DNA of 64,000 nt from Candidatus Kaiserbacteria bacterium CG10_big_fil_rev_8_21_14_0_10_59_10 (GTDB lineage: Bacteria > Patescibacteriota > Minisyncoccia > Phycocordibacterales > UBA2100): assembly GCA_002773285.1 (NCBI GenBank), contig PFBM01000021.1:14312-78311 (forward strand), in the 5' to 3' direction. Made by a program: the position numbers and the translations under genes. This document shows, one piece after another, positions 1-64,000 of this stretch; the stretch's first letter is position 1; each line of letters begins with the position of its first letter. A model generated the notes under the pieces. It searched no databases. It was not told the DNA's origin and saw only the letters and a list, made by a program, of their open reading frames with translations.

Positions 1-35
1 TATATATGAAATGTATCGTGCGGTATACTAACGCC

Positions 36-1067
36 ATGGAGGACTACATGAAAAAAGCATACATGAGCGATTCGATTTTCTGGGTCGAGGTTGACCGCAT
101 AACGCCAAACCCGTTTCAGCCGCGCAAGACGTTCGACGAGGCCGCGCTGGATTCACTGGCGGAATCCATTAGGCAATACGGCGTCTTGAATCCGCTTACC
201 GTCACAAAGCGCGAAGTCGAGCGTCCGGGCGAGGGTATCTTTGTCGAGTATGAGCTCATCGCCGGCGAGCGGCGCTTGCGGGCGGCAAAAAAGGCGGGCG
301 TCCAGCAGGTGCCGGTCGTTATCCGACGCCCGGAAGATTCGGATCGGCTCAAACTGGAGCTCGCGATTATCGAGAATTTGCAGCGCGAGGACTTGAATCC
401 CATCGACCGCGCTAGGGCATTCAAGCAACTCGTCGACGCCTTCGGCATGAAGCATGTTGAAATAGGCAAGCGCATCGGCAAGAGCCGCGAGTATGTCTCC
501 AACTCCCTGAGGATACTCATGCTGCCGCAGGATATGCTCGATGCGCTCGCCGAGGGGAAGATAAACGAGGGACATACGCGGCCGCTTTTGATGCTAATCG
601 ACAAACCGGAAGAACAAAAGACGCTGTTTCAGGAAATACTTACGCGCAAACTCTCAGTACGGGACGCAGAGCAGCTCTCGAGGCGCGTTGCATTCGAGAA
701 GGCGAGAAAGCACACCTTGACGCCGGACCTTCTTGTCCTTGAGCGGCAGCTCACCGAGCAGCTCGGCACGCGCGTGCGCATTGAAAAGAAAGACGAGGGG
801 GGAAAAGTGCTTATAGACTTTTTTTCGCCCGAGGACCTTGCGCACCTGTGCATGGTCTTGGCGCATACGCGGGAGGGCTCATCGAATGCTTCATCGCGCC
901 CGCCGCAGCAGCAGGGAGATATGGAAGCGGGAAATGATCCCGCTCGCAGCGAGGCGCCGCGCCCGGGGGAGAGCGCGGCGCCCGAGCTAGCCGAGCGCGC
1001 CGCCGCGCCTGTAGAAGCTGATTCACCAGAGGAAGACCTGTATTCCGCCCGAAATTTCACCGTATAG
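36..1067 (+). CDS. parB: ParB/Spo0J chromosome partitioning protein
   Basis: PNPFQPRKTF, ELIAGERRLRA, IENLQREDLNPI motifs and HTH; start placed at ATG 36, 6 nt after TATACT (ATG 48 is an alternative). Confidence 0.95.
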   Translation: MEDYMKKAYMSDSIFWVEVDRITPNPFQPRKTFDEAALDSLAESIRQYGVLNPLTVTKREVERPGEGIFVEYELIAGERRLRAAKKAGVQQVPVVIRRPEDSDRLKLELAIIENLQREDLNPIDRARAFKQLVDAFGMKHVEIGKRIGKSREYVSNSLRILMLPQDMLDALAEGKINEGHTRPLLMLIDKPEEQKTLFQEILTRKLSVRDAEQLSRRVAFEKARKHTLTPDLLVLERQLTEQLGTRVRIEKKDEGGKVLIDFFSPEDLAHLCMVLAHTREGSSNASSRPPQQQGDMEAGNDPARSEAPRPGESAAPELAERAAAPVEADSPEEDLYSARNFTV

Positions 1068-2633
1068 TCAGAACTTTTTCTGCGTCTTGCGTACACCGGC
1101 ATCCTCCTGTTTCCGGGCGGAAAGGGCGGCGCGTATCATTTTTTTGGCAAGCGTTGTCTTTGCGACGTCGTGCCACTTGCGGGAGGGTTTTGCAGAAGCT
1201 TTCGTTATAATTTCTACCATGTCGCCGTTGTGAAGAGGCGTTTCCAATGACACCATTTTGCCGTTTACGCGCGCGCCCGCCATTTTATTGGCGATCTCTG
1301 TGTGGATTGCATATGCAAAATCGATAGGCGTCGCGGCGAGCGGCAAGTCGATGACGTCGCCTTTTGGCGTGAAGACGAACACGCGGTGGCTGAAAAAATC
1401 GGTGCGCAAGTTTTCCAGATACTCTTCAGATTCTTCCGTGTCGGTATCCGCGCTCGCCAGTTCTTTGACCCACTCCGGAACGGTGCGCGAGGCACGCGGC
1501 TTGACATGTGCCGATACTTCGCGCTGCGCGGAACCACCGCCGGGCAGGAATTGGCGGATCCAATCGAGTCCGCCACCGCGTTTCTTTCGCCCCTGTACTT
1601 CTTTGTAGGTGAGGTGCGAGGCGATGCCGTAGAGAGATTCGCGATGCATCGCTTCCGTGCGTATCTGTATTTCAAGGGCGCCGCCGTCACCCGTGTAGAC
1701 GGTCGTGTGTATGGATTGGTAGCCGTTGGGCTTCGGGAATGCGATGTAATCCTTTATTTTTCCGGGCACCGGCCGCCATTGCTTATGCACCAGCCCCAGC
1801 ACCGCATAGCAATCGGCGAGTGTAGGGACGATGATTCGAAGCGCCATGATGTCGTGAATGGCGGTAATGTCCCACTGCTTGCGCTGCAGTTTGCGAAAGG
1901 TGCTATAGGTGCCCTTGACGCGGGCCTCAGTTCTAAACTCACGCATCTGCGCCTCGGCAAGAACGCGCTTCAGGTCCTTCTCGGCTTTTTCAAGGCGCCT
2001 CTCATTCTCACGCTTGCGCTCCTTCAGAAGTTCCTTTGTGCGCTCGAACTCCTTTGGATAGGCGTAGGGAAATGACGCATCCTCGAGCGCCGTTTTGACA
2101 ACACTCATGCCGAGCCGATCCGCGATAGGTGCGTAAATCTCCAGCGTTTCGTGCGCGATTCTCGCGCGCTTATCCGCGGGCACGAACTCCAGCGTCTTCG
2201 CATTGTGCAGGCGATCAGTAAGTTTGATAATGAGTACGCGAATATCCTGAGCCGTTGCTGCGAAGAGGCGCCGGAGGGATTCCGTGTGCCGTTCAAGTCC
2301 GCGATAGCGCAGTGCGCCGAGTTTTGTCACGCCGCGCACGAGAGAGAGCACTTCACGGTCGAACTGCGCCTCTAGTATCGCCGAGGCGACGCCTGCATCC
2401 TCCAGGCAATCGTGCAGGAGCCCCGCGGCAATGGTGTGTGCATCCATTCCCATATGCGCGAGGCGGTAGCCGACCTCGGCAGGGTGCACGAAATAGGGAG
2501 CGCCGGAATAGCGCGTCTGTGTCGCATGCGCATTTTGTGCGAACTCGTATGCGCGCGATACGAGCTCACGCGAGGCGGCGTCTTTTGGATCCAATGCAGA
2601 GATAATTTCTTCACACGTGCGGATGTGCTCCAT
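1068..2633 (-). CDS. rel: RelA/SpoT (p)ppGpp synthetase/hydrolase (HD, synthetase and TGS domains; no ACT)
   Basis: RYSGAPYFVHP, LLHD, KDYIAFPKPNGYQSIHT, EIQIRT, TPIDFAYAIHT. Confidence 0.93.
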   Translation of the reverse strand: MEHIRTCEEIISALDPKDAASRELVSRAYEFAQNAHATQTRYSGAPYFVHPAEVGYRLAHMGMDAHTIAAGLLHDCLEDAGVASAILEAQFDREVLSLVRGVTKLGALRYRGLERHTESLRRLFAATAQDIRVLIIKLTDRLHNAKTLEFVPADKRARIAHETLEIYAPIADRLGMSVVKTALEDASFPYAYPKEFERTKELLKERKRENERRLEKAEKDLKRVLAEAQMREFRTEARVKGTYSTFRKLQRKQWDITAIHDIMALRIIVPTLADCYAVLGLVHKQWRPVPGKIKDYIAFPKPNGYQSIHTTVYTGDGGALEIQIRTEAMHRESLYGIASHLTYKEVQGRKKRGGGLDWIRQFLPGGGSAQREVSAHVKPRASRTVPEWVKELASADTDTEESEEYLENLRTDFFSHRVFVFTPKGDVIDLPLAATPIDFAYAIHTEIANKMAGARVNGKMVSLETPLHNGDMVEIITKASAKPSRKWHDVAKTTLAKKMIRAALSARKQEDAGVRKTQKKF

Positions 2634-2720
2634 AGAATTGACGAGTCACTAAAAGTATATGATACTAAAAAAAGGACGGTACGCAATGTCGCGTGCTGAT
2701 CTAGAGGCCCGGGAGGAAAA

Positions 2721-2981
2721 ATGAAAAAGATGTTTTCAATGCTCACTCCGCCTGCGATAGCGCTGATGCCGCTGCGGTGGTTTGCATGCGCAAGCTGCTA
2801 CTATCGCAGCAAGCAATGCGTGCCGACGCGCTGCCCGAATTGCGGCAGGGCGGAGCTGTCGGCCGAGGATGAGTACGCGGTCCAGGAGGGAGGACAGTTG
2901 GCACGGCGCCGCGGCGCCGTGCCTATTTCTTATGCGGATTGTGATTCGCGCAGGACTTGTCGCTGCAGCGCTCGGGGATAG
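2721..2981 (+). CDS. Small zinc-ribbon-like hypothetical protein
   Basis: CASC...CPNCG pairs; GGGAGG at 2711-2716; TTGACG-17-GATACT upstream; 3' end overlaps topA. Confidence 0.5.
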   Translation: MKKMFSMLTPPAIALMPLRWFACASCYYRSKQCVPTRCPNCGRAELSAEDEYAVQEGGQLARRRGAVPISYADCDSRRTCRCSARG

Positions 2982-5076
2982 TCTTGGTGCCCTCCATCAT
3001 GAGTTTGCCGCAGTCCTTGCATATATTGCCAGTCGGACGTGCTTTCATCGTGAATTTGCATTCAGGATAATTTGAGCAGGCGAAAAAAGGCCCGAAGCGC
3101 CCGCGCTTCTCCACAAGCTGCCCCTTGCCGCATGACAGGCATGCCACGCCTGTGGAGTTTTGCGAATTTTCGTCCCGGCGCACGTATTTGCACTTCGGGT
3201 AGTTGCTGCATGCCACAAAACGCCCGAAGCGCCCTTCCCGCTCGATGAGCTTTCCGTCCTTGCACTCGGGGCACGGCTCGCCGAGGTCTTTCGGCGGTTC
3301 GATGATGCTGCCGTCCTCCTTGCGAGCGCCAAGGCATGTTGGAAAATTGGAGCAGCTCATAAAGCGCCCCGAGCGCGAGAGTTTGTATACCATTGGCGCG
3401 CCGCAAAGCGGACAGGGAAATTCCTCAGGTGCGTCGCCCATGTTGGTCAATTTCTCGATCTTCTCCTTGCCCTTAACCGCCTTTGCAAACGGTGCGTAGA
3501 ACGCGTGCAGCGTCTTTTCGTATTCGCGCGTGCCGGAAGCGATGTCGTCCAGCTCATTCTCCATTTCGGCCGTAAAGGTATCGCTTATATAGTCCGCGAA
3601 GTGATCTTCTATGAATGAGCTGACGACATCTCCCGTGTGCGTTGGAATAAGCGTGCGCCCCTGCTTTTCGACATACCCGCGGTCTTCAAGCGTTTTAATA
3701 ATGGAAGCGTACGTGGACGGCCGGCCGATGCCGCGCTTCTCAAGCTCTTTCACCAGCCCCGCCTCGCTGTAGCGCGAGGGCGGCTGGGTCGCCTTCTCTT
3801 CCGAGCGCGCTTCGACGAGCGTGAGCTCCTCCTCTGGGTTCGCTTTTGGCAGCTCCACGTCCTCACCGCGCGCCGCCGGGTCGGCCTTTAGCCAGCCCTC
3901 GAAAACGACGCGCGAGCCGGTGGCTGAAAAGTCGGGGATCGGCGAGCCCTCAGTGTTTGCGACTATCTTCGTGCGCAGAATCTTCGCATCTGCCATCTGG
4001 CTAGCGAGCGAACGCGCGCGTATAAGCGCGTACAATTTCTTTTGCTCATCGGTTGAGCCGAGGGAGCGCTTTGACGCGTCGGTGGGGCGGACTGCCTCGT
4101 GCGCTTCCTGCACGCTTTTTGAGCGGGACTTGTACTGGCGCGTAGAGAGCATCTCCGCGCCATACTCGCTCGACACGACGCGCGCAAGCTGCGTGAGCGC
4201 CTCACGCGAGAGAGTGGGGGAGTCGGTGCGCATGTAGGTGATGTGCCCCGCTTCGTACAATTTTTGCGCGATGCGCATCGTGCGCGACGGAGAGTAGCCG
4301 AGTCGCGTCGAGGCGGTCTGCTGGAGCGTTGAAGTGGTGAACGGCGCGCGAGGACTGCGGGATTGCTCCGACTCGTCAACGGAAACGACGCGCCACTGCC
4401 CCGCGCGCGCCTCTGCGACGATGCGCTCAGCTTCTTCGGCGCTTTTAGGCTCCTCCACGCACGTGGCGACAAAGCGTTCCTTCCTTGATGTTTCCAGCTC
4501 CGCTTCAAGCACCCAAAACGCCTCGGGCACGAATGCGCGTATCTCGCGCTCGCGCTCCATGAGTATGCGAAGCGCGGGAGATTGGACGCGGCCTGCCGAG
4601 AGGCCGTAACGGACTTTCTTCCATATGAGGCCTGAGAGGTCGTAGCCGAACAGGCGATCCAGCACGCGCCGTGCCTCCTGCGCTTTTACGAGCTGCATGT
4701 CGACGGCGCGCGGGTGCTGCAACGCTTCCTGGACCGCGCGTTCGGTTATTTCGTTGAACACGATGCGCTTCGGCTTGTTCAGTCCGATAGTGTCGGAGAC
4801 GTGCCACGCGATTGCTTCGCCCTCACGATCGGGGTCGGTGGCGAGGATGACTTCATCCGCCTTTTTTGCGGCGCGCTCCAAATCATGAATAACCCGCTCT
4901 TTCTCGGGCACGACCCGATAGCGCGGCACGAAACCGCCTTCGATATCGACCGCATCCTTGTTAGATTTCGGCAGGTCGCGAATGTGGCCCACGGATGCGC
5001 GCACCTCGTATCCTTTGCCGAGGTACTTCTCAATCGTCTTGGCCTTGGCCGGCGACTCTACTATTACAAGCTTCAT
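2923..5076 (-). CDS. topA: DNA topoisomerase I with C-terminal zinc ribbons
   Basis: LVIVESPAKAKTI, ATDPDREGEAI, SAGRVQS, ITYMRTD, EAHEAVRPT. Confidence 0.98.
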   Translation of the reverse strand: MKLVIVESPAKAKTIEKYLGKGYEVRASVGHIRDLPKSNKDAVDIEGGFVPRYRVVPEKERVIHDLERAAKKADEVILATDPDREGEAIAWHVSDTIGLNKPKRIVFNEITERAVQEALQHPRAVDMQLVKAQEARRVLDRLFGYDLSGLIWKKVRYGLSAGRVQSPALRILMEREREIRAFVPEAFWVLEAELETSRKERFVATCVEEPKSAEEAERIVAEARAGQWRVVSVDESEQSRSPRAPFTTSTLQQTASTRLGYSPSRTMRIAQKLYEAGHITYMRTDSPTLSREALTQLARVVSSEYGAEMLSTRQYKSRSKSVQEAHEAVRPTDASKRSLGSTDEQKKLYALIRARSLASQMADAKILRTKIVANTEGSPIPDFSATGSRVVFEGWLKADPAARGEDVELPKANPEEELTLVEARSEEKATQPPSRYSEAGLVKELEKRGIGRPSTYASIIKTLEDRGYVEKQGRTLIPTHTGDVVSSFIEDHFADYISDTFTAEMENELDDIASGTREYEKTLHAFYAPFAKAVKGKEKIEKLTNMGDAPEEFPCPLCGAPMVYKLSRSGRFMSCSNFPTCLGARKEDGSIIEPPKDLGEPCPECKDGKLIEREGRFGRFVACSNYPKCKYVRRDENSQNSTGVACLSCGKGQLVEKRGRFGPFFACSNYPECKFTMKARPTGNICKDCGKLMMEGTKTIPERCSDKSCANHNPHKK

Positions 5077-5170
5077 ATTGCGTGATGTGCGCGGCGCGCA
5101 GGCCGTAGGATTACCACACAACTATATATCATGCAAAGCGCGGCACATGTTCACCGCGGTGCGTTGCGCG

Positions 5171-6025
5171 TTACCGAACGCGGACAAGACCGAGCTCTTC
5201 GGTGATAATACCCTTGATTTCCATCGTGCTGAGGAGCACGTTTGCCTCCGAGATAGGCATCGCGAGCGCGGAAATAAGTTCATCCCGCGTGCGCGGCTCG
5301 GAGAGCGCGGCGAGGACTCGGCGCTCTTCATTGCTAAGATCGCTATCGTCCCGCGCAGCAGCCGTGCGTTCAATGCCGAGTGCGCGCAGCACGTCCTCCG
5401 GCTCGGTCACGGGTGTCGCGCCGAGCTTGAGGAATTGATGCGTGCCGCGGCTTTCTGCGCTAAAGATGGAGCCGGGTACTACGAGAAGGTCGCGGTTATA
5501 TTCCGTCGCGAGCCGCGCAGTTATCAAGGAGCCGGAGCGCTCTTTTGCCTCAATGACGAGGGTTGCCCGGCACATGCCAGCCATAATGCGGTTGCGCTGC
5601 GGGAACGTGTAGTCCGCCGCCCTTTGGCTCGGCTCGAATTCCGAGAGGAGCGCGCCGCCCGCTTTAAGTATGTCCCGCGCGAGCGGAACGTTCGCCTTCG
5701 GGTATAGGACATCCCAGTCGAGTCCGGAGCCGGGAACGGCGACCGTAGGCAACCCAGCCGCGATAGCGGCTTTGTGGGCACACGCGTCCACGCCGTAGGC
5801 GAGTCCGCTGACAATTACCACGGGGGCGCCGCGCATTCCCTCTATAAGATGAGCGCAGGCCTGCCTGCCGTATTGCGTCATGGTGCGAGAGCCGACGACC
5901 GCGAGCCACGCGTTCTCGAAGCCGGGCAAAGAGCCGCGTACATATAACTTCGCCGGCATGTCCGGTATCTCACGCAGCGGTGGCGGGAAGGCCGCTGGGG
6001 AGAGCTTTGTCAGCTCAGCGTTCAT
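5171..6025 (-). CDS. dprA: DNA-processing protein DprA
   Basis: AVVGSR, IVSGLAYGVD, FPQRNRI, SGSLITA; C-terminal wHTH. Confidence 0.95.
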   Translation of the reverse strand: MNAELTKLSPAAFPPPLREIPDMPAKLYVRGSLPGFENAWLAVVGSRTMTQYGRQACAHLIEGMRGAPVVIVSGLAYGVDACAHKAAIAAGLPTVAVPGSGLDWDVLYPKANVPLARDILKAGGALLSEFEPSQRAADYTFPQRNRIMAGMCRATLVIEAKERSGSLITARLATEYNRDLLVVPGSIFSAESRGTHQFLKLGATPVTEPEDVLRALGIERTAAARDDSDLSNEERRVLAALSEPRTRDELISALAMPISEANVLLSTMEIKGIITEELGLVRVR

Positions 6026-6038
6026 AATGGTATTATCA

Positions 6039-6127
6039 TAGCAAGCCGGTGGCTTGTAGCCGGTAGCCGATTGCACTGAAGCGTATTCATGCACGGCTGC
6101 GAGCTGCACGCTGCACGCTGCACGCTA
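6039..6127. repeat. Heptamer-repeat inverted hairpin between dprA and serS
   Basis: Left arm aagccgg/tggcttg/tagccgg/tagccga; right arm cggctgc/gagctgc/acgctgc/acgctgc; inner tgca-tgaa...ttca-tgca stem. Confidence 0.6.
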
Positions 6128-7404
6128 TGTTGGACATAAAGTTTATTCGAGAGAACAAGGACATCGTCGCGGCAGGCGCGCGAAAAAAGCATATCGCGGT
6201 CGACTTAAACAAGCTGCTTGAGCTGGACGACGAGCGCCGCGCTCTGCAGCAATCCGTCGACGCGAAACGGGCGGAGCAGAATGCGGCATCTGAGAAAATT
6301 GCCGCCGCGGGAGAGAGCGAGCGAGCCGATTTGATCGCCACGGTGCAGCAACTGAAGGACGCACTTAAAGCGGAGGAAGAGAAGCTGACAGCCGTGATGA
6401 AGGCCTGGCGCGAGCTGATGGTGCAGGTGCCGAACGTCCCGGATGTGTCGGTACCGGACGGTGACTCGGACGCGGACAACAAGGAGATCCGCACGTGGGG
6501 CGAGAAGACCTCATTTCCGTTCACGCCGAAGAGCCATTTTGAACTGATGCAGCTGCATGACATGGCGGATTTCGAGCGCGGCGCGAAAGTCGCCGGTTTC
6601 CGCGGGTACTTTCTAAAAAATGACGGCGCACGGCTCGCATGGGCGCTCGAGCGCTTCGTACAGGAGCGTTTTATGTCCCGCGAGGGCTTCACGCCCATGG
6701 TCGTTCCTTCTCTCGTGCGCAAGGAGCCCTTCATCGGGACCGGCTACTTGCCGCAAAGCGAGGACGACTTGTACAGGACGCAGGACGGTGAATATCTTGC
6801 CGGCACCGCGGAGGTCGCGGGTATGGGGTACTACATGGACGAGGTACTTGATAAGAAAGAGCTGCCCATCAAGTTTTTCGCATTCTCGCCCTGCTTTCGC
6901 CGCGAGGCGGGGAGCCACGGGAAAGACACCAAGGGCCTGTTCCGCATTCACGAGTTCGTGAAGTACGAACAGATTGTCCTGTGCGAGGCGAGCCATGAAG
7001 AATCGGTCAGGCATCATGAAGAGATCACTGCCAATTCCGAGGCCCTGCTGCAGGAGCTCGGCTTGCCGTATCGCGTCGTGCTTAATTGCGGCGGCGATAT
7101 CGGGCTGGGACAGGTCAAAAAGTACGACATCGAAGCATGGATGCCGAGCGAGGAGCGCTATCGCGAGACGCATTCATCATCCTACTTCCATGACTTCCAG
7201 ACGAGGCGCCTGAACATACGCTACCGCGATGAAGACGGTACGCTGCGGTTCGCGCATTCGCTGAACAACACCGCGCTTGCGATGCCGCGCATACTCTGCC
7301 ACATAGTAGAAAACGGACAGCGCGAGGACGGCAGCATTTCCGTTCCCGAGGCGCTGCGGGGGTACATGGGCCGCGATGTCATCCAGAATACTAAAACTCC
7401 GTAA
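6127..7404 (+). CDS. serS: Serine--tRNA ligase
   Basis: MLDIKFIREN, LAGTAEV, CFRREAGS, HSLNNTALAMPR. Confidence 0.98.
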   Translation: MLDIKFIRENKDIVAAGARKKHIAVDLNKLLELDDERRALQQSVDAKRAEQNAASEKIAAAGESERADLIATVQQLKDALKAEEEKLTAVMKAWRELMVQVPNVPDVSVPDGDSDADNKEIRTWGEKTSFPFTPKSHFELMQLHDMADFERGAKVAGFRGYFLKNDGARLAWALERFVQERFMSREGFTPMVVPSLVRKEPFIGTGYLPQSEDDLYRTQDGEYLAGTAEVAGMGYYMDEVLDKKELPIKFFAFSPCFRREAGSHGKDTKGLFRIHEFVKYEQIVLCEASHEESVRHHEEITANSEALLQELGLPYRVVLNCGGDIGLGQVKKYDIEAWMPSEERYRETHSSSYFHDFQTRRLNIRYRDEDGTLRFAHSLNNTALAMPRILCHIVENGQREDGSISVPEALRGYMGRDVIQNTKTP

Positions 7405-8245
7405 ACCGGCCGTTCGAAGCAAGCATGATTCGAACCGAGGCGTTGCGCTGTCGCGGCGGCGTATGCCGCGCCTTGCGGCGAGGAGACGGGCGCGCAATGC
7501 GCTCACTGCCGCGCTCGCGGTTGTTTGTCTCCTCTTGCTCGGGGGCGGCGGTGCCGCGCTCACGCACATGGAGCGGCTGACGATCGCCGACATACAAGTA
7601 CGCGGCGCATCACAGCTTGCACACGCGGCACTCGCCTCGCGCGCTGACGCGGAACTTAACAAGGAGGGATTCCATCTTCTCTCGCGCAAAAACATTTTTT
7701 TGTATCCGCGAAGCGAGCTTGAGTCTTCTTTGCGCGCCACGTTCCCCAGGATACGGACAGTGTCGGTCGCACGCGACGGCCTCCTTTCCCGCACGCTTGT
7801 CGTCTCCGTCGAAGAACGCGAGCCGTTCGCGCTTTGGTGCGGCCGCGAGTGCTATGTGATGGATAGGGTGGGGTATGTGTTTGCTGAGGCGGACGGCGCC
7901 GGCACACGCATGGCCACGCTGGTATTTGAGGGCGGTATCGATGAAGATAACGGTCCGGTCGTAGGCAGCGTATTATTGCCTGGCGCGTTCGAGGACGTGC
8001 GTGCGATGGTCGCGGCGCTCGCTCCGTCGGGCTGCAAGGGAGAGAAAATCGTCGTGCTAGACGATATTGATTATATGGTCGAATGCGCGGAGGGGTTTGA
8101 TGTGAAGGTGTCCTTCGTATCCGACATAGAACAAACGGCGCGCAATCTTGCACTATCGCTCTCATCGGATGCGCTCGCTGCGAGCGTGGAGCGCTTGGAA
8201 TATATAGACCTCCGGTTCGGAAATAGGGTGTACTACAAAAGGTAG
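7376..8245 (+). CDS. ftsQ: Cell division protein FtsQ/DivIB-like (start uncertain)
   Basis: Basic N-tail, single TM, POTRA-like region, VEEREP, C-terminal YIDLRFGNRVYYK. Confidence 0.75.
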   Translation: MSSRILKLRKPAVRSKHDSNRGVALSRRRMPRLAARRRARNALTAALAVVCLLLLGGGGAALTHMERLTIADIQVRGASQLAHAALASRADAELNKEGFHLLSRKNIFLYPRSELESSLRATFPRIRTVSVARDGLLSRTLVVSVEEREPFALWCGRECYVMDRVGYVFAEADGAGTRMATLVFEGGIDEDNGPVVGSVLLPGAFEDVRAMVAALAPSGCKGEKIVVLDDIDYMVECAEGFDVKVSFVSDIEQTARNLALSLSSDALAASVERLEYIDLRFGNRVYYKR

Positions 8246-8330
8246 CGGGAACCTTGTAGCGCTGATTTCCCAAAAAACAGGCCGCGACACGAATACCGCG
8301 GCCAGTTGTGAGCCGTATAAGGCGGGTTTG

Positions 8331-8762
8331 TTATTCGAGCGCGATGGCGAGACCCGGGAATGTCTTGCAAAGGAACGCCGCATCGGCAGCATTCCCCTTG
8401 CGGATGAGAAGCGTCGCGAGCCGCACTCTTGTTTCGCGCGACACCTTGCCCCCCACGGTGAATACAAGCATCAGCTTGATGTCCAGCCGCTGCTCCGCCT
8501 TCAGGAGCCGCGGTAGCTGCTTGGGGCCTCTTCCGCGCTCCAACGACCGCAGGCGCCGAAGGACCATGGCTTCTGTGTCGGCCCGGTCGCCGCTGTGCAC
8601 GAGCTGCGCAAGCAAATTCCGCGTAGTGTTCGCGTACTTGCCGTTGCCGAGCTTCTTGACCTGGCGGCGGAGCTCGTCCTGCGCCTGTTCTATGGGCGTA
8701 ATGGTCCCTGTCGGCCTAAAAGCAGTCGTGTTGCGGCGAGCGATGGCCTCCTCGTTTCGCAT
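8331..8762 (-). CDS. Hypothetical basic protein (ORFan)
   Basis: 143-aa ORF filling the gap; GGAGGG SD and TTGACT-17-TAGAAC upstream on the minus strand. Confidence 0.65.
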   Translation of the reverse strand: MRNEEAIARRNTTAFRPTGTITPIEQAQDELRRQVKKLGNGKYANTTRNLLAQLVHSGDRADTEAMVLRRLRSLERGRGPKQLPRLLKAEQRLDIKLMLVFTVGGKVSRETRVRLATLLIRKGNAADAAFLCKTFPGLAIALE

Positions 8763-8989
8763 TCTTCCCTCCGTCTTTAAATCACCATCACCATGATGGT
8801 GCTGTATGGTGTTCTACGCCTATTGTCTAGGGAAGTCAACACACAACACATGCGCCTACGCTATGTGCTAATTCGCGCGAATAAGCACATAGCGCTCGCA
8901 GCTCTGCGGGGCGTGCGGCCGGCAGCAGAAGGATGAGGAAGCGTGGCGAGAGTTCGCGGCGATGAGGGTACGTGTGATACTGTGCGGCT

Positions 8990-9973
8990 GTGCAAAGTTT
9001 TTGGGACAGTTTGCCCAGGCCCTTTTTCGCGCAGGCGCCTATGGAGGATGTGACCGATGCCGCTTTCCGGCGCCTCATCGCGCGCGTCGGCAAGCCGGAC
9101 GTGATGTACTGCGAGTTCACTTCTGCCGACGGGCTTGTGTTCGCGGATGAGGCGGGGCGGACGAAGCTGCTGAAAAAGCTGGAGTACGACGACTCGGAGC
9201 GGCCGGTCGTCGCGCAGCTCTTCAGCGCCTCCCCTGAGAGAATGGAAAAAGGGGCGGCTATCGCGGCAGCGCGTGGTTTTGACGGCATCGATATAAACAT
9301 GGGTTGCCCTGATAGGTCCGTGGAGAAAAGCGGATGCGGCTCTGCGCTCATCAAGAATCCTGCGCTCGCGCGCGAGCTCTTACGAGCCGCGAAGCGGGGC
9401 GCAGCCGGCGTGCCCGTCTCGGTCAAGACGCGTATCGGCTATGCCGATAATGAGTTGCGCACATGGCTGCCGGAGCTTTTGGCGGAGGAACCGGCTGCGG
9501 TCGCGCTGCACGCGCGCACGCGCAATGAGCTGTCGCTTGTTCCGGCTCGATGGGAACATGTCGCCGAGGCCGTCGAGATCCGTGATGCGCTCGGCTCAAG
9601 CGCGCTTATCATCGGAAACGGTGACGCGCAGAGCGTTGACGATGCCCGGGAGCGATGCGCAGGGGCCGGCTGCGACGGCGCAATGCTCGGGCGTGCCATC
9701 TACGGCAATCCGTGGCTCTACGCGCGCCGCACGAGTGCGCCCACGCCTCGTGAGCGCATGGAGGCGCTCGCCGAGCACGTGCGCTTATTCGAGGAGATCA
9801 TGGGACAAACCACGAATTACGCAGTCATGAAGAAGCATTTCAAGGCGTACGTACACGGTTGGCAAGCGGGGGATGGTTTGCAAAGCGCGAAGGACATTCG
9901 AATGCGGCTTATGGAAACCGCGGCGCCGAGCGAGGCACGCGCCATTCTCGCGGATGCTATACTGCCGGCATGA
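8990..9973 (+). CDS. dus: tRNA-dihydrouridine synthase
   Basis: QAPMEDVTDAAFR, DINMGCP, VSVKTRIG, GNGD, MLGRAIYGNPW. Confidence 0.95.
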   Translation: MQSFWDSLPRPFFAQAPMEDVTDAAFRRLIARVGKPDVMYCEFTSADGLVFADEAGRTKLLKKLEYDDSERPVVAQLFSASPERMEKGAAIAAARGFDGIDINMGCPDRSVEKSGCGSALIKNPALARELLRAAKRGAAGVPVSVKTRIGYADNELRTWLPELLAEEPAAVALHARTRNELSLVPARWEHVAEAVEIRDALGSSALIIGNGDAQSVDDARERCAGAGCDGAMLGRAIYGNPWLYARRTSAPTPRERMEALAEHVRLFEEIMGQTTNYAVMKKHFKAYVHGWQAGDGLQSAKDIRMRLMETAAPSEARAILADAILPA

Positions 9974-11034
9974 AGAGAGGCACGTCGTCAGTCGCGCCGG
10001 CTCACGCGACGCTCTATCGCACCTACCGGCCTTCGGCATTTGAAGACGTGCGCGGCCAGGAGCACGTGGTGAGCGTTCTGCAAGCGGCGATTGCGAGCAA
10101 AAAACTCGCGCACGCGTACCTGTTTGTCGGCGGGAGAGGAACGGGAAAAACAACCGTGGCGCGCATTTTTGCACGCGAGCTCGGCGTAAGCGACAAGGAC
10201 CTCTACGAGATGGATGCGGCCTCGCACACGAGCGTTGAGGACGTTCGCGAGCTGCGCGAGGGTGTGAACGCGATGCCGTTCGAGTCGCCCTACAAGTTCT
10301 ACATAATCGATGAGGCTCACATGCTCTCGAAACAGGCCTGGAATGCATTCCTGAAAACGCTCGAGGAACCGCCTCCCCATGTGCTGTTCGTGCTCGCAAC
10401 GACCGAGCGAGACAAAGTGCCGGATACGATACAATCGCGCTGCGATGTCTATAGTTTCAGACCGCCGACGCGGGAGATGCTTGCGGAAGCCGTAACGACG
10501 GTTGCAAAAAAAGAGGGATACGCGCTGGAGCGCTCCGCTGCGGAGCTCGTCGCGCTGTTGGCGGAAGGGTCGTATCGCGATGCGCTTTCGATACTGCAAA
10601 AGGTCCTTACCGTGTCGAAGGACAAAAAAATTGACGTTACAGAAGTCGAAGCGGTCACCGGCGCGCCGCGCGGGGAGCTGGTACGCCAATTGCTGCGTGC
10701 AATGGCGGAAGCGAACGCGTCCGATGCGCTTCGCGCAGTGCAAGAGGCGGTTGCCGCGAATCTGGACGCGCGAACCCTGACAAAGCTTCTCATTCACCGA
10801 TTGCGCGTTGTAATTTTGCTGCGATTCGCGCCGGAGCTTGCAAGCGCATTCTCTAAAGAGCTTGCGGAGCCGGATATGGAACTTGCAACAGCGCTTTCCA
10901 AGAGTGCCGAGGTCACGTCTGACGCGCTTCGCGTGCTTCTGGATGCGTACGAGAGAATGGCCTACGCTGCCGTTCCGCACGTCCCGCTTGAGCTTGCGAT
11001 AGTGGACATATGCGGCGCGGCGGCGCAAGAGTAG
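9970..11034 (+). CDS. dnaX: DNA polymerase III gamma/tau, short form lacking the Zn module
   Basis: LYRTYRP, GGRGTGKTT, IIDEAHML, NAFLKTLEEPP, TIQSRC. Confidence 0.95.
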   Translation: MKRGTSSVAPAHATLYRTYRPSAFEDVRGQEHVVSVLQAAIASKKLAHAYLFVGGRGTGKTTVARIFARELGVSDKDLYEMDAASHTSVEDVRELREGVNAMPFESPYKFYIIDEAHMLSKQAWNAFLKTLEEPPPHVLFVLATTERDKVPDTIQSRCDVYSFRPPTREMLAEAVTTVAKKEGYALERSAAELVALLAEGSYRDALSILQKVLTVSKDKKIDVTEVEAVTGAPRGELVRQLLRAMAEANASDALRAVQEAVAANLDARTLTKLLIHRLRVVILLRFAPELASAFSKELAEPDMELATALSKSAEVTSDALRVLLDAYERMAYAAVPHVPLELAIVDICGAAAQE

Positions 11035-11055
11035 GGCGCCCTGTCGGGCGCCCTT
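11033..11055. terminator. Hairpin between convergent genes
   Basis: agggcgccc-tgtc-gggcgccct. Confidence 0.55.
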
Positions 11056-11083
11056 GCGCAATGCCGCGCTCACGCCGGCTCGC

Positions 11084-11521
11084 TCAGTATTTTTCGAGCA
11101 GCTTCACCCGAACGTCAGGCCCGGGAAAGCGTTGGCGCAGCTCCTCCTTGAACTTCTTGAGTCCTATCCGGAGCCGGCCATCTTTTCTCATTATGCAGTA
11201 GGCCGTCTCAAGCCCATTTATCTTTCGAAGCAGCTCGGCCAGGTCGCACAGCTGCGCCTCCGTAAGCGCGTACTCGGTTTTGCGCGCCGGCGGCATGGGG
11301 TCTGCAAGAGGCATCCTCTGCTCCAACCGCCTCCGCAGCGTTTCGAGCAGGGCGTCCCTTTTCCCGAGCGCGTAGATCTGGTCCGACCGTGCGGGAATCC
11401 CCCGGCTATGAAGCTCCTGGACGATACGCGGGGCCGGCACGCAGAGGTCCTTGGAGAGCATTCGGAAGATGCACCGCATAGCTTTCTCGCTATACTGCAA
11501 CTTATTAAGATGGATCGTCAT
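11084..11521 (-). CDS. Hypothetical protein (ORFan)
   Basis: 145-aa ORF with AGAGGAGG SD upstream; fills the dnaX-tRNA gap. Confidence 0.65.
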   Translation of the reverse strand: MTIHLNKLQYSEKAMRCIFRMLSKDLCVPAPRIVQELHSRGIPARSDQIYALGKRDALLETLRRRLEQRMPLADPMPPARKTEYALTEAQLCDLAELLRKINGLETAYCIMRKDGRLRIGLKKFKEELRQRFPGPDVRVKLLEKY

Positions 11522-11635
11522 GGATCCCTCCTCTTCTCAGCGGCTAACGCATACATATACAACATGCGCGGAATAAAGCAATGAGTGCGTGCGTGTTCTT
11601 GTCCATATCAGCTTCGTCGTGCATCATGCTCATAT

Positions 11636-11706
11636 TCCGGGGTCGTCTAATGGTAGGACATCGCCCTTTGGAGGCGAGTATCTTGGTTCGAATCCAAGCC
11701 CCGGAA
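11636..11706 (+). tRNA. tRNA-Gln(TTG); CCA not encoded
   Basis: Acceptor TCCGGGG/CCCCGGA; anticodon arm TCGCC-CTTTGGA-GGCGA; T-arm CTTGG-TTCGAAT-CCAAG. Confidence 0.95.
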
Positions 11707-11761
11707 TTGCTGCTTCATGCGCCGAACTGCGCATGCTCCGTTGAATCCGTATACTGCCAGC

Positions 11762-12589
11762 ATGCCAAGGTTCGCCACAGTCGAGAAGCGGGTGGGGGAA
11801 ACGCCTCTTCAAGCGCTCGAAGCGTACCGCGCGTCCCGCGCGGAGCTCGGGGACACTCCGATGGCATACGCTGGCCGGCTGGACCCGATGGCGAGCGGCA
11901 CGCTCCTTTTGCTTATCGGCGAGGAGTGCAAACGGGCCGACGCATACTTGAACCTTGATAAAGAGTACGAATTTGAGGTGCTGCTCGGGTACGAGAGCGA
12001 TAGCGGCGACGTATTGGGCATGCCGCGCGAGTGTGCCATCGGGCCGGACGTGAATGATAAAGCCGCGCAGCAGGCAGGCAGGCGGCTCATTGGCACGCAC
12101 GAACTGCCGTATCCCGCGTATTCCTCGAAGGCGGTCGGCGGCAAGGCGCTTTTTCAGCATGCGCATGATGAGACATTGCGGGACATAGAGATACCGACAC
12201 GGCGTATGCGTGTGTATCGAGTCGACTATCTTGGCAGCCGCACGCTATCGTCGACTACGCTGGTGAAGGAAATAATCGCCGATATCGAGCAACTGCATGT
12301 CACGCCGCAGCCGAAGGTGAAAGGGACTGATTTTCGAAAGGGCGAGATACTGGCTGCATGGAAGAATAGACGCCTGCCAGGGCGCACGTGCGTGCTCCTA
12401 AGGTACCGGGCTATTGTGTGCTCGGGCACGTACATACGCTCGCTTGCGCCTCTCGTCGCCCGGCATCTGGGTACGTGCGGACTTGCCCGCTCTATACATC
12501 GTACCGCTCTCGGCCGGTACTACTCGCCGCTCGGCATCGGCTATTGGCGTCCTCATTTCCGACATGCTCAGCGTAGACCCGCGATGTGA
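11762..12589 (+). CDS. truB: TruB-like tRNA pseudouridine synthase
   Basis: YAGRLDPMASGTL, KEYEFEV, YPAYSSK, CSGTYIRSL. Confidence 0.85.
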   Translation: MPRFATVEKRVGETPLQALEAYRASRAELGDTPMAYAGRLDPMASGTLLLLIGEECKRADAYLNLDKEYEFEVLLGYESDSGDVLGMPRECAIGPDVNDKAAQQAGRRLIGTHELPYPAYSSKAVGGKALFQHAHDETLRDIEIPTRRMRVYRVDYLGSRTLSSTTLVKEIIADIEQLHVTPQPKVKGTDFRKGEILAAWKNRRLPGRTCVLLRYRAIVCSGTYIRSLAPLVARHLGTCGLARSIHRTALGRYYSPLGIGYWRPHFRHAQRRPAM

Positions 12590-12682
12590 GACCTCGCGTG
12601 TTGCGGTGTGCTCCTGCTGTGCTATCCCCAGGTAGCGGTAGCGCATGGCTTTGGCAGCCGTAAAAGGCGCTATAGTGCGCGC

Positions 12683-13159
12683 ATGCAAAATACGCAGCAG
12701 ATGCTCCTTTTCCTGCTACGCGTCTTGATGGGATGGTTCTTGTTCTATGCGGGTATAACGAAAGTGCTGAACCCGGAGTGGTCGGCGGCGGGATTTCTGA
12801 ACAATGCCAAGACGTTTCCGGAGTTCTTCCAATTTTTCGCCACGCCGGCGGTATTGCCGCTGACAAATTTCCTCAACGAGTGGGGGCTTACGCTTATCGG
12901 CCTCGCGCTCATGCTGGGAGTCTTCGTACGCTTGAGCGCGATACTCGGCGCCGCGCTGATGGTTTTGTACTATTTCCCGACGCTTGATTTTCCGTATCCG
13001 TCCGTACACACCTTTATCGTAGACGACCACGTGATATATGCGGTCCTGCTCCTGTACCTGGCATGGGTGCGCGCAGGCCGCGTTGTGGGGCTTGAGAAGT
13101 GGCTTTCATCGCACCCTAAAATTATCGCTAATGTTCCTACACTGCGGCGCTTGATCTAA
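12683..13159 (+). CDS. DoxX family membrane protein
   Basis: LLRVLMGWFLFYAGITK, GLALMLGVFVRL, multiple TMs. Confidence 0.85.
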   Translation: MQNTQQMLLFLLRVLMGWFLFYAGITKVLNPEWSAAGFLNNAKTFPEFFQFFATPAVLPLTNFLNEWGLTLIGLALMLGVFVRLSAILGAALMVLYYFPTLDFPYPSVHTFIVDDHVIYAVLLLYLAWVRAGRVVGLEKWLSSHPKIIANVPTLRRLI

Positions 13160-13189
13160 AGCGCGCAGCTTGATGGCACGGGGGAATAC

Positions 13190-13213
13190 GCGCCCGCGGC
13201 GGGCGCCTTTTTG
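13190..13213 (+). terminator. Intrinsic terminator after DoxX
   Basis: gcgcccgc/gcgggcgc stem followed by a T-run. Confidence 0.6.
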
Positions 13214-13299
13214 CGGCGGGTGCGCATGGTGCTTAATCGGCACTACAGAAAGCGGCACGTATAGTGTCACATATACTCACCCGAATGGTCGGCCCATGT

Positions 13300-13632
13300 A
13301 TGAAAATAGAAATTTATTTCAATGATAAGGAACTGGAGCAGCGGGCGTCCTACGACCCGGAGGCGAGGGAGGAGCTAAGGAAGGCCGTCGCGGCAATTGC
13401 CATCTTGCACGCGCGGGATCTCGCTGAGGCGCGCGCACTGGACGAAAAATACGTGCCGCAGCTCGCAACGGCGGGGATGGGCGTGTTCGACCAGGCGTAC
13501 AATGTATACATGAAATATGGAGGCGTATTTGAAGAAACGACCGCGTTCGCGCCGTACTTCGGGTGGTGGGCGCGGCAGGCGATGATCGAGTATATCGGTT
13601 CGATACGCGCGCCAATCACGCGCGTAGAGTAA
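13300..13632 (+). CDS. Stand-alone sigma-70 region 1.2/2-like protein (110 aa; no sigma3/sigma4)
   Basis: DPEAREELRKA ~ GDEEAKRRLAEA; QLATAGMGVFDQAY ~ DLIQEGNMGLMKAV; FAPYFGWWARQAMIEYI ~ FSTYATWWIRQAITRAI. Confidence 0.7.
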   Translation: MKIEIYFNDKELEQRASYDPEAREELRKAVAAIAILHARDLAEARALDEKYVPQLATAGMGVFDQAYNVYMKYGGVFEETTAFAPYFGWWARQAMIEYIGSIRAPITRVE

Positions 13633-13648
13633 GCAAAGCGAGGCCGTG

Positions 13649-14419
13649 CTAGTGTGCGAGGGTAGCGTAGACCACCAAGCGATGGTCATAGGTGCCGAGG
13701 CTGCGAACGTACGACCCCGCGCAGGTTATTACGTGCAGGTGTTTTCCGCCGTCGTTCCTGTTGAAGAGCATATCGGACGTCAGATCCGACAGACGGTGTG
13801 TCTTGGTATGCGTCACTACATACCGAAGCCGGCTGCCGTCTTCAGCTGTCACATATATCTCGTCGCCGGCCTTGACGCGGTGCAGCTCGGAAAACGCGGC
13901 ATATACGTGCGCTGCGAGCACCGCACTGCCCGTGTTGCCGGGCAGGACCCCGTACTTATACCAACCGACGTTATCGGTGCGCCCATCGGGCACATCCATG
14001 TCTCCCTTGTCGTTAATGCCGACCTGCTGGATGGGTGAATTGAGGCCGATGGCCGGCATCTGGACACGTACGGGATATGTGGAAGAGGTAGCGGATAGGG
14101 GTGACGGGCTTGAAGGAACCGGTGTCGCACTCACACCCTCCTCTACTTTTCCTTCCGGAACTGCTGCTCGTGCGACAGATAACGCGACCTCGAGCGTGCC
14201 GTTGGGTGGCGACGAGGCCCCATCCAAAGGCGGCTCGTGTGACGGAATCTCAGCGATGAATGGGGGCAGGTCTAGGGCAATGCCGGAGCGAGCATCATTG
14301 GTAGGAAGCGTTGCGCTGCCGCTACCGGGGTCAAGCAGCGCTGCGTGCGCGCTTGCACCTAGAACGGCGACGCATCCGCATGCAGCTAACAATAGTACTG
14401 TACGCATGAACCGATGCAT
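13649..14419 (-). CDS. Class F sortase
   Basis: VGWYKYGVLPGNTGSAVLAAH, VITCAG, YDHRLVV (H/C/R triad); N-terminal signal or anchor. Confidence 0.9.
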   Translation of the reverse strand: MHRFMRTVLLLAACGCVAVLGASAHAALLDPGSGSATLPTNDARSGIALDLPPFIAEIPSHEPPLDGASSPPNGTLEVALSVARAAVPEGKVEEGVSATPVPSSPSPLSATSSTYPVRVQMPAIGLNSPIQQVGINDKGDMDVPDGRTDNVGWYKYGVLPGNTGSAVLAAHVYAAFSELHRVKAGDEIYVTAEDGSRLRYVVTHTKTHRLSDLTSDMLFNRNDGGKHLHVITCAGSYVRSLGTYDHRLVVYATLAH

Positions 14420-14599
14420 TCTATGGGCACGCCATGTTCATGTCTATATCATTCATGAATCTGAAGAGCTCATGAACCTATGCGGCTACAAAAGCAGCAA
14501 AAAGGGTTTGCACTACGCGTGCGAACTCATCGATTGTCCACACCGCCTCCGGACACCTGCAGCGCTGTCGCGCACGCCGAAGCGCGCTATACTATGCTG

Positions 14600-14884
14600 G
14601 TGGAAGATTTCTTGAAAATGGATATCTTTTTCGTAGTGACGACACTCGTCGTTGCGGTCTTAGGGCTTTTTGCCGCGATCGCCCTTTACTACGTAGTGCG
14701 CATTCTTCGCAATGTCGAGCATATATCACACAATGTCGCCGAGGAGAGTGATAACCTCCGCGCCGATATTGCACAGCTGCGCGAGCGCGTGCGCGCCGAG
14801 GGTTTTCGATTGAAGCACGTCGCCGCATTCGTTCGCTCGCTGTTCGGACGAGCGGCGCGCGTGGCAAAAAAGAAGCGCAAGTAA
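14600..14884 (+). CDS. Single-TM coiled-coil protein (DUF948/YtxG-like)
   Basis: FLKMDIFFVVTT, TM, amphipathic helix; GTG 6 nt after TATACT. Confidence 0.7.
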   Translation: MEDFLKMDIFFVVTTLVVAVLGLFAAIALYYVVRILRNVEHISHNVAEESDNLRADIAQLRERVRAEGFRLKHVAAFVRSLFGRAARVAKKKRK

Positions 14885-14958
14885 TTAATGCGGCTTTCAT
14901 GAGTTGCGCGTAATGCTGTAGTATTCTGAGAGTTATTAGTAACAGTATTACATCACCT

Positions 14959-15378
14959 ATGGTTAAGAAGCGTACGCAAAAAGCGATGGGGATAGGAGCG
15001 GGTCTCGCAGCGGCAGGCGCCGCGGCCGCCGCAGGGTACTATTTTTACGTGAGCAAGGACGCGGCGAAGCATCGTCGCGTTGCCGCGAAGTGGGCGAGTG
15101 GGTTCAAGAAAGAAGTCGTCAAGCAGGCGAAGGCGGTTAAGAACGTGAATAAGACCGCCGTGCTTGCGGCGGTGGATAAGGCGACAGAAATGTATACCAG
15201 GGCACGCAAAACCGATAGAGCGGATATTATGCGCGCTGCCGAGGAGCTGAAGAAAAACTGGCAGCGCGTCGCGCAAGAAGTGCAGGCAGCTGCCGAGAAA
15301 GGGGCTCGTTCCGCTCGCAAAACGGCAAAGAAGACGGCAAAGCGAACTACACGCAAGAAAACCGCAAAGCGCCGGTAA
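14959..15378 (+). CDS. YtxH-like membrane-anchored protein with Lys/Ala/Thr-rich tail
   Basis: GAGLAAAGAAAAAGYYFY anchor; C-terminal KTAKKTAKRTTRKKTAKRR. Confidence 0.75.
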   Translation: MVKKRTQKAMGIGAGLAAAGAAAAAGYYFYVSKDAAKHRRVAAKWASGFKKEVVKQAKAVKNVNKTAVLAAVDKATEMYTRARKTDRADIMRAAEELKKNWQRVAQEVQAAAEKGARSARKTAKKTAKRTTRKKTAKRR

Positions 15379-15482
15379 TGCAGCGGCTTTATAGCTTGGC
15401 ACCTGCGTGCGTATGCTTTACACACGGGGGTGGCGCGGGGCTCTTCGGCCTGCGCCCTCCCGTGCATGCCGTGGCACATTGA

Positions 15483-15680
15483 TCAGTTGTCCGGCGTCGG
15501 CGAGACCGGTGGAACTGTTATGTTCGGTGCCTGCGTTTCCGGCAGGTTTACATCTATGTTCGTGCGCTCTTCCTGCTGCCCCCATAGTGGCCCTCGCAGG
15601 AACCACACGAGGGCTCCGACGACGATGATAATAAGCAACACTATGAGCACTGTGTTGACGCCTGAGTTGTCTCTGTCCAT
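15483..15680 (-). CDS. Small single-TM protein (65 aa)
   Basis: VLIVLLIIIVVGALVWFL TM followed by NIDVNLP and a Pro-rich tail. Confidence 0.7.
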   Translation of the reverse strand: MDRDNSGVNTVLIVLLIIIVVGALVWFLRGPLWGQQEERTNIDVNLPETQAPNITVPPVSPTPDN

Positions 15681-15902
15681 ATAAGAACCGCGTATCTATG
15701 ATAAATAAAAGCGGATCTGCCCCGTGCGGTGCGCGGAACCCCGCATAGTGATGGTTGCACTACAAACTGAAGACGCCATGAAGTGCGGGCGTGCGCCACA
15801 GCTGCATATATCCGCTCAATATACCTTGCACAACGCCTGCGCCTCGTTCATATTTTGCACATTAACGCGCACGCACAATGCGGTGCGTTATGCATACTTT
15901 CT

Positions 15903-16277
15903 ATGATAGAAAGCGAGCAGCGGGGTAGACGTACCATTGACCTGGATGAGATCCGGGCATGGGCGGAGGAGCGCGGGGGAGTCCCCGCGATAGCCGAGCG
16001 CGCCAAAGATGCAGAAGGCGGAGACCTGCTACGCATCGTCTTTGATGACACGGAGAAACACGTGCGGGAAGTTCCCTGGGAAGATTTCTTCGCCGTGTTC
16101 GAGGCAAATAAGCTTGTGTTTGTATACGACGCTCCCGTGGCAGGAGAGCCGTTGAGCTTGGAGCACGAATTTGCTGAGCGCACGACTGCCGACATTGAGA
16201 GTGCGGAACCACTGGAAGAGTACGGCGAAGACGATTGGCTTGATGAGGGAGAAGAAGAGCTCGAGGAGCTGCTTTGA
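15903..16277 (+). CDS. Conserved hypothetical protein with acidic tail
   Basis: TIDLDEIRAWAEERGGVPA, LLRIVF, VPWEDFFAVFEANKLVFVY; resembles a widespread uncharacterised small domain. Confidence 0.75.
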   Translation: MIESEQRGRRTIDLDEIRAWAEERGGVPAIAERAKDAEGGDLLRIVFDDTEKHVREVPWEDFFAVFEANKLVFVYDAPVAGEPLSLEHEFAERTTADIESAEPLEEYGEDDWLDEGEEELEELL

Positions 16278-16397
16278 GGGATTCACCCCTCTTTCACCGC
16301 GGGGCCGGCATACTTATCGTCAGGTCGATGTTACGAGCCAAACAAGATTTGAGCTAGTGACATGATTACAAACTCGTCACACGAACGTTAACCGCAG

Positions 16398-16655
16398 ATG
16401 ATCCGTATGACCATGCTCAAAAGAATTATAAGCGTGTCTGCTCCTCTTGCAGCCCTTGCAGCCGCGGGTATTGCGAATGCGCAAACAGCGACACAGACCG
16501 CGACCACAGCAACGCCTACACCCGGCATTCCGGAGACCGGCGTAGGCGGGGATATGGTGATGAATCTTGTCCTATTGGGCGCAGCAGCGCTCATAGCAGG
16601 CGCAGGCGCCATGTACCTGTATGTGACGCGCTCGCGCGGGGCAGACAGGGTGTAG
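16398..16655 (+). CDS. Minimal sortase substrate: signal peptide, Thr-rich peptide, IPETG sorting signal
   Basis: Signal peptide ending ANA; IPETG, hydrophobic TM and RSR tail; directly upstream of a sortase. Confidence 0.8.
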   Translation: MIRMTMLKRIISVSAPLAALAAAGIANAQTATQTATTATPTPGIPETGVGGDMVMNLVLLGAAALIAGAGAMYLYVTRSRGADRV

Positions 16656-16686
16656 CCATGATCGTTAGCCCGGCGTCTGCGCGCGT

Positions 16687-17427
16687 ATGAGGATACGTAC
16701 GCACAGCAGAGAAGTGGCAGCGGCAGTTCTTGCCGCTGCCATTCTCGTAGGAGGCACGGCGGCGGTCCGCACGCTGCTGGTTCTGCCTGCCTCGGCGCTT
16801 CTCGTGCCGTACCCAACGGAAGCTCATGAGAAGAACGACGCGTTCGGGCTCATACGGTTTGTTACAGAGACAGCAACGCCGTTTAGCGGTGCGCAAGGCG
16901 CGTCGCGAGCGGAGAGACCGTTCCGGGCGCGGCCGGCTGCCTCAGAGAGGAATGGCGCATCGGAGGCGATGGGAACGGCGCAGCCCATGCGGCTCCAAAT
17001 ACCGCATATACGAGTCGACGCGCCGGTCGTGAGGGTCGGCATCAACGGGGTTGGCAATATGGCAACGCCATCGTCGTTCAGCGAGGTCGGCTGGTATCGG
17101 CATGGCCCGCGACCCGGCGAGCCGGGAAGCGCCGTCCTTGCCGGGCATGTAGACAATGCACTCGGGTTTCCCGGCGTCTTTAAGAGATTGGGTGAGTTGC
17201 GGGAAGGAGATGTGCTGTATATCACTGTGGCTGATGGCACTGCTCTGCGATTTGTTGTCGCCTCTGTGGAAACGCATCCATATAATGACGCACCTACGAA
17301 CGAGATTTTTTCGACGGGCGGCGCGCCGCGTGTCACGCTTATCACCTGTGCCGGCTCCTGGCTGCGCAGTGCCGGCACATACGATACGCGGCTCGTCGTC
17401 ACGGCATACTTGGCGGATGATAAGTAA
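16687..17427 (+). CDS. Class F sortase
   Basis: VGWYRHGPRPGEPGSAVLAGHVD, LITCAG, YDTRLVV. Confidence 0.92.
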   Translation: MRIRTHSREVAAAVLAAAILVGGTAAVRTLLVLPASALLVPYPTEAHEKNDAFGLIRFVTETATPFSGAQGASRAERPFRARPAASERNGASEAMGTAQPMRLQIPHIRVDAPVVRVGINGVGNMATPSSFSEVGWYRHGPRPGEPGSAVLAGHVDNALGFPGVFKRLGELREGDVLYITVADGTALRFVVASVETHPYNDAPTNEIFSTGGAPRVTLITCAGSWLRSAGTYDTRLVVTAYLADDK

Positions 17428-18092
17428 TGACGCATGCTGCATACATGACGATACGGTTTGTTGATAGAGCGGAGGCAGGGAAGGCACTGGCTGAAGCGCT
17501 TCTGGGTTATCGCAGCGATGCACCTGTCATCTACGCATTGCCCCGCGGCGGCGTAGCTGTTGGGTATGAGATCGCTCGGGCACTACGGGCGCCGCTTGAG
17601 ATCATTCTCACGCGGAAGATAGGGCACCCCCTCAACGCAGAATATGCAATATGCGCGATAGCGGAAGGTGGGGAGCCGCTCTGCAACGAATTGGAGCGCG
17701 CGGAGCTTGACGACGCGTGGCTTGCGGCGGCGTGCAAACGGGAGCGTGCGACACTCGCGCACAGAGCGGCACTGTACCGCGGCGATGGGGCGCGCATCTC
17801 AGCACGCGGTCGAGTCGCGATACTGGTGGACGACGGCATTGCGACGGGGCTTACGATGCGCTCGGCCATTGCGGTGTTGAGAGGTGAGGAACCCAAGAAG
17901 CTTATCGTTGCGGCGCCCGTGTGCCCCGCCGATGTCATTGCAGAGCTGCATGAGGCGGGAGCGGACGAAACAGTCATTTTGGAGAAAGGAAAGCCATATC
18001 TCGGTGCGGTCGGCGCATACTATCGGGAGTTCCCCCAGCTCACCGACAACGAGGTCATCGCCGCTCTCCAGGGGTCGAGGAAAACGGAATAA
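17427..18092 (+). CDS. Phosphoribosyltransferase family protein
   Basis: FVDRAEAGKALA, ALPRGGV, ILVDDGIATGLT, AVGAYYREFPQLTDNEV. Confidence 0.9.
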   Translation: MTHAAYMTIRFVDRAEAGKALAEALLGYRSDAPVIYALPRGGVAVGYEIARALRAPLEIILTRKIGHPLNAEYAICAIAEGGEPLCNELERAELDDAWLAAACKRERATLAHRAALYRGDGARISARGRVAILVDDGIATGLTMRSAIAVLRGEEPKKLIVAAPVCPADVIAELHEAGADETVILEKGKPYLGAVGAYYREFPQLTDNEVIAALQGSRKTE

Positions 18093-18175
18093 GCGTTTGC
18101 GCTTGCGTCGAGTATGGACGTAGGCGCTCCTGACGAGACATTGCGCAACAGCCGACAGCGTGCACAATATCGCTC

Positions 18176-19453
18176 ATGAGTGAACGCATGTGGGATGACG
18201 CGCTCGCAGTGCTTCGCCGGGCTGCAGCATCCGTTTCCCTTGATCCCTTGCTGGAAGCGCATCTCATGCATGCTGACCGCGCAGTGCAGGTGTCGGTACC
18301 CGTCCTTCGCGATGACGGAAGCGTAAGCGTTTTCGACGGATATCGAGTGCAGCACGACAATACCCTTGGTCCATACAAAGGCGGCATTCGCTATCACCCG
18401 GCAGTAACGACCGACGAGGTGCGCACACTCGCGCTGTGGATGACCATCAAGTGCGCGGTGGTCGGCATTCCGTTCGGCGGCGCAAAAGGCGGGATAGCGG
18501 TTGACCCAAAATCGCTCACCGAGCGGGAATTGGAAGCGTTAACGCGCGAATTCGCACGAAAACTCTACCCGCTCGTCGGACCGGAGCGCGACATTCCGGC
18601 TCCGGACGTGCAGACGAACGCACGCATCATGGATTGGTTTGCAGACGAGTATGGCAAGGTGCGCGGCGAGAGGACGCCCGCGGTCGTAACGGGCAAATCA
18701 CTGAACGCTGGCGGTTCGGAGGGGCGCACAGAAGCGACCGGCTATGGAGGCGCAGAGGTGCTGCTGGAAGTGCTTCGCCGCATGCACGAGCCGTTGGAGG
18801 GGCTGACGGTTGCCGTGCAGGGCTTTGGCAACGTTGGCTTTCATTTTGCGCAAAAACTTGCCGGCACCGGGCTGCGCGTCGTCGCAGTGTCCGATTCGAA
18901 GGGCGGCATCTACGTCCCCGACGGCATCGCAGACATCACTGCGGTCGAAGAGTGCAAAAGGAGCCAAGGGACCGTTGCGGGCTGCTACTGCATCGGCTCT
19001 GTGTGCAATGAGGCGAATAAGGAACAGCTGCACGCGTCGGAGATCTCCGGCGAGGATATATTTTCGCAGGAAGTCGACATTCTCGTTCCTGCTGCACTGG
19101 AAAATGTACTCACGAAGGATACCGCGCCGCGCGTGCGTGCTCGGTACGTCCTCGAGCTTGCCAACGGCCCTACGACGGCCGAGGCGGACGCGGTGCTTCT
19201 TGAGCGTGGCGTAACAGTCATCCCCGATGTTCTGGCGAACGCAGGCGGGGTCGCCGTGTCCTACGCCGAGTGGAAGCAAAACATGGCGAACGAGAGCTGG
19301 AGCCGCGAGCGGGTACTGCGAGAGCTTGAGGATACAATGCGACGCGCAACATCGGAAGTGCTTGAGGAGGCACAGAGCGGAGACATCCCGCTGCGCGATG
19401 CCGCATATCGTACGGCGATCCGGCGCCTGCAAACGGGGGCGCCTTCATCCTGA
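18176..19453 (+). CDS. gdhA: Glu/Leu/Phe/Val dehydrogenase
   Basis: GPYKGGIRYHP, GGAKGG, DIPAPD, QGFGNVG, ELANGPTT, PDVLANAGGV. Confidence 0.95.
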   Translation: MSERMWDDALAVLRRAAASVSLDPLLEAHLMHADRAVQVSVPVLRDDGSVSVFDGYRVQHDNTLGPYKGGIRYHPAVTTDEVRTLALWMTIKCAVVGIPFGGAKGGIAVDPKSLTERELEALTREFARKLYPLVGPERDIPAPDVQTNARIMDWFADEYGKVRGERTPAVVTGKSLNAGGSEGRTEATGYGGAEVLLEVLRRMHEPLEGLTVAVQGFGNVGFHFAQKLAGTGLRVVAVSDSKGGIYVPDGIADITAVEECKRSQGTVAGCYCIGSVCNEANKEQLHASEISGEDIFSQEVDILVPAALENVLTKDTAPRVRARYVLELANGPTTAEADAVLLERGVTVIPDVLANAGGVAVSYAEWKQNMANESWSRERVLRELEDTMRRATSEVLEEAQSGDIPLRDAAYRTAIRRLQTGAPSS

Positions 19454-19493
19454 GCGCGCGTAAGGACACGCTGAGCGCGTCGTCCTCGTATGC

Positions 19494-19934
19494 ATGGATT
19501 CACGAAGCGGCGTCTATGTGATAGCCGGCTTTGCGGCACTCGCGCTTCTCCTTGCGCTTGCCGCGTACCACGTATTCTTTCGGGACGGGGACGAAGCCGC
19601 GTTTAACGCGCTTTCTCTCGAGGAGCGCATGGCTATGTGCCGCTCTCTTCCGAACGGTTCTTCGCATGAAGTGCGCACTGCGGAGCGCTTGTTCATCAAC
19701 CTCCCCGAGGATATATATCCATACGCACATCGCTCTTTTGTATTCGAGGGGGCCAGGGCCGCGCTCGTGCCGAGCGGCGAAGCGCTCTATATAGACGAGT
19801 CGTTCAAGCGCGGCCACTGCGTCACGCACCTGTACGAATTTAGCGGCGAGGGCAGCGTGGAGCTTGTGGTATCGAGCGCACGCCATGCACTGCCCGAATA
19901 TCGGGTATATGTGAGTGTTGTCGCTAACGAGTAG
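19494..19934 (+). CDS. Hypothetical membrane-anchored protein
   Basis: N-terminal TM; same strand as neighbours. Confidence 0.6.
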   Translation: MDSRSGVYVIAGFAALALLLALAAYHVFFRDGDEAAFNALSLEERMAMCRSLPNGSSHEVRTAERLFINLPEDIYPYAHRSFVFEGARAALVPSGEALYIDESFKRGHCVTHLYEFSGEGSVELVVSSARHALPEYRVYVSVVANE

Positions 19935-20102
19935 TGTGTGCATCACGCACCCCTGCTGCACAATGCGCCGCTCCTCCACTCGCGCTCTAGCCCATCGAAG
20001 CTCATCCACAGAGAGAGCTGGCAGCCACTGCGCTGTATGATACAGTGCTGCGGTACGAGGCCCTGCCTCCTGCCGCCAAAGGGCTGGCAGCATACGCATG
20101 CC

Positions 20103-22331
20103 ATGCGACAAGTATTGATCATTGTGGCTGTTGCCGTTACAGCGGTGACCGGCGTGGTCCTACTCTTTACGCACGTGCAGGTGCGCACCGAAAGCGACGT
20201 ACTCGCACGAGACCTGGAGCAGCGCACCCGCATACTTGCGGAAAGTTTGCAGGAATCGGTCGAGCCCGCATACATCGTGCAGTCGCAGAGCGCGCTTCAG
20301 CGTATCGTCGAGCGCTTTGCCAACCGCCAACCTCTCGTCGGGGTAGCCGTGGTCGACCGCGCAGGCACGGTCGTTGCGGCGTCCGAACATGTCTCGGAGG
20401 CGGGGGTAGTCGGCGTCGTGCCGACCGTCTCAGCGCTGCAGGGTGAAAGCGGTGGGAGCTTCTTGCGTACTGCGGAAGCGACCATGTATGTGTATGCGGT
20501 GCCGCTTACGGATGAAACAGGCGAAGTGACCGCGGCGATGGTCGTCGTGCAGGACGCCTCCTACATAGACGAGCGCGCGTACAGCACATGGTGGAACAAT
20601 ATCGCCCGCCTTCTTGCGTACGTGCTGCTTTTTGGCGCTGCGGTGGCGCTTCTGGTGCGGTGGGTCGTACTGCGGCCGCTCATGGCCCTCGCTGCGACGG
20701 TCAAATCGGCGCGCACGGGACGCGGCGGCCTAAAGGCATTGGAGCCGCTGAAGCAGAACTTATTTTTCATGCCGCTTGCGCGCGAGATATCGGAGATGAC
20801 GAAGAGTCTCGGACAGGCGCGGCATGCGGCGAGCGAGGAGGCGCGCCTCCGGCTTCAAAAAATAGATACACCGTGGACGGCGGAGCGTTTGAAGGAATTT
20901 ATCCGGACGTATTTAAAAGGCCGTCCCATCTACGTAGTGTCGAATCGCGAGCCATACGCGCATACGCGACGCGGCAACGAGATACTGTGGTCCGTCCCTG
21001 CAAGCGGCATGGTGACGGCGCTTGAGCCCGTGATGGCCGCGGCGGGCGGGATGTGGATAGCGCACGGCGGCGGAGATGCGGACAGGGAGGTGACGGACGA
21101 GAGCGGCAAGGTCGCGGTACCGCCGGATGACCCGAAGTACACGCTTAAGCGCATATGGCTCGAGCCCGAAGAAATAAAAGGCCACTACGACGGCTTTTCC
21201 AACGAGGCGCTGTGGCCGCTATGCCACACCGCGCACACGCGCCCGATATTCCGCAATGAGGATTGGGCGATGTACAAGCGCGTCAATGGGAAATTTGCCG
21301 AACAGATACTCTCTGAGCTGAAAGACGTTCAGCGCCCCATCATCCTCATACAGGACTACCATTTCGCGCTCCTGCCGCAGATGCTGAAAGACGCGCGCCC
21401 CGATGCGCAGATAGGCATCTTTTGGCACATTCCCTGGCCGTCACCAGAGGCGTTCAGCATATGCCCGTGGCGCAAGGAGCTTTTGGAGGGCATGCTTGGC
21501 GCCGATATCGTGGGCTTCCATACGCAGCAGTACTGCAACAACTTTCTCGATACCGTAGGCAAGGAGATAGAATCACTCATCGATTTCGAACAGTTCGCCG
21601 TGACGCGCGACGACCACGTGTCGTACATCAAGCCATTTCCCATATCGATAGCATTCACGAACGGCGCCGAACGCGACGAGGCCGACAAGCCCGATAAAAA
21701 GGTGCTCTCCGTTCTCGGCATAAAGACCGAGCGATTCGGGCTAGGCGTCGACCGAATGGATTATACGAAAGGCATTCTTGAGCGCTTTAAGGCCATTGAA
21801 TTTTTGCTCGAGAAGCATACGAAGTACAGAGAGAAGTTCACGTTCCTGCAGATCGCGCCACCTTCGCGCGAGGGTGTCGAGAAATACCGAGAATACGGCG
21901 CTGCAGTGAAGCAGGAAGCCGATCGCATCAACAAGCGTTTCGGCAAGAACGGCTGGCGACCCATCGTTCTCGAGACGCGGCACTACACCCACAGCGAGCT
22001 CGAACCGCTCTACCGGCTCGCGGACGTGTGCGTCGTAACCTCGCTGCACGACGGCATGAACCTTGTCGCCAAGGAGTTCGTCGCCGCCCGCGACGACGAA
22101 TCAGGCGTGCTGGTGCTCTCGCAGTTCACGGGCGCCGCCCGTACGCTCAAAGGTGCGCTCCTTGTCAATCCATATAGCGCGGAGGAAACCGCAGAGGCGG
22201 TGCATAAGGCCCTCTCCATGTCGCCGACCGAGCAGTACCGGCGCATGCGCGCCATGCGCAATACGATCAAGGACTACAACGTATACCGCTGGTCCGCGGA
22301 GCTCATTAAAGCGGTCGCCAGCATCGCGTAA
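20103..22331 (+). CDS. otsA: Trehalose-6-phosphate synthase (GT20) with N-terminal TM-Cache-TM-HAMP sensor module
   Basis: VVSNREPY, SGMVTAL, FSNEALWPLCH, QDYH, FWHIPWP, GVDRMDYTKG, DGMNLVAKEF; two TMs around a PAS/Cache-like loop. Confidence 0.92.
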   Translation: MRQVLIIVAVAVTAVTGVVLLFTHVQVRTESDVLARDLEQRTRILAESLQESVEPAYIVQSQSALQRIVERFANRQPLVGVAVVDRAGTVVAASEHVSEAGVVGVVPTVSALQGESGGSFLRTAEATMYVYAVPLTDETGEVTAAMVVVQDASYIDERAYSTWWNNIARLLAYVLLFGAAVALLVRWVVLRPLMALAATVKSARTGRGGLKALEPLKQNLFFMPLAREISEMTKSLGQARHAASEEARLRLQKIDTPWTAERLKEFIRTYLKGRPIYVVSNREPYAHTRRGNEILWSVPASGMVTALEPVMAAAGGMWIAHGGGDADREVTDESGKVAVPPDDPKYTLKRIWLEPEEIKGHYDGFSNEALWPLCHTAHTRPIFRNEDWAMYKRVNGKFAEQILSELKDVQRPIILIQDYHFALLPQMLKDARPDAQIGIFWHIPWPSPEAFSICPWRKELLEGMLGADIVGFHTQQYCNNFLDTVGKEIESLIDFEQFAVTRDDHVSYIKPFPISIAFTNGAERDEADKPDKKVLSVLGIKTERFGLGVDRMDYTKGILERFKAIEFLLEKHTKYREKFTFLQIAPPSREGVEKYREYGAAVKQEADRINKRFGKNGWRPIVLETRHYTHSELEPLYRLADVCVVTSLHDGMNLVAKEFVAARDDESGVLVLSQFTGAARTLKGALLVNPYSAEETAEAVHKALSMSPTEQYRRMRAMRNTIKDYNVYRWSAELIKAVASIA

Positions 22332-22333
22332 CC

Positions 22334-23107
22334 ATGTTGAGCGCCGCGCGGCACATCGATGAAATAGCGAGGCGCGTGAGGCGTGCGGGCGGCGCACTCT
22401 TGTTCCTTGATTTTGACGGCACGCTTGCGGAGATCGCTACGACGCCGGAGTCCGCGCGCATGAGCGCCCGAACGCGGCGCGCGCTCAAGGCGTGCGTTGC
22501 GCGATACCGCGTTGCAGTCATTAGCGGGCGGGCGCTCGCGGACGTCCGCAGAAAGGTGGGTATGCGCACGGTGGCCTACGTCGGCGGCCACGGAACGGAA
22601 TACAGCATTGGCCGTCTGCGGGGCGTGTCGGGACTGCCTGCCGCTCTTCGCGCGTCACTCCGTGACGCGGCACGGCGCTTTCTGCCATTGTGCAAGGAAT
22701 ACCCGGGATTGCGCATCGAGCGTAAACCTTCGTCCGTTTCGGTACACTACCGCCGGCTGGAGCCGCGCGCGCTCCGCTCATTCGCGCGAATAGCGCGGCG
22801 GCTATGCACGGATATAGCGGCCGAAGGGTCGTTACGTATTATGTTCGGGAAAAGGGTCCTTGAATTTATGCCCGCTATCGGATTTGGGAAAGGGCATGCA
22901 GTGGGCCTCTTGCGGCGCGAGTTGGACCCTCGCCGCACACTGCCGGTCATATATATCGGGGACGATACCACGGACGAGGAGGCATTTCGCGCACTTCCGC
23001 GCGAGATTACCGTACGCGTGGGCGTGCGCCGCAGCAGCGCCGCACGGTACGTTCTCCGCAGGCGCGCCGACGTCGACCTGCTTCTGGAGCGGCTTGCCAC
23101 CTTGTAG
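22334..23107 (+). CDS. otsB: Trehalose-6-phosphate phosphatase (HAD)
   Basis: FLDFDGTL, ISGR, HGTE, GKG, YIGDDTTDEEAF. Confidence 0.93.
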   Translation: MLSAARHIDEIARRVRRAGGALLFLDFDGTLAEIATTPESARMSARTRRALKACVARYRVAVISGRALADVRRKVGMRTVAYVGGHGTEYSIGRLRGVSGLPAALRASLRDAARRFLPLCKEYPGLRIERKPSSVSVHYRRLEPRALRSFARIARRLCTDIAAEGSLRIMFGKRVLEFMPAIGFGKGHAVGLLRRELDPRRTLPVIYIGDDTTDEEAFRALPREITVRVGVRRSSAARYVLRRRADVDLLLERLATL

Positions 23108-23221
23108 AGGCGAGCGCACGCCCGTGCGCAGCTGTGCATAACTTGCACCGAACGGTCGACATGCGTGTAAAAATATAGACAAGGGTCGATGTTACCGTTA
23201 ATTCGTGCGCACATTGCACTT

Positions 23222-23464
23222 ATGAAATATTTACACATTGCGACATTTTCGCTCGTCATCATCGGCGGTGTTAATTGGATGCTTCTCGCGCTTACCGGTT
23301 GGGAGATAGGAGCGCTCTTTGGCGGAATGGACGCCCTGCTATCCAAAGCGATTTATGTGCTGGTGGGTCTTTCGGCAGTGTACCTCGCTGTCATGCACAA
23401 GCGTGCATGCCGCGAGTGTTCTGTTGAGGAGCAACATTCCGCACCCATGGGAGCGGCGATGTAG
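23222..23464 (+). CDS. DUF378 family membrane protein
   Basis: LVIIGGVNW...LFGG...IYVLVGLSAVY; C-terminal H..CREC. Confidence 0.85.
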   Translation: MKYLHIATFSLVIIGGVNWMLLALTGWEIGALFGGMDALLSKAIYVLVGLSAVYLAVMHKRACRECSVEEQHSAPMGAAM

Positions 23465-23586
23465 GGATAGCGTTTTTTACAGGCAGCCGGCTCGCACGGA
23501 TGCGCGCCGGCTGTTTGCGCGCGGCGGTGCGCGATGCGAGGGTACCGGGATTCGACCCGGCGCGCGCCGAGGTGTAGGATACGAGC

Positions 23587-24825
23587 ATGGCATATGCACC
23601 GAGCGATACCGTCCTTAAGAAATACGCCGACGTGTTGGTCAATTTTGCATTGGGGGGCGGTAAGGGTATCCGAAAAGGCGACGTAGTGCGCCTTTCCGCA
23701 TACGAGGCGGCGAAGCCGCTTTTTATCGCCGTCCACAACGCGATAATCGACGCGGGAGGCCATGTTATCTCCAACTACGGCCCGGACGAGGAGCAAGGCG
23801 ACAAGCGGCGCAATATGAATTACACCCGATATTTTTTCGAGCACGCGAAGCCGCATCAGCTGGATTTCTTTCCAAGAAAATACCTGCGAGGGCTCATTGA
23901 CGAGATAGACCATTCCGTTTTCATCATATCCGAAGCCGATCCTCACGTGCTCAAGGGCGTTGACGCGAGAAAAATCATGCGCCGTGGCGTCGCGATGAAG
24001 CCCTTTATGGACTGGCGGCGCAAGAAGGAGAACAAAGGCAAGTTCACATGGACTGTTGGCCTCTATGGCACTCCGGCTATGGCACGCGAGGCCGGCCTGT
24101 CGGAGAGGGCCTACTGGGAGCAGATAATCAAGGCGTGCTTTCTCGACAAACGAGATCCGATCGCTGCGTGGAAGAGTGTCTACAAGCGGCTAGAACACTA
24201 TCGGACCAAGCTCAACAAACTTTCGCCGCGTATTGACCGCCTGCATGTGCGCGGGCGCGACGCCGACCTCTGGATACGCCTGGGCGAGAAGCGCGCATGG
24301 CTCGGCGGTTCCGGCCGCAATATTCCCAGTTTCGAACTTTTTACCTCGCCGGACTGGCGGGGCACTGAGGGTTGGATACGCTTTAATCAACCGCTGTACC
24401 GCTACGGCAGCAAAATAACGGGCATCGAGCTTGCGTTCAAGGGGGGACGGGTCGTTACAAGCAAAGCACGCACGAACGAGCGGCTGCTTAAGGAGATGAT
24501 AGCGACTCCGGGCGCCGACAAGGTCGGGGAGTTTTCGCTTACCGACAAGCGATTCTCGCGCATAACGAAATTCATGGCGGATACGCTTTTTGATGAGAAC
24601 GTTGGCGGGCCGGAGGGGAATACCCACATTGCCCTCGGTATGGCGTACGAAGATTGCTATGCGGGGGACGTAGCGAAGCTCACGAAGAAAATGTCCGCTG
24701 CGCTCGGCTATAACGACTCGTCGGTGCATACGGACATCGTCTCGACGACTCGGCGCACGGTAACGGCTCACCTGAAGGACGGTACGGAGAGAGTCATATA
24801 CGAGAACGGCGTCTTTACGCTGTAG
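23587..24825 (+). CDS. Aminopeptidase, M29 (AmpS/PepS) family
   Basis: KYADVLVNFAL, NIPSFELFTSP, GEFSL, TLFDEN, HIALG, SSVHTD. Confidence 0.9.
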   Translation: MAYAPSDTVLKKYADVLVNFALGGGKGIRKGDVVRLSAYEAAKPLFIAVHNAIIDAGGHVISNYGPDEEQGDKRRNMNYTRYFFEHAKPHQLDFFPRKYLRGLIDEIDHSVFIISEADPHVLKGVDARKIMRRGVAMKPFMDWRRKKENKGKFTWTVGLYGTPAMAREAGLSERAYWEQIIKACFLDKRDPIAAWKSVYKRLEHYRTKLNKLSPRIDRLHVRGRDADLWIRLGEKRAWLGGSGRNIPSFELFTSPDWRGTEGWIRFNQPLYRYGSKITGIELAFKGGRVVTSKARTNERLLKEMIATPGADKVGEFSLTDKRFSRITKFMADTLFDENVGGPEGNTHIALGMAYEDCYAGDVAKLTKKMSAALGYNDSSVHTDIVSTTRRTVTAHLKDGTERVIYENGVFTL

Positions 24826-24870
24826 TGTCAGATGGCCGCGGCAGCGCCAATACCAATCCTTGAAGTGTTG

Positions 24871-24900
24871 AGGCCCGCGGCGCCATCGCGCCGCGGGCCT
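24871..24900. terminator. GC hairpin at a convergent junction
   Basis: aggcccgcggcgc-catc-gcgccgcgggcct. Confidence 0.55.
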
Positions 24901-25099
24901 ATGCCGCCTTCCTGTGCCGGCGTGTAATCCAACGCCACCCATAAAAGGCACGTGCCCAATGGGTATACCGGGCAAGACACACCTTGCTGCAAAAGTAGAG
25001 CGCGTCCCCGCACGGCAGCACGATGGTGTGCTTTGAGCCGTCCATGGAGTGTGGCGACGTACATCTCAGATATCCGCATCGGTCCCGTCGTGACCTCAT
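24899..25099 (-). CDS. Small TRASH/FCS-type metal-binding protein (66 aa)
   Basis: CGYLRC...LYFCSKVCLARY; GGAGG SD; TTGACT-17-TACGGT upstream. Confidence 0.6.
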   Translation of the reverse strand: MRSRRDRCGYLRCTSPHSMDGSKHTIVLPCGDALYFCSKVCLARYTHWARAFYGWRWITRRHRKAA

Positions 25100-25283
25100 C
25101 GCATCCTCCAGTTCCCCGCTAACTCAACCGTAATCCCCTGCGGGGTATGAGTCAACGATATGTACACAGGAGCGCGATGCCTGCGAGTGTCCCGGACGCA
25201 CGTCATAGCGGCTTCATGCGGACGCACGACAATGGAGGCGGGATAAGGTCGTGTTAGCAGAAACTAAGCGCGAGTAACTTCAT

Positions 25284-25436
25284 ATGTTGTGGACGATCGC
25301 TGGTATCCTTGTCGTGCTCTGGCTTCTTGGAATGATAACTGCAACGACGTTCGAGGGGTTCTTGCACGTACTTCTCGTACTGGCAGCGGTGGCTATTCTC
25401 ATACGGCTCATTCAAGGCCGAAACCCAATTCAGTAG
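25284..25436 (+). CDS. lmo0937-family small membrane protein (50 aa; not in the ORF track)
   Basis: MLWTIAGILVVLWLLGMITATTFEGFLHVLLVLAAVAILIRLIQGRNPIQ. Confidence 0.85.
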   Translation: MLWTIAGILVVLWLLGMITATTFEGFLHVLLVLAAVAILIRLIQGRNPIQ

Positions 25437-25616
25437 TCAGATGCGCAACCGGGAGAAGCAGTTTTGCCGTTTTGTTGATTCTACGAAGTAGACTTTGCGA
25501 AAAATTGATATACCGCTGTGCTGTCCGGTCGGACATGACAGCGGTATACGGGGATGCGCCGCTTGTGAGCAGCAATTCCTTCACATGCGCATGGAAGAGC
25601 GTCGTGCGGGGGTACC

Positions 25617-25820
25617 ATGCTCATCGGGCCCATCTTTACAGGACAGCCGCTCCTCCGTGCGCTCGCGGGACAGATACCGTTCACGCTTATGCACCTTGCG
25701 GGAACAATAGTGTTTGCGACGACTCTCGGCCCCGTACTCTACCGATGGGTCGTTCAGAATGAAGTACTTGAAACACACGTAGCGTGGCAACGCGTACTTG
25801 CGTACGCGCGGCGGATCTAG
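25617..25820 (+). pseudogene. Probable C-terminal remnant of an ECF S-component-like membrane protein
   Basis: IGPIFTGQP...AGQIPFTLMHLAGTIVFA...LYRWV; in-frame TGA at 25566, no N-terminal helices. Confidence 0.4.
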
Positions 25821-25849
25821 CGCCTCTCGCGAGGCGTAAAACGCGGCAG

Positions 25850-25947
25850 CTGCAAAACAAAGACCACCAAGGCGGTGCAGGGCGGGGGTGACCGCAACAC
25901 GCCTTGGTGGTCTAGCCGCGCTAACGGGGGGTCGCGCGGAATTTGCT
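25850..25947 (-). ncRNA. Candidate structured small RNA
   Basis: 14-bp stem 25861-25874/25900-25913 followed by a U-tract on the minus strand; second hairpin; TATGCT box upstream. Confidence 0.3.
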
Positions 25948-26035
25948 GACGCTAGCATACTACAGGGTCGCGCTTTGTAAAGGGGCCGATGAATTGCCTG
26001 CCATGTCCGTCGGGATGCTATTATGAACGGCACAT

Positions 26036-27496
26036 ATGTCGTTGGAAGCGGAAATACGCGCGGAGAGGGAGAAAAAGCTCGCGCTGTTGCGCTCCGCGGG
26101 CATGGAGCCATACCCGGTATCGACCGAGCGCGACAGCACCATAGCGGAGCTGCTTGAGGAGTTTGACGCGTTGGAGCAGAGCGGCACGACCCGGACGATC
26201 GCGGGGCGCATCGCTTCCATACGCGGACAGGGCGGCATAACATTCGTCGACGTTATCGACGGCACGGCGCGAGTACAGCTCGTATTGAACAGGAAGGAGA
26301 TGGATGCCGCCCGTTTCGATCTGTTCCAAGAAGCAGTGGACCAGAGTGACTTCATTCAAGCCACGGGTGCCGCATTCAGGACCAAGCGCGGCGAGCGCTC
26401 GCTGAGTGTAATCAAGTGGAAGATGCTGGCCAAGTCGCTTCGTCCGGTGCCCGACGAGTGGTACGGCGTGAAGGACGAGGAGCTGCGGCTTCGCGAACGC
26501 TACCTCGACATACTGCTCAATGAGGACGTGCGAGCGATGTTCGAGCGCCGTGCGGCGTTTTGGCAGGTTATCCGCACGTTTTATCTTCAGCGCGGTTTTC
26601 TGGAGGTCGAGACGCCGGTCTTCGAGAATTCGCCGGGAGGCGCCGACGCGCGTCCCTTTATAACGCATCACAATGCACTCGACATGGATGTGTATTTGCG
26701 GATCTCTCTTGAGCTGTGGCACAAGCGGCTGCTTGTCGCCGGCTACCCCAAGGTGTTTGAAATAGGGCGCGTATTCCGAAACGAGGGTCAATCGCGCGAG
26801 CATCTGCAGGACTACACGATGCTCGAATCGTATGAAGCATACATGGACATGCAGCGCGGTATGCACATGGTGCAGGAGCTGTATCGAGCTATCGCCTCGG
26901 AAGTGTACGGTACGCACTCATTTTCGATGCGCGGGCATGCGGTCGACCTGGCCGGACAGTGGAATACCATTGATTATTCCAGTGCCATCCGCGACGCCTA
27001 CGGGATCGACCCGCTCGAGTGTACTGAGGCGGAGGCGATCTCGAGCGCACAGAGCGCCGGCGTCCTTGCGGAAAATACGGGCCGAAACAAGGCTCGAGCG
27101 ATAGACAACTTGTGGAAGCGGCTGCGCAAGGACATAGCCGGTCCCGCATTCCTCATCGGGACGCCGGTGTACCTCGAACCCTTGGCAAAGCGCAGTGCGA
27201 GCGATGAGCGGGTGGTCGAGCGCATGCAGGTTATCATCGCAGGGTCCGAGGTTGGAAAGGGGTTTAGCGAATTGAACGACCCGCTCGACCAGCGCGCGCG
27301 CTTCGAGGAGCAGCAAAAACTTCGAGAGGGAGGCGATGAGGAAGCGCAACGCCTGGACCTCGAGTACATACGCGCTATGGAATACGGAATGCCGCCGGCA
27401 TTCGGTTTCGGCGTCTCCGAGCGCCTGTTTGCTTTTTTTGAAGATACGCCTGCGCATGAATCCCAGCTCTTCCCGTTGCTTAAGCCGCGGCAGTAG
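26036..27496 (+). CDS. lysS: Lysine--tRNA ligase (class II)
   Basis: GGADARPFITHHNAL, EIGRVFRNEG, GFSELNDP, YGMPPAFGFG. Confidence 0.97.
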   Translation: MSLEAEIRAEREKKLALLRSAGMEPYPVSTERDSTIAELLEEFDALEQSGTTRTIAGRIASIRGQGGITFVDVIDGTARVQLVLNRKEMDAARFDLFQEAVDQSDFIQATGAAFRTKRGERSLSVIKWKMLAKSLRPVPDEWYGVKDEELRLRERYLDILLNEDVRAMFERRAAFWQVIRTFYLQRGFLEVETPVFENSPGGADARPFITHHNALDMDVYLRISLELWHKRLLVAGYPKVFEIGRVFRNEGQSREHLQDYTMLESYEAYMDMQRGMHMVQELYRAIASEVYGTHSFSMRGHAVDLAGQWNTIDYSSAIRDAYGIDPLECTEAEAISSAQSAGVLAENTGRNKARAIDNLWKRLRKDIAGPAFLIGTPVYLEPLAKRSASDERVVERMQVIIAGSEVGKGFSELNDPLDQRARFEEQQKLREGGDEEAQRLDLEYIRAMEYGMPPAFGFGVSERLFAFFEDTPAHESQLFPLLKPRQ

Positions 27497-27647
27497 TGCT
27501 ACGATGCGGCCACTCGCCTATGGGCGAGCGGTATCAACCGAGCCGAGCTTTTGCTCGGCCAAATAGAAAGGAGTGCCCCGGGTCTTTTTTTGGCAGGGCG
27601 CGCCGCTCCCGCGGCGCGCCCAATTCTTTTAGTAGTACACTACGTGT

Positions 27648-28094
27648 ATGGACATGCGCGAATTCGAGCGGCTTGTGGCTGAAGGGTACGAGCGGCTTCC
27701 CGAATGGGTGAGGGAGAACATACGCAATGTGGCGCTGCTAGTGGAGGATGAACCATCGGAGGAGGATAGGGAAGCGGAAGGCCTACAGCGCGAGGAGACG
27801 CTGCTCGGGCTCTACAAGGGGGTGCCGCTTTCCGAGCGTGGAAGCGACTACGGCGTCGGTGCGACGCTTCCCGACACCATCACGCTGTACCGACACCCTA
27901 TCCTCGAGCTGGCGCATGAATCCGTTGACGAGCGCGCATCCGAAGAGGATGTGAGGGAGAAGGTGAGAGAGATCGTCGCGGACACGGTATGGCACGAATT
28001 TGCCCACCATTTCGGCATGAATGAGCAAGAAGTGCGCCAGCGCGAGGGCGAGCGGGGTATCGGGGATTACCGTGCTCAAAATGGCCGAACATGA
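27648..28094 (+). CDS. Zincin-like metallopeptidase family protein
   Basis: LLGLYKGVP, LPDTITLYR, HEFAHHFG. Confidence 0.9.
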   Translation: MDMREFERLVAEGYERLPEWVRENIRNVALLVEDEPSEEDREAEGLQREETLLGLYKGVPLSERGSDYGVGATLPDTITLYRHPILELAHESVDERASEEDVREKVREIVADTVWHEFAHHFGMNEQEVRQREGERGIGDYRAQNGRT

Positions 28095-28179
28095 CGCTCC
28101 GTTGCAGGGTGCAGCGCGGCGCTTCCTCACGTCGGCTGCAAGCCGCGCCCGGCCGTTTTTTTGGTGGTATAGTACGCGC

Positions 28180-29433
28180 ATGAAGCTGTCAGAGGTGCTG
28201 CGCGAGCGCGGGTATGTGTATCAACACTCCTCGGAAACTCTTGAGGAAATTACGGACGGCAAAAAGCGCACCGTGTACCTCGGCATAGACCCGTCCGCCG
28301 ATTCGCTCCACGTTGGGAACCTTGTGGTTCTTCTTGCACTCCGGCGTTTTCTGGAGGACGGGCATAGCGTTATTCTTCTCACCGGCGGCGGCACGGGCAT
28401 GATAGGCGATCCGGGCGGAAGAAGCGGCGAACGTGCGCTGCTTGACGAAGAAACGATAGCGCACAATAGCGCGCGTGTTCGTGCGCAAATGGAGAAAGTG
28501 TTCGGCACGGCCGATTTCAATAGCGTTAACAATGCGGATTGGCTGTATGACCTGAAGCTTCTGGACTTTCTGCGCGATGTGGGCAAGCATTTCACCGTCA
28601 ATGCGATGATTAAAAAGGAGATGGTACGCGAGCGGCTCGATGCCGAGTCGCCCATCTCGTTCACCGAGTTCTCGTACTCGCTGCTGCAGGGTTACGATTT
28701 CATGCATCTCAATGCGATGCATGGGTGCGATGTTCAGATAGGCGGCTCGGATCAGTGGGGCAATATTCTCGCCGGAGTGGAATACGTGCGCCGTGCAAGC
28801 GGCAGGACGGTATACGGTCTGACGGTTCCGCTTCTCATCAATAAGGCAACGGGAAGAAAGTTCGGCAAGAGTGAAGAGGGCGCGATATGGCTAGACTCCG
28901 CCAAGACGACGCCATTCATGCTGTACCAATTTTTTCTTAATACGGACGACGACGCCGTGGAAGAATACCTCTTGAAGCTTACGCTTCTTCCCAAAAGCGA
29001 GATAGATGAAATGATGCAAAAGCACGCTTCTGCGCCTGGTGAGAGACAGGCGCAGCGGCTCCTTGCGAACACCGTGACCGAGCTTGTCCATGGCGCGGAC
29101 GCTGCCCATTCGGCGGAAAAAATGTCGGAAACACTGTTCGGCAGATCTGATGCTGCCGCGCTCTCAAAGGATGAAGTTACGGCCTTGCTAGAGGGCGTTC
29201 CGTCGCTGCAAACACGGGTGGGGGAACCGCTCGCCGACGTGCTAGTCCAGGCGGCACTTGCCGCCTCCAAGCGCGAGGCGCGGCAGTTCATGGCCGACGG
29301 CGCCGTCGCGCTCAACGGTGCGAAGGTCACGGATCCGTCGCGGGTTCTTATGAAGGAGGACTTTCAAAATGCGCCCGTCGCCATCGTGCGGCGCGGGCGG
29401 CGGAATGCGGCCGTGCTCACGCTCGGTTCATAG
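28180..29433 (+). CDS. tyrS: Tyrosine--tRNA ligase
   Basis: YLGIDPSADSLHVGN, QIGGSDQWGNI, KFGKS; S4-like tail. Confidence 0.97.
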   Translation: MKLSEVLRERGYVYQHSSETLEEITDGKKRTVYLGIDPSADSLHVGNLVVLLALRRFLEDGHSVILLTGGGTGMIGDPGGRSGERALLDEETIAHNSARVRAQMEKVFGTADFNSVNNADWLYDLKLLDFLRDVGKHFTVNAMIKKEMVRERLDAESPISFTEFSYSLLQGYDFMHLNAMHGCDVQIGGSDQWGNILAGVEYVRRASGRTVYGLTVPLLINKATGRKFGKSEEGAIWLDSAKTTPFMLYQFFLNTDDDAVEEYLLKLTLLPKSEIDEMMQKHASAPGERQAQRLLANTVTELVHGADAAHSAEKMSETLFGRSDAAALSKDEVTALLEGVPSLQTRVGEPLADVLVQAALAASKREARQFMADGAVALNGAKVTDPSRVLMKEDFQNAPVAIVRRGRRNAAVLTLGS

Positions 29434-29456
29434 ACCTTCTGCTATCTTGTAGTGCC

Positions 29457-29585
29457 ATGAAATCAAAAGGAAGGGACCCGCGCGGCGAGTTCAGGACGGT
29501 GCATCCGCCGCGTGTCGCGCCGCGCATGGAAGGCGCGGTTAAGAATACGGGCATTAAGCCGAAGAAGAAAAGCAGGAAGGCGTAG
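29457..29585 (+). CDS. Small basic protein (42 aa; not in the ORF track)
   Basis: MKSKGRDPRGEFRTVHPPRVAPRMEGAVKNTGIKPKKKSRKA; TATCTT box upstream. Confidence 0.45.
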   Translation: MKSKGRDPRGEFRTVHPPRVAPRMEGAVKNTGIKPKKKSRKA

Positions 29586-29694
29586 GTAGGCCAGCTGGCC
29601 GGCAGCGTGTTACGGGCAACACTTCCGCATTTGCTGCGGTCGCGGGCCTCGGCGCGAGCTGCCAGTCGTAAGAAACCTGGTACAGTAGTGTGTT

Positions 29695-31710
29695 ATGCGC
29701 CAGAAATTCATGCTCCGGGCCCCATATGAGCCCGCGGGGGACCAGCCGCGCGCCATCGAGGCGCTTTTGAAGGGCCTTCACGCGGGAAAGCTGCATCAAA
29801 CGTTGCTCGGTGTCACAGGCAGCGGCAAGACGTTCACGGTAGCGAACACCATTGCGGCACATGGAAAGCCGACGCTCGTTATTGCGCACAACAAGACGCT
29901 TGCGGCGCAGCTCGCTGCGGAGTATCGAGAATTCTTTCCGGAGAATGCCGTACACTACTTCGTGTCGTACTATGATTTTTACCAGCCGGAGGCGTATGTT
30001 CCCGTCAGCGATACGTATATCGAGAAGGAAGCGCAGATCAACGAAGACATAGAGCGGCTGCGCCATGCAGCGACGCAAGCGCTCTTGACGCGACGAGACG
30101 TAATAGTCGTCGCATCCGTCTCGTGCATCTACGGGCTTGGAAGCCCTATTGAATACGAGAAAGTGAATCTTAAGCTGAGCGCAGGCGAGCCGATGACGCG
30201 CTCGGCGCTCGCAAAGCGATTGGTCGGTATGCACTTTGAGCGTACGACGGCGGATCTCTCGCCCGGCACGTTCCGCGCACTCGGTGCGACAGTTGAGATC
30301 ATGCCTGCCAATGAGCGCACTATCTATCGCGTGGATACGGCGGGAGGGGCCATCGCGCGGATCGAGGAACTGGACCCTGTTTCGCGCGTGATACGCGGCT
30401 CGCCAGAGGCCGTATTCGTCTTCCCTGCACGCCACTACGTCACACCTAAGGAAACTATCGATGCTGCGCTTGCGGACATCGAGGCGGAACTCGAGCTTCA
30501 GCTAAAACGTTTCGCGGACAGTGGGAAGATACTTGAGGCGGAGCGCCTGAAACGCCGTACGCGGCAAGACATCGCAATGATACGAGAATTCGGGTATTGC
30601 AACGGCATCGAGAATTACTCGCGGCACTTCGACAGGCGCAAGCCGGGCGAGCCGCCTCACACGCTGCTCACGTATTTCCCTCATGCGGATGACGGTACGC
30701 CGGAGTTCGTTACCGTTATTGACGAATCCCATGTGACCGTGCCGCAGATCGGGGCGATGTACGCGGGTGATCGCTCGCGGAAGGAGACGCTTATCGAGCA
30801 CGGTTTTCGCCTCCCCAGCGCGGTCGATAATCGCCCCCTTACGTTCGAGGAGTTTAACGAGCGGGTGGGGCAGGTCATATACACGTCCGCGACACCGGCG
30901 CCGTACGAGCTCGGCCTCTCGGGCACGCCCGTGCAGCAGATAATCCGTCCGACGGGGCTTGTCGACCCTGAAATAGACGTGCGGCCGATCATTGCGCGGG
31001 GCGCGTATGCGGGCCAGGTCAAGGATTTTATCGACGAGGCTGCGACGGTGACTGCGCGCGGCGCGCGCTCCCTCGTGACGGTGCTCACCAAGAAAATGGC
31101 CGAAGACCTCTCGCAGTTTCTCGTCGAGCGTGGCATACGCGCACGCTACATACACAGCGATATTAAGACCATTGAGCGTATAGAGATACTGACTGATTTT
31201 CGAAAGGGCGAATTCGACGTTCTGGTTGGCGTGAACCTGCTTCGTGAGGGGCTCGATCTGCCGGAAGTTGAATTGGTGGGGATACTGGATGCGGATAAAG
31301 AAGGATTCCTGCGCTCTGAGACATCGCTCATACAAACGATCGGTCGCGCAGCCCGCAATGTACGTGGGCGTGTCATTCTCTATGCTGAGAACGTGACTGG
31401 ATCCATGGAACGAGCTATTGGGGAAACGAACAGGCGCCGCGCGCTTCAAAGAGCGTACAATGAGAAGCATGGCATTACGCCAAAAACGGTCGAGAAGCGC
31501 ATACGGAACATCATGGGAGACATTACGCGCGTGCGCGAGCGAGCGATACGGCGGCTTGCCGAGGACGACGTTGCCGCCTTCGGCGGGGATGTGAAAAAGG
31601 CCGTGGCGGAGAAGCGGCGCCAGATGCACGAGGCCGCAGACCGGCTTGATTTCGAGACGGCGGCCCTGCTGCGCGATGAGATACGGCAGCTTGAGTCCGC
31701 CAAAAAGTAG
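29695..31710 (+). CDS. uvrB: Excinuclease ABC subunit B
   Basis: GVTGSGKT, YYDFYQPEAY, DESH, NLLREGLDLPEV; C-terminal UVR. Confidence 0.98.
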   Translation: MRQKFMLRAPYEPAGDQPRAIEALLKGLHAGKLHQTLLGVTGSGKTFTVANTIAAHGKPTLVIAHNKTLAAQLAAEYREFFPENAVHYFVSYYDFYQPEAYVPVSDTYIEKEAQINEDIERLRHAATQALLTRRDVIVVASVSCIYGLGSPIEYEKVNLKLSAGEPMTRSALAKRLVGMHFERTTADLSPGTFRALGATVEIMPANERTIYRVDTAGGAIARIEELDPVSRVIRGSPEAVFVFPARHYVTPKETIDAALADIEAELELQLKRFADSGKILEAERLKRRTRQDIAMIREFGYCNGIENYSRHFDRRKPGEPPHTLLTYFPHADDGTPEFVTVIDESHVTVPQIGAMYAGDRSRKETLIEHGFRLPSAVDNRPLTFEEFNERVGQVIYTSATPAPYELGLSGTPVQQIIRPTGLVDPEIDVRPIIARGAYAGQVKDFIDEAATVTARGARSLVTVLTKKMAEDLSQFLVERGIRARYIHSDIKTIERIEILTDFRKGEFDVLVGVNLLREGLDLPEVELVGILDADKEGFLRSETSLIQTIGRAARNVRGRVILYAENVTGSMERAIGETNRRRALQRAYNEKHGITPKTVEKRIRNIMGDITRVRERAIRRLAEDDVAAFGGDVKKAVAEKRRQMHEAADRLDFETAALLRDEIRQLESAKK

Positions 31711-31711
31711 T

Positions 31712-32656
31712 ATGCTCGACGTTCGTGAACAGGTTCCGCTTGCTCCGCTGACAACGTTCGGCATCGGCGGCCCCGCACGGTATTTTGTCGACGTCACGTC
31801 TGAGAAAGAGATAATGCAGGCGCTGCACTGGGCAACGCGCAAAAATGTCCGCGCGGTGCTCTTGGCGGGCGGGAGTAATGTCTTGGTACCGGATGAAGGG
31901 CTTGAGGCGCTCGTGATACGCATCGCACAGAGTGCGTACGATATCAGCGGGGCAACGCTTATCGCGGACGCGGGATGCAACTTGTGCGAGCTCATTGGAA
32001 AGACCGCGGCGGCGGGACTCGGCGGGTGGGAGAGACTCGCCGGCATACCCGGTACTATCGGCGGCGCTGTACGCGGGAATGCCGGTGCCTTCGGCACCGA
32101 AATGAGAGATATCGTGGTGTGGGTACGGGCCGTAGATATGGAGAGCGGAGAGGTGCGCGAATACACGAATGAGGAGTGCCACTTTTCGTATCGTATGAGC
32201 TATTTCAAACGAAATCCTGCATTGTTCGTTACCAAAGTGTGCGTGGCGCTGGAAGAAGTGCCTCCTGTTGAGGCACAACGGATAATAGAAGAGACCGTCG
32301 CAGAGAGAGAGCGTCGGCACATACAAGATGTGCGCGCAGCCGGTTCGTACTTCATGAATCCTGTAGCGCCGAAAGCGATACAGTCTCGTTTTGAAAAAGA
32401 GAAGGGCGTTGCTGCTCGCGGAGGGCGCGTGCCCGCCGGCTGGCTCATAGAAAAGGCGGGCCTAAAAGGAGCGCGCGTTGGCGGAGCGCAGGCAAGCGAG
32501 CAGCATCCAAACTATCTTGTCAACACGGGTACTGCGACAGCCGCGGACGTACGCGCTTTGGCGGAGCGTATACGCGAGGCGGTGCAGGACGCCTTTGGCG
32601 TCGAGCTGCAAGAGGAAGCCGTCGTGCTCGGGAGGGATGGGCGCACCGTCCGCTAG
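31712..32656 (+). CDS. murB: UDP-N-acetylenolpyruvoylglucosamine reductase
   Basis: GIGGPA, GGSNVL, GIPGTIGGAVRGNAGAFG, AGSYFMNP, HPNYLVN. Confidence 0.96.
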   Translation: MLDVREQVPLAPLTTFGIGGPARYFVDVTSEKEIMQALHWATRKNVRAVLLAGGSNVLVPDEGLEALVIRIAQSAYDISGATLIADAGCNLCELIGKTAAAGLGGWERLAGIPGTIGGAVRGNAGAFGTEMRDIVVWVRAVDMESGEVREYTNEECHFSYRMSYFKRNPALFVTKVCVALEEVPPVEAQRIIEETVAERERRHIQDVRAAGSYFMNPVAPKAIQSRFEKEKGVAARGGRVPAGWLIEKAGLKGARVGGAQASEQHPNYLVNTGTATAADVRALAERIREAVQDAFGVELQEEAVVLGRDGRTVR

Positions 32657-32835
32657 CCGGGTTTTTTGGTGTCGAATACCCACACTAATACGAGTATCCA
32701 GCCCACGACCGTCCAACCGATCATAAAGTTAGTGAAAAATATCGCGCGGGGATTAACATGCCGCAGAATATAGGCGAGGAACGTCGGAAAGAAGTAGACG
32801 TACAGAAAGCCGAGTATAACTACGAATTCGGTCAT
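32653..32835 (-). CDS. Superinfection-immunity (T4 Imm-like) membrane protein, copy 2
   Basis: YFFPTFLA..RH.N...IFFTNFMIGWTVVGW. Confidence 0.8.
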   Translation of the reverse strand: MTEFVVILGFLYVYFFPTFLAYILRHVNPRAIFFTNFMIGWTVVGWILVLVWVFDTKKPG

Positions 32836-32906
32836 GCGATGATGGCCGAGTATACCCGACTTCATCCACTGGACAAAATTACGCACTCGCGGGGTCGGAG
32901 CCGTCT

Positions 32907-33131
32907 TTACACGCTCTTCTTTGCCGCCTCACCCGTCGAGTGTCCCCGTCCCTCGCCGCGCGGCGTGTCTAGCGCCCAGATGAGTGACAGGAACCAGCCG
33001 ACCACGCTCCACGCGAGCAGCAGGTTGACGAAGAATACGCCCCCGGGATTCGCGTGGCGAAGATAGACGGCAAGGATGGTCGGAAAAAAGTATACATAGA
33101 CGACCGCGATCGCAATAAGGAGTTCTCTCAT
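32907..33131 (-). CDS. Superinfection-immunity (T4 Imm-like) membrane protein, copy 1
   Basis: YFFPTILA..RH.N...VFFVNLLLAWSVVGWFLSLIWAL. Confidence 0.8.
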   Translation of the reverse strand: MRELLIAIAVVYVYFFPTILAVYLRHANPGGVFFVNLLLAWSVVGWFLSLIWALDTPRGEGRGHSTGEAAKKSV

Positions 33132-33279
33132 AGGGTTCAGCGGCAGTCTTTACCGCGCAATGTGCTATAGTGCCCGTGCCTTGCCCTAGGGACAGCCCTC
33201 GGGGCACACTGGATTGTTATGCCAGTGTGCTTGTGCATGCATGAATGGCTGGTGAAGGCGCGGGCGGGCAAACAGAGCT

Positions 33280-35874
33280 ATGCAGGACAAAATAACCATA
33301 AAAGGCGCGCGTACGCACAACCTCAAAAACATTACGGTTGAGATGCCGCGCAACAAGATGATCGTATTCACCGGTCTGTCGGGCTCGGGTAAGTCGTCGC
33401 TCGCATTCGATACGATATTCGCCGAGGGACAGCGCAAGTATGTGGAGTCGCTGTCGGCCTATGCGCGTCAATTCTTGCGCCAGATGCAGAAACCGGACGT
33501 CGATGAGATATCTGGTCTTTCACCGGCAATATCGATCGATCAAAAAAGCCGCTCGAATAATCCTCGCTCGACAGTGGCAACTATCACGGAAGTATATGAT
33601 TACCTGCGCGTACTCTACGCGAGGATCGGGCACCCGCACTGTCCCGTTTGCAGCAGGGAAGTGAAGAAGTTGACCAATGAGGAGATACTGGACGCGGTAC
33701 TGAAAAGCGTAACAGCATCGTCGCGCACAGCTCGCGCAGGGCGTGCCCTCACTGCAGGCGTGTCAACCGCGACCATACGCATCGCGGCGCCTGTCGTCGT
33801 CGGCAGAAAGGGCGAATACTATCAACTGCTGTACGATCTTTTGAACAAAGGGTATGAGCGCGCGGTGATCGATGGCGCAGAAAAAAGCCTGCGCCAGCGC
33901 ATAGTGCTCGAGAAAAACAAGAAGCACGACATCGATATCGTCGTGGACGATATATTCGTAAGCGAGTTCGCCGACGATAAAAAAGCGGCTCTTGAGCGGG
34001 CGTCGGAAGCTATCGAACGCGCGCTGCACGAGGCGGACGGTTTGGTACGCATCACGGAGCCGAACGGGGAAGCCCGCATTATATCCGCCAAGTTCATGTG
34101 TCCGTACGACGGGTTCTCATTTCCAGAGGTGGAACCGCGTCTATTTTCCTTTAACTCCCCGTACGGTGCGTGCCCTGAGTGCAACGGGCTAGGGACAAAG
34201 CATCTTTTTGGCAACGAGGAGTGCGAAGCGTGCAAAGGTGCGCGCCTGCGGCCGGAGGCGCTGCACGTCATGCTCGAGAGCGGCGGAAAGGGCGCCGCGC
34301 GAAGAAATATCGTCGAGATAGCCGGGATGTCTATCGCTGAGGCAGCAGATTTCTTCTCAGGGCTGAAGCTGTCAAAAAGCGAACAGGAGATATCGCGCAC
34401 CGTTATCAAAGAGATTTCGAGCCGGCTGCAGTTTATGATAAATGTCGGTATCGAGTACCTGACGCTGGATCGGCGCGCCAATACGCTCTCCGGAGGAGAA
34501 GCGCAGCGCATACGGCTGGCATCGCAGCTTGGCAGCGGACTTGTTGGTGCGCTCTATGTGCTGGACGAACCCACAATAGGCCTCCATCAGCGCGATAATG
34601 ACCGACTTATCCGCACGCTGCAACACTTGCGGGAGCTCGGAAATACCGTGCTTGTGGTCGAACATGATGAGGACACCATTTATGCGGCGGACTATATTAT
34701 CGACCTTGGACCGGGAGCCGGCGTGCACGGCGGGGAGATAGTGGCCGCAGGGTACGTGGAGGATTTGATAGGGGCGAAGTCAAACCCTTCCGGCTCCCGC
34801 ACGCTCGCATATCTGCGCGGGGAGGATGAGATTGAGATACCGTCAAAGCGCCGGGACGAGAATCGAGGCACGTTAAAGGTGCGCGGCGCAACAAAGTTCA
34901 ATGTAAAGAAGGTCAATGCGGACATTCCTCTTGGGAAGTTCGTCGTTATTTCGGGCGTTTCCGGAAGCGGCAAATCGACCTTCTTGTACGAGATACTGCA
35001 CAGGAACCTGCGTGCGCGCTTTGATCCGCGCTACCGAACCGCTACGAAGTATAATGTTGATGATTTTAGCGGCACAGAGTACGTGGGGCGCGCGATACTG
35101 ATAGACCAGAGCCCTATCGGAAGAACGCCGCGCTCCAATCCGGCTACCTATACTGGTGCATTCACGCACATCAGGGATCTTTTTGCCATGACGGAAGAGG
35201 CGCGGACGCGTGGCTGGGGGCCGGGGCGCTTTTCATTCAACGTCAAAGGTGGGCGCTGTGAAGCATGCCAGGGGAACGGCTTGATCGCAGTTGAAATGCA
35301 CTTTCTTCCTACTGTGTATGTCACGTGCGATATCTGCCGAGGCAAGCGGTACATGAAAGAAACACTCGAGGTGAAATATAAAAAGAAGAGCATACACGAT
35401 GTGCTCTCCATGACAGTCGAGGAAGCGTTACTCTTTTTCGAGGACATACCTGCCGTATCCGATCGCCTGCGTACGCTCATGGACGTGGGGCTTGGGTATC
35501 TGGAGCTCGGGCAGAGTGCGACGACGCTCTCAGGCGGCGAGGCGCAGCGCGTCAAGATAGCGTCAGAGCTGTACCGGCCACATCTTACGAAAACGGTGTA
35601 TCTCTTGGACGAGCCGACGGTCGGCCTGCATTTCGACGACGTTAAGAAGCTTATCGAAATACTGCAGCGTTTGGTTGACCGCGGCAACACCGTCGTTGTC
35701 ATCGAGCACAACTTGGATGTTCTTAAGTCCGCGGATTACATTCTCGACATGGGGCCTGAAGGCGGCGCGGGAGGCGGAAAGATCGTCGCTCGGGGCACTC
35801 CTGAACAAGTCGCCGCAAGCGAGGGTTCGCACACTGCGCCGTACTTGAGACGTGCCTTAAAGCGCAAGCGCTAG
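33280..35874 (+). CDS. uvrA: Excinuclease ABC subunit A (insertion domain deleted)
   Basis: [23 protein letters not shown], two [17 protein letters not shown]. Confidence 0.98.
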
Positions 35875-35883
35875 CGGCAGCAT

Positions 35884-37212
35884 ATGGAACGAAAAGCATT
35901 GCGCACGCTTTCTCTGCCCGATGCCCCCGGCGTCTACTTTTTTCGCGGTCCAAGGCGCTCGATACTCTATATCGGGAAAGCGGCTTCTCTATCCGACAGG
36001 GTACGGAGCTATTTCTCGGGCGATCTCGCGGCGTCTCGCTCACCCGCCATCGCGGGCATGGTCGCGCGCGCAAAAGACATCACATGGGAAGAGACGGATT
36101 CGGTGCTCGAGGCACTCATTCTGGAGGCGAACTACATTAAAAAGTATCAGCCCCCGTACAACGTTGAGCAGAAGGACAACAAGAGCTGGAATTACCTCTG
36201 CGTAACGCGCGAGAAGTTCCCGCAGGTGTTGGTGGTGCGCGGAAGAGAGCTGTTCGGGACGCAAGGAACGCGCAGGGATATGAAGGCGATATTCGGTCCA
36301 TACCCGCACGGCGGCTCACTGCGCGAAGCACTGAGAATAGTGCGCAAGATCTTTCCGTTCAGAGATGCATCGTGCACGCCATGCGACGAACAGATGTTGG
36401 CAATGCATACACGGCGCCCCAGCAAGCGCAAAACTCTTCCCACAAAGGTTAAACCTTTGGCAAAGGTTAAACCTTTGGGAGGGCGGGCGGATGAATGTAG
36501 ACCCTGCTTTAATAGACACATCGGGCTGTGCCCCGGCGTGTGCACGGGGGAAGTGACTGCGGCAGAATATGCCGGCACCATAAAGAATATTCGCGAGCTC
36601 TTTGCTGGCAAGAAGCGCTCGCTTGTGCGGCGCCTGCAACGGGAAATGCGTGCGGCGGCAAAGAGCGAGGACTACGAGCATGCGGCAACCTTGCGCACAC
36701 AAGTAGAGGCGCTGGAGCACATTCGCGACGTGTCGCTGATCAAAAACGACGCAGGCATTTCAACAGGAGGATCTTTCCGCGTGGAAGCGTACGATGTCGC
36801 TCACACGAGCGGCGCGGAGACCGTAGGTGTTATGACTGTCGTCTCCGGCGGCGAGGCCATGAAAAGCGCCTACAGAATGTTTAAGGTTCGCGGCGTCAAG
36901 AACGACGATGCGGCCGCACTGCGGGAAATATTATCAAGGCGGCTCGTCCACACGGAGTGGCAGCTTCCGCGCGTCGTTGTCGTAGACGGCGGCAAGGCGC
37001 AGCTACGCTCTGCCGAGCGGCTCTTTCGCGAGGTCGGCGTATCAATTCCCGTTGTAGCGGTCGTAAAGGATGAGCGCCACAGGCAATCGCGCATTATTGG
37101 TGATGAGGGTGCGATACGCGCCTCGGAGCGTGATATTCTGCTGGCAAACCGGGAGGCGCATCGCTTCGCGCTTTCGTACCATCGAAAAAGGCGCGCGCAC
37201 CAAGGTAGATGA
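35884..37212 (+). CDS. uvrC: Excinuclease ABC subunit C-like (GIY-YIG, UVR, RNase H; no HhH)
   Basis: PGVYFF..LYIGKA, EALILEA, CPGVC, EAYDVAH, VVDGGKAQ, EAHRFA. Confidence 0.9.
   Translation: MERKALRTLSLPDAPGVYFFRGPRRSILYIGKAASLSDRVRSYFSGDLAASRSPAIAGMVARAKDITWEETDSVLEALILEANYIKKYQPPYNVEQKDNKSWNYLCVTREKFPQVLVVRGRELFGTQGTRRDMKAIFGPYPHGGSLREALRIVRKIFPFRDASCTPCDEQMLAMHTRRPSKRKTLPTKVKPLAKVKPLGGRADECRPCFNRHIGLCPGVCTGEVTAAEYAGTIKNIRELFAGKKRSLVRRLQREMRAAAKSEDYEHAATLRTQVEALEHIRDVSLIKNDAGISTGGSFRVEAYDVAHTSGAETVGVMTVVSGGEAMKSAYRMFKVRGVKNDDAAALREILSRRLVHTEWQLPRVVVVDGGKAQLRSAERLFREVGVSIPVVAVVKDERHRQSRIIGDEGAIRASERDILLANREAHRFALSYHRKRRAHQGR
36443..36478. repeat. Tandem 18-bp palindromic repeat, in frame in uvrC
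   Basis: (CAAAGGTTAAACCTTTGG)x2 encoding KVKPL twice. Confidence 0.9.
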
Positions 37213-37264
37213 TTTTGCAGGCACGTATTGTATCCATCGGCCGTGGGGTTGCTATACTGTATCT

Positions 37265-37720
37265 ATGCCTGAAGGTCCGGAGAAGGGCAATATCATCAAA
37301 TTTCCTCGGAAGCGCAAGGAGAACGCCACACCTGCGTCGGAGGGTGACGCGTTGGGTACCGTGGGCGAGGATGCGCCTCGCCTCTCTAGAGACGAGGCGC
37401 GTGACATGGCAAGGAGCATAGCAAAACAACTCAGCAGTGATAAGACGGCACTTTTGGATGCGGAAAAGGAATGGCGTGAGAGGAATTGGGGACAGATTGA
37501 CGCCACGGAAGAAACTCAGGCACAGTGGTTGGAGAAATGGAGAAAGGAGTCACGGGCAGCTTCCGAACCGATATTCCTGGAGTTGTTCGAACGATATACG
37601 AAGGACGCCTCTTACTATCCACCACTGAAAATTCTGGCATACGCGTCGGAGTACCTCCGTCGCTTTGGTGAACGGTCTGATCTGGCGCTTTCAGAAGATG
37701 AGGACGACTGGGGGTTGTAG
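37265..37720 (+). CDS. Hypothetical protein
   Basis: 151-aa ORF, ATG 6 nt after TATACT; locally lower GC. Confidence 0.7.
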   Translation: MPEGPEKGNIIKFPRKRKENATPASEGDALGTVGEDAPRLSRDEARDMARSIAKQLSSDKTALLDAEKEWRERNWGQIDATEETQAQWLEKWRKESRAASEPIFLELFERYTKDASYYPPLKILAYASEYLRRFGERSDLALSEDEDDWGL

Positions 37721-37848
37721 GTATCGCGTTCTTACGCATCCCAACGCACTAGAACTAACGCCGCGCTCGCGAGCGCAGTATGAGGGGCACTGCGTGCGGA
37801 TGTGCACATCACGGCGCTCGGTGAGATTTGTGCTGCTATACTTTGCGC

Positions 37849-38823
37849 ATGGCTCGCTTGGTGGTCGCAGTGCTGCGAGGAGGCACCTCCGATGAATATA
37901 CTTTGTCACTACGGACGGGTGCACAACTGCTGAGAGCGTTGCCTGAAGAGGAATACGACGTTCGCGACATTTTGATTGATGCGCAGGGCGTATGGCATTC
38001 CCGTGGACTGCCGCTTCCTCCTGCCCGCGCACTCACCGGCGTCGATGCCGTCCTTAACGGCCTGCACGGGGGCATCGGCGAGGACGGCACTCTCGCGCGG
38101 CTTTTGCGCCAATTGTCGGTTGCACACGCGACAGCAAGCGCGCACGCCTCCGCGCTTTCCCTGCACAAAGCGCGCGCCTCAGCTGTCATGCGAGAGGCGG
38201 GCATACACGTTCCTCGTGGCGTATTGTTCAGCGTTTCCAATGAGGTCCCGAGCACCACTATGGCACGAGCGGTTTTCGAGCAGTTCGGCCCGCCGTATAT
38301 CGTAAAGCCGACATCAACCGGCGCGTCCCATGGCGTCGTGTATGTGGCATCGTATCCGGAACTACCTGAGGCAATTGCCCGCGTACTGGAGACATATGGC
38401 GCCGCGCTCGTGGAAGAGTACATTATCGGCGAGGAGACGACGGCCGCCGTGATGGACGATTTCCGCGGCGAAGAGCTCTACGCATTTCCGCCGGCGCGCG
38501 TCGTCCGGCCCGAGCGCGCGCGACATCTTGCGCACACGCATCACCTTGATGGAGCTATTCGATACAATACGCCATCCGATTTCTCGCACGCTGAAAAAGA
38601 AGCAATTGTCGAGGCGGCGCGCAAGGCCCACCGCGCGCTCGGGCTCTCTTTTGTTTCGCGCGCGGATATCATCCTCTCGCGGCGCGGCCCGTACGTACTC
38701 GAGGTGAATGCCGTGCCCGGGTTGTATGAAGGGGCGGCGCTCCCACCCATGCTTGAATCCGTCGGCTCATCAGTGGGAGAGTACGCCCGCCATCAGCTCC
38801 AACTCGCGCGTGAGCGCAATTAA
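37849..38823 (+). CDS. ddl: D-alanine--D-alanine ligase-like ATP-grasp enzyme (divergent)
   Basis: GGTSDEYTLSLRTG, LHGGIGEDG, IVKP, LVEEYI, SRADI, LEVNAVPG. Confidence 0.8.
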   Translation: MARLVVAVLRGGTSDEYTLSLRTGAQLLRALPEEEYDVRDILIDAQGVWHSRGLPLPPARALTGVDAVLNGLHGGIGEDGTLARLLRQLSVAHATASAHASALSLHKARASAVMREAGIHVPRGVLFSVSNEVPSTTMARAVFEQFGPPYIVKPTSTGASHGVVYVASYPELPEAIARVLETYGAALVEEYIIGEETTAAVMDDFRGEELYAFPPARVVRPERARHLAHTHHLDGAIRYNTPSDFSHAEKEAIVEAARKAHRALGLSFVSRADIILSRRGPYVLEVNAVPGLYEGAALPPMLESVGSSVGEYARHQLQLARERN

Positions 38824-38842
38824 TTGTATTCTTGCTGCGTTA

Positions 38843-38914
38843 GGGCCAGTAGTTCAGTGGTAGAATGCCTCATTTGCAATGAGGAGGTCCGGGGTTCGAT
38901 CCCCCGCTGGTCCA
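38843..38914 (+). tRNA. tRNA-Ala(TGC); CCA not encoded
   Basis: Acceptor GGGCCAG/CTGGTCC with G3:U70; CCTCA-TTTGCAA-TGAGG; GGTTCGAT T-loop. Confidence 0.95.
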
Positions 38915-38935
38915 CAGGGGTAAAAGACATGTGCC

Positions 38936-40726
38936 TTAGTGCACGAGGATGGATACTGCGCGTTCAGCAATGAGGGCGCCTGAAAGATTGCGGGCAACGA
39001 AGTTGACAACGTAAGGTCCGGCGCCGCGCCAATTCCAACCCGACACGTCTACCCATGCGCGCTTATGGAACCATCCTTCGTCGCTATCGTGCATCTCGTT
39101 CAGCCGGTCGCCGTCCACCTGCCAGAACATTCGGTACTCCGGCAGCGCGGCATCCTGCAGGAGCGCCTTAAACGGCTGGGTTCCCGATATTCCAGCGCCA
39201 TCGGTCGGCCACCAAATATCGATATCTCCATTCTCCGGACCGGGCGCGGGCGGCGGCGTGTCATCGCCGTTCTCTGGGGGCGGCGGTGGAGGCGGCTCGC
39301 CGCCGCCGTTGCCGCCAACAGCTATCGTTGCCGCCTCGTTATTCCAATGAACGACGTTGGACCAGCCCGCGGTGAATACGCCTATCGCAACACGATAGAG
39401 TCCGGCCGCCGCCGCGTTCCACGTCGGCATGTACTGCTTTGTTTCTCCTGAGCCGAATGATTGATTCTCAAAAAAATGCTGAAACACCTGCTGGCCGGAC
39501 TCGTTGTAAATCTCGACATCAACTATGCCGCCAATGAATTCATCGCCGATGTTTTGCACCGATACGTGCACTGTCGTATTGTGTCCCGTCTCAGGTGATG
39601 CGGGCGATGGGTCCGCATCGCTTGTAAACGTCGGCGGATTCTGGGGCTGGCTCACGGGAGGCGCCGCGTTGGTGAACCAGCGTGTTACTACCTCCTCAGC
39701 GGGCTTGTTCTGCGGCGTGTAGTTATTGTCGCCGGAGCCGCCTGCGTGCGGATTTGTCTCCCATTTCCACCAGTAGACACCGTGCACGTAGTCGTAATCA
39801 TTCCAGTATGAGAGCAGGGCCTCGTACGCATGTGCCTGCTCATGTAGGTCTACCGCGCCGCCGCGGCTCCAGTTCCACGGGTCGTGACGGGCGCCCTCGA
39901 GCGAGCGATAGCCGATCTCGAGAAAGAGGAGGGGCTTGCCGACGCTCTGGCTGAACGCTCGGATGTCGTTGTTGTTCCAGAAATGCCACGCACTCTTTAT
40001 ATCGTCGACGGCATTCGTGGGCGAGTTCAGGTTGTAGTATACGGAAAGCCCGGCATAATCGAGCTGCGGCCAAAATTCAATAAACTTCTTTTCGTTCACG
40101 AACGGGTCGTCAGTGTTGTTTGTTGAATTCGCGCCATAGACGAGAGAGCCCGAATATACGCCGCGCACATCGGCGATCAGGGACTGCCAGTTTGCTGTGT
40201 TCGACGGATGCATCACTCCGGCCGCCACCGACACGAGTTCCGTTCCTATATTCAGCATCGCCGCGCCGTGGGATTCTGCTATTGCCGCAAGATGCAGAAG
40301 GCGCTCGCGATAGCGCGAGAACCACGCATCCCTGTCGTCAGGGTTAATGTGCGCGCGCCATGAGCCATCATACGACTCGAGATGGAGCTTAAGCGTTACC
40401 TGCAGGCCGAGCGAGCGGGCATACTCTATAGCTGCGATGAGCGCCTCATCGGTGGGCGTGTTCCAACCAGGCGCAATGTCTGAGCTGCGCGTGTTGGATT
40501 GGTAGTAGGGAACGACGATGCCGACATGCGACGCGCCCGTCGCAGCAAGGTCGCGCAGAGATTCCCGCGCACTCTCGCTGCCGAGGTCCGTGCTGCTCTG
40601 CGGTACGAGCGTCGCTCCTTGTTGCCAGTTGGCGACCGCTGCCTCGCTTTTTTCCGGCCACCATGCCATAAGCGCGCCCAGAGAAACAATCCCGAGCGCG
40701 ATACTTGTCGCCAATGCCCTACTCAT
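38936..40726 (-). CDS. Secreted GH113-like glycoside hydrolase with two C-terminal beta modules
   Basis: Signal or TM; LKLHL, WRAHI, IGTEL, FLEIGYRS, TPQNKPAE; Pro-rich linkers. Confidence 0.8.
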   Translation of the reverse strand: MSRALATSIALGIVSLGALMAWWPEKSEAAVANWQQGATLVPQSSTDLGSESARESLRDLAATGASHVGIVVPYYQSNTRSSDIAPGWNTPTDEALIAAIEYARSLGLQVTLKLHLESYDGSWRAHINPDDRDAWFSRYRERLLHLAAIAESHGAAMLNIGTELVSVAAGVMHPSNTANWQSLIADVRGVYSGSLVYGANSTNNTDDPFVNEKKFIEFWPQLDYAGLSVYYNLNSPTNAVDDIKSAWHFWNNNDIRAFSQSVGKPLLFLEIGYRSLEGARHDPWNWSRGGAVDLHEQAHAYEALLSYWNDYDYVHGVYWWKWETNPHAGGSGDNNYTPQNKPAEEVVTRWFTNAAPPVSQPQNPPTFTSDADPSPASPETGHNTTVHVSVQNIGDEFIGGIVDVEIYNESGQQVFQHFFENQSFGSGETKQYMPTWNAAAAGLYRVAIGVFTAGWSNVVHWNNEAATIAVGGNGGGEPPPPPPPENGDDTPPPAPGPENGDIDIWWPTDGAGISGTQPFKALLQDAALPEYRMFWQVDGDRLNEMHDSDEGWFHKRAWVDVSGWNWRGAGPYVVNFVARNLSGALIAERAVSILVH

Positions 40727-40883
40727 CGTTGCGTGCTCCACTTAGACAGTATCAACTGGTCGGTTGAACGGGGCATGAAGGTGCAGATGCTATCCAAGCC
40801 GACGCAGCAATACCATGCAAGGACTTGCGTAAGGGGATTCTTGTGTTACAATGGCAGTGTTGGCTCAGCAAGAGGAGGATGAA

Positions 40884-41390
40884 ATGCTCTCGAGCGGAAT
40901 CAACGAAGAAGGTGTCCTTATAGATTGGGGGCACGCGGATTTCTCTAAGTTTCCTAGCGCTAGTGCCGAGGAAATTAAGAGAAACTCGCAAAAGTTCTTC
41001 CGTGCGGCCTTCGGGGATAGAGTCCCCAGGGGTACGGCTGCACGGATCCAAGTGACCAGCTGCGCGCTCGAGGAGCGCCGTTCCTGCGGAAGGCGCCTTC
41101 GAGTGCTGCAGGTCGCCTCCGAACGGAGCGGTGGTATCTGGGAGTTCTTCCGCAGTATCTTCGGAGAGCGCGTTGCCTCACCGGCTCTGACGATATACGT
41201 TCGTCCGAGCGCGAGGGACGAAAACGGCGCGTACAAGGGGGCGAAAATATCTTTCCGCATCCCCGACGAGCTCGCGAAATGGCTCACTCCGGAGCGGATG
41301 CGCAGGGCGGCGCGCGAACTTGAACCGAAACGACCTCCCCGCACTACTATCAGGCAGCGGAAGGCCATCGAGGCATTTGCTTGGTCCTAG
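40884..41390 (+). CDS. Hypothetical protein (ORFan)
   Basis: AGAGGAGG SD before ATG 40884; TACAAT upstream; terminator downstream. Confidence 0.65.
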   Translation: MLSSGINEEGVLIDWGHADFSKFPSASAEEIKRNSQKFFRAAFGDRVPRGTAARIQVTSCALEERRSCGRRLRVLQVASERSGGIWEFFRSIFGERVASPALTIYVRPSARDENGAYKGAKISFRIPDELAKWLTPERMRRAARELEPKRPPRTTIRQRKAIEAFAWS

Positions 41391-41409
41391 GTCACCCATG
41401 TTCTTTTGA

Positions 41410-41441
41410 AGCGCTCGCAACGTAAGCGGGCGCTCTTTTTT
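41410..41441 (+). terminator. Intrinsic terminator
   Basis: agcgctcgc...gcgggcgct stem followed by a T-run. Confidence 0.65.
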
Positions 41442-41463
41442 ATCCCCAAACTGCGCCACCATC

Positions 41464-41491
41464 TTGACAACCTCCGAAAGTGACCCATACT
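41464..41491 (+). promoter_or_regulatory. Sigma70-type promoter of the RRM gene
   Basis: TTGACA-16-CATACT. Confidence 0.55.
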
Positions 41492-41605
41492 AGTCGGGAA
41501 TGTAAGTTTTCCATGTGTTGTGTTCCGGCAGCCGCAGGGCTGCGCCGACAAGACAGTGGAAAAGGTTGGTTTACATGAATTAAAGGAACACAATTCGACA
41601 CGACA

Positions 41606-41929
41606 ATGGCAAAGAAGTTGTACGTCGGCGGGCTGCCCTACAGCACGACCGACGCCGAGTTGAAGGACGCGTTTTCGCAGGCAGGGACCGTCGAGTCGGC
41701 CACCGTCATCATGGATAAGATGAGCGGCCGCTCGAAAGGTTTCGGCTTTGTGGAGATGTCGACGGATGAGGAAGCGCAAGCGGCTATCGACCAATTCAAT
41801 GGGAAGGATTTCGGCGGACGCTCGATCACCGTTAACGAGGCGCGTCCTATGGAGGAGCGCCCGCGCCGCGACTTTCGTGGCGGAGGCGGCGGAGGCGGCT
41901 ACGGCCGCTCCAACGACCGACGCTGGTAG
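41606..41929 (+). CDS. RRM RNA-binding protein with Gly/Arg-rich tail
   Basis: RNP2 LYVGGL; RNP1 KGFGFVEM; ITVNEARP; GGGGGGGYG. Confidence 0.95.
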   Translation: MAKKLYVGGLPYSTTDAELKDAFSQAGTVESATVIMDKMSGRSKGFGFVEMSTDEEAQAAIDQFNGKDFGGRSITVNEARPMEERPRRDFRGGGGGGGYGRSNDRRW

Positions 41930-41954
41930 CTCAAGGAGCGCAGCGAGGGTTATC

Positions 41955-41989
41955 TACACCCCTCACCAAAGAACTCGGTGAGGGGTGTA
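41955..41989 (+). terminator. Hairpin after the RRM gene
   Basis: TACACCCCTCACC/GGTGAGGGGTGTA 13-bp stem. Confidence 0.55.
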
Positions 41990-41999
41990 TGATTGCTGC

Positions 42000-42377
42000 A
42001 TGAGATATGGCGCGATGTTCGGCTGGGGCGTGGTCATATACGCGGTGGTCTTTTTGGTGTGGTCGGGTTTTCTAACGTACGGATTTATCGAGGGCATGTT
42101 GCCGCGTATCCTCGGATTTGCCGCGCTCGTAGCGGCGACCTCTACCGCCGCGTTGTCCTTGCGGCTTTCAACATGGTACGACGTCCTGCCGTACTCGCTT
42201 TCGTGGATGGTCGTCGTTATGCTCCTCGATGGTATTTTCTCATTCCCATTTGTGGGGTTCGCGATATACGCGGACCCCAACGTGTGGGTGGGATATGCGC
42301 TTGTCGCCATCGTCCCGCTTGCCGCGATCCGCATCGCGAGCTTTTACCGCAGGCCGCACTCTGTTGAGAGCCAGTAG
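42000..42377 (+). CDS. Hypothetical membrane protein (about 4 TMs)
   Basis: Hydrophobic ORF; ATG 6 nt after TATGAT. Confidence 0.7.
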   Translation: MRYGAMFGWGVVIYAVVFLVWSGFLTYGFIEGMLPRILGFAALVAATSTAALSLRLSTWYDVLPYSLSWMVVVMLLDGIFSFPFVGFAIYADPNVWVGYALVAIVPLAAIRIASFYRRPHSVESQ

Positions 42378-42379
42378 AT

Positions 42380-43555
42380 ATGCATTCATCGCTGTACACG
42401 CATCGCACACTCGTGCGCGCCGCCTTCGCGCTTGCGCACGTGTTCGTGTGGGTGCTGTCCTTCGAATTACTTTCTGCCGCGCTCGCATCGGTTGGAGCCG
42501 CGCTCGCGGCAACGGCGCTCTTGCACGCAACCTCACAAACCGTTTCGCTCTACACAACGCCCTTCGCGGCGCGGTTTCTCCACCGCGCGGGGGCGCGGCG
42601 CAGCATGTCACTTGCGGCGCTCGCTGCGGTGGCGGCGTTCGCCATGTTTGCGCATATTTTCAGCGAGCGAGAGGGAGCGCTTCCGCTTGCCGCTTTATGC
42701 AGTGCGGTGGTGCTCCTTGGACTGTACCGCGCGCTCTACTGGGTGCCGTATCGCGTCATGGACGACCGTACAGCGGAGCAGGCATACCGCTCACACTACC
42801 TGCGAGAGCTCGGCATCGCGTCGCTGCCGCTCGCCGGTGCGCTCATACTGATATACAGCCCACTGGGTGCCGCCGCTCTTTTCTTGTGCGCCGGCCTGCT
42901 GCTTCTCGGTTCTATGATTTTTCTCGCTCGCGCACCTACCGCGTACGAACGATATGATTGGACGTTCGCCGAGAGCATGCGGCGGCTCTTTTCTGCGTCT
43001 GAGCGCCCGCTGCTTTCATCTTCTTTTCTGCAGGGCGTGCAAGGCGCGGCACTCCTGTTCGCGTGGCCGCTTGCGGTATTTACCGTCGTCGACGGCTCGT
43101 TTCTCGTGCTCGGCGCTGTCATGTCGCTCTCTCTCGGTGCGACCATTCTGCTGCGCGCACATATCAGTCGCGCCGTGCGTGATACGCCTCTTGGCGATTC
43201 CATACACGTATCCGCCGCACTCGGTGCCTCGGGCTGGCTATTGCGGCTCACGGCCGCATCGCCCATCGCGCTTATCATCGTCGACACGTATTCCAATGCG
43301 GGCAATCCGCTTAGGCGTATCGGCGTTGACTGCGCAGCATTTGAGCAAGCGGCGGACCTCGGCCACTTTGTCGACGAATTTTCCGCACTGAAGGACATGG
43401 GGCAGATGCTCGGGCGTATCACTCTGGCACTTATTCTTGCCTTAGCTGCGGTCTATCTTGGCGCGTTCATCTCACTCGCGCTTGCGATACTTATTGCGGC
43501 GTGCGCTGCAGGCGTGTCGCTCTACGCTTTCCAACCCGGGCGAATTCACGCATAG
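42380..43555 (+). CDS. MFS-like multi-pass membrane protein
   Basis: About 11-12 hydrophobic segments in two halves; LYRALYW. Confidence 0.65.
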   Translation: MHSSLYTHRTLVRAAFALAHVFVWVLSFELLSAALASVGAALAATALLHATSQTVSLYTTPFAARFLHRAGARRSMSLAALAAVAAFAMFAHIFSEREGALPLAALCSAVVLLGLYRALYWVPYRVMDDRTAEQAYRSHYLRELGIASLPLAGALILIYSPLGAAALFLCAGLLLLGSMIFLARAPTAYERYDWTFAESMRRLFSASERPLLSSSFLQGVQGAALLFAWPLAVFTVVDGSFLVLGAVMSLSLGATILLRAHISRAVRDTPLGDSIHVSAALGASGWLLRLTAASPIALIIVDTYSNAGNPLRRIGVDCAAFEQAADLGHFVDEFSALKDMGQMLGRITLALILALAAVYLGAFISLALAILIAACAAGVSLYAFQPGRIHA

Positions 43556-43562
43556 TGCCCGC

Positions 43563-44177
43563 ATGAGGCGCACTCTGCCCACCTCTTTTTTTCGAAAAAA
43601 AGCGACGGACATAGCACCTGCACTATTGGGTAAATGCCTCGTTCGCTCAATGCGCCGCGCTACTGTCTCAGCGATGATAACTGAAGTCGAGGCGTATGAC
43701 GGACTCGACGACCTGGCGAGCCATGCGTCGCGCGGACGCACGCCACGGAGCGCAGTCATGTTCGGGCCGCCGGGCCACTGGTACGTCTATCTCGTCTACG
43801 GCATACACGAAATGCTCAATATTGTATGCGGTCCGGAAGGGTATCCAGCCGCTGTCCTTATACGCGGCGTCCACATTTCTCCACGTACATCTCTACCGCC
43901 TCGCCCCCAAAATTACCAAGGACCGTCCTTGGTAAGGGGAGGGGGTAGGGTGCGCGCGGGCGAAATCGCGGGCGAAATACTGGGGCCGGGAAGGGTAACA
44001 AAGGAACTTGCCGTCACGAGAGCGCTGAATGGGCAGCCGGCGACCGCAGCGAGCGGGCTCTGGATTGAAGACAGAGGAGTGCGGGTGCGCCGCAGCGAAA
44101 TTATTCGTACATCAAGGATAGGCGTGGCATACGCCGGGGAGTGGGCGCATAAGCCGTGGCGGTTCACTCTGCAGTAA
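43563..44177 (+). CDS. mpg: DNA-3-methyladenine glycosylase
   Basis: ITEVEAYDG, ASHAS, YVYLVYGIH, AAVLIRG, GPG, RIGV, PWRF. Confidence 0.93.
   Translation: MRRTLPTSFFRKKATDIAPALLGKCLVRSMRRATVSAMITEVEAYDGLDDLASHASRGRTPRSAVMFGPPGHWYVYLVYGIHEMLNIVCGPEGYPAAVLIRGVHISPRTSLPPRPQNYQGPSLVRGGGRVRAGEIAGEILGPGRVTKELAVTRALNGQPATAASGLWIEDRGVRVRRSEIIRTSRIGVAYAGEWAHKPWRFTLQ
43913..43935. repeat. Perfect 23-bp palindrome, in frame in mpg
   Basis: TTACCAAGGAC-C-GTCCTTGGTAA with imperfect C-rich/G-rich flanks (~43893-43949). Confidence 0.85.
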
Positions 44178-44211
44178 AAAAAAGAAGCGGCATCCAGTGC
44201 GGACCCGCTTC
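44175..44211 (-). terminator. Intrinsic terminator on the minus strand
   Basis: A-run then gaagcgg...ccgcttc stem on the plus strand. Confidence 0.6.
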
Positions 44212-44234
44212 AATCAATTCATCATATGCGCGTC

Positions 44235-44528
44235 TCATGCATCAAACAGATCTTTTTGCTCTGATTGCCGCGCCATTCTCGCACGCCTCTTGCGGGCCAA
44301 CCCCCGCTTTTGTCGCATGGCGCCAAATGCGAGTTTCTTCGCGGCTATCCAGTGTTCGCGCTTCACGCCGTAGCGCCGCGGGTCGAACCGGGAGCTTAAC
44401 AGCTCCTTCGAACCACGCAGGCTCTTCCATGTGAGCGCAGTTTCGAGCGGGCACGTGAATACGATCGCCACATCGCTGTAGACGATTACCTTCACCTCCT
44501 GCTCATCGGCGTATAGGATGCTGGCCAC
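44235..44528 (-). CDS. Hypothetical protein (ORFan)
   Basis: GAGGAGG SD before GTG; TATAAT upstream; terminator downstream. Confidence 0.55.
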   Translation of the reverse strand: MASILYADEQEVKVIVYSDVAIVFTCPLETALTWKSLRGSKELLSSRFDPRRYGVKREHWIAAKKLAFGAMRQKRGLARKRRARMARQSEQKDLFDA

Positions 44529-44601
44529 CTCATCCTCCTCGCGTTGCCCGGATGTACGCAACGCACCTCTATGCCACTTTTTTAATTATACCATGGATAC
44601 T

Positions 44602-45057
44602 CTATTGGGACAAGATTCTCTGCACTGCCTCTTTCACCTCATTACCGTCGGCATTGCCGCCCAACTCTTTCATCCCCGCGCCGGTCAGTTTGCCCGCCCC
44701 TGATGCATCGGCGATACGTAGCTCGTCTTTCTTGGCGCGTGCCACTCGCTCTATCTCATCCCTGCTCGCCATCTGCGGCAAGTACTCCTCGACAATCGCC
44801 AGTTCGGCGCGCTCTTTATCGGCAAGCTCGGCACGGCCCCCTTTCTCATAGCTTTCCGCCGATTCTTTACGCTGCTTCGCGAGGCGCTTCAGCACCGTCA
44901 CCGCCTCCGCATCCGATAGTTCTTCTGTCGGCTTGCGTCCCTTTGCGACCAGCTCGTTCGTAAACGCTGCAAGGGCTCCCCGCAGCGTATCGACACGGAG
45001 CGCATCTTTCGATCTCATGGCGGCTACCATAGCCGCACGGATATCCGCTGTTATCAT
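44602..45057 (-). CDS. yqeY: GatB/YqeY domain protein
   Basis: AMRSKD..R..TLR, KQRKES, GGRAELADKERAEL, YLPQM. Confidence 0.93.
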   Translation of the reverse strand: MITADIRAAMVAAMRSKDALRVDTLRGALAAFTNELVAKGRKPTEELSDAEAVTVLKRLAKQRKESAESYEKGGRAELADKERAELAIVEEYLPQMASRDEIERVARAKKDELRIADASGAGKLTGAGMKELGGNADGNEVKEAVQRILSQ

Positions 45058-45087
45058 TCCGGAAGTGTAGCATGGTAGAATGACGCA
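45058..45087. promoter_or_regulatory. Back-to-back leaderless -10 promoters
   Basis: CAT-6-AGTGTA-6-TAGAAT-6-ATG. Confidence 0.7.
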
Positions 45088-46170
45088 ATGGAAGCGGCGA
45101 TAGTCGTTATACTGCTCGCCAACATAACGCTTTTGGCATACCTCATCTGGCGCGTGAGAAAGGGCGGCGGCGACGCATCGAGCCTCATGCTGCTCCAAAA
45201 TCAGCTGCAGGACCTGTCTCGTACAGTGGAGCAAAAGCTCGAGGGCGGCACGAACCGCATGTTCGAATCGATGAAGGCGCAGTTCGGCGAGTCGCAGCGC
45301 TTGGCATCGGATATCCGCGACTTGGTCGCAAAGCAGCTGACGGAAGTCGCGCGTGAGCAGACCAAAACCAACGAGGCCACCGCGCGCTTTATGACCATCG
45401 CGGAGCAGCTCGCGAATCTCGAAAAGGTATTGAAGCATCAGAAGCAGCGGGGGAACCTCGGCGAGGCCTCGCTTGAACTCATTTTGACGAATATCCTCGG
45501 CGGCTCGGGGACATTTCAAATGCAGTACCAGTTTCCCGGCGGAGAAACGGTCGACGCCGCCATATTCACTAAAGAAGGCATTATTCCCGTCGACGCTAAA
45601 TTTTCACTGGATAACTACAATCGGCTTCTGAGCGCGGTCGACGACGCGCAGCGCCTTGAGCTGGAGAAGGACTTCAAGAACGACCTCAAGCTTCGCATAG
45701 ATGAGTGCGCAAAATACGTGCGCGTGAAGGACGGCACGCTGCCGTTCGCGTTCATGTACATCCCGGCCGAAGCCATTTATTACGACCTTCTCATAAACGA
45801 GATAGGGTCGGTCAAGGTCAACACGCGGAATCTCATCGACTATGCGTACAACGAAAAGAAGGTGATCATCGTCTCGCCGACCACCTTTGCCGCGTATTTG
45901 CAATCGGTGCTCTACGGCTTTAAAGCATTCAAGATCGAGGAAACGGCAAAAGACATCGCGAAGAACGTCGAGAACTTGTCGCGGCACCTAAAGGCGTATG
46001 AGGATTATTACAAAAAACTCGGCTCCTCTCTCTCGACGACGGTAAACCACTACAACGCCGGCTCGAAGGAGCTCGGAAAGATCGACAAGGACGTACTGCG
46101 CATTACCGGTGAATCCGCAGCGCTTGACGCGCCTCTTTTAGAGAAGCCCGCGCTTGCCGACGAGAGATAA
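45088..46170 (+). CDS. rmuC: DNA recombination protein RmuC
   Basis: N-terminal TM, coiled coil, KQRGNLGE, VDAKF, FAFMYIPAEAIY, IVSPTT. Confidence 0.93.
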   Translation: MEAAIVVILLANITLLAYLIWRVRKGGGDASSLMLLQNQLQDLSRTVEQKLEGGTNRMFESMKAQFGESQRLASDIRDLVAKQLTEVAREQTKTNEATARFMTIAEQLANLEKVLKHQKQRGNLGEASLELILTNILGGSGTFQMQYQFPGGETVDAAIFTKEGIIPVDAKFSLDNYNRLLSAVDDAQRLELEKDFKNDLKLRIDECAKYVRVKDGTLPFAFMYIPAEAIYYDLLINEIGSVKVNTRNLIDYAYNEKKVIIVSPTTFAAYLQSVLYGFKAFKIEETAKDIAKNVENLSRHLKAYEDYYKKLGSSLSTTVNHYNAGSKELGKIDKDVLRITGESAALDAPLLEKPALADER

Positions 46171-46191
46171 ACCAAGTATAGTGCCGCCACT

Positions 46192-46509
46192 ATGGCAAAA
46201 ATAGCCGTTATAGAAACGGGCGGGAAGCAGTACGTCGTGATGACCGATAGTATCGTGACGATAGAGAAGCTGGCGGAAGGGGAGCCGGGGACAAAGGTAA
46301 CCTTCGATAAGGTCCTTCTTACCGACGATGGTGCGAAGACCGCGGTCGGGGCCCCGTATATAGCCGGCGCGGTCGTTACGGGTGAGTTGGTCGCGGAGAA
46401 CAAGGCGAAGAAAGTAACGGTCATCCGATACAGGCAGAAAAGCCGTTCATTTAAGAAGAAGGGGCACCGTCAGACGCAGGCGAAGGTACGCATAACCAAG
46501 CTGCCCTAG
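46192..46509 (+). CDS. rplU: 50S ribosomal protein L21
   Basis: AVIETGGKQY, KGHRQ. Confidence 0.97.
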   Translation: MAKIAVIETGGKQYVVMTDSIVTIEKLAEGEPGTKVTFDKVLLTDDGAKTAVGAPYIAGAVVTGELVAENKAKKVTVIRYRQKSRSFKKKGHRQTQAKVRITKLP

Positions 46510-46529
46510 GCGCCCGAGCGGGCGGCGCG

Positions 46530-47135
46530 TCAGCGCCTGTTCTCGAGCGCGCTTTTGAGTGTCTCGGCATCCGCATACTCCAACTCGCTGCCCGTCGAAA
46601 GGCCCCGCCCGAGCATCGTTATCTTCCATCCGTGCCGCGCCGCAAGCGCGGCAAGCGCGTCGCGGACATGAATGGCCGTGTAGTCGCCTTCTGGATTCGC
46701 CGGCAGGGCTAGAATGACCTCACGCAGGCCTGCCGATGCGCGCTCCTGTGCACGCGAGAGGAGTTCGCGCTCGCGCAGCGCCTTGGCCTTCTCGCTCGCA
46801 AGGGAGATGGTCCCTCCGAGCACGAAGTAATGGCCGCGATACGTGCCACTTCGCTCCAGGGCGGCGAGGTCCGCGTCGCTGGAGACCACGGCAAGCATCG
46901 ACGCGTCGCGTGCGGGATCGGCGCATAGCGCGCAGAGCCCCTTCGCGCCGGCGTGGTAGCGCATGCACGCATCGCACTGGTTGACGGTTGCGCCGAGTGC
47001 GCGTATCGAGTCGGCCAATTCGCGCCGCATAGAAGGCGAAGAGCGCAGCAAGAATTGCACGAACCGGTGCGCCTGGCGGGGTCCGATGCCGGGAAAGCGC
47101 GCAAACAACGTCGCTAACTTATCGAGCGCATCCAT
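46530..47135 (-). CDS. recR: Recombination mediator RecR
   Basis: FPGIGPRQAHR, C4 Zn finger, YFVLGG, NPEGDYT, ELEYADAETL. Confidence 0.95.
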   Translation of the reverse strand: MDALDKLATLFARFPGIGPRQAHRFVQFLLRSSPSMRRELADSIRALGATVNQCDACMRYHAGAKGLCALCADPARDASMLAVVSSDADLAALERSGTYRGHYFVLGGTISLASEKAKALRERELLSRAQERASAGLREVILALPANPEGDYTAIHVRDALAALAARHGWKITMLGRGLSTGSELEYADAETLKSALENRR

Positions 47136-47140
47136 GTGCA

Positions 47141-48517
47141 TTAAAAGGGCTGCTCCACCTCCGCCTCTGGAGTAAAGTCGCCGAAATCGCTTTTCTCGAG
47201 TGAAATGAACGTGGTTTTCTCCTCATCAAAGCGAAGGTCAATTTTGCCAACCGGGCCGTTGCGATGCTTCTCGACGAGTATTTCCGCAATGCCCGTGCGT
47301 TCGCCTCCGTCCTGCATCTTATCCTCGCGATGAATGAACATGACGACATCGGCATCCTGCTCTATTGAGCCCGAGTCGCGCAGGTCGGAGAGGCGCGGCT
47401 TTCCGCGCCGCTGCTCGACGGCGCGCGACAGCTGCGAAAGTGCAAGGACCGGCACGTCCAGCTCGCGCGCCATCGCCTTAAGTGAACGGGAGATTTCCGT
47501 CACCTGCTGTACGAGCGAATCGGACGAGCGGGTGGTTGAAGGCGTAATGAGCTGCAAGTAATCCACGATGACGAGGCCGAGGCCCTTTTCCATTTTGAGC
47601 CGTCGTGCGACAGAGCGCATCGTGAGTACCGTTGAGGACGGCTTATCATCGATAAATATTGGCGCGTCGGAAAGCGTCGCAATGGCGTGCTGCAGACGCT
47701 CGTACTCATCATCTTTAGATATCTTGCCCGTGCGCAGCCGCCATGAATTGACGCGGGCCTCTGCGGCGAGCATGCGGTCAACCAGCTGCTGGGAACTCAT
47801 CTCGAGCGAGAAAATGCCCACCGCCGTGTTGTGTTTGGTCGCGCTCTGACGCGCGATGTCGAGCGCGAGGGCGGTTTTACCCATGGAAGGGCGGGCAGCG
47901 AGTATGACAAGGTCCGAGCGCTGCAGTCCTGCGAGCAAGTTGTCGAGCTGTGGGAAGCCCGTCGGTACGCCGCGTATCGAACCGTCATGCTGCTGCAGCT
48001 GCTCCAAACGCTCCCACGCGTCGCTGAGTGACTCCTTGATGGTAGAGAATGTCCGCAGGCTCGGCGCGTTCGCGACGGCGAACACCGCTTGCTGCGCCTC
48101 ATCAAGTATCTGTTCTATCTCTCTATCCTCGGCAAACCCGAGTTCGGCGATGCGCCCAGCGACGTCAATAAGAGAGCGCAGTACGTACTTCGACTGCACG
48201 TTCTCCGCATAGTGGCGCGCGCTACCCGGAGAAGCCGCGGTAGACACCAATTCAGACAGGTATGCGCCGCCGCCGATACCCGCAAGCTGCTTTCGTTCCT
48301 TCAGTTTGCCCGAAAGCGTCACGAGGTCGATCGGCTCGCCCTTGCCGTGGAGCGCGAGCATCGCGTCGAAGATAGTGCGGTGCTTGCCTGCATAGAATGA
48401 ATCAACGCCGACGACGTCCGCGACCTCGAACATCGCATTCGGGTTAAGCATGAGGGCGCCGAGGAGCGCGCGCTCCATATCAACATCCTGCGGTGGGACT
48501 CGAGCGCTTTGTGCCAT
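47141..48517 (-). CDS. dnaB: Replicative DNA helicase
   Basis: AARPSMGKT, FSLEMS, VDYLQL, LSQLSR, LRDSGSIEQDAD, KHRNGP. Confidence 0.98.
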   Translation of the reverse strand: MAQSARVPPQDVDMERALLGALMLNPNAMFEVADVVGVDSFYAGKHRTIFDAMLALHGKGEPIDLVTLSGKLKERKQLAGIGGGAYLSELVSTAASPGSARHYAENVQSKYVLRSLIDVAGRIAELGFAEDREIEQILDEAQQAVFAVANAPSLRTFSTIKESLSDAWERLEQLQQHDGSIRGVPTGFPQLDNLLAGLQRSDLVILAARPSMGKTALALDIARQSATKHNTAVGIFSLEMSSQQLVDRMLAAEARVNSWRLRTGKISKDDEYERLQHAIATLSDAPIFIDDKPSSTVLTMRSVARRLKMEKGLGLVIVDYLQLITPSTTRSSDSLVQQVTEISRSLKAMARELDVPVLALSQLSRAVEQRRGKPRLSDLRDSGSIEQDADVVMFIHREDKMQDGGERTGIAEILVEKHRNGPVGKIDLRFDEEKTTFISLEKSDFGDFTPEAEVEQPF

Positions 48518-48695
48518 AGCACGATTCTATCACCAAGCGCCCCCACGCACATGCGCGGCACGCGCCGCCATGTGGGACTTACGTGTGGACAATGCGGCAC
48601 TCAGCCGTATAGATTTGACAAGGGCGAAGGCGCCTGCTAAAACTACGTCACGCATAAAGACATTTGTCATAAAAACAGTCAAATCCACCATCGCT

Positions 48696-49718
48696 ATGCT
48701 TCAATTCACTACGCGCAGCGTCACGAAAGAGCTCCTTTCCTCTCTGCCTGAACGCTCACGGCGAGTCGTTGCAGAGCGTTTTGGCCTCGGCACGAGCGCG
48801 CGGCGGCGCACGCTGGAGGCAATTGGCAAGGAGTATGGGGTGACACGGGAGCGCATACGCCAGATAGAGAACCACTCCCTCGCAATGGTCCGAGAATCGG
48901 AGGCATACGGCCGCAACATGCACGCGATCGATGACCTCAAGCGCGCCGTGCATGAGCTCGGCAGCATCGTATCCGAGACGGCTGCTCTGGCCGCTCTCGC
49001 TACGTCGGAGGCCGAACGCAACCATGTGCTCTTTCTTCTCACGGTAGGGCACCACTTCGAGCACAGGCCGGATAATCCCGACTTTCACGCACGCTGGCAC
49101 GTGGACCCGGCGCTTGCCGAGGCGGTAGAGCGCTCGCTTTCGCGCTTGCATGAGGAGCTGAGCGCCGAGCGGCTCGTTCCAGAGAGTGATTTTGTGCAGC
49201 AGTTCGTACGCATTCTGAAAGAGGAGGGTGTGCGTGCACGTTCCGAAGAGGCGCCGTCTCGCTGGCTTGCCATTGCCAAGCGTATTGCGCGCAACCCGCT
49301 TGGTGAGTGGGGTAGGAGCGATTCGCCGCACGTGCGCATCAAGAACACGCGTGACTTTGCGTACCTCACACTGAAGCGTCACGGCTCACCCATGCACTTT
49401 ACCGAAGTGGCGAAGGGCATTCGCGAGCTGTTCGATAGGAACGCGCACCCCGCAACAACGCACAATGAACTTATTAAGGACAGCCGATTTGTGTTGGTCG
49501 GGCGCGGCCTGTACGCCCTTAAGGAATGGGGGTACGCGCCCGGCGTCGTGCGCGAGGTCATCAAGAACATCATCGCGGAAGAGGGTCCGCTGTTGCGCGA
49601 AGACATAATCGAGCGTGTGAAGCGCGAGCGCTACGTCAAAGACGCAACTATTGCCGTGAATCTCCAGAGCGACGCCTTCACGCGCGGCGCGGACGGCCGC
49701 TACAGCATCGCCTCATAG
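48696..49718 (+). CDS. Sigma-70 region-4 HTH fused to HARE-HTH/RNAP-delta-like winged helices
   Basis: RFGL...TLEAIGKEYGVTRERIRQIE; PMHFTEVA, HNELIKDSRFVLVGRGLYAL. Confidence 0.8.
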   Translation: MLQFTTRSVTKELLSSLPERSRRVVAERFGLGTSARRRTLEAIGKEYGVTRERIRQIENHSLAMVRESEAYGRNMHAIDDLKRAVHELGSIVSETAALAALATSEAERNHVLFLLTVGHHFEHRPDNPDFHARWHVDPALAEAVERSLSRLHEELSAERLVPESDFVQQFVRILKEEGVRARSEEAPSRWLAIAKRIARNPLGEWGRSDSPHVRIKNTRDFAYLTLKRHGSPMHFTEVAKGIRELFDRNAHPATTHNELIKDSRFVLVGRGLYALKEWGYAPGVVREVIKNIIAEEGPLLREDIIERVKRERYVKDATIAVNLQSDAFTRGADGRYSIAS

Positions 49719-49784
49719 CCGCGTTGTCCGCAGACAAGCCCGCTTCCATGCGGAAAGTGCGCACAGGACTGGTATGATAGTGCG

Positions 49785-51215
49785 ATGGCGGAAGAGGAAA
49801 AGCAATCCGTGCTGGACAGGATGATACAGTCGTTTACCGGCTGGGTGGGCAGGCGCATCGATGCCCTAGCGAAACCGGGCAAGCCGCACGGATATTTCGA
49901 CGCATGGGTCGAGTGGATAGGTGACTGGGGGGTCTCGCGCGGACTCGCGCTCATAGTCATCTATGTACTCCTTTTTTCGGCGGCGTCTTCACTGGTACCG
50001 GCTCTTCCCGTACTGGTGTGGAGCTGGATATTCGCAACGGCGCCGATATGGATACCCGTTGCCTCTATCATCGCCCTCACGCGCATTTGGATGTGGTACG
50101 TGAATACGCAGTACCTTGCAACGCGAAAACCAGTGCTGCTCGATATCCGCATGCCGCGCGAGGTCACAAAGTCGCCGCGGGCGATGGAAACAGCCCTTTC
50201 GCAGTTTTACACTACGTCGAATGAGACGACCTTTATCATGCGATGGTGGGAGGGGAAAATGCGGCCCTGGTTCTCCTTCGAGCTCGCGTCGTTCGGTGGC
50301 GACGTGCATTTCTACCTCTGGTGCTGGCGAGAATACAAGAACGTGCTCGAAACGCAATTGTATGCGCAGTATCCGGAGATCGAGATACACGAGGCCGAAG
50401 ATTACGCATCACGTTTTGTCTACGATCCATCCGTGTACGAAGTGTGGGGAAACCAGTATGCGTACGATAAGCGCTCCGATGGGCGCGACCCGGCGCCATA
50501 TCCGATCCGCTCGTACATAGACCTAGAACTCGACAAGGACCCGAAGGAAGAGTTCAAAGTAGACCCTCTTGCACAGGTTATCGAGGTCTTTAGCAGTTTG
50601 AAAGGAAGCGAGATGGCGTGGATGCAAATTCTCATACGCGCCAACAAGGAGAGCGAGACGGGTTTCCAGAAGCTGGTAAAAGCGGAGGTTGAGCACATAC
50701 GCAAGGAGGCATCCATACAGCCGACCGGGGAGCATCTGGAGCCGGGCGAAGAGGCGCGGCGCGGCTTTCCGCACCCGACGTGGCGGCAGACAGAGCAGAT
50801 ACGGGCTCTCGAGCGGCACGCAAGCAAGAAAACATTCACTGTCGGCATACGCACGCTCTATGCGGCAAAACACGAAGAGTTTAGCGGCACAACGCGCTCC
50901 GCCATACGGTGGGTATTTCTGCCATTCAATAGCGACCACCTAAACGGCCTACGCCCGGGAAAGTGGCACAACGACTTCGATTATCCGTGGCAGGATTTCC
51001 GCAATATCCGCTGGAGAAGGCAGGCGCGCCGCTTTTTCGATGCGTACCGCCGGCGTTCCTATTTCTACACGCCGTGGATAACACCCTTTTTTATTATGAG
51101 CACCGAGGCGCTCGCGACGATCTACCATCCGCCGAGCCGCACGATAGCCGCGCCCGGTTTGCAGCGCATTCCGTCCACAAAGGCCGAGCCGCCGCCGAAT
51201 TTGCCGCTTCGGTGA
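49785..51215 (+). CDS. Conserved membrane-anchored hypothetical protein
   Basis: Two TMs; KSPRAME, FSFEL, LYAQYPEIEIHEAEDY, YPIRSY, EALATIYHPP. Confidence 0.75.
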   Translation: MAEEEKQSVLDRMIQSFTGWVGRRIDALAKPGKPHGYFDAWVEWIGDWGVSRGLALIVIYVLLFSAASSLVPALPVLVWSWIFATAPIWIPVASIIALTRIWMWYVNTQYLATRKPVLLDIRMPREVTKSPRAMETALSQFYTTSNETTFIMRWWEGKMRPWFSFELASFGGDVHFYLWCWREYKNVLETQLYAQYPEIEIHEAEDYASRFVYDPSVYEVWGNQYAYDKRSDGRDPAPYPIRSYIDLELDKDPKEEFKVDPLAQVIEVFSSLKGSEMAWMQILIRANKESETGFQKLVKAEVEHIRKEASIQPTGEHLEPGEEARRGFPHPTWRQTEQIRALERHASKKTFTVGIRTLYAAKHEEFSGTTRSAIRWVFLPFNSDHLNGLRPGKWHNDFDYPWQDFRNIRWRRQARRFFDAYRRRSYFYTPWITPFFIMSTEALATIYHPPSRTIAAPGLQRIPSTKAEPPPNLPLR

Positions 51216-51258
51216 TGTGCCGTATGCAACCCATGCGTATAAGCGCCCGCAGCTCTCT

Positions 51259-52302
51259 ATGAGTGAAGATAAGAAACTGGAAGAGGCATTCGAGGAGTAC
51301 ATGGACGGCACTCTTTCGCGCTGGTCGCGCGCGGAGGAGTATCTCAGCCGCAATGCGAACAGACGCACTGCCGCCATCCTTCTCGCCGTCTTCGTGTTCG
51401 CGCTTGCGCTGTACACATCCGTATTCTCGCCACCGCACGATTTTCCTACCGAGGCGATCGTCGATGTGCCGCAGGGCGCATCGGTGCGCGACATCGCAGA
51501 GACGCTCGAGCGCGAGAGGATCGTACGCTCCGCGCTGTGGTTCCGGCTACTCGTGCGCTTCACGGGCAACGAGCGGAGCTTGCACGCGGGAGAGTATTTG
51601 TTCGAGGAACCGACGGGCCTATGGGGCGTAGCGCAGGCGCTCTCCCACGGCCGCTACGGTATGGAACCGCGGCGCGTACGAATACCGGAGGGCGCGATGG
51701 TGCGCGATATAGCCGAGCTCTTGGACGAGGAGTTGTTGCGATTCGATAAAGAGCTCTTTACGGCGAAAGCGCTCCCGTACGAGGGCCGCCTCTTTCCGGA
51801 CACGTACTTTTTCCTGCCAAGCGCGAACGAAGATACTGTGCTTGAGGCACTGCGGCAAAACTTCGATGCACAGCTTGCTCAGCTTGAGGAAGAAATTGCG
51901 GCGTTCGGACGCCCGCTCGAGGAGGTGCTCATCATGGCATCGATACTGGAGCGCGAAGCGCGCGACCACGAGGACAGAAGGCGGATAGCCGGCGTCTTGT
52001 GGCGACGGCTTGACGAAGACATGCTGCTGCAGGTCGATGCCGTTTTTCTCTACTCGATCGGGCGCTCGACGTTCCAGCTCACATTGGAAGACCTGCGCTC
52101 CGATTCGCCCTACAACACGTATCGCTACAAAGGCCTCCCGCCCACGCCCATCGGCAGTCCGAGCCTCAGCTCCATACGTGCCGCCATCACCCCGATAGAC
52201 GGCGGATACTACTACTATCTTGCGGACAATACCGGCGTTACGCACTACAGCAGGACGTACGAAGAGCATCTGCGGAAAAAGAGATTGTATCTTGGAACAT
52301 AG
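51259..52302 (+). CDS. mltG: Endolytic transglycosylase MltG
   Basis: RIPEG, EGRLFPDTY, MASILERE, LQVDA, SPYNTYRYKGLPPTPI. Confidence 0.95.
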   Translation: MSEDKKLEEAFEEYMDGTLSRWSRAEEYLSRNANRRTAAILLAVFVFALALYTSVFSPPHDFPTEAIVDVPQGASVRDIAETLERERIVRSALWFRLLVRFTGNERSLHAGEYLFEEPTGLWGVAQALSHGRYGMEPRRVRIPEGAMVRDIAELLDEELLRFDKELFTAKALPYEGRLFPDTYFFLPSANEDTVLEALRQNFDAQLAQLEEEIAAFGRPLEEVLIMASILEREARDHEDRRRIAGVLWRRLDEDMLLQVDAVFLYSIGRSTFQLTLEDLRSDSPYNTYRYKGLPPTPIGSPSLSSIRAAITPIDGGYYYYLADNTGVTHYSRTYEEHLRKKRLYLGT

Positions 52303-52371
52303 CTACGAAGCGGGGTCTATGACCGATGCAGTGCTTGCATTCGAGGTCGGGGGACTACAAGCTACGGGTCT

Positions 52372-53418
52372 ATGCGCGTGTATGTAGGACTCTCCGGCGG
52401 CGTCGATTCGGCTGTGGCCGCCGCGCTCTTGAAAAAAGCGGGGCACACAGTAGTGGGTTGCTTTATCAAGATATGGCAGCCCGAGTTTATCGAGTGCGCA
52501 TGGCGAAAGGACCGCGTTGATGCCATGCGCGTGTGCGTCGCTCTCGGTATCCCGATGCGGGAACTCGATCTGTCGGAGGAGTACAAACGCGACATTGTCG
52601 GATACATGCGTGAGGCCTACGCGATGGGCTGTACGCCGAACCCCGATGCGTTGTGTAACCGCTCCATCAAATTTGGCGCGTTCGCAGCGTGGGCTCGGCG
52701 CGAGGGAGCGGAGTGCATTGCGACAGGCCACTATGCGCGAATACTGCAAGAAGGCGGACGGCATGCGCTCTACAGGGGAAAAGATTTGCAAAAAGACCAG
52801 TCGTATTTCTTATGGATGCTGCGCGAGAGAGACCTTGCGTTTGCGCAATTTCCGCTCGGCGGCATGCGAAAGAGCGATGTGCGTGCACTCGCGAAACGCT
52901 ATGCGCTACCAGTCGCCGATAAGCCCGACAGTCAGGGACTGTGCTTCGTGGGAGAGGTATCGATGCGCGATTTTTTGTCACGCTTCATCCGAGTAGAAAA
53001 GGGATCCGTGCTTGACGAATCCGGCCGTTCGATAGGGGCACATGACGGCGCGGCACTCTATACCATCGGGCAGCGCCACGGATTCCGCCTCTTCAGTAGA
53101 GAGGCGGCTTCTGTGCCCGCGTACGTCTCGAGTACGAGCGTATCCGACAATACGATAACGGTGACTAGGGACAGGGAACGGTGCATGACTACATGCGTGA
53201 CCATTCGCTCCATGCACTGGCTCGCAGGCGAGCCGCCTCGCTTCCTGCATGCGCATGCGCAGCTTCGCTACCGAGAGGCGCCGGTAGGAGTCGCGTGTAC
53301 CCGTGTGAATGATTCTGCGTTTCAGCTGCAGCTGGAGAAGCCGCGCATCGCCGCGCGTGGCCAATCGCTCGTCCTGTATGAGGGCGAGAGAATCCTAGGT
53401 GGAGGCATCATTGCATAG
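52372..53418 (+). CDS. mnmA: tRNA 2-thiouridylase
   Basis: SGGVDS, TPNPDALCN, ATGHY, KDQSYFL, DSQGLCF. Confidence 0.97.
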   Translation: MRVYVGLSGGVDSAVAAALLKKAGHTVVGCFIKIWQPEFIECAWRKDRVDAMRVCVALGIPMRELDLSEEYKRDIVGYMREAYAMGCTPNPDALCNRSIKFGAFAAWARREGAECIATGHYARILQEGGRHALYRGKDLQKDQSYFLWMLRERDLAFAQFPLGGMRKSDVRALAKRYALPVADKPDSQGLCFVGEVSMRDFLSRFIRVEKGSVLDESGRSIGAHDGAALYTIGQRHGFRLFSREAASVPAYVSSTSVSDNTITVTRDRERCMTTCVTIRSMHWLAGEPPRFLHAHAQLRYREAPVGVACTRVNDSAFQLQLEKPRIAARGQSLVLYEGERILGGGIIA

Positions 53419-53478
53419 CATCGCGAGACCTGTGGAAAGTACGCACCATATACATAGAGTGCGCGTATAATGCGCGTA

Positions 53479-53895
53479 ATGTCTGAAGTGTTTCTACGCG
53501 TCATGTGGCTCGCGCTTATCGCGGGTGCACTCGCATATGCCGCATATCTTTTTCTCGGAAGTACGATCCTTGCGCAAGCTGAAGATTCCTTGGCGCACGT
53601 CATCGTGCGCGACACCATCGAGGACGGCGTACACCGCCTTTCCGGCATGGTGATGGTGCCGTCGGACTGCCACGGCATCAGCGTGCGCGTCCACCAGAGT
53701 GACGCAAGCGAATACGCGCTTTCGATATCGACATGGATCGACCCGACGCGTGTATGCGAGCCGGAGCCGACGGCGCGCGCGTTCCGCGTCGTTACATTCG
53801 CGCCGCCCGTCGGCACCGCGTTCACCGCCACGCTCGACGGCAGTCCCATACCGCTTACCGTGTTGACGCACCACATTCGCTCCCATGACCGCTAA
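53479..53895 (+). CDS. Hypothetical membrane-anchored protein
   Basis: N-terminal TM, two Cys; TATAAT upstream. Confidence 0.65.
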   Translation: MSEVFLRVMWLALIAGALAYAAYLFLGSTILAQAEDSLAHVIVRDTIEDGVHRLSGMVMVPSDCHGISVRVHQSDASEYALSISTWIDPTRVCEPEPTARAFRVVTFAPPVGTAFTATLDGSPIPLTVLTHHIRSHDR

Positions 53896-54715
53896 CGCCA
53901 ACATACTGAAGGCCGACGGAGAGAGGGAGCCATTCGACCCCCGCAAGCTGGATGCCTCGCTCGCGCGCGCAGGCGCCGCCAAAGACGCGCGCGAAAGGAT
54001 AATCGCCCGCATCGAGAGCGAACTCTACGAGGGCATGACGACCGAAGAGATATACCGCCACGCGTTCGAGTACCTGCGCCGCGACGAGGCGCCGCCTGTT
54101 GCCGCTCGCTACTCCATCAAACGTGCCGTATTCGCGCTCGGTCCGTCAGGGTTTCCGTTCGAGCAGTTTCTCGGCGAGGTGCTGCGGGCGCACGGCTGGG
54201 CTGTACGCACCGGCGCCGAACTGTACGGCCGATGCGCGCCGCACGAAGTGGACGTGCTCGCCGAGCGCGCGGGCAAGCGCGTCGGTATTGAGGCCAAGTT
54301 CCACAACGCGGCTTCCGGCAAGACCGACATCAAGGATGCGCTGTACGTCCGTGCGCGGTATGAGGATTTGGCGCGCGCGGCGGAGCAATCTTCGCGCGTG
54401 GATGACGGGTGGCTCGTCACCAACACGCGCTTTACCAAAAATGCCATCCGGTACGCGCAGTGCGCGAACCTTACGCTCATCGCATGGGAGTATCCAAAGG
54501 GGCGCGGGCTGCGCTCCCTCATCGAAGAAGGCGGCGTCCACCCGCTCACATGCCTCACGACGCTCACGGAGGGTGAGAAGCAGCGGCTCATGGATGCGAA
54601 GATAGTTCTTTGCAAGAATGTGCAGAGCGGCCATTTGCTGGAGGAATATGGCGTTAAGCCGGCGAGAATACCCTGCGTGCTCGACGAAGCGAAGCACTTA
54701 TGCACGGTCGGATAG
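53885..54715 (+). CDS. ATP-cone plus Mrr-like PD-(D/E)XK endonuclease
   Basis: ILKADGEREPFDPRKL (ATP cone); GFPFE, HEVDV, IEAKFH, LVTNTRFT. Confidence 0.85.
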   Translation: MTANANILKADGEREPFDPRKLDASLARAGAAKDARERIIARIESELYEGMTTEEIYRHAFEYLRRDEAPPVAARYSIKRAVFALGPSGFPFEQFLGEVLRAHGWAVRTGAELYGRCAPHEVDVLAERAGKRVGIEAKFHNAASGKTDIKDALYVRARYEDLARAAEQSSRVDDGWLVTNTRFTKNAIRYAQCANLTLIAWEYPKGRGLRSLIEEGGVHPLTCLTTLTEGEKQRLMDAKIVLCKNVQSGHLLEEYGVKPARIPCVLDEAKHLCTVG

Positions 54716-54721
54716 TGCACG

Positions 54722-54749
54722 TTGACACCTCGATGGGCGCCGCTACAAT
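54722..54749 (+). promoter_or_regulatory. Sigma70-type leaderless promoter
   Basis: TTGACA-16-TACAAT-6-ATG. Confidence 0.6.
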
Positions 54750-54755
54750 AGGGGC

Positions 54756-55280
54756 ATGACGAACGATGTTCAATGGCAGCACGTATTATTAGGAGTGGCC
54801 GCCGGCATTCTTATCGGATCGCTTGCGACATGGCTCGCCCTCTCGGATAGGGCTGGCATTCCGCAGGCCTCCGGCGACATCCCGGATACATCCGAGGAAC
54901 AGGATCTCGACGGCGAGCAACAGGGTACATCAGGCGGCGCGCAACATTCGGGCTACAGCATAGCGGTGTCAGACCAACTCGCTGGCCGCTCCGTCACCGT
55001 ACAGAGTGTCACGCTCACCGAAACGGGCTGGATCGCGGTGCGCGAGCGCGCCGTGGAAGGACGGCCGGGCAACGTTCTCGGGGCGGCGCGGCGCGATGCC
55101 GGCGTGTACGAGGAGGTGAGCGTCACCTTACTGCGGGCGACCGAAGCGGGCGGCAGTTATGAGGTAGTCGTATACCGCGATGACGGCGACCGCGTATTTG
55201 ACATGAAGAAGGACACGCCGCTTGAAGACACCGCCAAGGTTTTCCGTGCGCTTTCGCCATTCAGCACGAACGAGGGCTGA
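54756..55280 (+). CDS. Membrane-anchored beta-sandwich hypothetical protein
   Basis: TM, linker, DQLAG..VTV..V...GWIAV, PGNVLGA, DDGDRVFD. Confidence 0.75.
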   Translation: MTNDVQWQHVLLGVAAGILIGSLATWLALSDRAGIPQASGDIPDTSEEQDLDGEQQGTSGGAQHSGYSIAVSDQLAGRSVTVQSVTLTETGWIAVRERAVEGRPGNVLGAARRDAGVYEEVSVTLLRATEAGGSYEVVVYRDDGDRVFDMKKDTPLEDTAKVFRALSPFSTNEG

Positions 55281-55305
55281 CACCGCCGCGTACCAACGAT
55301 GCACC

Positions 55306-55818
55306 ATGCCCGAGCTGTTCGATACGGAGGCAGTAATTCTCGGGAAGCTTCTCCTAGCGACGGTCCTTGGTCTTCTCATCGGGACTGAGCGCGCGCTGAT
55401 GGCGCGCCAGGCCGCCGGCTCGCGCACCTTTGCGCTTGTGTCTCTCGGGTCATGCCTTTTTATCGTAGCCGGGTTGCACATTGACGTGCGGTATCTGGGT
55501 ATCGTGAACTTCGACCCCGCGCGCGTGCTCGCGGCCGTCGTGCAGGGAATCGGATTCATTGGCGCGGGCCTCATCATTTTTCGAGGCCATGCGCTGCATG
55601 GTGTCACTACCGCCGCGGGCCTCTGGGTGGCAGCGGCAGTAGGGGCTATGGTCGGTTTCGGCATGTACGCGATCGCCATATTCGCTGTTCTGCTTGCTCT
55701 CACCGTGCTCTTTGGGATGTGGTACGTGGAGAATAGGTTCAAGCGCATCCTGCTTGATAATCATCCTGAACAACCGGAAGAGCCGTACGAGCATCCGCTC
55801 GGCGGAATGAGGGAGTAA
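55306..55818 (+). CDS. MgtC/SapB family protein
   Basis: LIGTER, AGSRTFALV, DPARV, GIGFIGAG, GVTTAAGLW. Confidence 0.93.
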   Translation: MPELFDTEAVILGKLLLATVLGLLIGTERALMARQAAGSRTFALVSLGSCLFIVAGLHIDVRYLGIVNFDPARVLAAVVQGIGFIGAGLIIFRGHALHGVTTAAGLWVAAAVGAMVGFGMYAIAIFAVLLALTVLFGMWYVENRFKRILLDNHPEQPEEPYEHPLGGMRE

Positions 55819-55868
55819 GTGCCGCTATGTGCACGGTGCGTAATGCGCGCTCATGATATAGTGGGCCT

Positions 55869-56684
55869 GTGGCGCAATATACAAAACGGTACAATCCGGC
55901 GCGTGGGGCTGACTGGAACTATGGCGGCAGGAATTGGCGCCTGTCGCGTTCCAAAATTGACCTTTTCTTGGAATGCCCGCGTTGCTTTTACCTGGACAAC
56001 AAACTCGGCACCGGCCGGCCGCGCGGCCCCGCCTTCACGCTGAACGTCGCGGTCGATGCCTTGTTTAAAAAAGAGTTCGACGTACACCGTATCGATGGGA
56101 CGGCGCACCCGCTTATGAAGGCCTACGGCGTGGACGCCGTGCCGTTCCGTCATCCGAAGATCGATATATGGCGGGAGAACTTCAAGGGCATTACCTGGCA
56201 AGATGCGGCGACCGGTTTTACGATCTCGGGGGCGGTCGACGACGTGTGGGTGACCCCTGAAGGAAAACTTATAGTTGTCGACTACAAAGCGACATCAAAG
56301 AACGGTACTATCGAATCCCTTGCCGATTCGTCATGGGAGGAGCAGTACAGGCGCCAGATGGGCGTGTACCAGTGGCTCCTGCAGAAAAACGGATTCAACG
56401 TGCATCCGACCGGCTACTTCGTCTACGCCAATGCCAGCTCGGATAAAGCGGCGTTCGACGGGCGGCTTGAATTTGAGATCACGCTTGTGCCGTGCGAAGG
56501 CGATACGTCGTGGATAGATAAAACGCTGCCGCTCATCAAGGCATGCCTCGACAGCGAGGAGATACCGCCTGTCGGAGAGAACTGCGAATTCTGCCCGTAC
56601 CGCGAGGCGGCGGGGAAGCACTTGCAGACACTCGCCACAAAAAACAGACCCGCGAGGAGGGACGCGCGTAGCACGGGCGTATGA
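55869..56684 (+). CDS. PD-(D/E)XK nuclease (Cas4/RecB-like) with four Cys
   Basis: LSRSK..ECPRCFY, GAVDD, VVDYK, QMGVY, CEFC. Confidence 0.85.
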   Translation: MAQYTKRYNPARGADWNYGGRNWRLSRSKIDLFLECPRCFYLDNKLGTGRPRGPAFTLNVAVDALFKKEFDVHRIDGTAHPLMKAYGVDAVPFRHPKIDIWRENFKGITWQDAATGFTISGAVDDVWVTPEGKLIVVDYKATSKNGTIESLADSSWEEQYRRQMGVYQWLLQKNGFNVHPTGYFVYANASSDKAAFDGRLEFEITLVPCEGDTSWIDKTLPLIKACLDSEEIPPVGENCEFCPYREAAGKHLQTLATKNRPARRDARSTGV

Positions 56685-56962
56685 TGTCGCGCCCCTTTCG
56701 CGAGCGCGTACTTTCAGTCGTGCGCGGCATACGGCCGGGAAGGACGATGACGTATGGGGCGGTTGCCCGCGCCGCTGGCGCGCCGCATGCCGCGCGGGCC
56801 GTCGGCGCAATATTGAAAAACAATTATAATCCGGCAATTCCATGCCATCGCGTTATACGCGCGGACGGTTCCCTTGGCGGATACAACAGGGGCGCTGTGC
56901 GCAAGCGCGCGCTTCTTGCCGCAGAGGCGGCAGTGCCGCCGACACCGGATGCACACAGGTAG
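56681..56962 (+). CDS. ogt: Minimal O6-alkylguanine-DNA alkyltransferase (C-terminal domain only)
   Basis: TYGAVA, ARAVG, IPCHRVI, GGY. Confidence 0.88.
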   Translation: MMSRPFRERVLSVVRGIRPGRTMTYGAVARAAGAPHAARAVGAILKNNYNPAIPCHRVIRADGSLGGYNRGAVRKRALLAAEAAVPPTPDAHR

Positions 56963-57055
56963 CGGTTTCGGGCATTGAATTTTAGCGCAGTTTGCGTATA
57001 GTGTGCGCAGCTCTGTTCGAGCATCGCTCACCCTTAACTGGAGGACACTGCGTTG

Positions 57056-57514
57056 ATGACGGTAGAACGTCCATATCGACGGACGACGACTATCACGCTC
57101 CGCGAGTGCGCCGAGCTGGGGGCGATTTTCTCGCCCATGGGGGAGGGCGATGCTTCTCGCCTGACCCAAGCAATAGCAACGCTGCTTCTTTCCGCGGGGT
57201 TTTGCATTACGCAAGACCCTGTAACACATGGGTATGACGTCACAATGCGACCATTCGGCACTGGCTTCGGATACACGTTCGTTGCCATTTTGTCTGAATC
57301 GCACTGCGCGATCCACACATACCCGGAGGAGCAGTATGGCGTCACGGTGGAGGTAGAATTCAACCTTTGCTACCTCAACTGCGACCACTCTGAGAAGATC
57401 GAAGAGGCACGCCTGCGCCTCATTGATCTATTCAGGCCGCGGTGCGTGGAGGAAGTAGAGCACTCTCGCAAAAGATACTTTACGCCGATCGCAGCATCAG
57501 TTGTAGCGGCGTAG
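57056..57514 (+). CDS. Pyruvoyl AdoMetDC/SpeD-like decarboxylase proenzyme (divergent)
   Basis: GYTFVAILSESHCAIHTYPE; SD GGAGG; TTGAAT-16-TATAGT promoter. Confidence 0.75.
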   Translation: MTVERPYRRTTTITLRECAELGAIFSPMGEGDASRLTQAIATLLLSAGFCITQDPVTHGYDVTMRPFGTGFGYTFVAILSESHCAIHTYPEEQYGVTVEVEFNLCYLNCDHSEKIEEARLRLIDLFRPRCVEEVEHSRKRYFTPIAASVVAA

Positions 57515-57518
57515 AGAT

Positions 57519-57546
57519 AGGGCGGCACCTATCAGTGCCGCCCTTT
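57519..57546 (+). terminator. Intrinsic terminator
   Basis: agggcggcac-ctatca-gtgccgccct-tt. Confidence 0.6.
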
Positions 57547-57562
57547 GCTATATACTGCCGGC

Positions 57563-58234
57563 ATGCATGTAAAGCTGGAGCACTCGTGGAAGAGACAGCT
57601 TGAAGGCGAGTTCAAAAAGGACTATTTCAAGTCACTCGCGCAATTCGTACGCGAGGAATATACCCATGCCGTCGTGTATCCGCCGCCGAAGCACGTGTTC
57701 CGCTGCTTCGAACTCTGCCCGTTCGACGCGGTGAAGGTCGTCATCCTCGGGCAGGATCCCTACCATGGGGCTGGCCAGGCTAACGGCCTGTGCTTTGCCG
57801 TGGGCGAGGGTGTCGCACTGCCGCCTTCGCTGCAAAACATTTTCAAAGAAATGGAAAGCGACCTTGGGGCGAGTATGAAAAACAGAAGCGGGGACTTGGA
57901 GCGTTGGGCGCGACAGGGGGTTCTTCTCTTGAACGCCACGCTTACCGTTCGCAGCCGCATTGCCGGCTCCCATCAAGGCAGGGGATGGGAGCAGTTTACG
58001 GATTCCGCCATTCGCATCCTCTCCGAAAAGCGTGAGCACCTAGTTTTCATCCTGTGGGGAAACTACGCGAAAGCGAAAGGCATCCACATCGACCGTACGA
58101 AACATCTCGTCATAGAGTCCGCACACCCGTCGCCATTCTCGGCTGCGGGAGGATTCTTCGGCTCAAAGCCCTTCAGCCGAACCAATGCCTACCTCCTGGA
58201 ACACGGCAAAAAGCCGATCGACTGGCTCGCCTAG
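57563..58234 (+). CDS. ung: Uracil-DNA glycosylase, family 1
   Basis: GQDPYH, PPSLQNI, VLLLN, HPSPFS. Confidence 0.97.
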   Translation: MHVKLEHSWKRQLEGEFKKDYFKSLAQFVREEYTHAVVYPPPKHVFRCFELCPFDAVKVVILGQDPYHGAGQANGLCFAVGEGVALPPSLQNIFKEMESDLGASMKNRSGDLERWARQGVLLLNATLTVRSRIAGSHQGRGWEQFTDSAIRILSEKREHLVFILWGNYAKAKGIHIDRTKHLVIESAHPSPFSAAGGFFGSKPFSRTNAYLLEHGKKPIDWLA

Positions 58235-59515
58235 CTATAGGCGAAGCAGTCCCTTCAGTGCCACGGCCGAGGTGCCCGTATGCGGGCCTATCACTGCGAG
58301 GTTGAGCGCCCCGGTGTGGAACACATCCTTCGCAACACGGCGCACATCAGAGACGGTAACCGCATCGATACCCGCAAGTATCTCGGAAAGCGGCCGAACG
58401 CGACCGAAATGTATAAGAGAGGTCGCGGCATGCTCCGCAACCGCGTCTGTCGTCTCCAGAGACAGCGTGAGGGTGCCGCGCATATGCGCCTTGACCTTCT
58501 TCAACTCGGAATGCGGCACGTCAGTGCGCTTGATCTTGCGGAGCTCGCCGAGGATCGTTTGTACGGCTTTCTCAAGTTTCGCGTGCTCCACACCCGCCTG
58601 GACGACAAAATACCCGACGTCGGGATACTTATCCGTCCAGCCACGCACAAAGTACGCCAGTCCGCGCCGCTCACGCACTTCGAGGAACAGGCGGCTCGAC
58701 ATGCCGCTTCCGAGAATAGCGGAGAGCACCTCGAGCGCATACTCATCCGTATGGCCGTACGGATATGCAGGAACCCCAAGCATCAGCTGCGTTTGGTCGG
58801 TATGCTTTTCCTTGATGCGCACTCGAGGGCCCGCAGGTGGGGTTGGGTCCGAGGCCGCATGCAGGTGAGGTTCGCGCTTCTTCAGCCGCCCAAAATTGCG
58901 CGCGATATTCCTCAATACGCGCGCTTCATCGAAGGAGCCCGCGACGCAGACGACCGTATTCTGTGGTGTGTAGTGGCCGCGCATGTACGATTCGAATTGC
59001 GCACGCGTGAAGCGAAGTACATTCTCGCGCGTACCAATGATCGGACGACCGAGCGGATGGTCGCTTCCGAAGAAGAGCTCGTCGAACACATCATTGATCT
59101 TGCGCATGGGCATGTCCTCATACATGCCTATTTCCTGCACTATGGCGCCGCGTTCTTTTGTTATTTCGCGCGAAGGAAGCGTCGAATTGAGGAAGATATC
59201 ACTGATGACATCGAGCGCAGTATCGAAATATTGGCTCGACACTTTCGCATAGTACGCGGTCCTCTCTTTTGCGGTAAACGCATTGTAGCTCGCGCCTACG
59301 GAATCGAGCTCTTCGCTTATCGCTCGCGCACTCGGCCGCTTCGCCGTCCCTTTGAAAAACATGTGCTCAAGAAAGTGCGCAAGGCCGTTTTCTTTCTCTG
59401 TCTCATAGCGCGAACCGGTACCCGCCATCACCATCACCGTCGCCGTTTTGGTGCCCGCGAGCGGTATAAGGACGGCACGCAAGCCGTTCTTGAGCGTGTG
59501 CATTCGGTACCTCAC
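58235..59515 (-). CDS. M16 (pitrilysin) zinc peptidase (start approximate)
   Basis: GLAHFLEHMFFKGT, NAFT, SSRLFLEVRERRGLAY. Confidence 0.93.
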   Translation of the reverse strand: MRYRMHTLKNGLRAVLIPLAGTKTATVMVMAGTGSRYETEKENGLAHFLEHMFFKGTAKRPSARAISEELDSVGASYNAFTAKERTAYYAKVSSQYFDTALDVISDIFLNSTLPSREITKERGAIVQEIGMYEDMPMRKINDVFDELFFGSDHPLGRPIIGTRENVLRFTRAQFESYMRGHYTPQNTVVCVAGSFDEARVLRNIARNFGRLKKREPHLHAASDPTPPAGPRVRIKEKHTDQTQLMLGVPAYPYGHTDEYALEVLSAILGSGMSSRLFLEVRERRGLAYFVRGWTDKYPDVGYFVVQAGVEHAKLEKAVQTILGELRKIKRTDVPHSELKKVKAHMRGTLTLSLETTDAVAEHAATSLIHFGRVRPLSEILAGIDAVTVSDVRRVAKDVFHTGALNLAVIGPHTGTSAVALKGLLRL

Positions 59516-59599
59516 AGTGCCGCGCATGGTAGCGCGGGTACCGACTGAAGGCAATGAACGCGTTGAATTAGTGCGCATATGCGGATACAATTCGCCTTT

Positions 59600-61501
59600 A
59601 TGACGTACGACGAGTTGCGGAGGGCGTATATCGAATTTTTTAGGGCTCGGTGGCACGCGGAAATTCCATCGGCGTCTCTCGTGCCGCAAAATGATCCTAC
59701 GACGCTTTTCACCGGTAGCGGCATGCAGCCATTGGTGCCGTACCTTCTAGGAAAGAGCCACCCCGCCGGTACGCGGCTTGTGAATTCGCAAAAGTGCTTT
59801 CGCGCGGAGGATATCGACGAGGTGGGGGACAACCGTCACACGACTTTTTTTGAGATGCTCGGAAACTGGTCCCTAGGGGATTATTTCAAGAAGGAGCAGT
59901 TGCCATGGTTTTTTGAATTCTTAACGGATGTAGTAGGACTCGACCCGAGGAAGTTGTACGTCACGGCTTTCATCGGCAACGAGCAGAGAGGCGTTCCGCG
60001 CGACATTGAATCGGCGGAGATTTGGCGGGAACTGTTCGCAGCTAAGGGTATTGACGCGGATGTGGTTGAGATAGGGAGCGAGTCGGACGGGTATCGGCTT
60101 GGCATGCGCGGAGGCAGAATTTTCTACTACAACGCAAGAAAGAACTGGTGGAGTCGCGCGGGCGCACCCGAGAATATGCCTGCCGGGGAGCCGGGCGGCC
60201 CTGATTCGGAGGTGTTTTATGATTTCGGGACGTCTCACGATGCGAAGTATGGCGCTCAGTGCCACCCAAACTGCGATTGCGGCCGCTTCCTGGAAATAGG
60301 GAACTCCGTGTTCATGCAGTACATCAAAAAGGAGGATGGTTCGTTCGCGCTCTTGCCGAAACAGAACGTTGACTTCGGCGGCGGACTTGAACGTATCGCC
60401 GCTGCGGAGCAAGAGAATCCCGACGTGTTCGCGACGGAGCCGTTGCAGGACATTGTTGCGCTTCTCGCGAAGTTCGCGCGCAAGTCCTATGACGACGGCC
60501 GCTATACGCGCTCCTTCCGCATCATCGCCGACCACGTCCGAGCCGCGACGTTTATGATAGCGGACGGCGTTACGCCGTCTAACACCGAACAGGGGTACGT
60601 TCTGCGGCGGCTCCTACGCCGCGCCGCGCTTCACGCTAGTTCTCTCGGGCTTGGAGATAAGGATGCGGATGACAGCGCGCTTGTCCGCTCCGCCATTATC
60701 ACCATTGAGCAATATAAAGGAGCATATCCCGAGCTGTCCGGCGAGGAAGCGTACCAACGCATACGCGGCGAGATATGGCAGGAAGAGGTGCAGTTCGCCA
60801 AGACGCTGCAGAAGGGCATGCGCGAGTTTGAGAAGATAGCTGGCGAAGGGAGCATTTCCGGCGAAGCCGCGTTCACGCTCTTTTCCACCTACGGCTTTCC
60901 ATTTGAGATGACGAAGGAGCTTGCGCGCGAGCGCGGCCTGGACGTCGACGAAGAGGCGTTCAGGGAGAACATGCGGGCGCACAGCGAGCGTTCGCGAGCT
61001 GGAAGCGAACAGAAGTTCAAGGGCGGACTGGCTGACCGCTCCGACGATACGATCCGGCTTCACACCGCCCACCACCTTCTCTTAAAGGCGCTCCAGATCG
61101 TGCTCGGGACGCACGTCAAACAGCGAGGTTCGAACATAACGGGTGAGCGCTTGCGCATAGACTTCTCACACGGCGAGAAAATGACCGATGAGCAGAAGCG
61201 CGAGGTCGAGCATATCGTCAACGAAAAAATACTCGAAGGACTGCCTGTCGTACGCACCGAAATGCCGAAGAGCGAGGCCGAGCGGCTCGGCGCCGAGAGC
61301 GAATTCGGCGCCAAGTATCCGGAACGCGTGTCGGTATACTCCATCGGCCCGCTTGAGAGTGCGTTTTCGATCGAATTTTGCGGCGGCCCGCACGTGCAGA
61401 ATACGCGCGAATTGGGAAAGAGCGGCGTATTCAGAATACAGAAAGAAGAGGCGGTATCCGCCGGCGTACGCCGCATCAAGGCATCGCTCGTACGCGCGTA
61501 G
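59600..61501 (+). CDS. alaS: Alanine--tRNA ligase, short form (no C-Ala domain)
   Basis: DPTTLFTGSGM, HTTFFEMLGN, IADHVR, HTAHHLL, CGGPH, AGVRRI. Confidence 0.96.
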   Translation: MTYDELRRAYIEFFRARWHAEIPSASLVPQNDPTTLFTGSGMQPLVPYLLGKSHPAGTRLVNSQKCFRAEDIDEVGDNRHTTFFEMLGNWSLGDYFKKEQLPWFFEFLTDVVGLDPRKLYVTAFIGNEQRGVPRDIESAEIWRELFAAKGIDADVVEIGSESDGYRLGMRGGRIFYYNARKNWWSRAGAPENMPAGEPGGPDSEVFYDFGTSHDAKYGAQCHPNCDCGRFLEIGNSVFMQYIKKEDGSFALLPKQNVDFGGGLERIAAAEQENPDVFATEPLQDIVALLAKFARKSYDDGRYTRSFRIIADHVRAATFMIADGVTPSNTEQGYVLRRLLRRAALHASSLGLGDKDADDSALVRSAIITIEQYKGAYPELSGEEAYQRIRGEIWQEEVQFAKTLQKGMREFEKIAGEGSISGEAAFTLFSTYGFPFEMTKELARERGLDVDEEAFRENMRAHSERSRAGSEQKFKGGLADRSDDTIRLHTAHHLLLKALQIVLGTHVKQRGSNITGERLRIDFSHGEKMTDEQKREVEHIVNEKILEGLPVVRTEMPKSEAERLGAESEFGAKYPERVSVYSIGPLESAFSIEFCGGPHVQNTRELGKSGVFRIQKEEAVSAGVRRIKASLVRA

Positions 61502-61556
61502 GACACCTGTGCATAGCGGCGCGTTGCGCGGCGCGATGCGCTGTATACTTACACAA

Positions 61557-62735
61557 ATGAGGTGGCCTTTTTTAGTGCCCGGGCGCCTGCGTGCGAATAG
61601 CGTGTGCGCTATCGCCGATGTGGAGAGCGGTGGTGTGGGATTTGCCATTGCCGAGCTTTCACATACGCGTCAAGAGCCCGTGCGCATTCTTGCATATGAG
61701 CGAGCAGTGTTGCCGCATGGGGAACGCGGAGCGAGACACACTGCTTCGGCGTCGCTCGGTCTTCTCTCTCGCGTGGGCGCTCGGGTGCTGCATTCCTTTG
61801 CCGTATCTCAAGCGGCACAGAAGCATGGCCATGTTGCGAGTGCGCATGTGATCCTACGTGCCCCCTGGTACTCCTCCGAGACGCATCGAAACGATTCCGT
61901 ATATCCGAAAGCGCAAGCTATTCGGCAGCGCACCATTACGGAACTTGCCGAGCAAGCCATACGAGAGTCCGCCGGCTCATCACTGCCATTCGAATCTGCT
62001 GTACTGCGCGTGCTTCTCAATGGATACCCTACGGGAAAGCCCATTGGCAAAAGCGCGGTTGAGCTCTCTGTTATCACGCTCTCGAGCCACAGCAGTGCAA
62101 AAATGAATGCCCGAGCACATACGGCGGTATCCTCGCTTCTTCCCGGCCGGGACGTGCGCGTCCACTCCGGTATGCGAGCGTCGCTCGCCGCGCTGCACGA
62201 GATCCTCACACGCACGAATACGTTCACCATAATGATCGTCGGGGCAGATATGACGGAATGCATCGTCGTACGCAAAGACGAGGTCAGTCAACACGTCCGG
62301 ATTCCATTCGGCACATCGGCTGTGATCCGCGAGCTCTCTGGCGCGAACGGGCTTCCGGATGAGACAGAACACCTCTTTAAAGCCGCCTTTATCGACGGGG
62401 AGGACTCAAAAGCGACCTCTGCACTGCGCGAGAAGCTTGCGCGCGCTGAGATAGAATACGCCTCGAGGTTTGGGGCTGCGCTCGGCTCGCTTGCGGAGCG
62501 GCGCCGCCTCCCGAACGAATGCGTACTCATCACACACCCGTTTTTTGCGCCATGGCTGGAGACATTCGTTACGCGCATTGATTTTTCCCCGTTCACGGTC
62601 ACGACACACCCGTTCAACGTCGAGGTGCTCCAGAATGCGCACGTAGCGCATGCCGTCGCGTGGAGCGAAGATACTCCCCCGGATGTCGCCATCTCGCTTG
62701 CAGCGCTGTTCGTGCGCGCGTACGTAGGGAAGTAG
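61557..62735 (+). CDS. Hypothetical protein, degenerate FtsA/actin-like fold
   Basis: AIADVESGGVG, LNGYPT..P.GK, IVGADMTE, IPFG. Confidence 0.6.
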   Translation: MRWPFLVPGRLRANSVCAIADVESGGVGFAIAELSHTRQEPVRILAYERAVLPHGERGARHTASASLGLLSRVGARVLHSFAVSQAAQKHGHVASAHVILRAPWYSSETHRNDSVYPKAQAIRQRTITELAEQAIRESAGSSLPFESAVLRVLLNGYPTGKPIGKSAVELSVITLSSHSSAKMNARAHTAVSSLLPGRDVRVHSGMRASLAALHEILTRTNTFTIMIVGADMTECIVVRKDEVSQHVRIPFGTSAVIRELSGANGLPDETEHLFKAAFIDGEDSKATSALREKLARAEIEYASRFGAALGSLAERRRLPNECVLITHPFFAPWLETFVTRIDFSPFTVTTHPFNVEVLQNAHVAHAVAWSEDTPPDVAISLAALFVRAYVGK

Positions 62736-62809
62736 TATGCGAACTATCAACATAACCGTGTTTCCCATCCAGCTGAAGACGATATAATGGGTTGTGAGTG
62801 TGGAATTTT

Positions 62810-64000
62810 ATGGTACGAGATTACATGCAAGACATTGTTCCTCCGAATGACGACGCGGACGCGGCTCGTGCGCGCCGTGAACATGCTAATGAAGAGGAGG
62901 CGGAGGTAGTCGCCGAGGGCGCGCCGCCGGAGCGCAGTATCCGCAACGTGCACGTCCCCGCGCGCGCGGGCCGGCACTCGCGTCCTGCGCCGCATCAAGC
63001 GATTGGCCCGGAGGCAATTCAAGGCGGCAGGCGGAGAAGTAGCCGTTGGATATGGACGGCGGCATCGCTTGCGCTACTGCTTCTCATTGTCTCAGCTGCG
63101 CTTCTCCTGCTTCGCGGAACGACCGTAACCGTTACGCCGCGTTCCCAAACGGTGGTCTTCGATCCGATAATGCGATTCGTCGCGCACCCCGCTGACGCAG
63201 CTGCCTCTGAGTCGCAGCTTATCTACACCGTGCATACGGAAGTACTGGAGGACTCTGCGATAGTCGCCGCAGAAGGCGTTGAGCATGTTGAGGAGCGCGC
63301 ATCCGGCGTCATTACCGTATTCAACGAATATTCGGCAGATCCTGTGCGACTGATTAAGAACACCCGGTTCCAGACGCAGGACGGGCTTATTTATCGCACG
63401 CCTGAGTCCATCGTAGTACCGGGCCGCAGCGGCTCCACCGCTGGCCGCATAGACGTCGAGGTATTTGCCGACCAGCCAGGGAGCCAATACAACAGCGGCC
63501 CTGTGACGCGCCTCAGCGTTCCGGGTCTCGCGGATACGCCGGATATGTTCGCTGGGATCTACGCACGCTCCGATGGAGGATTTAGCGGTGGTTTCTCGGG
63601 CTCGCGTCCCGCTATTCCGCAGGCAACACTCGCGGCCGCTCGTGCCGAGGTACGCGACAGGCTCGAATCCAATGCGCGCAGCATAGCCCTCGCGGGCGAT
63701 GGAGAGTTCCGTTTTGCCGACCTGGCGCGCATCACGTTCGAATCACTGCCACCAACTACCGAGCAAGGAGGCACTGTCCGTATCCACGAGCGCGCCACTA
63801 TTCACATTCCGGCCGTTGACGAGAGAGCGTTCGCACAGGCAGTAGCTTCATTCGTGAGCGCAGACGCTTCGGAGGCGGATGTTGTACTCTATCCGCGTGA
63901 AGGCATGGCGGCCACTCTTGTGCAAGAAAGTCCGGCGCTCGGTTCCGAGCCAATAGAGTTCACGCTTACCGGCACGGCCCTTTTGGTGTGGCAGGTTGAT
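62810..64000 (+). CDS. Membrane-anchored baseplate-J-like protein (runs off the window)
   Basis: MQDIVPP, TM, VTVTP, ASGVITVFNEY, LIKNTRFQTQDGLIY, VFADQPGSQYN, GGFSG. Confidence 0.7.
   Translation, partial: MVRDYMQDIVPPNDDADAARARREHANEEEAEVVAEGAPPERSIRNVHVPARAGRHSRPAPHQAIGPEAIQGGRRRSSRWIWTAASLALLLLIVSAALLLLRGTTVTVTPRSQTVVFDPIMRFVAHPADAAASESQLIYTVHTEVLEDSAIVAAEGVEHVEERASGVITVFNEYSADPVRLIKNTRFQTQDGLIYRTPESIVVPGRSGSTAGRIDVEVFADQPGSQYNSGPVTRLSVPGLADTPDMFAGIYARSDGGFSGGFSGSRPAIPQATLAAARAEVRDRLESNARSIALAGDGEFRFADLARITFESLPPTTEQGGTVRIHERATIHIPAVDERAFAQAVASFVSADASEADVVLYPREGMAATLVQESPALGSEPIEFTLTGTALLVWQVD

Follow-up and report, generated by a model that had tools for sequence, protein, structure and literature searches.

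A family of free-standing sigma-70 domain 2 proteins in Patescibacteria, possibly minimal sigma subunits

A complete gene at 13300..13632 (+) of the window, the 64,000 nucleotide stretch of Candidatus Kaiserbacteria DNA that was analysed, encodes P0001, a free-standing sigma-70 domain 2 protein of 110 aa. The gene is real and its product is homologous to sigma-70 domain 2. The family to which it belongs is large, apparently undescribed, and found in ultra-small bacteria. As judged from the family alignment, the residues that melt the -10 element are among the best conserved columns, and the core-binding positions of sigma-70 are only average. P0001 probably still meets -10-like DNA on RNA polymerase, and we infer both its binding to the polymerase and the direction of its effect. 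The explanation preferred here, tentatively, is that P0001 may be a minimal, gp55-like alternative sigma subunit with a predicted helper, and not a broken leftover.

Results

The original prediction described a complete 110-aa ORF on the forward strand at 13300-13632, containing the FAPYFGWWARQA segment and ending 16 nt short of a convergent sortase, and this was confirmed. The sortase ORF (13649..14419, -) ends at 13649; its best model is class F, with a score below that model's cut-off. A frameshifted continuation into sigma4 was already discounted in that prediction, and there are no sigma4 profile matches in the six frames of 12001-17000. At 0.24, the codon score of the P0001 gene is that of a coding sequence (0.14 +/- 0.12 for long ORFs, and -0.36 to 0.09 in the remaining five frames). 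The start is ambiguous, since the protein would be 115 aa from ATG 13285 and 122 aa from GTG 13264; ATG 13285 fits the leaderless peak at 6-8 nt and ATG 13300 fits the N-terminal length of the family. A sigma-70-type -10 hexamer, TATACT (13272..13277, +), is 7 nt before ATG 13285 in leaderless geometry and is a putative promoter element; a second -10 hexamer is present at 13260-13265 (+).

The upstream neighbour is a gene for a DoxX family membrane protein (12608..13159, +), which is not conserved as a neighbour. As read from the sequence, a 7-bp GC hairpin followed by a T run (13190..13212, +) is its likely terminator, in which case the P0001 gene would be its own transcription unit; RNAfold prefers an overlapping longer stem here. 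The window has two sortases (13649-14419 and 16687-17427) 2.3 kb apart among small membrane proteins, the first being closest to class F. Besides P0001, the host has one RpoD and two ECF-type sigmas. The rpoC, dnaG and rpoD genes are consecutive on one strand after rpoB (G000:C13:2779-9703).

On its own, P0001 has no Pfam match, not reaching the gathering cut-off of PF04542 (Sigma70_r2), and its one NCBIfam match is weak (TIGR02937, E 0.24), thus the resemblance to sigma factors seen by eye is not significant alone. There is likewise no PHROGs match and no significant PDB match from the single sequence. Among 8684 ORFs of its own genome the best non-self match is RpoD (E 0.88). Single-sequence searches returned only P0001 itself and no longer form, and an Atlas feature search led to short proteins in Sigma70_r2-bearing clusters. 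With the single protein as query, two true relatives were found in 150 genomes of the host's taxonomic family, in G158 (59%) and G070 (31%), and a profile was iterated from these, with E. coli numbering taken from the PDB alignment.

The iterated profile matched RpoD, SigA and RpoS in the PDB (best E 8.5e-5). Comparison of 114 family rows with 49 RpoD-like rows by hhalign gave a probability of 98.9 and an E-value of 1.5e-17 over residues 7-103, so that the homology spans regions 2.1 to 2.4. The AlphaFold model of P0001, from a 20-row alignment, has the helical fold of sigma2 with a pLDDT of 85.9. All 46 Foldseek rows listed are sigma chains or sigma2 fragments (TM 0.45-0.64, E 0.15-0.7, none with E <= 0.001). 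The profile and structure comparisons proposed in the original prediction thus both point to sigma domain 2. Close relatives of P0001 match Pfam Sigma70_r2 weakly (E 0.007-0.075), and RpoD-like short members pass the cut-off.

P0001 has a helix before region 2.1 (residues 10-15), the region 2.1 helix (20-44), region 2.2 (49-74), an enlarged loop (71-82) and regions 2.3-2.4 (83-103). The similarity originally proposed, to regions 1.2 through 2.4, holds for regions 2.1 to 2.4 and the helix preceding 2.1; the first region 1.2 helix is absent, with a loose match in just 1 of the 114 family rows. The region 2.3/2.4 signature is kept as described, with F83, Y86, W89, W90, R92 and Q93 (13546..13578, +) aligned to F427, Y430, W433, W434, R436 and Q437 of sigma-70. 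Of the features of group 1/2 sigmas, P0001 therefore has Y430, W433, W434 and Q437, and lacks regions 1.2, 3 and 4 on the same chain as well as the core-binding residues D403, Q406, E407 and N409. Nor does it have the sigma2 and sigma4 on one chain that characterize group 3/ECF sigmas.

The family comprises 187 clusters (50% identity) at E <= 0.001 and 91 at E <= 1e-10, in a HMMER search of 1.84 billion representatives. In 90 of the 91 best clusters the length is 81-153 aa. The remaining one, P0046 (267 aa), has an N-terminal domain of unassigned type fused to the sigma2-only domain at its C-terminus. Full-length sigmas appear in the HMMER list only from E 8e-7 down, and the named relatives of P0001 are Patescibacteria. 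Because entries in protein databases may be truncated where a contig ends, the DNA of copies was examined, and an in-contig stop was found 10-30 codons after Q437 in all 30 distinct copies (29 loci), which, as these were chosen by a short tail, is evidence for intact ends and not for the absence of long forms. At E <= 1e-22, the family is present in 10 of 400 genomes of the host's order. The unpublished genome G397 enters only into this figure and into the copy and locus counts; without it these are 9 of 399, 29 copies and 28 loci. Neither metagenomes nor viral contigs yielded a relative in pattern scans with alignment A4, made of two sequences, and alignment A5 yielded none in viral contigs.

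The orthologue in G158 is intact and syntenic, in the same chromosomal region with homologues of the sortase and of the genes at 14480 and 14959 downstream; the sortase there is one gene further on. Over 93 codons, pS between the two genes is 0.81 (saturated) and pN is 0.25, a ratio of 0.31 (bootstrap 0.21-0.43). That P0001 is what remains of a decaying full-length sigma gene is therefore refuted and has next to no probability: rarity and patchiness, with 2 of 150 genomes of the host's taxonomic family positive by single-protein query, would fit decay, but the end point is fixed across the family, the pN/pS ratio is 0.31 and the G158 copy is intact and in synteny. Neither of the two outcomes that the original prediction had set against itself, a lack of structural match to sigma domain 2 or full-length homologues with neutral evolution, was found. 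P0001 is a stand-alone, selected sigma domain 2 protein with short homologues.

In a tree of 108 columns, with an arbitrary root, the short proteins are arranged as a grade, with RpoD-like ones at one end and very divergent ones at the other. P0001 is in a supported group of six rows (99/98), and little else is resolved by this number of columns. RpoD-like sigma2-only proteins of approximately 100-126 aa (L081:127-507, L082:4611-4991; P0134, P0153) take a position in the tree between RpoD and the divergent family, linking the two; P0134 and P0153, those of them that were tested, pass the Pfam cut-off. At the C-terminus of one tight subclade (L050:5436-5846; P0009-P0019) is a conserved CxxC/His tail that could bind a metal; Y430 is replaced by F in this subclade.

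Among the 114 family rows, F427 is present in 113, W433 in 109, Y430 in 107 (F in 7), an aromatic residue at 434 in 107, R or K at 436 in 102, Q437 in 85 and Y at 419 in 104. By a weighted score that gives an advantage to rare residues (W and Y, for example), the first four of 92 columns are W433, F427, Y430 and 419, with W434 ranked 6, Q437 12 and R436 15. All five DNA-facing residues are kept in 76 of the 114 rows, P0001 among them. Y430 is described as the stack for -11A, W433 as the wedge and Q437 as the reader of -12 (PMC4496690), and F419 and F427 are described as structural (10.1101/2020.09.07.285775). The column averages are 0.65 for the DNA face, 0.30 for D403/Q406/E407/N409, described as core-binding positions of sigma-70 in the latter source, and 0.30 for all columns. 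P0001 has Q, T, A and M at these four positions. Across the 114 rows an acidic residue is found at D403 in 62 and at M413 in 68; Q406 is kept in 8 and E407 in 6. From 419 to 427 the intervening loop has 10-19 aa, versus 7 in RpoD; N383, R385 and T429 are changed, and sigma3 and sigma4 are absent.

These patterns bear on two other readings. The original prediction had suggested competition for core RNA polymerase. A pure core decoy without DNA contact would suit the absence of sigma3 and sigma4, but is very improbable because the conservation is the reverse of what it predicts, with the DNA-reading face conserved and the core-binding face average. Action away from RNA polymerase, P0001 binding single-stranded nucleic acid or protein, for example as a decoy for an anti-sigma or other sigma2-binding regulator, has a low probability. 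It would be consistent with the diverged region 2.2 surface, the weak binding of -10 ssDNA described for free sigma2 (PMC12000874), the two ECF sigmas of the genome and the HisKA_7TM kinases near several loci. However, the residues kept (W433, Q437) are of group 1/2 type rather than ECF type, and graded intermediates link the family to RpoD.

Many genes of the host genome (G000) look leaderless, with -10 hexamers that peak 6-8 nt before the ATG and have a TG extension. Crude gene calls gave 412 genes with free upstream DNA, of which 158 have TAnAnT (61 expected) and 81 have TGnTAnnnT (14.6 expected); TTG is at -35 spacing in 20 of 128 sites (6.8 expected). Extended -10 elements are described as being read by sigma3 (PMC4598750), which is part of RpoD and absent from P0001, so the extended -10 promoters of the host are explained by RpoD. 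The '-10-only' promoters on which P0001 had been proposed to act are of this kind, with some -35 signal, and that proposal is not sustained. Upstream of 28 family copies or 15 partner genes there is no family-specific promoter motif; several of them have ordinary RpoD-type elements.

A sigma4 plus HARE-HTH (delta-like) protein is encoded at 48696..49718 (+), 35 kb from P0001. It had been proposed as a partner in trans, and it is possible to see P0001 as half of a split sigma that takes its sigma4 from this protein. It is the genome's only spare sigma4, proteins of its type are near-universal and so available to any incoming sigma2 cassette, and its orthologue is the head-to-head neighbour of one distant family member. 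Nevertheless, such a split sigma is improbable. The 48696-49718 protein is a core gene, found in 99 of 101 genomes of the host's order versus 10 of 400 for the family, and thus is not a dedicated partner; the two genes are far apart in the window, and adjacency is seen at 1 of 29 loci. No dedicated, co-inherited sigma4-bearing partner was found: a local sigma4 profile detected no sigma4 gene in the fetched flanks, several of them short, of 28 of the 29 loci. The sole case is L084:3280-4786, where a distant sigma2-only gene is head to head with a sigma4/HARE-HTH gene.

The surrounding island contains DoxX, two sortases, small membrane proteins, a phosphoribosyltransferase, a Glu/Leu/Phe/Val dehydrogenase and a glycosyltransferase 20 protein. 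Control of a stress/envelope island by P0001, as suggested earlier, is unsupported. Among 28 family loci, neighbours are shared in one clade only, and a match to the island gene at 14480 was found in 12 of 38 genus genomes (two of the matches with stops and one more weak), in none of which was a P0001 homologue found by single-protein query. HisKA_7TM kinases (L044, L045, L047, L049) and radical SAM genes (L045, L046, L048) recur within a few kb of family members, a count that does not take chance frequency into account.

The shared neighbour of the one clade is small. Just upstream and on the same strand of 15 of the 29 distinct sigma2 copies is a gene for a mostly acidic protein of 55-65 aa (L046:872-1051, L125:5728-5919, L099:5749-5931 and 12 more), found only directly upstream of that clade's sigma2-only genes. 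It has a strong Shine-Dalgarno site, often TTGAC and -10 elements, and in most cases is separated from the sigma2 gene by a hairpin. All 15 copies are in one supported clade of 22 rows (99/95) that excludes P0001 and is over-sampled, since its pattern drove the searches for relatives. Of 401 genomes of the order, 5 were matched by the small-protein profile, always with a sigma2 gene as the immediate neighbour, and 396 were not. Because four of these five had contributed rows to the profile, G296 is the one independent find. No Pfam family covers the protein, which was not found in the genome of P0001 (best E 2.6). It was considered as the missing region 1.2 helix and rejected, with no match to RpoD and a profile probability of 2.2. 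It is a candidate anti-sigma or co-factor. The small gene and sigma2 unit is tandemly duplicated at L112:3633-7652, and L109 has two divergent units 5 kb apart.

Discussion

Sigma2 is described as binding -10 ssDNA weakly, gaining affinity on the beta' clamp helices and melting no duplex without core (PMC12000874). As sigma2 melts DNA only on core, melting residues kept under selection most simply imply a state bound to RNA polymerase. As a minimal sigma subunit, P0001 would bind core RNA polymerase at the beta' clamp helices and, relying on the -10 element only, would open a small number of promoters. With its region 2.2 surface changed, docking may be weak or helper-dependent. The longer loop between 2.2 and 2.3, with the changes at N383, R385 and T429, suggests a -10 preference in which T-12/A-11 is kept and the downstream part differs. 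Efficient initiation would need a helper or supercoiling, as with T4 gp55; no helper was identified for P0001.

Several points count against a minimal sigma. Loss of sigma3 and sigma4 should impair the initiation-competent state, as described in PMC12000874, and D403, Q406, E407 and N409 are replaced by Q, T, A and M in columns no better conserved than average. The sigma4 gene missing from the fetched flanks of 28 of 29 loci, the lack of a family-specific promoter motif, the structural role of F419 and F427 and the bias of the conservation score also count against it. Changes at 403-409 are, however, tolerated: all four positions are described as substituted in Hodgkinia RpoD (10.1101/2020.09.07.285775), and Q406 or E407 is missing in some full-length sigma-like proteins. 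A complex prediction for P0001 (114 rows) with the cognate beta' clamp (358 aa, 30 rows) gave 0.00 and 0.30, versus a mark of 0.32, the controls not having been folded.

The same conserved residues, without sigma3 and sigma4, would also be needed by a sequence-aware transcription brake, which is the chief competing reading and a somewhat unlikely one. Here P0001 would hold the clamp helices against RpoD or NusG and clamp -10-like non-template DNA, with dead-end open complexes or pauses as the result and the small upstream protein of the sister clade as a possible antidote. Sigma and NusG-family factors are described as acting through the same beta' helices (PMC12000874), and the strong Shine-Dalgarno site and hairpin before the sigma2 gene in many copies form a layout that would give an excess of the partner. 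Against this, no natural sigma2-only inhibitor was found in the literature searched, the clade of P0001 has no partner gene, and a competitor should keep its core-binding face better than is observed. Initiation is favoured over a brake because the natural sigma2-type subunits that are known, in the split sigmas gp55/gp33, SigO-RsoA and Tn916 Sig7-8, are initiators (10.64898/2026.10.01.756105; PMC10141391).

It is conceivable, if unlikely, that Patescibacteria carry a modular sigma system, in which mobile domain-2-only cassettes reprogramme RNA polymerase via the -10 element, alone or with the near-universal sigma4/delta-like protein, and to which one clade adds its own anti-sigma of approximately 60 aa. 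If so, these bacteria would have a new layer of regulation and the smallest natural sigma of any cell. If P0001 is instead an inhibitor, it would be a new kind of RNA polymerase regulator. Isolated sigma2 has precedents in the fragments of structural and biochemical studies and in a few split sigmas, of which it forms one half. What is new is a natural, selected, stand-alone cellular sigma2 family of at least 187 clusters, together with the dedicated upstream gene of approximately 60 aa in the sister clade. No published description of such a family was found in the result listings, with most subscription papers outside the search, and nothing on CPR sigma factors was found in PMC12641261. The family makes it testable with natural proteins how little sigma suffices for promoter-specific initiation, and points to an unstudied route of transcription regulation in minimal-genome bacteria.

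Among known systems, P0001 resembles domain 2 of the group 1/2 sigma-70 factors (RpoD/SigA/RpoS; PF04542) in its fold, helix order and F427/Y430/W433/W434/R436/Q437. Unlike these, it has no region 1.1, first 1.2 helix, sigma3, 3.2 or sigma4, D403/Q406/E407/N409/M413 are replaced, the 419-427 loop is 10-19 aa in the family rather than 7, and it is below the Pfam cut-off. It shares with T4 gp55, which acts with gp33 and the sliding clamp, the character of a sigma2-type subunit without sigma4, and gp55 (7d7c_F) is among the 46 fold hits listed. The P0001 gene differs in being cellular, shorter and without a known co-activator, and no significant similarity to gp55 was found. In Bacillus SigO-RsoA and Tn916 Sig7-Sig8 the two subunit genes are adjacent. 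Unlike these dedicated pairs, the family has no accompanying sigma4 gene; the likeness is that sigma regions 2 and 4 are described as being on separate chains, and gp55 is itself described as half of a split sigma (10.64898/2026.10.01.756105). ShbA (9isn) was dropped as a precedent, being described as an ECF sigma. The multicopy FliA-like proteins of phytoplasmas, compared here by description only, resemble sigma-28/ECF factors, unlike the family, but they too are sigma ORFs with region 2 only, and they accompany a normal RpoD in a reduced genome (PMC4493692).
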